This document shows, one piece after another, positions 1-11,702 of a stretch of 11,702 bases of DNA. The translations under genes were made by a program, and so were the position numbers. Each line of letters starts with the position of its first letter. Positions within the stretch are counted from its first letter, which is position 1. The stretch lies in the IMG/VR virus record IMGVR_UViG_2744054854_000004; one strand, written 5' to 3'. The DNA comes from a virus (taxonomy: Duplodnaviria > Heunggongvirae > Uroviricota > Caudoviricetes). The notes under the pieces were generated by a model. That model was not told where the DNA came from and made no database searches. It saw only the letters and a list, made by a program, of their open reading frames with translations.

Positions 1-172
1 TTAAAAGATGAGCGGTTGAAATAAAAATGCATTTTTCCGCTTGTCTTCCTGAGCCGACTCCCTATAATGCGCCACCATCGACACGGCGGATGTGAATCAC
101 TTCACACAAACAGCCGGTTCGGTTGAAGAGAAAAATCCTGAAATTCAGGGTTGACTCTGAAAGAGGAAAGCG
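1..172 (+). promoter_or_regulatory. Fragment of an rRNA operon control region with tandem P1 and P2 promoters, rightward facing, truncated by the gap
   Basis: P1-like: AT-rich UP-like tract about 17..38, -35 TTGTCT 41..46, 16-bp spacer, -10 TATAAT 63..68, GC-rich discriminator GCGCCACC 69..76. P2-like: -35 TTGACT 151..156 in the context GGGTTGACTCTGAAAGAGGAAAGCG that I recall from E. coli rrn P2 regions; its -10 would lie in the N run. Which of the seven rrn operons it is cannot be told from this fragment. Confidence 0.7.
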
Positions 173-272
173 NNNNNNNNNNNNNNNNNNNNNNNNNNNN
201 NNNNNNNNNNNNNNNNNNNNNNNNNNNNNNNNNNNNNNNNNNNNNNNNNNNNNNNNNNNNNNNNNNNNNNNN
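173..272. other. Assembly or scaffold gap (run of exactly 100 N)
   Basis: Counted 100 consecutive N characters; a conventional unknown-size gap. The two sides are not demonstrably adjacent. Confidence 0.98.
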
Positions 273-367
273 AGCCAATAAGCATGATCATCCCCCTGAA
301 TAAAAACCGGAGATGATGCCAGTTAGCCGTTATCTCTGCATTTTCATAAACGTTGGTTTGGGAGAAG
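273..367. repeat. Left copy of a perfect 95-bp inverted repeat (reverse complement of 2095..2189), truncated by the gap
   Basis: Checked base by base: the reverse complement of 273..367 is identical to 2095..2189. It includes an inverted copy of the invertase gene start and upstream region. Confidence 0.9.
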
Positions 368-648
368 GTGCTAACTGGGTTATGTTACCTGGAGGAATGA
401 TAATTCAGCGTGTTTATCTTGGATTTCCTATTGGCACCAATGTAAGACACATAACTTTCCCCCGGTCGTTTACAACAACGAACTATTCCATCTCAATTAA
501 CTGGAATGATATCGGTACTGTAACAACTGAAACACAATCGCCAGCAAATGTGGCGGTTGTTCATCAAACAAAATCATTAACAGGGGCCAGCATCTGGCAG
601 GCAGGTCCCGGAGGATTTAATGTGGACATTATAGCGGTGGGGTATTGA
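313..648 (+). CDS. Tail fibre variable C-terminal segment, cassette A (Mu Sv / P2 gpH C-terminus-like). The ATG at 313 is probably not a real start; the frame is meant to be entered from a constant fibre gene outside the segment
   Basis: ORF crosses the left hix-like site in frame; the first 14 codons lie in the inverted copy of the invertase upstream region. Stop TGA 646..648 is 1 nt before the downstream ATG at 650. Confidence 0.6.
341..366. other. hix/gix/cix-like recombination site (left), 12-2-12 architecture
   Basis: TTTTCATAAACG-TT-GGTTTGGGAGAA: imperfect dyad around a central dinucleotide at 353..354 with the AAACC/GGTTT-type core typical of Hin/Gin/Cin/Pin crossover sites (half-site consensus recalled as TTATCNAAAACC). 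Confidence 0.65.
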
Positions 649-649
649 T

Positions 650-1078
650 ATGTACGTATGGAGCGCTAAAGCAAATGGCTTTTTCCCCATATCGGAGAAA
701 GAAAAATTTGAGGCATCAGGTCTGTGGCCTGATGATGGTGTAATAGTCAGTGAGGAAGAACATAAAAAGTTATTTATGGATATTCCACCAGGAAAACAGA
801 TTGGAACACTGAATGGAAAACCAGCACTGATAGATATTCCTCAGCCGACCAAAAAGGAATTAATAGCTATTGCTGAAGTTAAAAAATCCCAATTACGGGA
901 AAAAGCTGACAGTGAAATATCCTGGCGTCAGGATGCTGTTGATGCTGATATCGCAACTGATGAAGAAACTTCAACTCTCACCGAATGGAAGAAATACCGT
1001 GTGCTGCTGATGCGTGTTGATACTTCAACAGCACCCGATATTGAATGGCCTACGCCTCCGGCAGTTCAGGCCAGATGA
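650..1078 (+). CDS. Tail fibre assembly chaperone, cassette A (Tfa; Mu U / P2 gpG family)
   Basis: 142 aa with the characteristic Tfa C-terminal motif [15 protein letters not shown]; tightly coupled to the upstream fibre segment. Confidence 0.85.
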
Positions 1079-1643
1079 CATCCGGCGCGGTGCTGGTATC
1101 TGTTGCCGTCACCGCGTCAATGTAATCCAGCACAGCGTTAAGCCGGGTTGTTTCTGCCTGCGTCAGTTTCCGCCCGGCCTGTAATTTCAGCTGAATCAGA
1201 CTAATGGAAGCCATTGCTGCATCAATCAGTGACTGGCGCTGTGCTTCTGCCGCTTCTACTGCGGCATCGTGTTGTGCCTCAGTATCTGTCACCCATTTCT
1301 CACCATCCCATTTATCATATGGCGTTAACGGTGAAAGCGTGACATAACCGTCTTTGATGGCACCGATATAATCCACTGTAACAGCTGCGCCATTTTCTGT
1401 TGAGTAAACAGTCTCATTGCGATGGTCTTCTTCATGGCTCCATCCCTTACCCGTGAATACTGCCACTTGCCCCGGAATGTATTCGCCCGGGTCAATACCA
1501 GTGGAACAGGCGGGCATACTTACGCCAGTATTAATATATTCATCAGACCAGCCCGTATATTCAGACGTTACTGCATCATAATAAAAACAACGCATATCGC
1601 CCGGCACTGTAGCCAGTCCATTTTCATCAAAAACAGGTTTCAT
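1050..1643 (-). CDS. Tail fibre assembly chaperone, cassette B (Tfa family), convergent with cassette A
   Basis: 197 aa ending in [17 protein letters not shown]. Its start ATG (1641..1643, minus strand) overlaps the stop TAA of the upstream fibre segment (TAATG). 3' ends of the two tfa genes overlap by 29 bp (1050..1078). Confidence 0.85.
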
Positions 1644-2149
1644 TATGCAGCCCTCACAATATAATTAAAGGCGATGTTACGTGGACGGTTTTCATTAGCT
1701 GTTGGCACGACACGAGAGGCGTCGAATCCAAGGTCATCGGTTTTGCCTATAGCAGTTGTGTTATTCGCCATTGTCGCTGATCGTGTTCCTGCATCGTAAA
1801 AAGCCCCTCTGATTGCATCAAAAGACATGCCGATCCCGCCATCTGCGAATCCCTCAATATTTCTTATTGCATCCCCCTGTGAAGATAATAATTGTCGCCC
1901 GGCATCCACTCCACGTCCGTCATCCCAGCCACGAATAAATTCACCGCGTAAATCAGGCAATTTATTTGTCGGGTAAGCCTTTGCCAGTTCCGGGTATTCT
2001 TCAGCAGAAAAAGCTGCTCCGTTGCATTTTAGCCAGCCTGTTGGCGGAGTGGCTGAGGGCCACGGAACAGGCACACCAACAGGTAATGCAGAGCCTTCTC
2101 CCAAACCAACGTTTATGAAAATGCAGAGATAACGGCTAACTGGCATCAT
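1643..2149 (-). CDS. Tail fibre variable C-terminal segment, cassette B, with a tail-collar-like receptor-binding motif; the annotated start lies outside the crossover site and is probably artefactual
   Basis: Contains GWLKCNGAAFSAEEYPELAKAY...LPDLRGEFIRGW, which matches the phage tail collar domain pattern (C-x-G...YP-L...LPDLRG-F-R). Frame crosses the right hix-like site. Confidence 0.65.
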   Translation of the reverse strand: MMPVSRYLCIFINVGLGEGSALPVGVPVPWPSATPPTGWLKCNGAAFSAEEYPELAKAYPTNKLPDLRGEFIRGWDDGRGVDAGRQLLSSQGDAIRNIEGFADGGIGMSFDAIRGAFYDAGTRSATMANNTTAIGKTDDLGFDASRVVPTANENRPRNIAFNYIVRAA

Positions 2150-2189
2150 CTCCGGTTTTTATTCAGGGGGATGATCATGCTTATTGGCT
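2095..2189. repeat. Right copy of the 95-bp inverted repeat, overlapping the invertase promoter and first codons
   Basis: Exact reverse complement of 273..367. Confidence 0.9.
2096..2121. other. hix/gix/cix-like recombination site (right), about 50 bp upstream of the invertase gene
   Basis: TTCTCCCAAACC-AA-CGTTTATGAAAA, central AA at 2108..2109; mirror image of the left site. Confidence 0.7.
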
Positions 2190-2743
2190 ATGTACGCGTG
2201 TCAACAAATGACCAGAACACCGATTTGCAACGCAATGCACTGAACTGTGCGGGATGTGAGCGGATTTTTGAGGATAAAATCAGTGGCACCAAGTCCGACA
2301 GACCGGGGCTGAAAAAGCTGCTCAGGACACTATCGGCAGGAGACACGCTGGTTGTCTGGAAGCTGGACAGACTGGGGCGCAGTATGCGGCATCTTGTTAC
2401 GCTGATAGAAGAGCTGCGCCAGCGTGGCGTGAATTTCCGAAGCCTGACTGACAGTATTGATACCAGTACCCCAATGGGCCGTTTCTTTTTTCATGTCATG
2501 GGTGCCCTGGCTGAAATGGAACGCGAACTGATAGTTGAACGTACCAGGGCGGGGCTGGCTGCAGCTCGTGCTAAAGGCAGAGTAGGTGGACGCCGTCCTA
2601 AGTTGACCAGCGAACAGTGGGCACAGATTGGGCGTTTACTCGAGGCCGGAGAATCAAGACAGCGTATTGCACTGATTTTTGATGTAGGCGTTTCTACCAT
2701 TTATCGAAAATTTCCGGCAAATAAGAACAATAAATCTCCCTGA
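2177..2743 (+). CDS. pin: Serine-recombinase DNA invertase of the Hin/Gin/Cin/Pin family
   Basis: MLIGYVRVSTNDQNTDLQRNAL... catalytic N-terminus with the active-site Ser in VRVST, conserved LVVWKLDRLGRS and MGRFFFHVMGALAEMERELI, C-terminal HTH (VSTIYRKF). Start chosen at 2177 (MLIGY, 7 nt after SD AGGGGG 2164..2169); the upstream in-frame ATG at 2171 is the alternative. Confidence 0.95.
   Translation: MLIGYVRVSTNDQNTDLQRNALNCAGCERIFEDKISGTKSDRPGLKKLLRTLSAGDTLVVWKLDRLGRSMRHLVTLIEELRQRGVNFRSLTDSIDTSTPMGRFFFHVMGALAEMERELIVERTRAGLAAARAKGRVGGRRPKLTSEQWAQIGRLLEAGESRQRIALIFDVGVSTIYRKFPANKNNKSP
2198..2270. promoter_or_regulatory. Putative Fis-dependent recombinational enhancer (sis-like) inside the 5' end of the invertase gene
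   Basis: GTGTCAACAAATGACC (2198..2213) and a second G/C-bounded AT-centred element about 48 bp downstream (around 2246..2264) resemble the two Fis sites of the hin/gin enhancers, which sit at the same position in those genes. Recalled by similarity, not computed. Confidence 0.45.
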
Positions 2744-2791
2744 ATCAGCTTTATTTTGATTATCCCTGAAAGCAGACAAATACCGTCATTT

Positions 2792-2809
2792 TGTGTGAAT
2801 AACGGTACA
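2792..2809 (+). promoter_or_regulatory. Ogr-type late promoter activator site (TGT-N12-ACA) for the FI tail operon
   Basis: TGT 2792..2794, 12 nt, ACA 2807..2809, centred about 85 bp upstream of the FI ATG, consistent with P2/186/P4 late promoters where this dyad is centred near -55. SD AGGAGG 2871..2876 precedes the FI ATG at 2886. Confidence 0.5.
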
Positions 2810-2885
2810 ACTGCGCTTAGCTGTTTGTCAGGCACAATCACTTCAACATAGGGCGAAGCCTAATCCAATCAGGAGGTTCGCCACT

Positions 2886-4058
2886 ATGGCTCAGGATTAC
2901 CACCACGGGGTGCGCGTTGTTGAAGTCAACGAAGGCACCCGATCCATTACCACGGTGAGCACCGCCATCGTGGGTATGGTCTGCACGGGCGATGATGCCG
3001 ATGCAAAAATGTTTCCTCTTAATAAACCCGTGCTGATCACTGATGTGCTGACTGCCAGCGGTAAAGCGGGTGAGTCAGGCACGCTGGCTCGTTCGCTGGA
3101 TGCCATCGCTGACCAGGCAAAACCCGTGACCGTTGTTGTGCGTGTGCCGCAGGGTGAAACGGAAGAAGAAACCACGACCAATATCATCGGAGCAGTGACC
3201 GCTGAAGGTAAAAAAACAGGCATGAAAGCCCTGTTATCTGCCCAGTCACAGCTCGGCGTTAAACCGCGCATTCTCGGCGTGCCAGGCCACGACACCAAGG
3301 CGGTAGCTACTGAGTTGCTGAGCGTGGCGCAAAGCCTGCGTGGGTTTGCTTACCTGTCAGCGTATGGCTGCAAGACAGTGCAGGAGGCGATCACTTACCG
3401 CGAAAACTTCAGCCAGCGCGAAGGGATGCTGATCTGGCCTGACTTTACTTGCTGGGACACGGTGCTGAATGCCGAAGCAACGGCATATGCCACCGCTCGT
3501 GCGCTCGGTCTGCGCGCCAAAATTGATGAGCAGACTGGATGGCACAAAAGCCTGTCCAACGTGGGCGTGAACGGTGTCACCGGAATTTCTGCAGATGTGT
3601 TCTGGGATCTGCAGGACCCGGCAACCGATGCAGGTCTGCTGAACCAGAACGACGTCACCACGCTTGTGCGTAAAGACGGTTTCCGCTTCTGGGGTTCCCG
3701 CTGCCTGAGTGATGACCCGCTCTTTGCCTTCGAAAACTACACCCGCACGGCGCAGGTGCTGATGGACACGATGGCAGAAGCACACATGTGGGCGGTGGAT
3801 AAACCGCTTAACCCGTCGCTGGCCCGCGACATTATCGAAGGTATCCGCGCCAAAATGCGCAGCCTGGTCAGTCAGGGCTATCTCATTGGTGGTGATTGCT
3901 GGCTGGATGAGTCGGTGAACGACAAAGACACGCTGAAAGCCGGAAAACTCACCATCGACTACGACTACACGCCAGTGCCGCCACTTGAAAACCTGATGCT
4001 GCGTCAGCGCATCACCGATCAGTACCTGGTGAATTTCGCCAGCCAGGTCAGCGCGTAA
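2886..4058 (+). CDS. FI: Contractile tail sheath protein (P2 gpFI homolog)
   Basis: 390 aa; strong recalled similarity to P2 FI ([56 protein letters not shown]). Confidence 0.95.
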
Positions 4059-4067
4059 GGGGACAAC

Positions 4068-4583
4068 ATGGCTTTACCACGCAAATTAAAACACCTGAAC
4101 CTGTTTAACGACGGGAACAACTGGCAGGGGATCGTTGAGTCGCTGACGCTGCCGAAATTTACCCGCAAATATGAGAAGTATCGCGGCGGCGGAATGCCGG
4201 GTGCGGTGGATGTGGATCTGGGGCTTGATGACAGTGCGCTGGACACAGAATTTTCCATTGGTGGTACTGAATTGCTGCTGTTTAAACAGATGGGTAAAGC
4301 CACGGTGGATGGCATCCAGCTGCGCTTTACCGGCTCTATTCAGCGTGACGATACCGGGGAAGTGCAGCCCGTGGAGCTTGTCGTGCGTGGACGTCACAAA
4401 GAAGTGGATTCCGGCGAGTGGAAGACGGGCGAAAGCAACACCACCAAAGTGACCAGTACCAACAGCTACGCGAAGCTGACCATCAATGGTGAGGTGCTCT
4501 ATGAAGTGGACCTTATCAACATGGTGGAAATTGTGGACGGTGTGGACCTGATGGAAGCGCACCGCAACGCCCTCGGCCTCTGA
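4068..4583 (+). CDS. FII: Tail tube protein (P2 gpFII homolog)
   Basis: 171 aa; starts 9 nt after the FI stop; P2 FII-like length and motifs (PRKLK, RDDTGE, VVRGR). Confidence 0.93.
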   Translation: MALPRKLKHLNLFNDGNNWQGIVESLTLPKFTRKYEKYRGGGMPGAVDVDLGLDDSALDTEFSIGGTELLLFKQMGKATVDGIQLRFTGSIQRDDTGEVQPVELVVRGRHKEVDSGEWKTGESNTTKVTSTNSYAKLTINGEVLYEVDLINMVEIVDGVDLMEAHRNALGL

Positions 4584-4637
4584 TATATCTGAACGGCGCG
4601 GGATACCGCGCCAGAACCCAATTGACAGGACAGCAAA

Positions 4638-4940
4638 ATGAGCGATAAGCAGACTGAAAAGACCATTCAACTGGATACCCCCATCAAGCGCGGTAAAACA
4701 GAAATCACCGAAATTGTGCTGCGTAAACCGCAGTCCGGTGCGCTGCGCGGTACACGCCTGCAGGCCATTATGGATATGGATGTAAACGCGATGATGACCG
4801 TGATCCCCCGCATCTCCAGTCCGGCACTGACTGCACAGGAAATTGCAGAGATGGACCCGGCAGATCTCACTGCCATGTCGGTTGAGGTTGTCACTTTTTT
4901 GTTGAAGAAGTCGGTGCTTGCCGGTTTACCGACAGCCTGA
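4638..4940 (+). CDS. E: Tail assembly chaperone gpE (zero-frame product)
   Basis: 100-aa ORF in the P2 E position immediately before the tape measure gene; contains the slippery heptamer near its 3' end. Confidence 0.85.
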   Translation: MSDKQTEKTIQLDTPIKRGKTEITEIVLRKPQSGALRGTRLQAIMDMDVNAMMTVIPRISSPALTAQEIAEMDPADLTAMSVEVVTFLLKKSVLAGLPTA

Positions 4941-5074
4941 CGGTTGACGATCTGGTGGCAGATATCGCCACCATTTTTCACTGGCCGCCATCCGTTACTG
5001 ACGTTATGCCGCTGACCGAAGTGCTGGAATGGCGGTATAAAGCGATTCAGAGAAGCGGGGCCAACGATGAGTGA
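4638..5074 (+). CDS. E': gpE+E' fusion made by programmed -1 ribosomal frameshift at T-TTT-TTG (4895..4901)
   Basis: Slippery heptamer is in the X-XXY-YYZ register of the E frame. The -1 frame stays open from 4898 to TGA 5072..5074 (translated by hand: ...FFVEEVGACRFTDSLTVDDLVADIATIFHWPPSVTDVMPLTEVLEWRYKAIQRSGANDE), ending 8 nt into the T gene, as in the P2 E/E' arrangement. Confidence 0.7.
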
Positions 5075-8000
5075 TAACAACCTGCGTCTGCAGGTCATTC
5101 TTAATGCGGTTGACAAGCTCACCCGCCCATTTCGATCTGCGCAGGCCAGTTCAAGAGAACTGGCTGCTGCTGTCAAAAAATCCCGCGATGCAATAAAGCA
5201 GCTTGATCAGGCCGGGAGCAGTCTGGACAGCTTCCGAAAGCTGCAGGCAGAAAATCAGAAATTAGGCGACAGGCTGAACTATGCCCGCCAGCGTGCAAAT
5301 TTGCTCAGTCAGGAACTGGGAGCGATGGGGCCGCCTTCGCAACGTCAGGTTGTTGCTCTGGGCCGTCAACGGCTGGCTGTTCAGCGCCTGGAAGAACGCC
5401 AGAAAAAGCTGCAGCAGCAGACGGCGCTTGTGCGTGCTGAACTGTACCGGGCGGGAATTTCTGCGAAAGACGATGCGGGAGCAACTGCCCGTTTAGCCCG
5501 TGAAACATCACGTTATAACCAGGAACTTTCGAAACAGGAGGCGCGGCTGAAGCGACTGGGGGAAGCTCAGCGCAGGATGAATGCAGCGCGTGCCAGTTAT
5601 GCCAGCTCGCTGGAGGTGCGCGATCGCATCGCAGGAGCCGGAGCCACTACCACGGCTGCAGGGCTGGCAATGGGTGCGCCAGTGATGGCAGCAGTAAAAA
5701 GCTATACCAGCATGGAAGATGCCATGAAAGGTGTGGCAAAGCAGGTCAATGGTCTGCGTGATGATAATGGCAACCGCACTGCGCGTTTTTACGAAATGCA
5801 GGATGCCATCAAGGCTGCCAGCGAACAGTTGCCGATGGAAAACGGTGCTGTGGACTTTGCCGCACTGGTTGAAGGTGGTGCGCGCATGAACGTCGCAAAT
5901 CCTGACGACAGCTGGGAAGACCAGAAACGTGACCTGCTGGCCTTCGCCAGTACGGCAGCAAAGGCTGCAACAGCCTTTGAGCTGCCAGCGGATGAACTGT
6001 CAGAAAGTCTGGGGAAAATCGCCCAGCTCTACAAAATCCCTACCCGCAATATTGAACAGCTCGGTGATGCGCTGAACTATCTGGATGATAACGCCATGTC
6101 GAAAGGGGCAGACATCATTGATGTCATGCAACGTCTGGGCGGTGTGGCTGACCGTCTGGATTATCGTAAAGCGGCGGCGCTGGGTTCCACCTTCCTGACA
6201 CTGGGCGCTGCGCCGGAGGTTGCAGCCAGTGCAGCAAATGCGATGGTGCGTGAATTGTCCATTGCCACCATGCAGAGCAAGAGTTTCTTTGAAGGGATGA
6301 ATCTGCTGAAACTCAATCCTGAAGTGATTGAAAAGCAGATGACGAAGGATGCGATGGGAACTATCCAGCGTGTGCTGGAGAAGGTGAACGCACTGCCGCA
6401 GGATAAGCGTCTGTCTGCCATGACCATGTTGTTTGGTAAAGAGTTTGGAGATGACGCGGCGAAACTGGCAAACAACCTTCCGGAACTGCAGCGCCAGTTA
6501 AAACTGACAGCGGGCAATGATGCGCTCGGTTCCATGCAGAAAGAATCCGACATCAACAAAGACTCACTTTCTGCTCAGTGGTTGCTGGTCAAAACCGGAG
6601 CGCAGAACACCTTCAGCAGCCTGGGCGAAACGCTGCGCCAGCCGCTGATGGATATTCTGTACACGGTGAAAAGCGTCACGGGGGCGTTGCGTCGCTGGGT
6701 GGAAGCTAACCCGGAACTGACAGGCACACTGATGAAAGCGTCGGCCGTTGTGGCTGCGGTTACCGTCGGCCTCGGCACCTTAGCGGTGGCGCTGGCTGCA
6801 GTGCTGGGGCCGCTGGCAGTGATCCGTCTGGGATTCTCTGTGCTGGGTATCAAAACGTTACCTTCCGTTACGGCAGCAGTAACACGAACCAGCAGCGCGT
6901 TGTCCTGGCTGGCTGGCGCTCCACTGGCACTGCTGCGACGCGGGCTTGCTTCATCGGGCAATGCTGCGGGTTTACTTACTGCGCCGTTGTCATCTTTGCG
7001 CCGTACGGCATCACTGACGGGAAATGTCCTGAAAACTGTAGCAGGTGCGCCAGTTGCACTGTTGCGGTCTGGATTATCCGGTTTACGTGCGGTTGCTGTG
7101 ATGTTTATGAATCCACTGGCGGTACTGCGCGGTGGACTGACCGCCGCAGGCGCGGTGCTGCGAGTGCTGGCATCTGGTCCGCTGGCGATGCTGCGCGTTG
7201 CTCTGTATGCCGTATCTGGTCTGTTAGGTGCTCTGCTCAGTCCGATAGGTCTTGTGGTTACTGCACTGGCGGGCGTGGCGCTGGTTGTCTGGAAATACTG
7301 GCAACCCATCACCGCATTTCTCGGTGGCGTGGTGGAAGGATTCAAAGCGGCGGCAGGTCCCGTCAGTGCTGCATTCGAACCACTTAAGCCTGTGTTTCAG
7401 TGGATTGGCGACAAAGTACAGGCGCTGTGGGGCTGGTTTACTGATCTGCTTACGCCCGTTAAGTCGACCTCTGCCGAACTGCAGAGTGCAGCGGCAATGG
7501 GGCGACGATTCGGGGAGGCACTGGCGGAAGGGCTGAATATGGTCATGCATCCGCTGGACTCCCTGAAATCCGGCGTTTCCTGGTTGCTGGAGAAGCTCGG
7601 CATTGTCAGTAAAGAGGCCGCAAAGGCAAAACTGCCGGAAAGCGTGACGCGTCAGCAACCTGCGACGGTGAATGCAGACGGTAAAGTGATGATGCCATCG
7701 GGTGGTTTTCCATCATGGGGATATGGCTTTGCGGGAATGTATGACAGCGGCGGGTATATCCCGCGCGGGCAGTTTGGCATCGTCGGTGAAAACGGGCCGG
7801 AAATTGTTAACGGCCCGGCAAATGTGACCAGCCGGAGAAATACAGCTGCACTGGCTGCCGTTGTTGCCGGAATGATGGGCGTTGCTGCCGCGCCTGCAGA
7901 GCTTCCACCGTTGCACCCTTTGGCACTTCCCGCGAAAGGCGGCGAAGCGATGGTGAGTCGTGCAGCCACTGTGCCGCCCGTTCAACGGATTGAGGCACCG

Positions 8001-8144
8001 ATGCAGATCATCATTCAGACGCAGCCAGGACAAAGTGCGCAGGATATTGCGCGGGAGGTGGCCCGCCAGCTTGATGAACGTGAACGCAGGCTGAAAGCAA
8101 AAGCCAGGAGTAACTACAGCGATCAGGGGGGATACGACGCATGA
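5067..8144 (+). CDS. T: Tail tape measure protein (P2 gpT homolog)
   Basis: 1025 aa; coiled-coil-rich N-terminal third, Ala/Gly/Leu-rich hydrophobic middle with degenerate peptide repeats, position between E/E' and U. Confidence 0.9.
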   Translation: MSDNNLRLQVILNAVDKLTRPFRSAQASSRELAAAVKKSRDAIKQLDQAGSSLDSFRKLQAENQKLGDRLNYARQRANLLSQELGAMGPPSQRQVVALGRQRLAVQRLEERQKKLQQQTALVRAELYRAGISAKDDAGATARLARETSRYNQELSKQEARLKRLGEAQRRMNAARASYASSLEVRDRIAGAGATTTAAGLAMGAPVMAAVKSYTSMEDAMKGVAKQVNGLRDDNGNRTARFYEMQDAIKAASEQLPMENGAVDFAALVEGGARMNVANPDDSWEDQKRDLLAFASTAAKAATAFELPADELSESLGKIAQLYKIPTRNIEQLGDALNYLDDNAMSKGADIIDVMQRLGGVADRLDYRKAAALGSTFLTLGAAPEVAASAANAMVRELSIATMQSKSFFEGMNLLKLNPEVIEKQMTKDAMGTIQRVLEKVNALPQDKRLSAMTMLFGKEFGDDAAKLANNLPELQRQLKLTAGNDALGSMQKESDINKDSLSAQWLLVKTGAQNTFSSLGETLRQPLMDILYTVKSVTGALRRWVEANPELTGTLMKASAVVAAVTVGLGTLAVALAAVLGPLAVIRLGFSVLGIKTLPSVTAAVTRTSSALSWLAGAPLALLRRGLASSGNAAGLLTAPLSSLRRTASLTGNVLKTVAGAPVALLRSGLSGLRAVAVMFMNPLAVLRGGLTAAGAVLRVLASGPLAMLRVALYAVSGLLGALLSPIGLVVTALAGVALVVWKYWQPITAFLGGVVEGFKAAAGPVSAAFEPLKPVFQWIGDKVQALWGWFTDLLTPVKSTSAELQSAAAMGRRFGEALAEGLNMVMHPLDSLKSGVSWLLEKLGIVSKEAAKAKLPESVTRQQPATVNADGKVMMPSGGFPSWGYGFAGMYDSGGYIPRGQFGIVGENGPEIVNGPANVTSRRNTAALAAVVAGMMGVAAAPAELPPLHPLALPAKGGEAMVSRAATVPPVQRIEAPMQIIIQTQPGQSAQDIAREVARQLDERERRLKAKARSNYSDQGGYDA

Positions 8145-8626
8145 TGATGGTGCTGGGATTGTACGTGTTTATGCTGCGCACCGTGCCGTATCAGGAGCTG
8201 CAGTATCAACGCAGCTGGCGACATGCGGCAAACAGCCGGGTAAACCGACGTCCGTCCACGCAGTTTCTGGGACCGGACAACGACATGCTGACGCTTTCCG
8301 GTGTTCTTATGCCGGAGATAACAGGTGGCAGGCTGTCGTTGCTGGCACTGGAGCAGATGGCAGAACAGGGGAAAGCATGGCCCCTGATTGAAGGCAGCGG
8401 CACGATTTATGGCATGTATGTGATTGAGGGACTGAATCAGACTAAAACGGAGTTTTTCCGCGACGGTATGCCGCGCCGGATTGAGTTCACCCTGTCGCTC
8501 AAACGGGTGGATGAATCCCTGTCCGATATGTTCGGTGATCTCAGTGCGCAACTGAATAATCTGCAGGAAACGGCAACGTCTGCCTTAAGCGATATCAGTA
8601 AAACGGTGGGAGGGCTGCTGTCGTGA
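8141..8626 (+). CDS. U: Tail protein gpU homolog
   Basis: 161 aa; start overlaps the T stop (ATGA at 8141..8144); P2 U-like size and position. Confidence 0.88.
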   Translation: MMMVLGLYVFMLRTVPYQELQYQRSWRHAANSRVNRRPSTQFLGPDNDMLTLSGVLMPEITGGRLSLLALEQMAEQGKAWPLIEGSGTIYGMYVIEGLNQTKTEFFRDGMPRRIEFTLSLKRVDESLSDMFGDLSAQLNNLQETATSALSDISKTVGGLLS

Positions 8627-9723
8627 ATTTCAGCTCTGAACTGCTTAACAAAGGCAACAAAACTCCCGCATTCAGCATCAGTATTGAGGGCAGGGATATC
8701 ACCACTGTGCTGGATAACCGCCTGATGAGTTTGACGCTGACGGATAACCGGGGCTTTGAAGCGGACCAGCTTGATCTGGAGCTGGATGACGCTGACGGAA
8801 AAATCGTGCTGCCGCGCCGTGGTGCGGTCATTACGCTGGCGCTGGGCTGGAAGGGGCAGCCGCTTTTCCCTAAAGGGGCATTCACAGTGGACGAGATTGA
8901 ACACACTGGCGCACCGGACCGCCTGACTATCCGGGCGCGAAGTGCTGATTTTCGGGAAACGCTGAATACCCGCCGTGAAAAATCGTGGCATAAGACCACC
9001 GTCGGGGAAGTGGTGAAGGAAATAGCCGCGCGGCACAAGCTGAAGATGGCACTGGGTAAAGACCTGTCGGATAAGCCCGTGGAGCATATAGACCAGACTA
9101 ATGAGAGTGACGGCAGTTTTCTGATGCGGCTGGCGCGACAGTACGGTGCCATCGCGTCGGTGAAAAATGGCAATCTGTTATTCATCCGGCAGGGGCAGGG
9201 CAAAAGCGCCACTGGTAAACCTCTGCCAGTGATCACTATCACACGCAAGGACGGCGACAGTCACCGATTTACCCTGGCAGATCGCGGAGCCTACACGGGC
9301 GTAATTGCCAGCTGGTTGCATACCCGCGAACCTGCGAAGAAAGAAAGCACCACGGTGAAGCGTAAGCGCAGAACTAAGAAGCAGAAGAAAGAGCCAGAAG
9401 CGAAGCAGGGCGATTACCTGGTGGGTACGGATGAAAACGTGCTGGTACTTAATCGCACTTATGCCAACCGGAGCAACGCCGAACGAGCGGCGAAAATGCA
9501 GTGGGAACGCCTGCAACGCGGCGTTGCGTCATTTTCGCTACAACTGGCAGAAGGGCGGGCAGATCTCTACACGGAAATGCCTGTGAAGGTCAGTGGTTTT
9601 AAACAGCCGATAGATGATGCGGAATGGACCATTACGACTCTGACACATACCGTCAGCCCGGATAACGGTTTTACAACCAGTATTGAACTCGAAGTGAAGA
9701 TTGATGATCTTGAAATGGAATAA
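8623..9723 (+). CDS. D: Tail protein gpD homolog (late gene D)
   Basis: 366 aa; GTG start overlapping the U stop (GTGA 8623..8626); last gene of the P2 tail operon before ogr. Contains a Lys/Arg-rich stretch (KRKRRTKKQKKEPEAK). Confidence 0.88.
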   Translation: MNFSSELLNKGNKTPAFSISIEGRDITTVLDNRLMSLTLTDNRGFEADQLDLELDDADGKIVLPRRGAVITLALGWKGQPLFPKGAFTVDEIEHTGAPDRLTIRARSADFRETLNTRREKSWHKTTVGEVVKEIAARHKLKMALGKDLSDKPVEHIDQTNESDGSFLMRLARQYGAIASVKNGNLLFIRQGQGKSATGKPLPVITITRKDGDSHRFTLADRGAYTGVIASWLHTREPAKKESTTVKRKRRTKKQKKEPEAKQGDYLVGTDENVLVLNRTYANRSNAERAAKMQWERLQRGVASFSLQLAEGRADLYTEMPVKVSGFKQPIDDAEWTITTLTHTVSPDNGFTTSIELEVKIDDLEME

Positions 9724-9736
9724 AGCGTTCTCAATA

Positions 9737-9764
9737 TTGATATTTTGTGTATCATTACAATAAT
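9737..9764 (+). promoter_or_regulatory. Putative sigma70 promoter for ogr
   Basis: -35 TTGATA 9737..9742, 16-bp spacer, -10 AATAAT 9759..9764, in the AT-rich D-ogr intergenic region. Confidence 0.35.
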
Positions 9765-9791
9765 TCTGATAGCAAAGGTAGGGATCTGGAT

Positions 9792-10010
9792 ATGATGAAT
9801 TGTCCAAAGTGTGGTCATGCGGCACACACAAGGAGCAGTTTTCAAGTAACTGAAAGCACCAAAGAGCGTTACTGCCAGTGCCAAAATATTAACTGCGGGA
9901 GCACTTTTGTTACCCATGAAACAGTGGTCCGGTTTATTGTGACACCCGCACTGATTGCTACTGCTCCTCCACATCCATTGCCAGGTGGTCAGGGGCATAT
10001 GAATTTTTGA
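9792..10010 (+). CDS. ogr: Ogr/Delta-family zinc-finger late gene transcriptional activator
   Basis: 72 aa from the ATG at 9792: MMNCPKCGHAAHTRSS...TKERYCQCQNINCGSTF...HPLPGGQ closely matches recalled P2 Ogr (MFHCPLCQHAAHARTS...TKERYHQCQNVNCSATF...HPLPSGQ), with the four Cys at the same positions. The longer ORF from 9747 would start inside the putative promoter. Confidence 0.88.
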   Translation: MMNCPKCGHAAHTRSSFQVTESTKERYCQCQNINCGSTFVTHETVVRFIVTPALIATAPPHPLPGGQGHMNF

Positions 10011-10018
10011 GAAAGAGA

Positions 10019-10040
10019 ACCTGCTACGGCAGGTTTTTAT
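10019..10040. terminator. Bidirectional rho-independent terminator between convergent ogr and the cargo gene
   Basis: Stem CCTGC (10020..10024), loop TACG, stem GCAGG (10029..10033), followed by TTTTTATT on the plus strand and by TTCTCTTTC on the minus strand; 9 nt after the ogr stop and directly abutting the cargo gene stop (TAA 10037..10039). Confidence 0.7.
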
Positions 10041-10519
10041 TCATCTGGGATCTCACCCGTTTCAAGAAAATGTATAAAGCCAGGCTCATCTATGATGATT
10101 GTGCCTTTCATCCTGGCTGCCGATACTTTTGATGGGCCTGCATTGTAACCGCAACAGAGCATCTGAAGGCTTTGGGTTACAGAGGTTCTTACCGTTAATC
10201 CTTGTTCATTCGCCTTATCAACCAATCTTTCTTTATCTGCTTTCTTAAATCCGGTGAAACACACATCGAATGTATTTTTTTTCGGACCAGACTGCTTAGT
10301 GAGATGTGAGTAGTTTTCGGGGAGGAATGATGTGCATTCCTGAATGGCTTGTTCTGGTGAATCGTACTGTTTAAGAATGCGGTCTTTTCGGAAGGTTTTT
10401 ATTCGATCGGTGTTCTTACAAATGCCCTGTATATGATTTTCGCTATAACTGATGCTCTGTATAGAGTGAACACCGATACGACCATTTGCATTGATGTAAA
10501 CAAAGTGAAGTTCTTCCAT
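10037..10519 (-). CDS. Hypothetical 160-aa cargo (moron) protein: N-terminal WYL-like domain plus C-terminal BRCT-like domain; function unknown
   Basis: Strong SD AAGAGG 6 nt before the ATG (10517..10519); uninterrupted ORF. Visibly AT-richer than the flanking tail genes (by eye, not computed). Residues about 85..158 (CFTGFKKADKERLVDKANEQGLTVRTSVTQSLQMLCCGYNAGPSKVSAARMKGTIIIDEPGFIHFL) align by eye to the LigA-type BRCT pattern. Residues about 5..47 (FVYINANGRIGVHSIQSISYSENHIQGICKNTDRIKTFRKDRIL) fit the WYL-domain pattern ending in R-x-F-R-x-D-R-I. Confidence 0.75.
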   Translation of the reverse strand: MEELHFVYINANGRIGVHSIQSISYSENHIQGICKNTDRIKTFRKDRILKQYDSPEQAIQECTSFLPENYSHLTKQSGPKKNTFDVCFTGFKKADKERLVDKANEQGLTVRTSVTQSLQMLCCGYNAGPSKVSAARMKGTIIIDEPGFIHFLETGEIPDE

Positions 10520-10545
10520 GTCAAACCTCTTTGCATGATTTCAAG

Positions 10546-10584
10546 ATGGCGACAGGCAAGATGGACGCAAAAGTCTGTCGCCAT
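10546..10584. repeat. Perfect 10-bp palindrome with 19-bp spacer, containing a direct repeat, in the 5' region of the cargo gene
   Basis: ATGGCGACAG (10546..10555) and CTGTCGCCAT (10575..10584) are exact reverse complements. CAAGATGG occurs twice in direct orientation (10542..10549 and 10557..10564). Lies 27..65 bp upstream of the cargo gene ATG. Confidence 0.6.
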
Positions 10585-10603
10585 TTTGCCGCCACTACCT
10601 AAG

Positions 10604-10632
10604 AAAAAGGGGCTACGCTTTCACGTAACCCC
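10604..10632 (-). terminator. Rho-independent terminator of ssrA
   Basis: On the minus strand, 10 nt after the tmRNA CCA end: GGGGUUACG, 6-nt loop, CGUAGCCCC (9-bp stem with one G-U pair), followed by UUUUUCUU. Confidence 0.75.
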
Positions 10633-10642
10633 TTGATTTATT

Positions 10643-11005
10643 TGGTGGAGCTGGCGGGAGTTGAACCCGCGTCCGAAATTCCTACATCCTCGGTACTACA
10701 TGCTTAGTCAGTCTTTACATTCGCTTGCCAGCTGCGGACGGACACGCCACTAACAAACTAGCCTGATTAAGTTTTAACGCTTCAACCCCAGGCAGGGCTT
10801 CCACGCGATCTCTTTTGGGTTTGACCTCTCTTGATCCCCGTTCTAAGAGCGGAGGCTAGGGAGAGAGGGCTCTAAGCAGGTTATTAAGCTGCTAAAGCGT
10901 AGTTTTCGTCGTTTGCGACTATTTTTTGCGGCTTTTTACGAGGCCAACCGCCCCTCGGCATGCACCTTGGGTTTCGCAAATCCCGTCGAATCCAGAATCA
11001 GCCCC
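10643..11005 (-). ncRNA. ssrA: tmRNA (SsrA, 10Sa RNA), mature 363-nt form
   Basis: Reverse complement reads GGGGCUGAUUCUGGAUUCGACGGG...CGGGUUCAACUCCCGCCAGCUCCACCA, matching E. coli tmRNA as recalled. Tag reading frame GCA AAC GAC GAA AAC UAC GCU UUA GCA GCU UAA (ANDENYALAA) at 10884..10916 on the minus strand. Confidence 0.97.
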
Positions 11006-11019
11006 AATGTGTAAAGGTA

Positions 11020-11049
11020 AGTATACCAGATTTATGAGCGCCATGACCA
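11020..11049 (-). promoter_or_regulatory. Putative ssrA promoter
   Basis: Minus-strand -10 TATACT (11020..11025) a few nt upstream of the mature 5' end, with a weak -35-like TGGTCA (11044..11049) at 18-bp spacing; TSS not determinable from sequence. Confidence 0.35.
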
Positions 11050-11219
11050 GCCTCAATGGCGTTATCGTTAAAGATTTAGCACCCATGTAGCCTGATTTTT
11101 ATTCGATTAAGCAATGGGATGGCAACATTTGTGTCGGATGTGATAGCCAATAAGATGTTCATTCGCGCCGCCGGAGAGGGAGGCGCGGTGAGGAACTGGT
11201 CAATAATTGGAGTGCAGGT

Positions 11220-11702
11220 TTAACGGTGGGCGTTTTTCATGATACGTGCTTTATCCACCTGCCATTCGCGCTCTTTGATATCTGAACGTTTATCGTGCTG
11301 TTTCTTACCTTTGGCGACGCCGATTTTCACTTTGCACCAGGCATTTTTCCAGTACAGGGAGAGCGCCACTACGGTATAGCCTTCTCGATTGACGCGACCG
11401 TACAATGAGTCCAGTTCGCGCTGGTTGAGAAGTAACTTGCGGGTACGGGTAGGATCGCACACCACATGCGTGGAGGCCACGGCCATTGGCGTGATGTTAG
11501 CGCCAAACAGAAATGCCTCTCCGTCACGCAGAAGGACGTAGCTGTCGCTGATATTGGCTTTTCCTGCGCGCAGGGATTTAACTTCCCAGCCTTGCAGGGC
11601 AAGTCCCGCTTCGAACTCTTCTTCGATAAAGTATTCGTGACGGGCGCGCTTGTTAAGCGCGATGGTCGCTGAACCAGGTTTATGTGCTTTTTTCTTCGTC
11701 AT
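11220..11702 (-). CDS. smpB: SsrA-binding protein SmpB (trans-translation cofactor)
   Basis: 160 aa, [80 protein letters not shown]..., matches E. coli SmpB as recalled; canonical smpB-ssrA tandem on the same strand. The start codon is the last three bases of the window. Confidence 0.97.

Follow-up and report, generated by a model that had tools for sequence, protein, structure and literature searches.

A perfect inverted repeat flanking a prophage tail-fibre switch is probably an assembly by-product of segment inversion

Does the long inverted repeat that flanks the invertible segment of this prophage carry a genuine second copy of the start of the invertase gene, or was the second copy created during assembly? 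The window analyzed here is the whole 11,702-nt stretch of DNA, taken from pseudo-chromosome LWDC01000001.1 of GCA_001640145.1. It holds the right-hand portion of a P2/Fels-2-like prophage that is inserted at ssrA and has a Gin/Pin-family invertase and a 1.7-kb invertible segment. The analysis indicates that the perfect repeat is probably an assembly by-product, in which reads of mixed orientation led a contig end to run into the flipped junction of the segment.

An inverted-repeat search of the 11.7-kb window returned two arms, 273-368 and 2094-2189, that are 96 nt long, 100% complementary and separated by 1725 nt. Their exact reverse-complementarity was reproduced by script, so the repeat described in the initial annotation is present and perfect, and its length is 96 nt rather than the 95 bp given there. 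The 96-nt perfect repeat is far beyond chance because the runner-up inverted repeat in the window is only 35 nt at 71%. Each arm consists of 2 nt inside the crossover site, the 26-bp site itself and an outer 68 nt (273-340 and 2122-2189). The outer part closes with ATG CTT ATT GGC T, the opening codons of the invertase gene, whose ATG lies at 2177. The earlier statements that the repeat runs 68 bp past the crossover site with zero mismatches, and that it holds an inverted copy of the pin upstream region and first codons, were both reproduced exactly.

The first base of the left arm (273) directly follows a run of 100 N at 173-272, and the repeat length is therefore set by a contig edge inside a scaffold, not by biology (Table 1). 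The sequence on the far side of the gap lies directly after gmhB and upstream of rrsH, and this contig ends 190 nt before the 16S gene, within the rrn repeat. Its final 98 nt are identical to the rrnH and rrnE leaders of K-12. An exact k-mer test, in which equal overhangs are expected at both contig edges, gave close but unequal values of 96 nt (pin) and 98 nt (the shared rrnH/rrnE leader), a suggestive result at most, with the K-12 paralogues, here the rrnE leader, serving as proxy for the source strain. A literature search found no paper describing the LWDC assembly. The contig that starts with the left arm is unbroken for >17 kb, through pin and the tail genes and into chromosomal DNA.

Table 1 Features of the window and the evidence for each.
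Position	Strand	Feature	Evidence or remark
1..172	+	End of an unrelated contig: gmhB-rrnH intergenic region with rrn P1/P2 promoters	Matches every E. coli genome, median 3 places
173..272	.	Scaffold gap, exactly 100 N	Joins rrnH-region and ssrA-region contigs, non-neighbours in K-12
273..340	-	Inverted exact copy of the pin leader and first 13 nt of the pin coding sequence; outer 68 nt of left arm	68/68 versus 2122-2189 reverse-complemented
341..366	-	Left 26-bp crossover site; repeats the right site exactly in inverted form, with the pin-type outer half CGTTTATGAAAA	Site comparison
355..648	+	Variable tail-fibre C-terminal exon Sv, gp53-like C domain	PF21882; begins at the ...GLGEG motif, which the site encodes in frame
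650..1078	+	Tail-fibre assembly (chaperone) gene, partner of Sv	PF02413, E = 1e-33
1050..1643	-	Tail-fibre assembly (chaperone) gene, partner of Sv'	PF02413, E = 3.9e-28
1643..2107	-	Alternative variable tail-fibre C-terminal exon Sv', Collar domain	PF07484
2096..2121	+	Right (pin-proximal) 26-bp crossover site, TTCTCCCAAACC AA CGTTTATGAAAA	Identical in L006, L007, L009, L011, L013, L014, L025
2122..2176	+	Genuine pin leader; with 2177-2189, outer part of right arm	Many finished genomes have one copy of this leader, 100% identical
2177..2743	+	Intact Pin/Fin-type serine DNA invertase of 188 aa, or 190 aa from an alternative ATG at 2171	Resolvase E = 2e-53, HTH_7 E = 6e-16
2886..10010	+	P2-like tail module	Fixes context
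2886-4058	+	FI sheath	
4068-4583	+	FII tube	
4638-4940	+	E	
5067-8144	+	T tape measure	
8141-8626	+	U	
8623-9723	+	D	
9792-10010	+	ogr	
10643..11005	-	tmRNA gene ssrA, right end of prophage (attachment region)	
11220-11702	-	smpB	

The invertase is a small serine recombinase with both expected domains, PF00239 (E = 2.3e-53) and PF02796 (E = 5.8e-16), and its residues 1-183 match the Gin structures 3uj3 (phage Mu) and 4m6f with E = 1e-92. The N-terminus, MLIGYVRVSTNDQ, contains the motif YVRVST with Ser9 at the catalytic-serine position, and the reading frame is intact to the stop codon. An identical protein is encoded in at least 24 contigs, Salmonella included, and the identical 190-aa Pin protein is present in Salmonella genomes such as Typhi Ty2. 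Hin, Gin and Cin are known to require a Fis-dependent recombinational enhancer, which lies towards the 5' end of the invertase gene. The leader of the window is 68/68 identical to the single pin leaders of two related loci (L016 and L015), and the 68-nt leader occurs once each in L006-L008 and L011-L014 and is likewise single in every other locus with this pin. Draft contigs commonly break 35-1800 nt from the site, and none of those broken near pin among L010-L014 has the same hairpin.

Two inverted 26-bp sites with a central AA bound the segment, and they fit the Din-family consensus given in Table 3 of PMC4134206. The left site duplicates the right one exactly, whereas the far site of intact relatives reads TTCTCCCAAACC AA GGTATG(C/T)GAGAA, with a tail-fibre-type outer half, and is followed by a tail-fibre coding flank. 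This outer half is present in relatives with the identical Pin protein or the identical leader (L006, L008, L009, L016 and L025), and the constant tail-fibre flank of L025, read outward from the site, is GACCAGCTACATCCTTTCCACTCAAATTGGTAAGCG. The two sites of intact relatives have ~16 nt in common, comprising the inner half-site together with the central AA and 2 bases inside the site. At the left junction of the window, the inner half-site and the end of Sv are joined to the pin-type outer half-site and the pin leader, which is base-for-base the product of strand exchange at the central AA. The 248-nt left junction was found full-length in 81 finished E. coli genomes as an ordinary junction between the gp53-like exon and the recombinase gene.

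As assembled, Sv follows a pseudo-N-terminus that stems from the pin leader (ORF 313-648), and the silent Sv' ORF likewise reaches 2149 via a pin-leader pseudo-N-terminus. From its residue 15, the Sv' ORF aligns with the 504-aa L016 tail fibre from residue 351 onward. Two intact prophages have the exact 111-aa junction ORF next to pin; the source record alone has it next to an N-gap. A complete tail-fibre gene is absent from the window, each of the two variable exons is in a silent configuration, and the tail-fibre constant region has no counterpart in the window in a blastn comparison with L016. The far site lies in frame within the tail-fibre gene in L016, L025, L006 and L008, and does not in the window as assembled. 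The lack of the constant part marks the record as incomplete or artefactual and not as a different system. Both orientations are represented across genomes, with the Collar exon beside pin in the window and L013 and the gp53-like exon beside pin in L006-L009, L016, L025 and L027.

Comparison with intact prophages traces the repeat to a single origin. The intact flipped comparators were the LR-21-1 prophage (L016) and L025/L027; B2C (H39) was dropped from this role, as it is a remnant prophage with the tail-fibre N-terminus deleted. Window positions 273-2112 are collinear in blastn with L016 6001-7840 (+), and positions 2094-8189 with L016 6096-1 (-), which traces both arms back to a single locus (L016 6001-6096). 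This result, the adjoining gap, the match to strand exchange and the use of the same left junction as the normal one in finished genomes support the earlier proposal that the contig edge was built from the flipped-orientation junction.

The repeat, the gap, the anatomy of the junction, the lack of a tail-fibre constant region, the intact state of the invertase and the usual layout in relatives are direct observations; from them we infer the presence of reads of both orientations and the behavior of the assembler. In the real molecule, the segment would lie between pin and the constant 5' part of the tail-fibre gene, and the sequenced DNA would contain it in both orientations. The assembler would have built the segment once with the Sv' end joined to pin, and at the Sv end would have followed reads of the other orientation, in which Sv is joined to pin. 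Extension may have halted about one k-mer or read length (96 nt) into already-used sequence, where the scaffolder would have added the 100-N gap. The outer 68 nt of the left arm would then be the same pin flank read from flipped molecules, with no second pin promoter or start.

Several further points bear on this assembly origin. Two silent exons and no complete tail-fibre gene fit an artefact better than a functional phage. A second close copy of the prophage is made less likely by the contig being unbroken over >17 kb. The 68-nt leader is close to single-copy across genomes (986 places in 874 genomes, median 1). Among the matches listed, finished genomes with the same element have one leader per prophage and do not show the structure, and the sole case of an inverted pin, segment and pin in a row (bR_120_Kylling, H14) involves two prophages with non-identical arms. 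The e14 and P2-like segments occur in both orientations in clonal E. coli cultures, often near 1:1 (Goldberg 2014, PMC4272514). In EC958, ~50% of reads were flipped and gave rise to spurious contigs, and artefactual duplications were warned of (Forde 2014, PMC4134206). An identical contig end would also be produced by a real second pin 5' region that is identical over at least 96 nt.

That such a structure is real is unlikely. It would have the order pin(-), segment, pin(+), arising from site-specific or homologous exchange between two P2-like prophages that inverted the chromosome between them, and the contig would have broken because the two pin 5' regions are identical over at least 96 nt; a de Bruijn contig would stop at the same base. 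About 10% of the 874 genomes with the 68-nt leader have two or more related copies, and a finished E. coli genome, bR_120_Kylling, provides a precedent with the order ogr..FI-pin(-), segment, pin(+)-FI..ogrK. The predicted reciprocal junction, in which tail fibre-tfa meets tfa'-tail fibre', was found ~95.7 kb away in that genome, and in one of its two site pairs both sites have pin-type outer halves, and in the other both have tail-fibre-type outer halves. The arms of bR_120_Kylling, however, differ from each other and from the window (95.8-96.8%), whereas the window arms are 100% identical. Its two pin genes are only ~81% identical and the assembly passes through them, whereas the window stops at a gap. 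A second prophage with an identical leader would also be expected to fragment the >17-kb unbroken contig, and the layout occurs in 1 of ~2900 finished genomes with matches, among the matches listed. It is quite improbable that the left arm represents a true second pin 5' region, left by an inversion with Pin sites as its boundaries between two P2-like prophages on the pattern of bR_120_Kylling. If it were, Din-family invertases would flip ~100-kb chromosomal intervals between prophages, and both phages would be locked in a tail-fibre-less or double-tail-fibre state. The initial annotation correctly called a real second pin copy unusual, although bR_120_Kylling shows that the rule is not absolute.

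The bR_120_Kylling genome contains a 95.7-kb chromosomal inversion bounded exactly by the crossover sites of two prophages. This inversion is a more interesting lead than the repeat in the window.

A collapse of two elements with near-identical segments, for example the prophage and an e14-like element or remnant, is also quite improbable. In that case the left edge would be the other element's fixed pin junction, and inversion would not be ongoing. The segment is mosaic and moves between elements, its best match (99.2% to 273-2114) lies in the e14-like element of GF8 and GF161, which has a Mu-type baseplate, and remnant prophages with pin joined to Sv and a deleted tail fibre exist, as in B2C. 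The collapse would nevertheless need the exact leader of the P2-like lineage, and the unbroken contig speaks against a second copy from that lineage. The e14-like pinE leader matches the left arm at 34/68 positions ungapped and at ~80% with four single-base gaps, compared to 68/68 for the prophage's own leader; an origin of the left arm from an e14-like pinE element was rejected on these many differences.

A purely technical chimera formed without recombination, by library template-switching at a short inverted repeat or by assembler or scaffolder error, is very improbable: hairpin chimeras at inverted repeats do arise in sequencing libraries, and the pseudo-chromosome has arbitrary joins such as the rrnH contig beside the ssrA-region contig, but the junction lies exactly at the invertase-predicted place and equals the natural junction of 81 finished genomes, the ~16-nt common repeat is too short for any assembler to link the two paths unless the junction is present in real reads, and the invertase is intact.

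The assembly origin of the repeat has mainly practical value and opens no new question. GCA_001640145.1 (LWDC01000001.1) should not be taken to contain a duplicated pin promoter or a tail-fibre-less prophage, and the adjacency of rrnH, gap and phage is a scaffolding join, not biology. Ongoing inversion in the sequenced culture is likely, a conclusion reached indirectly as the second junction could also stem from a second copy. If it is right, the overhang is a free indicator of invertase activity in that culture, and an active invertase is the expected behavior for such switches (PMC4272514, PMC4134206). Most likely the window holds no new genomic feature, both the switch type and its assembly effect having already been published (Forde 2014; Goldberg 2014).

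The P2-like prophages of the Fels-2/SopE-phi type (S. Typhimurium LT2 STM2702-2706) have an invertible tail-fibre region and the invertase Fin, a Pin homologue. Fels-2 and SopE-phi are integrated at ssrA, as is the window prophage. S. Typhimurium LT7 is also among the P2-like cases with a Fin invertase and invertible tail fibre (PMC7953296). The window shares with this type the order tail fibre, invertible segment, invertase, FI, FII, E, T, U, D, ogr and the fusion of alternative C-termini to a constant N-terminus. It differs in its E. coli host and in the replacement of the constant tail-fibre part, and of everything leftward, by the inverted pin leader and the gap.

The P segment and PinE of e14 in E. 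coli K-12, reportedly described by Plasterk and van de Putte in 1985, form the same kind of switch. The pin-proximal site of an e14-like element (L001) differs at 1 of 26 nt, and the segment interior is 99% identical to the e14-like elements of GF8 and GF161. These elements have another phage backbone, with Mu-type baseplate genes, and a pinE leader clearly different from that of the window. The Mu G segment with Gin and the P1 C segment with Cin resemble the window in the full-length Gin homologue, the 26-bp sites with a central dinucleotide, and the mirror arrangement of two alternative tail-fibre C-termini and their chaperones; site sequences and segment content are different. The long inverted repeats of known switches (0.6 kb in P1 and 508 bp in EC958 Phi1) lie inside the segment, not outside it on the invertase side (PMC4134206).

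The alternative-allele contigs of EC958 have the same cause and consequence as proposed for the window, with mixed orientations leading to emission of the second junction (PMC4134206), and the EC958 Phi2 sites resemble the window sites. Whole extra PacBio contigs of 8-13 kb were produced in EC958, whereas the window has a 96-nt overhang at an edge in a gapped scaffold. The window resembles bR_120_Kylling (NZ_CP182374.1) in having inverted pin genes on both flanks of the segment. The bR_120_Kylling case differs in its two distinct prophages with two pin genes, its non-identical arms, its contiguous sequence and its reciprocal junction 95.7 kb away.

The repeat search of the window returned one long inverted repeat, with arms of 96 nt that are 100% complementary and spaced 1725 nt apart, and a second-ranked repeat of only 35 nt at 71%. 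Exact reverse-complementarity of the two arms was verified by script. The initial annotation had described a perfect repeat of 95 bp, and its presence and perfection hold at a corrected length of 96 nt. The first base of the left arm, the copy far from the invertase gene pin, directly follows a run of exactly 100 N, which shows that the repeat is truncated by a contig edge within the scaffold. The 96-nt arm length is set by this edge and is not a biological property.

The window is identical to positions 4935-16636 of its source record, which lies in a 4.6-Mb pseudo-chromosome (GCA_001640145.1/LWDC01000001.1), and GCA_001640145.1 was the single record with an exact match to the tape-measure protein. 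Left of the gap are metNIQ-rcsF-...-gmhB and then the rrnH promoter region. To the right, an unbroken contig of >17 kb carries the invertible segment, the invertase, a P2-like tail module, ssrA, smpB and more chromosomal genes. The gmhB-rrnH promoter region and the ssrA-smpB region map to ~0.22 Mb and ~2.75 Mb in K-12. This separation of ~2.5 Mb identifies the gap as a scaffolding join with no true adjacency, and the placement of rrnH beside the ssrA region, a scaffolding choice, is unfit as synteny evidence. The two parts of the pseudo-chromosome are source record 1-5206 (window 1-272) and 5207-23078 (window 273-11702). The remaining prophage, including the constant part of the tail fibre, baseplate, capsid and integrase, must be elsewhere in the source record.

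Pin is an intact 188-residue serine recombinase (Resolvase, E = 2e-53; HTH_7, E = 6e-16) that aligns over its full length with the phage Mu Gin structure (E = 1e-92), and its translated N-terminus, MLIGYVRVST, includes the catalytic serine. Both crossover sites read TTCTCCCAAACC AA CGTTTATGAAAA from the inside outward and agree with the Din-family consensus as given in Table 3 of Forde et al. 2014 (PMC4134206). The site is in frame, and ...GLGEG is encoded at the start of both variable tail-fibre exons, Sv and Sv'. As assembled, both exons are headed by a 14-residue pseudo-N-terminus derived from the pin leader, the 68 nt outside the crossover site, and translation of the assembled window revealed no complete tail-fibre gene.

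Coordinates of the invertible segment and its surroundings (window positions unless another record is named).
Feature	Position	Strand	Remarks
rrnH promoter region	1-172		begins directly after gmhB; ends 190 nt short of the 16S gene
Scaffold gap	173-272		100 N
Left arm	273-368
Left 26-bp crossover site	341-366	-
Invertible segment	369-2093
gp53-like C-terminal exon	to 648	+
Tail-fibre chaperone	650-1078	+
Second tail-fibre chaperone	1050-1643	-
Collar-domain exon	1643-2107	-
Right arm	2094-2189
Right 26-bp crossover site	2096-2121	+
Serine recombinase Pin	2177-2743
P2-like tail module	downstream of invertase		FI sheath, FII tube, E, T, U, D, ogr
tmRNA gene ssrA	10643-11005	-	smpB and further chromosomal genes beyond
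bR_120_Kylling crossover sites	2141687, 2143560, 2237355, 2239174		NZ_CP182374.1

Many assemblies encode an identical Pin protein. The intact prophages compared were three with this protein (L006, L008 and L009), that of the finished genome of E. coli LR-21-1 (L016), whose leader is 68/68 identical to the window's, and L025 and L027. All these prophages have the window's sequence at the pin-proximal site, and the far site reads TTCTCCCAAACC AA GGTATG(C/T)GAGAA followed by tail-fibre coding sequence. This tail-fibre-type outer half limits the true repeat to ~16 nt, consisting of 2 bases inside the site, the inner half-site and the central AA. Each compared intact-prophage locus has a single pin leader, which lies at 986 places in 874 finished E. 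coli genomes (median 1), and no pin-leader similarity was found beyond the site at the true left junction in L002. The invertible segment is mosaic against L016, L025 and an e14-like element with Mu-type baseplate genes (L001, GF8), its best match at 99.2%, and moves between unrelated phage backbones; P2-like prophages with 98% identical pin and tail-gene flanks have a segment that matches at only 96-97% or a different Sv' exon (L025).

Because cleavage by serine invertases falls at the central dinucleotide, every outer half-site remains with its own flank. The left junction in the window runs from the Sv end through the inner half-site, AA and a pin-type outer half into the pin leader, an order that is exactly that of an inversion product. 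By blastn, window 273-2112 is collinear with LR-21-1 locus positions 6001-7840 (+) and window 2094-8189 with 6096-1 (-), which places both arms at one locus, 6001-6096; the LR-21-1 tail-fibre constant region had no blastn counterpart in the window. Full-length matches to the 248-nt left junction occur in 81 finished genomes, where it is an ordinary gp53-like/recombinase junction. The exact 111-aa junction ORF is found in L025 and L027; it adjoins pin in two intact prophages and an N-gap only in the source record.

An assembly artefact from mixed segment orientations most probably explains the left arm. The initial annotation had proposed such an assembly hairpin, and the single-locus mapping of the arms, the inversion-type junction and the N-gap at the edge support it. 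The 16-nt shared core is too short for any assembler to link the Sv end with the pin flank, so real pin-Sv reads must have existed. These would have been present beside reads with the pin-Sv' junction, most simply in a culture holding both orientations. Both orientations within one culture are the documented norm: e14 and P2-like prophage segments occur in both, about equally for e14, in single-colony cultures (Goldberg et al. 2014, PMC4272514), and ~50% flipped reads and spurious extra contigs were reported for EC958 with an explicit warning of artefactual duplications in phage regions (Forde et al. 2014, PMC4134206). A de Bruijn or read-overlap assembler would extend the contig into the alternative junction by ~k-1 bases or one read length, and the contig would then end on reaching sequence already used. 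The last 98 nt of the other contig edge (75-172) are identical to the K-12 rrnH and rrnE leaders; the similar overhangs (98 and 96 nt, unequal, the former judged from K-12 paralogues) are at most suggestive of common assembler behaviour.

The look-up of the Pin protein gave 10 places, and five of these (L010-L014) are draft or metagenome contigs that stop within the invertible segment or at its border, 35-1800 nt upstream of pin, indicating that assemblies break very often at this switch. Four records of one 'complete' assembly, E. coli 13P477T, have the identical pin leader (L028, L029, H70 and H72). Its 'circular plasmids' p13P477T-6 (L028, 22.6 kb) and p13P477T-1 (L029, 15.2 kb) are pieces of the tail region of a P2-like prophage (I, tail fibre, chaperones, pin, FI, FII, E and T) with many frameshifts. 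Both are probably spurious contigs, either of an alternative allele or of uncorrected long reads, that were deposited as plasmids, and probably the type of problem of which Forde et al. 2014 (PMC4134206) warned.

A real pin'-segment-pin structure with a true second copy is unlikely. Such structures are possible, as one finished genome, E. coli bR_120_Kylling, has one, but there the two pin genes differ (~81% identical), the arms are non-identical and the assembly is continuous throughout. Any further pin gene sharing the identical leader would come from the same prophage lineage, and another copy of that lineage should have fragmented the >17-kb contig. A second element sharing the segment is about as unlikely: e14-like elements provide the closest segment match, but their pinE leader is clearly different and cannot supply a 68/68 identical arm. 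A purely technical chimera is the least probable origin because the junction equals the natural one, exactly at the exchange site.

One bR_120_Kylling junction reads ogr...FI-pin(-), segment, pin(+)-FI...ogrK (L030/L003, L031). The reciprocal tail-fibre/tail-fibre junction, predicted beforehand, was located 95.7 kb away as V-W-J-I-tail fibre-tfa facing tfa'-tail fibre'-I'-J'-W'-V'. One site pair has both outer halves of pin type and the other both of tail-fibre type. Halves are swapped between two different P2-like prophages, at pflA/pflB and beside ybjL, and the intervening chromosomal genes, pflA...ybjL, lie inverted. The arrangement reads as a 95.7-kb chromosomal inversion whose ends coincide exactly with crossover sites of the invertases. 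A search of the literature found no description of inter-prophage inversions bounded by invertase sites.

Salmonella Typhi Ty2 (AE014613.1) encodes an identical 190-aa Pin protein (locus positions ~5926-6573) at the edge of a P2-like tail-module remnant adjoining iroBCD, with a crossover site, TTCTTGAAAACCAACGTTTATGAAAA, that differs at 3 of 26 positions. This locus has neither an invertible segment nor a tail-fibre gene, leaving Pin as an orphan invertase with the potential to act in trans.

The element is a P2-like prophage of the Fels-2/SopE-phi type with a Fin/Pin invertase, the E. coli equivalent of LT2 STM2702-2706, a locus with previously noted programmed inversion (PMC7953296). The switch works in the same mode as e14 Pin, Mu Gin and P1 Cin. 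Of the tested defining features of the Din family, only in-frame fusion to the constant tail-fibre part was lacking; this part is absent from the window and present in every intact relative, pointing to an assembly that is incomplete or artefactual and not to a new system type. Long inverted repeats known in Din-family switches sit inside the segment (PMC4134206), and none runs outward over the invertase start, unlike the repeat in the window. Neither the switch nor the assembly effect is new.

Follow-up and report, generated by a model that had tools for sequence, protein, structure and literature searches.

A DNA invertase gene beside a short segment bounded by two inverted recombination sites, in the tail region of a prophage, raises the question of whether the segment is a switch of the tail fibre, and of which orientation is represented in the DNA at hand. 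The window considered here (the whole stretch of DNA that was analysed, 11,702 nucleotides) matches part of scaffold LWDC01000001.1 (assembly GCA_001640145.1; L009, L022) at 100% identity, and its smpB-ssrA end displays 99.9% identity to E. coli. The region is very probably a two-state inversion switch of the Gin/Pin type, by which a P2-like prophage located at ssrA in E. coli would change its tail fibre. The general context of the switch is given by the following features:

1–172: rrn P1/P2 promoter, by our own reading of the letters; downstream of gmhB according to the gene context of the scaffold
173–272: scaffold gap of exactly 100 N
2886–10010, + strand: P2-type tail module with FI, FII, E/E′, T, U, D and ogr
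2886–4058: FI (sheath), directly after the invertase in the gene order
10643–11005: ssrA tmRNA, the 3′ end of which is the prophage end

The first 172 bases come from another contig of the same scaffold and are unrelated to the switch. The contig that contains all the switch-relevant DNA has its first base at position 273. Concerning the tail module, its gene order FI-FII-E/E′-T-U-D-ogr is P2-like and is accompanied by the matching protein families: sheath, tube and Ogr_Delta were found as Pfam matches in the window genes, and TAC_7, GpE, PhageMin_Tail, GpU and GPD are precomputed assignments to the same genes in the source scaffold. On the 3′ side of ogr there is a 160-aa ORF with a BRCT domain, followed by the 3′ end of ssrA and then by smpB. 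The stretch from the invertase to ssrA was present, at a coverage of at least 80%, in 858 of the 5,426 complete E. coli genomes. From the segment onwards the contig is free of breaks, passing through the invertase and smpB into unique host DNA. The source assembly was also searched for a second identical tail module; the tape-measure protein was found as a single copy, so there is no identical second module in that assembly. The window contains only the tail half of the prophage, which may therefore be defective.

The recombinase and its presumed accessory element are located just outside the segment:

2177–2743, + strand: Gin/Pin-type DNA invertase of 188 aa, with a serine recombinase catalytic domain and a C-terminal HTH_7
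2198–2262: presumed Fis-dependent recombinational enhancer, assigned from the homologous position of the Hin and Gin enhancers and from the alignment with Mu gin

The invertase matched the Pfam families Resolvase (PF00239, 2.3e-53, residues 5–137) and HTH_7 (PF02796, 5.8e-16, residues 140–183), as well as the structures 3uj3 and 4m6f of Mu Gin (~1e-92). Its identity is 76% to Mu Gin, in an ungapped alignment of 183 aa, and 86% to a PinE-type invertase. Ser9 is kept in MLIGYVRVSTNDQ (the N-terminal YVRVST motif), and the wild-type Met114 is present. The size of about 190 aa, the domains, the catalytic serine, the identities and the paired 26-bp inverted sites are all those of the Hin/Gin/Cin/Pin subfamily.

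With respect to the enhancer, that of Hin measures 65 bp, at a distance of some 100 bp from hix (PMC3798978). The distance of the element presumed here, counted from the middle of the right hix, is 89–154 bp. When this invertase and two relatives were compared with Mu gin, no excess of synonymous-site conservation was observed in codons 8–29 (13 of 27 codons identical versus 0.42 overall). From the position and the alignment, we infer that the enhancer would be located in the 5′ part of the invertase gene.

The recombination sites, and the DNA found on the outer side of the left one, are as follows:

273–340: mirror copy, in reverse complement, of the DNA just upstream of the invertase and of the start of its gene, at the contig edge
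341–366, + strand: left hix-type site, TTTTCATAAACG-TT-GGTTTGGGAGAA, with the core TT at 353–354
2096–2121, + strand: right hix-type site, with the inner half TTCTCCCAAACC, the core AA at 2108–2109 and the outer half CGTTTATGAAAA

The original prediction had described two hix-like sites of 26 bp bracketing the segment. Both are real: a search with the Hin/Gin-type degenerate pattern, allowing up to 3 mismatches, recovered just these two sites in the window, against 0.01–0.04 expected from shuffled sequence. They are mutually inverted, each shows an imperfect dyad symmetry, and their core dinucleotides are complementary. The possibility of a chance inverted repeat was ruled out by the rarity of the site pattern (0.01–0.04 expected). 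The number of sites is also what decides about a multi-site, shufflon-like system, which would have more than two states and of which Min of p15B and the three-repeat type of EPEC P2-like prophages are examples. Multi-site versions do occur in P2-like prophages (PMC4272514), but the window holds only two hix-type sites at 3 mismatches or fewer and only two cassettes. So, this alternative was rejected, its probability being practically negligible.

What had to be corrected is the extent of the repeat. The exact inverted repeat is not 26 nt but 96 nt long (273–368 / 2094–2189, 100% identity). On the inner side its end coincides with that of the hix sites, and on the outer side it extends to the contig's first base, the 96 nt being made up of 68 nt of flank and 28 nt common to both cassettes. 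The stretch 273–340 is not the end of a fibre gene. It repeats, in reverse complement, the DNA upstream of the invertase itself, and it takes in the first 13 nt of the invertase gene (from 2177), or 19 nt if these are counted from the in-frame ATG at 2171.

The halves of the sites can be assigned to sides by comparison with relatives. The inner half of the left hix, GGTTTGGGAGAA, encodes G-L-G-E-G, the end of the shared fibre sequence, and its outer half, TTTTCATAAACG, is of the invertase-side type. In complete relatives with an identical invertase protein, the site on the fibre side reads TTCTCRCATACC / TTCTC(A/G)CATACC TT GGTTTGGGAGAA, and it is preceded by the end of the constant region of the fibre gene H (...DVAGLLAYLG-). 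A site identical to the right hix is found by the identical invertase in L012, L013, L015, L016, L018, L020 and L021, and also in L019, there one base later (3921).

Between the two sites there are four genes in two convergent pairs:

313–648, + strand: cassette a fibre tip, Pfam Gp53-like_C (PF21882, 1.2e-5), phrog_2557 and phrog_1396
650–1078, + strand: cassette a Tfa chaperone of 142 aa, Pfam Caudo_TAP (1e-33), phrog_188 (1e-54)
1050–1643, − strand: cassette b Tfa chaperone of 197 aa, Pfam Caudo_TAP (3.9e-28), phrog_105 (2.7e-85)
1643–2149, − strand: cassette b fibre tip, Pfam Collar (1.3e-15), phrog_523 (6.9e-80)

That each convergent cassette consists of a fibre tip with its own Tfa chaperone, as anticipated, was borne out by the Pfam domains (Gp53-like_C, Collar and Caudo_TAP) and by the close coupling of the genes. 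In cassette a, the ATG of the chaperone lies 1 nt past the stop codon of the tip (TGA-n-ATG). In cassette b, the start of the chaperone overlaps the stop codon of the tip (TAATG). The 3′ ends of the two tfa genes overlap by 29 nt. A change that could inactivate the system, either a frameshift or a stop, was sought in the invertase, the sites and both cassettes, and none was found. It is worth recalling that inactivating mutations in pin or in the crossover sites had been proposed as evidence against a switch; on checking, both the invertase and the sites were intact.

The tip of cassette a has a variable C-terminal part of about 93 aa, starting from 367. Its first 19 codons are a read-through of hix and of the invertase flank. 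The tip ORFs of both cassettes begin with the same 19 residues because both read through hix into the invertase flank, which provides an ATG. This gp53-like tip is rare, as it was found in 87 of the 5,426 complete genomes. It gave zero matches in a tblastn search of 50,697 phage records and no significant match in a sequence search of solved structures (PDB), the best E value being 0.1. The G+C content of cassette a is about 41%, versus about 57% for the tail genes, which fits a mosaic acquisition of the gp53-like cassette.

The tip of cassette b has a variable part of 149 aa (1646–2092) with the tail-collar domain. It is 96.6% identical to a fibre of phage SKA5 and, in the sequence search of solved structures, it matched PDB entries 9cuy and 2xgf. 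This collar tip is common; short tail fibres and the collar region of T4 gp37 are among its relatives. An exact-protein look-up gave no record for the 168-aa collar ORF, because the gene is called one codon shorter. The search of solved structures by sequence gave zero matches for the 197-aa Tfa. As assembled, the tip of cassette b is parked beside the invertase, which is the silent position. The tip domains of the two cassettes (Gp53-like_C versus Collar) are unrelated and, judging from their sequences, this fits tips that may bind different receptors.

Evidence for inversion comes from the relatives. The complete ones (L002, L004, L012–L021 and phage pro483) share the order gpJ-gpI-H(constant)-hix-segment-hix-invertase-FI, and the homology among relatives stops exactly at the hix sites. 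A 500-nt sequence was built for each of the four possible junctions, and the complete E. coli genomes (5,426) containing at least 80% of it were counted, with the following results: 5 for H|gp53, 397 for H|collar, 82 for invertase|gp53 and 961 for invertase|collar. Each tip is thus found in the expressed position and in the parked one. The comparison of L015 with L013 illustrates the point, since their flanks are collinear while the interior is inverted between the hix sites, the gp53/tfa cassette being 98.4% identical. The same pair of cassettes occurs at 99% identity in strain GF8. In the P2-like prophage L008, the product of the cassette a tip is found as an identical 111-aa ORF beside the invertase, with H on the far side. 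In e14-like elements (L001), the segment occurs at 99% identity with the gp53-like tip beside pinE, and the match ends inside the right hix. The mirror-flank junction of the window sits within continuous contigs in both L008 and L001, and both orientations of the segment are represented among the relatives.

A clonal pair of opposite orientations was sought among the CUVET dog and hospital isolates. The single discordant genome there, L010, has a noisy consensus in the segment, with 96.5% identity and 92 gaps versus its sisters. This is compatible with mixed reads, although it does not amount to a clean case. Co-existing orientations of e14 and of P2-like prophages have been detected from read pairs, and confirmed by PCR, in cultures of EPEC (Goldberg et al., PMC4272514).

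The proposal of a Gin/Pin-type switch with two tip-plus-chaperone cassettes in a P2-family tail region is in good agreement with the domains, the anatomy of the sites and the relatives. It is supported that the switch works as those of Mu G, P1 C and e14 P.

Concerning the position of the segment, it had been placed, together with its invertase, between the fibre gene and FI. The second half of this statement is directly seen, as the invertase is followed by FI. The first half is not supported by the window, which has neither the constant fibre gene nor the hix half-site of the fibre side, and the left flank of which mirrors that of the invertase. The end of the contig accounts for the missing fibre gene. 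When the constant end of H from L002 was joined to either tip, both constructed fusions were open and in frame. Natural H::gp53 and H::collar fusions exist in other genomes, and in L002 it is the cassette a tip that is fused to H.

The chemistry is established for this subfamily of recombinases (PMC3798978): an invertasome is formed with Fis and the enhancer, double-strand cleavage takes place at a 2-bp core, and subunit rotation is followed by religation. The corresponding course of events at this locus would be as follows. The invertase (2177–2743) would bind both 26-bp hix sites, and host Fis, bound to the enhancer in the 5′ part of the invertase's own gene, would assist the reaction. Both sites would be cut at the central dinucleotide, one pair of half-sites would be turned by 180 degrees, and the ends would be religated. 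The crossover would take place inside the fibre reading frame, just 5′ of the G-L-G-E-G codons. The constant N-terminal part of H would lie outside the segment, off this contig, and inversion would join it either to the gp53-like tip, with its own Tfa, or to the collar tip, with the other Tfa. The cassette facing the invertase would be promoterless and silent. Along with the role of the enhancer, we infer this expression logic, a switch of receptor and the occurrence of flipping in this strain.

The state of the segment as assembled is a separate matter. The left junction, of the invertase flank with the gp53-like tip, is the one of the flipped state; the right junction, of the invertase with the collar tip, is the one of the unflipped state. 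The left hix as assembled is the hybrid expected after inversion. A single molecule with only one invertase cannot hold both junctions, so they belong to opposite orientations. From the structure of the contig, the most likely interpretation is that the culture used for sequencing was a mixture of the two orientations, which the assembler left unresolved. The 96-nt overlap would fit a de Bruijn overlap of k−1 if k was 97, and this reading requires that invertase|gp53 k-mers were present in the reads.

A different interpretation is that the mirror flank is real, and that the segment came to lie between two invertase genes after hix recombination with a second P2-like or e14-like element. This would imply a large chromosomal rearrangement, after which neither tip would still be joined to a constant fibre gene and the switch would be orphaned. 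There are precedents: the complete genome of strain bR_120_Kylling (L003) has an invertase and FI to D on either side of the segment, with flanks that come from two different P2-like prophages, and L014 joins the invertase-side half-site to a foreign half-site beside iroB/iroC. These two arrangements mean that inter-locus hix recombination happens. However, the flanks of the window are 100% identical over 96 nt, whereas those of L003 differ there at 3–4 positions and an e14-type flank differs much more than these. The unbroken course of the contig through the invertase to smpB and on, and an end located exactly 68 nt past hix, which resembles an assembler overlap, also speak against a second invertase, and the single copy of the tape-measure protein in the assembly weakens it further. 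A real mirror flank, with the orphaned switch that it entails, is thus considered unlikely. If it were true, it would mean that prophage invertases of the Gin/Pin type drive large chromosomal rearrangements, orphaning or re-wiring fibre tips.

The contig end could also be an assembly artefact, derived from a fold-back or a chimeric read, in a frozen relic whose parts look intact and whose segment no longer inverts, the prophage being defective or the invertase unexpressed. Draft assemblies do yield fold-back ends at inverted repeats, and the presence of only the tail half of the prophage in the window goes in the same direction. Nevertheless, a 28-bp repeat is shorter than the usual k-mers and reads, and it should break an assembly only if both junctions are in the data. 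Moreover, the invertase, the sites and both cassettes are free of inactivating changes, and related P2-like prophages flip in culture (PMC4272514). A frozen relic seems, on balance, very improbable, and the presence of both orientations in the culture is preferred.

The mixed end of the contig has a practical meaning. Short-read assemblies are interrupted at invertible segments, and the contig ends that result mix the two orientations. Such ends give rise to false "long perfect inverted repeats" and to spurious small ORFs that start in the invertase flank. Recognising this pattern guards against over-interpretation and provides a cheap sign that a culture is heterogeneous for the switch.

Fibre switches of the Gin/Pin type have been textbook knowledge since Mu, P1 and e14. 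The system described here is itself already known, as classified phages and hundreds of E. coli prophages of known sequence carry the P2-like version, for which flipping has been measured. Escherichia phage pro483 (NC_028943) has the same gene order, H - tfa - tfa(rev) - tip(rev) - DNA invertase - tail sheath. With respect to the P2-like (Peduoviridae) phages and prophages, including pro483 and those of EPEC E2348/69, only the pairing of the tips is different here. The public assembly collection lists the identical invertase protein in 4,440 blocks. The P2 fibre/FI hotspot, where an invertase has been noted, is recognised as being frequently occupied by the P2-like version of the switch (bioRxiv 10.1101/2024.10.15.618418).

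The P segment of e14 of E. coli K-12, with PinE, is alike in its invertase, given the 86% identity to the PinE type. The e14-like elements carry the same segment (99% identity) beside pinE, in the opposite orientation relative to the invertase. The difference is in the element, which has Mu-like baseplate genes in the case of e14 and a P2-type contractile-tail module at ssrA in the present one. The G segment of Mu, with Gin, shares the design with a constant part (Sc), the crossover within the fibre gene, the convergent Sv-U and U′-Sv′ pairs and an invertase placed directly beside the segment; there is 76% identity between the two invertases, and the half-sites resemble each other. On the other hand, the G segment is about 3 kb long and has other tips, whereas the segment studied here is 1.78 kb long and the constant part of the fibre is of the P2 H type. 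Among the more distant systems, Salmonella Hin switches a promoter and not a fibre tip, p15B Min has six sites, and the P1 C segment has 0.6-kb repeats. What P1 C with Cin, p15B Min and Salmonella Hin have in common with the present locus is the invertase subfamily and the 26-bp design of the sites, and their dependence on Fis and an enhancer is presumed here as well (PMC3798978).

The two fibre tip and chaperone cassettes enclosed by the 26-bp hix-type sites run towards each other, and their convergent tfa genes overlap at the 3′ ends by 29 nt (window 1050-1078). The conserved C-terminus of the chaperone is encoded on both strands. The same overlap is present in three related loci (L001, L002 and L003). 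Both cassettes can be read as ORFs with an identical 19-residue start (window 313-369 and 2093-2149), this shared N-terminus being the product of reading through the hix site and the upstream flank of the invertase. The read-through cassette ORFs are probably not expressed proteins. In public genomes, ORFs of this kind are labelled 'hypothetical protein', 'gp53-like domain-containing protein' or 'phage tail protein'.

In the closest relatives (L004, 4042-5463, and L005, 4044-5349) the RefSeq annotation breaks up fibre gene H: one piece is called a 'pseudogene missing its C-terminus', and the others are further partial CDSs. The H ORF of L004 is intact, with 473 codons, and automatic annotation is therefore unreliable at mosaic fibre genes of this kind.

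A possible trace of mixed orientation was found in the comparison of two assemblies of one clone:

L010 versus L011, about 3.022-3.024 Mb: CUVET23-RF4 and its sister CUVET23-CCU12

The long-read assembly of L010 displays a noisy, indel-rich consensus that is limited to the invertible segment, where it partially matches L011 in the inverted orientation. Such a consensus would be expected of a polisher given reads of both orientations.

Another related locus contains two invertases:

L003, NZ_CP182374.1 2230564-2245267: strain bR_120_Kylling, complete genome

Each side of its invertible segment is occupied by an invertase followed by FI-FII-E-T-U-D, the two sets coming from different P2-like prophages. 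The hix sites of the two prophages seem to have recombined, inverting the intervening chromosome.

Two features lie at the left end of the window and one near ssrA:

1-172: rrn P1/P2 promoter region, downstream of gmhB in the source scaffold
173-272: scaffold gap of exactly 100 N
10037-10519 (-): 160-aa BRCT-domain ORF, flanked by ogr and by the prophage's attachment end at ssrA

Since the gap separates the promoter from the prophage, their neighbourhood is artificial. For the BRCT-domain ORF, phrog_2561 (annotated as 'DNA ligase') gave a match at 3.6e-77, and PDC-S48, a candidate defence family of PADLOC, a weak one at 1.8e-7; the ORF may be cargo of a P2 hotspot.

A hybrid hix site was found in a further relative, L014 (GCA_051903955.1, CP192515.1 3029529-3038095), and four more places are similar to it:

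L014 3920-3945: hybrid site, TTCTTGAAAACC-AA-CGTTTATGAAAA

The site precedes an identical invertase and tail module, and to its left iroB/iroC-like genes take the place of the fibre cassettes. We take the foreign half-site to be that of Salmonella hixL, which adjoins iroB. The leftmost 660 nt of L014 had no match among complete E. coli genomes. This suggests recombination, within a Salmonella genome, of the flagellar hixL with the hix site of a P2-like prophage.

Follow-up and report, generated by a model that had tools for sequence, protein, structure and literature searches.

The DNA analysed here (the window, 11,702 nucleotides) contains the right boundary of a P2-like prophage integrated in the host gene ssrA. 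The final gene of this prophage, referred to below as the WYL-BRCT gene after the two domains of its product, lies between ogr and the attachment site and is convergent with the tail and ogr genes. The features of the locus are as follows.

9792–10010, plus strand: ogr, one flank of the WYL-BRCT gene
10018–10035, no strand: hairpin terminator serving both ogr and the WYL-BRCT gene, which converge on it (terminator scan)
10037–10519, minus strand: WYL-BRCT coding sequence, 160 amino acids plus stop, ATG start (open reading frame list)
10037–10039, minus strand: stop codon of the WYL-BRCT gene, abutted by the terminator at 10018–10035
10526–10530, minus strand: Shine-Dalgarno sequence AGAGG, 6 nt 5′ of the ATG (read from the sequence)
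10575–10594, minus strand: tandem TGGCGRC repeat, TGGCGGCAAAATGGCGACAG, within the 5′ leader region of the WYL-BRCT gene
10607–10634, minus strand: phage-supplied ssrA terminator hairpin, 12-bp stem and T-run (terminator scan, RNA fold)
10638–10687, no strand: attR core, the right prophage boundary, a 50-nt direct repeat of the ssrA 3′ end
10643–11005, minus strand: ssrA tmRNA, the host gene that holds the prophage

The hairpin at 10607–10634 stands to the phage side of the att core, separating ssrA from the WYL-BRCT gene, and the 50-nt att repeat is found as an exact copy at each end of the prophage in E. coli LS4. The encoded protein is identical to WP_048231062.1, listed in RefSeq as a hypothetical protein of that strain, and the exact 160-residue sequence is present on 887 contigs. 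In comparisons with the orthologs from Klebsiella, a Yersinia phage and Pantoea, synonymous sites are saturated (pS 0.85–0.92) whereas pN is only 0.18–0.26, which indicates purifying selection and a real gene rather than a chance reading frame.

The preliminary description of this DNA had drawn the gene with exactly these limits, and its account of the surroundings is borne out as well. It had placed the gene where P2 has none, and in P2 the interval of about 100 bp between ogr and attP holds only a terminator, Int arm and IHF sites and the attP core. Transcription is opposite to that of the tail operon, as described. The gene is also AT-richer than its neighbours, with a GC content of 0.41 (GC3 0.39) as compared with 0.54–0.57 for D, U, T and FI (GC3 of D 0.60) and 0.47 for ogr, and the strong Shine-Dalgarno sequence attributed to it is present, lying in a small hairpin loop in the predicted fold of the leader. 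No sigma-70-like promoter was found on the strand of the gene in the interval from ssrA to the ATG.

The tandem repeat TGGCGGCAAAATGGCGACAG in the leader probably represents Int arm-type binding sites of attP. It is kept in Klebsiella and also in Pantoea, the latter with a different att site, and in the full prophage the interval from the int stop codon to the attL core contains a second copy, with a chance expectation of 0.03. In P2 the annotated Int arm sites flank the core on both sides, and a second copy next to int on the other side of the core therefore fits sites of this type. A role for the repeat as a promoter or sigma-54 element was set aside in view of that second copy across the att core beside int.

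The WYL-BRCT family comprises hundreds of clusters at 50% identity. The ogr–att arrangement occurs in 171 of 5426 complete E. coli genomes (about 3%), and a scan of IMG/VR returned largely near-identical loci of the E. coli type with little added diversity. In P2 and RE-2010 nothing occupies this slot, and in a Klebsiella phage another small reading frame does; the gene is accessory, being present or absent among related phages. In Mannheimia PHL101 the homolog lies directly 3′ of the repressor gene and co-oriented with it, with a gap of 4 nt and the ribosome binding site inside cI, and the same co-oriented order of repressor and homolog is found in Vibrio PV94, Pectobacterium, Serratia, Azotobacter and two P2-like metagenome contigs. 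When 26 species-dereplicated loci were tallied, the immediate upstream neighbour on the same strand was a phage repressor in about half of them, with Phage_CI_repr in 7/26 and HTH_3 plus Peptidase_S24 in 5/26. The linked repressors are unlike in type (186-type CI, LexA-like S24 and small XRE proteins), which argues that the gene is cargo rather than a component of any single switch. In the circular Yersinia phage MLG42 the gene order is cI, int, attP, WYL-BRCT; in the E. coli lineage the gene is likewise across attP from int, so that integration shifts it to the opposite end of the prophage. The WYL-BRCT gene is thus a widespread and recurrent member of prophage lysogeny modules, where it is almost always found and usually lies just 3′ of the repressor, and the suggestion that it is a moron particular to the ogr–att position has to be given up.

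Other neighbours, each in small counts, are AbiGi, AbiTii, a KAP NTPase, Mrr, MrcB_N/HNH and Phd/YefM, the first four being genes of defence type, and copies outside prophages exist beside Abi and restriction genes. A 2026 survey of P2 defence hotspots describes positions at gpA–gpQ, int–att, int–gpA and in the tail genes (PMC13586616), and the ogr–attR site does not match the described hotspots (gpA–gpQ with old/tin, tail-gene with Z/fun). In the LS4 prophage the gpA–gpQ hotspot is occupied by a SEFIR gene, and this prophage also carries a DinI/Tum-like gene and an Apl/Cox-like gene.

The AlphaFold (AF2) model of the 160-residue protein has a mean pLDDT of 91.7 and is divided, from the N-terminus, into the following parts.

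10364–10519, minus strand: WYL-type five-stranded Sm-like β-barrel, residues 1–52, with conserved Y8 and T42-F43-R44-K45-D46-R47
10268–10363, minus strand: two short helices (residues 55–62 and 67–73) and a linker (residues 74–84, approximately), from the AF2 secondary structure
10058–10267, minus strand: BRCT domain of the RFC1/LigA DNA-binding class, residues 85–154, with invariant T89-G90 and K131
10040–10057, minus strand: C-terminal G-E-I-P-D-E tail, part of the family motif L-E-T-G-E-I-P (conservation)

Both the WYL and the BRCT folds hold in this model, and profile and structure searches assign the two halves of the protein as they had been proposed by eye. The barrel starts at residue 3 and ends in K-T-F-R-K-D-R-I, and T42, F43, R44, D46 and R47 are conserved in at least 90% of the sequences, while the W-Y-L triad itself is degenerate, reading N-H-I in the E. 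coli protein and x-Y-I/L across the family. The five-stranded Sm-like/SH3-like topology is that of a WYL domain, and the top structural matches of the barrel are wHTH-WYL-WCX regulators (1.6–2.1 Å over about 54 residues), which are also its sole significant sequence-profile matches in the PDB. Pfam WYL (PF13280) gives no match to the E. coli protein at E ≤ 10; it is matched by 4 of 51 close homologs (best 1.5e-5) and by remote homologs of the full module with 22.8–28.6 bits against a cutoff of 21.8, and the family profile finds PafBC in the PDB at E 3e-4. The linker that follows is modelled with lower confidence (pLDDT 68 for the block 71–80) and varies in length in the alignment of homologs.

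The C-terminal domain has the α/β BRCT fold (PF00533). The E. coli protein scores 19.6 bits against a gathering cutoff of 21.3, 36 of 51 homologs match at E < 0.01, and the family profile matches the RFC1 BRCT at E 3.4e-6; the kinship with the BRCT of NAD-dependent ligases that had been noticed by eye extends to RFC1. T89, G90 and K131, which occupy the phosphate-pocket positions, are invariant in 51/51 sequences and align with FTG...GPKK of yeast Rfc1 and GQSK of human RFC1. The T/S-G...K pocket of the RFC1 BRCT binds a DNA 5′-phosphate, and these three residues place the domain in the predicted phosphate-binding subclass of RFC1 and LigA; BRCT domains are also able to bind proteins rather than DNA. 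T154 and G155 in the motif that closes the protein are conserved in at least 90% of aligned sequences, and the motif is retained even in relatives with further sequence after it. Pfam and NCBIfam searches detected no HTH domain, as had been expected, and no enzymatic domain is found in the 160 residues; there is also no WCX domain, the barrel being followed by the two helices, the linker and the BRCT domain. The protein is predicted to be non-enzymatic, with two nucleic-acid-binding modules.

In phage records, members of the family are annotated as 'DNA ligase' or 'putative exonuclease', and phrog_2561, which PHROG labels 'DNA ligase', includes the E. coli protein over its full length (E 3.6e-77). 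Identity as an NAD-dependent ligase was rejected, as the adenylation, OB-fold, Zn-finger and HhH domains are lacking, and the match to LigA models is limited to their last 70–100 positions or so, at 11–19.5 bits against cutoffs of 369–1051. The DEDDh exonuclease identity was rejected as well, the DEDDh 3′–5′ exonuclease domain being absent; NF004719 is matched only over positions 229–307 of 331, at 26 bits against a cutoff of 389. Since the BRCT part alone matches those models, both labels are artefacts. The protein is not a member of PADLOC PDC-S48 either: the match covers only the BRCT domain (profile positions about 322–406 or, in the full-length comparison, 335–406, of 411; E 1.8e-7), and the N-terminal 320 positions of that profile are unmatched by the E. 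coli protein and by its longer relatives. PADLOC holds no model for the WYL-BRCT family, and a fold search of viral proteins in BFVD matched only uncharacterised relatives and ligase BRCTs. The architecture had been called one without a match among characterised phage-borne systems. This stands insofar as no characterised family was found to match the whole protein, and the literature that was searched yielded no functional study of a WYL-BRCT prophage protein or of a BRCT domain in anti-phage defence. The architecture as such is already on record: the family is PHROG 2561, and the same WYL plus BRCT combination appears among the WYL fusions of the 2014 CARF/WYL survey by Makarova et al. (PMC4012209), neither source reporting a tested function.

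Among the partners to which the module is fused, only the transmembrane anchors are informative. By a simple hydropathy rule, transmembrane helices, from one to five each, are predicted in about 40 of 46 homologs with an N-terminal extension, and several phages encode a single-TM protein next to the gene. The soluble C-terminal extension of the phrog_36782 type and several of the N-terminal extensions gave no Pfam, PADLOC or informative PHROG match. The E. coli protein itself lacks such an anchor, and no partner gene lies next to its own.

Of the roles first suggested for the gene (defence, anti-defence or DNA-damage sensing), its context favours defence or exclusion exerted from the lysogen. 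The reading that we favour, at a probability of roughly 0.45, is that the protein is made in the lysogen and there senses or binds structures of foreign DNA, contributing to superinfection exclusion or abortive infection. The WYL barrel would bind a short stretch of ssDNA, as do the WYL domains of DriD, CapW and PafBC, and the BRCT domain would hold a 5′-phosphorylated terminus or nick through the T-G...K pocket, so that on invading DNA the two jointly might recognise ss/ds junctions, nicks, cohesive ends or intermediates of replication. Once bound, these structures could be occluded by the protein, with end joining or replication blocked, or a partner could be signalled. Many relatives appear to have the module tethered to the membrane or encoded beside a small membrane protein, and we propose that detection would in these be linked to a membrane effector or to the place where DNA enters. 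Superinfection exclusion genes are found in lysogeny modules and transcribed from the prophage, and their products are usually tethered to the membrane (PMC3952083). In the E. coli lineage the integrated gene is severed from the cI–int operon and lies behind the ssrA terminator, with no promoter found, so that expression in the lysogen is here what we infer, as are DNA as the ligand and a protective phenotype.

The proximity to repressor and integrase, which extends in E. coli to attP and the Int arm sites, could also point to a modulator of the life cycle of the prophage itself, that is, a sensor of DNA damage or ssDNA which tunes the repressor switch, induction or integration and excision through BRCT-mediated contacts with CI, Int or Cox/Apl. 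The characterised WYL proteins DriD, PafBC and CapW sense ssDNA as a damage signal, and a position across attP would tie transcription to the integration state. This explanation is nevertheless unlikely, because the gene is linked to unrelated repressor types that include S24 repressors already sensing RecA, because the LS4 prophage already has its DinI/Tum-like and Apl/Cox-like genes, and because P2 and RE-2010 are close relatives that cycle normally without the gene. It fits poorly with the membrane-anchored versions and with the copies beside Abi and restriction genes outside prophages.

We consider it quite unlikely that the protein serves in anti-defence or self-protection, as a sponge or decoy that would soak up ssDNA or hide the 5′-phosphate ends of the phage's own DNA so that WYL-regulated CBASS or BREX, RecBCD-dependent systems and end-sensing nucleases of the host are left untriggered. 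Its sensor-like WYL domain lacks an output domain and its BRCT resembles that of host LigA, small standalone WYL proteins are common in phages, and binding of ssDNA by CapW derepresses CBASS, also during prophage induction. Co-transcription with the repressor, however, implies expression in the lysogen rather than in early infection or induction; membrane anchors in many relatives are unexpected for a cytoplasmic sponge, and micromolar affinities such as the Kd values of CapW would demand high protein levels.

An accessory of DNA metabolism, for example one that recruits host LigA or a repair factor to cohesive ends or nicks of phage DNA, would suit a BRCT nearest to those of LigA and RFC1 and the ligase and exonuclease labels of phage records and PHROG 2561. 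It is very unlikely given the missing catalytic and accessory modules of either enzyme, NCBIfam matches that comprise BRCT tails only (11–26 bits against cutoffs of 369–1051), the dispensability of the gene in close relatives and its place in the lysogeny module rather than the replication module. Protection against incoming non-phage DNA, by binding of ssDNA from transformation or conjugation against chromosomal curing or plasmid entry, would draw on the ssDNA-type sensor, the membrane anchoring of relatives and the natural competence of many hosts of distant homologs (Pasteurellaceae, Vibrio, Azotobacter, Pseudomonas), but is highly improbable for a clade common in E. coli and Klebsiella, neither of which is notably competent.

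If lysogens are protected by the foreign-DNA sensor proposed above, it would form a compact single-gene system of unusual logic, with two nucleic-acid-recognition domains and no nuclease, NADase or pore domain, and WYL domains would be known not only from transcriptional regulators of defence but also from its direct effectors or adaptors. A wider claim, and a rather unlikely one, is that WYL-BRCT proteins constitute a widespread and hitherto unrecognised class of prophage immunity proteins linked to repressors. Such proteins, membrane-anchored or not, would lack an enzymatic effector and instead physically capture a structure of incoming or replicating foreign DNA, namely an ssDNA tract adjoining a 5′-phosphate end or nick. 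On this view the placement across attP in the E. coli lineage may add a second layer: the gene is 3′ of int in the cI–int transcription unit of the free circular phage and comes to lie behind host ssrA on integration, so that its expression would follow the integration state. Immediate mutational handles are the T-G...K pocket and the R-T-F-R-x-D-R motif, the conserved linkage to repressors offers a simple genomic rule for locating more cargo of lysogeny modules, and correction of the ligase and exonuclease labels is useful by itself.

Compared with known proteins, the N-terminal barrel resembles CapW, BrxR, DriD and PafBC in its WYL fold and in the R/K-T-F-R-x-D-R-I motif, and by analogy with these proteins ssDNA is the likely class of ligand. 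Unlike them, the E. coli protein has neither wHTH nor WCX and its output is a BRCT domain in place of a transcription-factor module, so that it is not a transcription regulator of their family. The WCX domain that it lacks completes the ssDNA crevice in CapW and DriD. Two of the four ssDNA-contact arginines of CapW (RWHVR motif) have no obvious sequence equivalent, and by sequence only the R-x-F-R-x-D-R motif can be aligned. The BRCT domain has the same fold as those of RFC1 (p140/Rfc1) and LigA, to which, of all solved structures, it is nearest in sequence (E 3e-6 to 4e-5), and the family keeps their T/S-G and K phosphate-pocket positions; it differs as a stand-alone domain of 70 residues joined to a WYL barrel, with neither clamp-loader AAA+ nor ligase catalytic domains. 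PDC-S48 shares with the protein a C-terminal BRCT domain. Lambda RexAB, lactococcal Sie2009, S. thermophilus Ltp, Vibrio K139 Glo and P2 Old, Tin and Fun have no kinship with WYL-BRCT in sequence or fold, and Ltp and Glo are extracytoplasmic whereas the predicted domains described here would be cytoplasmic nucleic-acid binders. Like all of these, however, WYL-BRCT is accessory prophage cargo. The lambda rexAB genes are located downstream of cI, and in common with the Sie and Abi genes of lysogeny modules the WYL-BRCT gene adjoins the integrase and accompanies or follows the repressor, is variably present and is AT-richer than the core; most Sie proteins are membrane-tethered, and so, by prediction, are many of the WYL-BRCT relatives.

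The window is the right-hand portion of a Peduoviridae (P2-like) prophage. It runs from an invertible segment of tail-fibre genes, with its invertase gene, through FI, FII, E, T, U, D and ogr to ssrA and smpB. The gene under study, which encodes a WYL-BRCT protein, lies among the following features.

9792-10010, +, ogr
10018-10035, hairpin terminator common to ogr and the WYL-BRCT gene (terminator scan)
10037-10519, -, WYL-BRCT open reading frame of 160 aa with an ATG start (ORF list)
6 nt upstream of this ATG, -, its AGAGG Shine-Dalgarno sequence (from the sequence)
10638-10687, attR, a 50-nt repeat in E. coli LS4
10643-11005, -, host tmRNA gene ssrA, with smpB beyond

E. coli LS4 is 100% identical to the window across the prophage-end region, and its attL and attR form a perfect direct repeat of 50 nt; from the position of attR, the WYL-BRCT gene is therefore the last gene within the prophage. 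The preliminary description had placed it where P2 has no gene, and this was confirmed by the annotated P2 record, in which the ~100 bp after ogr hold only a terminator, an Int arm site, IHF and the attP core. Its orientation opposite to the tail operon was likewise borne out, the gene being convergent with ogr, as was its higher AT content (GC 0.41, GC3 0.39, versus 0.54–0.57 in the tail genes and 0.47 in ogr). The Shine-Dalgarno sequence of its own that it was said to carry stands; no sigma-70-like promoter was found on its strand from ssrA to the ATG.

The open reading frame is a real gene. In comparisons with the Klebsiella, Yersinia-phage and Pantoea orthologues pS is 0.85–0.92 (saturated) and pN is 0.18–0.26, the identical protein occurs on 887 contigs, and the ogr-gene-ssrA junction is present in 171 of 5426 complete E. 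coli genomes. A family profile search of 1.84 billion representatives returned 211 clusters at E < 1e-30 and 894 at < 1e-10. The annotated phages with a WYL-BRCT gene are almost all P2-like and temperate (Escherichia, Yersinia, Vibrio, Burkholderia, Mannheimia), plus one Pseudomonas phage.

At the other end of the window, the first ~172 bases have a non-phage look and are similar to the promoter region of an E. coli rRNA operon. They are followed by exactly 100 N (173-272), so the window is part of a draft assembly that was scaffolded, and the join coincides precisely with the left arm of the inverted repeat at the tail-fibre genes.

273-368 and 2094-2189, perfect 96-nt inverted repeat flanking a 1725-nt segment
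313-648 and 650-1078, +, tail-fibre C-terminus and assembly ORFs, set 1
1643-2149 and 1050-1643, -, tail-fibre C-terminus and assembly ORFs, set 2
2171-2743, +, invertase (Hin/Gin-type recombinase) gene adjoining the invertible segment

The two opposed tail-fibre ORFs share their first 19 residues identically, and the segment is a host-range switch of the Mu G-segment kind; P2 has no such switch. Outside the window, the gpA-gpQ defence hotspot of the LS4 prophage carries a SEFIR-domain gene (12899-14332 of the LS4 locus, L005), and directly upstream of it lies a DinI-like (Tum-like) gene.

An AlphaFold model of the WYL-BRCT protein, built from a family alignment of 51 sequences (A1), has a mean pLDDT of 91.7 and contains three parts.

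residues 3-52, five-stranded barrel
between the barrel and the 85-154 domain, two short helices, then a variable linker
residues 85-154, alpha/beta domain

The C-terminal half is an RFC1/LigA-type BRCT domain with an intact phosphate pocket. The protein itself scores 19.6 bits against Pfam BRCT (cutoff 21.3) and 36 of the 51 homologues match; a profile of this half, compared with all solved structures, has its nearest counterparts in the DNA-binding class (BRCT of human RFC1, E = 3.4e-6; yeast Rfc1, 1.8e-5; Thermus LigA BRCTs, 2.3e-5 and 4.3e-5). Residues T89, G90 and K131 are invariant in the family and align to FTG...GPKK of Rfc1; these are the positions of the phosphate pocket known from RFC1 p140 and phosphopeptide-binding BRCTs. 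The N-terminal half is a WYL-fold barrel. The protein itself gives no match to the Pfam WYL model, which is matched by 4 of the 51 homologues, and remote homologues with the complete module reach 22.8–28.6 bits, above the gathering score of 21.8. A profile of 73 sequences matches the WYL domain of PafBC (E = 3e-4) and PafC (0.014), in an alignment that runs through Y-x-x-G-x-C...R-T-F-R-x-D-R-I, with clear conservation of the WYL pocket confined to the R-x-F-R-x-D-R part. The protein has no HTH, WCX or catalytic domain, and the by-eye reading of a WYL-like N-terminus and a BRCT-like C-terminus, with neither HTH nor enzymatic domain, agrees with these searches. Among relatives from the large profile search, some have parts of the module in duplicate: P0173 has two WYL-BRCT units, P0139 two WYL-like barrels followed by a single BRCT, and P0121 five BRCT repeats. 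Very small standalone WYL-like barrels of 50–115 aa occur in many phages (BFVD matches; for example Vibrio phage Vp_R1, Xanthomonas phage Xaa_vB_phi31 and Escherichia phage Paul); all are uncharacterised, which makes output-less WYL proteins a broader phage theme.

The WYL-BRCT gene resides in the prophage lysogeny module. In Mannheimia PHL101 it starts 4 nt past the gene of a CI-like repressor, and its RBS is annotated within cI. The order is HTH repressor, WYL-BRCT gene, small ORF, integrase in Vibrio PV94; CI, WYL-BRCT gene, 289-aa ORF, integrase in Pectobacterium; HTH, Flk_N-like, WYL-BRCT gene, integrase in Serratia; and XRE, ORF, WYL-BRCT gene, adjoining gpD, in Burkholderia. A species-dereplicated scan gave 49 loci, and upstream neighbours (the nearest co-oriented ORF within 130 nt) were taken for 26 loci outside the E. 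coli-type arrangement. These were Phage_CI_repr in 7 (5 with Phage_CI_C), HTH_3+Peptidase_S24 in 5 and another HTH in 1–2; in about half of the 26 loci, therefore, a phage repressor directly precedes the gene, and the repressor types are mutually unrelated. The remaining neighbours included AbiGi, an MrcB_N/HNH protein, Mrr_cat, AbiTii, a KAP NTPase, Mrr_N+Mrr_cat, DUF4209, Phd/YefM and integrases. At the locus of a gammaproteobacterial MAG (L115), the ORF directly downstream (4601-5206) starts with what seems by eye to be a second WYL-like barrel (CHMRNARRTFKLANIL), and its C-terminal region beyond is unrelated. This is a hint of WYL proteins in pairs; the Pfam tally did not pick the ORF out.

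Relatives with a predicted membrane anchor are likewise linked to repressors. By a simple hydropathy window, 1–5 TM helices precede the module in about 40 of 46 N-terminally extended homologues, and two C-terminally extended ones end in such helices. In a non-P2-like prophage of Azotobacter, a leftward Cro gene diverges from an HTH_3+S24 repressor gene followed by a 3TM-WYL-BRCT gene, and two P2-like contigs carry repressor, (x) and TM-WYL-BRCT genes convergent with gpD. A single-TM neighbour lies beside several standalone versions; those of E. coli and Klebsiella have no such neighbour, and the E. coli protein has no anchor of its own.

In E. coli too the arrangement is that of this lysogeny module, but with attP dividing it. 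The WYL-BRCT gene of the LS4 prophage shares its strand with int and a 186-type CI, which are located at the far (attL) end. Yersinia phage MLG42, whose WYL-BRCT protein is 73% identical, has the unintegrated order cI, int, ~290 nt (attP), gene in its circular genome. Recurrence at the ogr-att position, raised in the preliminary description, holds for Klebsiella (smpB-ssrA-gene-ogr, as in E. coli), and in Pantoea the gene is att-proximal too, at another integration site. The slot varies: P2 and Salmonella RE-2010 have no gene in it, and in a Klebsiella Gegavirus another ORF, of 73 aa, occupies it. The distribution of the gene is thus accessory. In Pantoea sp. At-9b (L010, 6843-8345) the WYL-BRCT gene is separated from ogr by more cargo in this slot, namely a gene for a YcaO-domain protein of 417 aa and an ORF of 68 aa.

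In the integrated state the gene is co-oriented with ssrA, 123 nt downstream of it. The interval contains the following elements, listed with a second copy in LS4.

10575-10594, -, tandem TGGCGRC element of 20 nt, 11-bp spacing, conserved in Klebsiella and Pantoea
10607-10634, phage-supplied ssrA terminator, between ssrA and the WYL-BRCT gene
L005 5112-5131, -, second TGGCGRC copy, flanked by the int stop codon and the attL core

The copy beside int has a chance expectation of 0.03. On the model of the arm sites annotated in P2, the copies flanking the att core are probably Int arm-type sites of the attP of this phage group, and a promoter reading of the element was set aside. The leader from ssrA to the gene (10505-10645, -) has an unusually stable fold (-51.7 kcal/mol, z -4.7). 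It comprises the terminator of ssrA, then a long hairpin with imperfect pairing that covers the arm sites and is not kept in Klebsiella, and a small one with the Shine-Dalgarno sequence in its loop and the start codon paired. Candidate sources of transcription in the E. coli lineage are read-through from ssrA, read-through from int in the circular form, and an unrecognised promoter.

In lambda, rexAB follows cI. Superinfection-exclusion (Sie) genes belong to lysogeny modules and are expressed in the prophage state, and most of their products are tethered to the membrane (PMC3952083). CapW and DriD bind ssDNA through their WYL domains, and pocket mutations abolish sensing (PMC11662680). By analogy, and with a probability that we put at roughly 0.45, the WYL-BRCT protein would be made in lysogens and would recognise ssDNA combined with a 5'-phosphate terminus or nick, candidate targets being cohesive ends, nicked genomes and replication or recombination intermediates; once bound, it would either block DNA processing or signal to a partner or the membrane, with exclusion or abortive infection as the outcome. 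In CapW and DriD, however, WCX completes the ssDNA crevice and the WYL-BRCT protein has no WCX; its BRCT domain may also bind a protein ligand instead of DNA. A role in modulating the switch or the integration of the phage itself is unlikely, since the linked repressors are diverse, the gene is absent from close relatives, and membrane-anchored and non-prophage copies exist. An anti-defence sponge or end-mask seems slightly less probable again, and an adaptor of DNA metabolism, for example a LigA recruiter, is improbable. A guard against transformation or conjugation is very improbable. The protein lends itself well to experiment and offers clear handles for mutation.

The preliminary description could match the architecture to no characterised system. 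Indeed, no functional study was found in the literature searched (one apparent match was false, being mutant names), but WYL+BRCT is among the WYL fusions listed, with no function, by Makarova et al. 2014 (PMC4012209), and the family is PHROG 2561, which gives none. The architecture was thus already catalogued, and the function is what we infer here. The described P2 defence hotspots (PMC13586616) do not include this locus. Phage 500465-1, PHL101 and PHROG 2561 are labelled 'DNA ligase' and Cartapus 'putative exonuclease', because the similarity is to BRCT only. The protein belongs neither to LigA, despite the likeness of its BRCT, nor to the DEDDh exonucleases, both models being matched in their C-terminal tails only (11–26 bits against cutoffs of 369–1051). 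PDC-S48, a PADLOC candidate, has the BRCT alone in common with it, and it is not a member. It shares the WYL fold with the wHTH-WYL-WCX regulators but is not one of them, as it lacks their HTH and WCX. In its working it would resemble a WYL sensor joined to a DNA-end-binding BRCT, and its gene fits the class of prophage lysogeny-module cargo.

Follow-up and report, generated by a model that had tools for sequence, protein, structure and literature searches.

An 11,702-nucleotide stretch of viral DNA (hereafter the window) was found to be the ogr-side end (attR) of a P2/186-like prophage residing in the 3' end of ssrA, and the palindrome at 10546-10584 within it, together with the 8-mer that follows, probably belongs to a cluster of 186-type integrase (Int) arm-type sites, of the kind present in the attachment sites of P2-like phages (Peduoviridae). 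Binding of Int to this cluster is predicted. The consensus, the position, the presence of sites on both sides of the core, the cognate Int and a conservation that is independent of the neighbouring cargo gene (conservation of the tandem pair of sites, not of the left copy) all agree with this assignment. The comparisons below support a reading of the palindrome as a known kind of site which is here unannotated, with an inverted copy specific to this lineage and with a cargo gene set against the arm; in the phage and genome records examined, no feature was annotated under the arm-site stretch.

Genomic context of the attachment region

The closest relative of the prophage is Escherichia phage Cartapus, of the genus Elveevirus (Peduoviridae). 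In the ORF list, P2-like tail genes on the plus strand are followed by ogr (9747-10010) and then by a minus-strand gene (10037-10519) encoding a 160-aa BRCT-domain protein, which we refer to as the cargo gene. A bidirectional terminator (10018-10035; AACCTGC-TACG-GCAGGTT, with T-runs on each strand) lies between these two genes. Beyond the arm sites is an intrinsic terminator hairpin supplied by the phage (10607-10634, minus strand), characterized by a 12-pair stem, a GAAA loop and a T-run. This hairpin is kept in all ssrA-type relatives and ends ssrA in the lysogen; its counterpart in phage 186 is annotated in the 186 record as the terminator of the lysogenic operon. The integration target ssrA (tmRNA) occupies 10643-11005 (ARAGORN; Rfam RF00023, 291 bits), and smpB is found on the minus strand together with the cargo ORF and the tmRNA gene.

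A minus-strand match to the IHF consensus WATCAANNNNTTR (AATCAAGGGGTTA) was found at 10626-10638, in the DNA that separates the arm sites from the core. It is no more than a consensus match, one of two in the window against 0.49 expected; its position corresponds to that of the core-adjacent IHF sites in P2 and 186. The core and crossover region lie in a 50-bp segment of the ssrA 3' end (10638-10687) over which attR and attL are identical, as seen when window positions 10620-10700 are set against attL from the E. coli LS4 copy of the prophage (L125 4970-5022). The order of elements in the window (ogr, cargo gene, arm sites, terminator, IHF consensus match and 50-bp core segment) agrees with the layouts of 186 and P2. 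The DNA at 10000-10700 is 100% identical in E. coli LS4 and other strains, and at the other end of the prophage in LS4, int adjoins a 186-type switch (CI, CII, Fil). Near its left end, the window contains a run of 100 N (173-272), either masked or unresolved.

The palindrome and the embedded direct repeat

A search for repeats and for the sequence itself recovered a perfect 10-bp inverted repeat, in which ATGGCGACAG (10546-10555) is followed after a 19-nt spacer by its exact reverse complement CTGTCGCCAT (10575-10584), with arms 27-65 bp upstream of the cargo ATG (cargo ORF 10037-10519, minus strand). The repeat, its spacer and its distance from the cargo gene are thus as given in a preliminary description of this DNA, whose interval of 10542-10584 begins with the first CAAGATGG and closes with the right arm. 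A longer, imperfect form of the inverted repeat has arms of 14 nt at 93% identity (10542-10555 and 10575-10588).

The palindrome is the sole perfect inverted repeat in the window with arms of at least 10 bp and a spacer of at most 30 bp. At least one such repeat is, however, present in 30% of random windows of the same size generated under a Markov-1 model, and for this reason the palindrome alone is not significant. An exact 8-mer of the arm motif is expected in inverted orientation within 60 nt with a probability of about 0.002, and here the match extends to 10 nt. The motif TGYCGCCA has six matches in the whole window against 1.28 expected, and three of the six are clustered at 10547-10594. 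The palindrome is therefore non-random through the content of its arms, not through its symmetry.

The same preliminary description had treated the embedded direct repeat of CAAGATGG (10542-10549 and 10557-10564, plus strand, 15 bp from start to start in the repeat search) as meaningful, and this we could not sustain: the window has 10 short-range direct repeats of 8-mers against 5.2 +/- 2.9 expected, so the frequency of such repeats is not above chance, and the CAAGATGG repeat was not found in the other BRCT-cargo lineages among the loci compared. A degenerate second inverted copy of the arm motif, TGGACGCA, was read directly from the sequence at 10562-10569 (minus strand, 6/8 match). It is without the invariant CGCCA core, and an imperfect inverted repeat pairs 10562-10572 with 10584-10594 at 82%. 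This copy probably remains from a 15-bp tandem duplication (CAAGATGGCGACAGG / CAAGATGGACGCAAA); taken together, TGGACGCA and the CAAGATGG repeat look like such a duplication after divergence.

Predicted tandem arm-type sites on the ogr side

Two types are distinguished among the arm repeats of P2-like phages, tgTGGaCa in the P2 type and tgccGCCActt in the 186 type, and both are read by the N-terminal domain of the integrase (Nilsson et al. 2011, PMC3448106). In the RefSeq record of phage 186, 'predicted' Int arm-type sequences with the consensus YAYCGCCAYTY are given as three sites to the left and two to the right of attP. The right arm of the palindrome matches the 186-type consensus as predicted arm-type site 1 (TGTCGCCATTT, 10576-10586, plus strand), and predicted site 2 (TGCCGCCACTA, 10587-10597, plus strand) follows 11 bp, or one helical turn, after it; the tandem 8-mers within these sites are TGTCGCCA (10576-10583) and TGCCGCCA (10587-10594). 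The left arm of the palindrome is a third, inverted copy (TGTCGCCATCT), discussed separately below. The CGCCA core is present in all three copies, which fit tgccGCCActt, and their second motif base is G as against A in the 186-specific consensus. Because of these consensus matches, and because relatives share the tandem, we interpret the right arm as the first of two tandem 186-type arm sites. According to the records, binding of Int to arm sites of the 186 type is predicted by comparison rather than footprinted.

In BLAST searches against phage records, similarity to the cargo-less SopEPhi, RE2010, SEN8 and Klebsiella prophages begins at about 10569-10575, that is, at the right arm. These cargo-less relatives, Cartapus and Yersinia phage MLG42 all read TG(T/C)CGCCA-TTT-TGCCGCCA, with the 8-mer repeated after 11 bp, and in all of them the tandem is followed by the terminator hairpin and then by the last ~50 bp of ssrA. 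We found the tandem in every ssrA-integrating relative examined, including ones recovered without the motif, and it is unchanged in ssrA-integrating relatives of six genera, irrespective of upstream content.

A pattern scan of viral contigs placed the tandem in 86 distinct upstream contexts, which include ogr terminators, different cargo genes, int 3' ends and non-ssrA cores. These contexts need to be interpreted cautiously, as the set was chosen by the motif itself; conservation was therefore judged on loci retrieved with the cargo protein, or with the left part of the region alone, as the starting point. In the same way, the zero variation of the right arm in the per-position polymorphism of the viral-contig loci is an artefact of selection by the tandem pattern. 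In the loci to which the cargo protein had led, those of Erwinia, Klebsiella, Plesiomonas, Tatumella and Citrobacter, GTGGCGGCAAA[A/T]TGGCG[A/G]CAG is retained, with variation at the R/Y positions only, and the remainder of the ~60-nt intergenic region is divergent in the loci of these same five genera.

Sites on the int side and the cognate integrase

On the int side of the same prophage (attL in LS4), TGCCGCCAAAGTGCCGCCA is found at L125 5113-5131, just before the int stop codon. This second tandem lies 94 nt after the 50-bp ssrA segment in LS4, and it is at exactly 94 nt past the core in the arms of 12 of 13 distinct relatives, with the intervening DNA diverged. The Int of the prophage in LS4 is 56% identical to the Int of 186 and 39% identical to that of P2. 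Three N-terminal positions (W11/E14/Y16 in the 186 type) have been proposed as discriminators of arm sites (Nilsson et al., PMC3448106), and at these positions the prophage Int has the same residues as 186, W11, E14 and Y16, where P2 Int has Y/D/R.

One of the readings offered in the preliminary description, which took the elements for arm-type or accessory sites used by the integrase in the attachment region, is supported by the match to the 186 consensus, the int-side tandem, the presence of the tandem in every ssrA relative examined and the 186-type N-terminus of Int. The comparison recommended there, with the attP of P2-like phages that use ssrA, likewise agrees, as SopEPhi, RE2010 and SEN8 share the right arm and the tandem.

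Comparison with phage 186 and other attachment sites

Phage 186 and the window share the CGCCA-core motif, an 11-bp tandem on the ogr/B side and an extra inverted copy distal to the tandem; the 186 tandem, CACCGCCATTC / TATCGCCACTC, has the same 11-bp spacing as sites 1 and 2. In both, a terminator and next an IHF site separate the arm sites from a core derived from the 3' end of a tRNA-like gene, and a second tandem lies beside int. The two prophages also have in common the CI/CII/Fil switch, Int (at the 56% identity given above) and the N-terminal discriminator residues. They differ in that the window prophage targets ssrA whereas 186 targets tRNA-Ile, in that the second base of the motif is G in the window (TGYCGCCA) and A in 186, and in that 21 bp separate the inverted copy from the tandem in the window but 7 bp in 186. 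Unlike 186, the window has the BRCT cargo gene between ogr and the sites, so that the sites fall upstream of a gene, and it has the degenerate second inverted copy.

When 186 was scanned with its own consensus, exactly five sites were found, each a perfect match: L126 880-890 (minus), 898-908 (plus) and 909-919 (plus) on the B/ogr side, and L126 1127-1137 and 1138-1148 on the int side. The annotated arrangement of 'three plus two' in 186 therefore holds only if the inverted copy at L126 880-890 is counted. In the 186 record, the Int protein_bind feature starts at 20889, and the inverted copy (20879-20889, equivalent to L126 880-890) is almost wholly outside it; this start may be a coordinate slip in the record.

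The ssrA Felsduovirus phages (SopEPhi, Fels-2, RE2010 and SEN8) and the Klebsiella Gegavirus prophages have near-identical DNA from the right arm through the tandem and terminator to the 50-bp core. The Salmonella ssrA phages differ from the window in that their third copy is direct and lies ~20 bp upstream, right after the ogr terminator, without cargo there, and the Klebsiella ssrA phages differ in having another cargo gene and no third copy. The P arm of P2 attP resembles the window in its order (ogr terminator, P arm, IHF, core, Cox/Apl sites, P' arm, int) and in its principle of paired direct repeats on both arms. The P2 sites are, however, footprinted and have the consensus tgTGGaCa, and P2 Int is of the N-terminal subtype Y/D/R as against W/E/Y in the window prophage. 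A further parallel is the overlap of attL and the intS promoter in KplE1 (Panis et al. 2010, PMC2951348), where sites for recombination proteins likewise lie in the upstream region of a gene; there it is int itself that is regulated, as experiments have shown, whereas the neighbour in the window is the cargo gene and its regulation is hypothetical.

The inverted third copy

The left arm of the palindrome is a predicted third arm-type copy in inverted orientation (TGTCGCCATCT on the minus strand, 10544-10554, with the left-half 8-mer at 10547-10554), of which 10 nt are identical to site 1 reversed. Among 53 distinct ssrA-type contexts, 23 have a direct third copy (at -16 to -30, mostly -19/-20), seven have an inverted copy at -29 and 23 have none; all seven contexts with the inverted copy are of the window lineage. 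With a third copy lacking in 23 of the 53 contexts and direct in another 23, the left copy is not generally required.

In the largest group of loci with the BRCT gene (MLG42, L127, L128, L130 and L131), the left arm is replaced by unrelated sequence, and the left half is missing from the Yersinia/Citrobacter/Klebsiella/Erwinia/Tatumella lineage which carries the homologous cargo gene. The preliminary description had let its case turn on whether the palindrome is conserved in related prophages with the same gene. The answer differs between the two halves, as the right half is kept even without the gene, whereas the left half is lost in the five loci named above. Weaker inverted GCCGCC elements, loose echoes of the form GCCGCCT, are present at roughly the same place in L129 (TGCCGCCT) and L133 (CGCCGCCT), and these could hint at a role for the inverted partner that is linked to the cargo.

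Within the E. coli lineage, the left arm is conserved no better than its non-coding flanks, with two of 14 positions variable against three of 19 in the spacer. A recurrent variant, ATGGCGATAG (L015 and AZ147), breaks the palindrome, yet its reverse complement, TATCGCCAT, is still a consensus arm site, and no compensatory or paired change in the right arm was seen among the natural variants compared. This pattern fits separate protein-binding sites, not a dyad or a hairpin retained for its symmetry. The distance from the core centre of the inverted copy to site 1 is 18 bp in 186 and 32 bp in the window; because this difference of 14 bp is not a whole number of helical turns, functional equivalence of the two inverted copies is uncertain. 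We regard use of the left copy by Int and its persistence as a tolerated relic as about equally probable.

Of 5426 E. coli genomes, 163 carry the element, each at a single place. The cargo leader plus the left arm matched 166 places, two of which sit on E. coli records typed as plasmids. A single copy, L061 (IMGVR_UViG_2609459791_000004), is mutated within the left arm's CGCCA core (ATGGTGACAG); in this locus, the cargo-plus-arm region is followed by a disrupted ssrA core and then by unrelated DNA, and it is possibly a decaying or rearranged prophage end.

The cargo gene and its insertion slot

The cargo protein scores just below the Pfam threshold for BRCT (19.6 vs 21.3 bits), matches phrog_2561 (E 3.6e-77) and is named 'BRCT domain-containing protein' by PGAP. 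Its resemblance to BRCT is confined to the C-terminal half, and it has a weak PADLOC match to PDC-S48 (E 1.8e-7). The same ogr-to-att slot encodes BRCT cargo proteins of ~70% identity in a Yersinia phage and in the ssrA prophages of five genera, Erwinia, Klebsiella, Plesiomonas, Tatumella and Citrobacter; the BRCT cargo loci compared were the window, L127-L131, L133 and L001. In the records, these proteins are named inconsistently as DNA ligase, exonuclease, levansucrase regulator or hypothetical.

The cargo cassette is a single ORF between two terminators, and as the bidirectional terminator at 10018-10035 separates ogr from the cargo gene, we treat it as self-contained. Its transcription possibly depends on a weak or unusual promoter, or on read-through from ssrA past the strong terminator at 10607-10634. 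The junction between ogr and the arm is a hotspot for cargo insertion. Several unrelated minus-strand genes start about 30-60 bp from the tandem at this junction, for which the 86 distinct upstream contexts were recorded. One such gene, a Klebsiella ORF at L004 1323-1478, has an N-terminus resembling a signal peptide and seems under-annotated in MK433578.

Alternative explanations for the palindrome

The preliminary description had put forward an operator for the cargo gene, that is, control by a dedicated dimeric transcription factor bound to two 10-bp half-sites, and a perfect dyad does lie upstream of a gene start. The right half-site is, however, already accounted for by the attachment arm and is kept where the cargo is absent, the left half-site is not kept alongside the homologous gene, the centres of the half-sites are 29 bp apart, and the variant in AZ147 and L015 breaks the symmetry without a paired change on the other side. 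Nor does the cassette contain a regulator gene, being one ORF between two terminators; the only regulator adjoining it is ogr, which recognises a different kind of site, and a host factor would be a further candidate. Finally, a simple consensus scan, which weak or activator-dependent promoters could escape, found no sigma-70-type promoter upstream of the cargo ATG, on its minus strand, in any of three lineages (the window, MLG42 and L129). We consequently consider such an operator extremely unlikely. The promoter result bears also on a different form of regulation, in which Int itself, expressed in the lysogen from the cI-int operon, would repress or tune the BRCT gene from arm sites overlapping the cargo promoter. 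As int belongs to the lysogenic operon in 186-type phages, Int may occupy the arm sites in the lysogen, and these sites are 27-78 bp upstream of the cargo ATG. An extended -10-like element, TGaAATCAT, was noted by eye on the minus strand at ~10533-10541 and would put the inverted site at about -26 to -19; the weak inverted GCCGCC elements upstream of the BRCT gene in L129 and L133 point in the same direction, as does KplE1, whose intS promoter is overlapped by att and repressed by IntS and its RDF (PMC2951348). Against this, the scan of the window, MLG42 and L129 yielded no sigma-70 promoter, the inverted copy is missing in the largest BRCT lineage (MLG42, L127, L128, L130 and L131), and other cargo genes abut the same tandem without an inverted partner. 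Hypothetical gating of BRCT transcription by lysogen Int on the inverted-plus-tandem sites, whether through a weak promoter overlapping the inverted site or through read-through from ssrA, which is expressed at a very high level, thus appears unlikely to us. Were it true, expression of the cargo would be coupled to the recombination state of the prophage; a moron at an att arm would be regulated by the recombination machinery, and the inverted copy would have been retained in the window lineage for that reason.

The palindrome might instead act in RNA, with the inverted copies folding into a 5' stem-loop that stabilises, processes or attenuates cargo mRNA in transcripts arriving from ssrA in the lysogen or from the int operon in the circular phage. 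The predicted folds are stable relative to shuffled sequences on the minus strand (10520-10642, -47.4 kcal/mol, z -5.3, a segment which includes the ssrA terminator) and on the plus strand (10536-10600, -25.8 kcal/mol, z -4.2), and an imperfect palindrome abuts the tandem in the MLG42 lineage as well. Folding is, however, an automatic consequence of inverted copies of one motif, the stem is not followed by a U-run on either strand, the strong terminator at 10607-10634 lies upstream of the palindrome on the minus strand, and natural variants disrupt the stem uncompensated. The palindrome has no Rfam match; across 9900-11300, an Rfam scan by E-value returned tmRNA alone, besides meaningless sub-threshold matches. 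An RNA element is on this evidence very unlikely. The left arm could also be a chance match, leaving the palindrome without meaning beyond the tandem, and it is true that 30% of random windows hold a comparable perfect inverted repeat; but the probability of about 0.002 for an exact inverted arm 8-mer within 60 nt, with 10 nt matching here, and the inverted copy at the equivalent place in phage 186 both speak against it, and of the explanations weighed here we give coincidence the least credence.

Several further candidates were tried and rejected. As an intrinsic terminator, the palindrome would have a loop of 19 nt and a T-run inside the extended stem with none after it, and the terminator scan reports 10607-10634 and 10018-10035 instead. 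P2 late promoters, which are activated by Ogr/Delta, carry a TGT-N12-ACA dyad; by eye, this spacing was not seen on either strand, the dyad here being ACAG-N19-CTGT. A dispersed (REP-like) repeat was ruled out by the occurrence at one place per genome in the 163 of 5426 E. coli genomes.

Proposed organisation of the attachment site

Under the arm-site assignment, the palindrome would belong to the ogr-side arm of a 186-type attachment site at ssrA, an arm which is called P in P2 and corresponds to attR in the lysogen, and the layout on this arm would be inverted + direct + direct. By analogy with P2, 186 and lambda, Int's N-terminal domains would bind the arm sites, and its core-binding and catalytic domains would hold the ssrA-derived core within 10638-10687. 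IHF may bend the DNA between the arm sites and the core, at the consensus match at 10626-10638. The int-side tandem, 94 nt beyond the core, would act likewise on the other arm, and both arms together would build the integration intasome and, with the excisionase Apl, the one for excision. We propose that the BRCT cassette was inserted between the ogr terminator and the arm sites; the arm sites would then lie in the upstream region of the cargo gene because of this insertion, for a historical and not a regulatory reason. The motif identity, the arrangement, the conservation, the presence on both arms and the integrase type are direct observations, and binding of Int at the arm sites is expected from lambda and P2, in which it is established, and from 186, in which it is predicted.

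The main value of these results is correct annotation: the stretch can be labelled as the predicted P-arm Int-binding cluster of an ssrA-integrating 186-type prophage. They also outline a minimal attP/attR for this phage group, comprising the tandem, the terminator, the IHF site, the 50-bp core and, 94 nt past it, a second tandem. Cargo genes which start ~30-60 bp from the arm sites raise the question of whether occupancy by Int affects their expression.

The tandem beside other attachment cores

The same TGCCGCCATTTTGCCGCCA tandem was also observed beside other att cores (...GGCAACAAAAAACCCATCAACC...) and directly after int genes, in L063, L039, L046, L073 and L106 and in L021, L027, L090 and L114. 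A single arm-site specificity thus appears to be common to integrases with different core targets. In one ssrA-type locus, L025 (minus orientation, downstream of the ssrA core), the core is flanked by a 186-type tandem on one side and on the other by P2-type motifs (GGTGGACAAAATGTGGA...TGTCCA), a mixture which suggests tandem or hybrid elements at ssrA.
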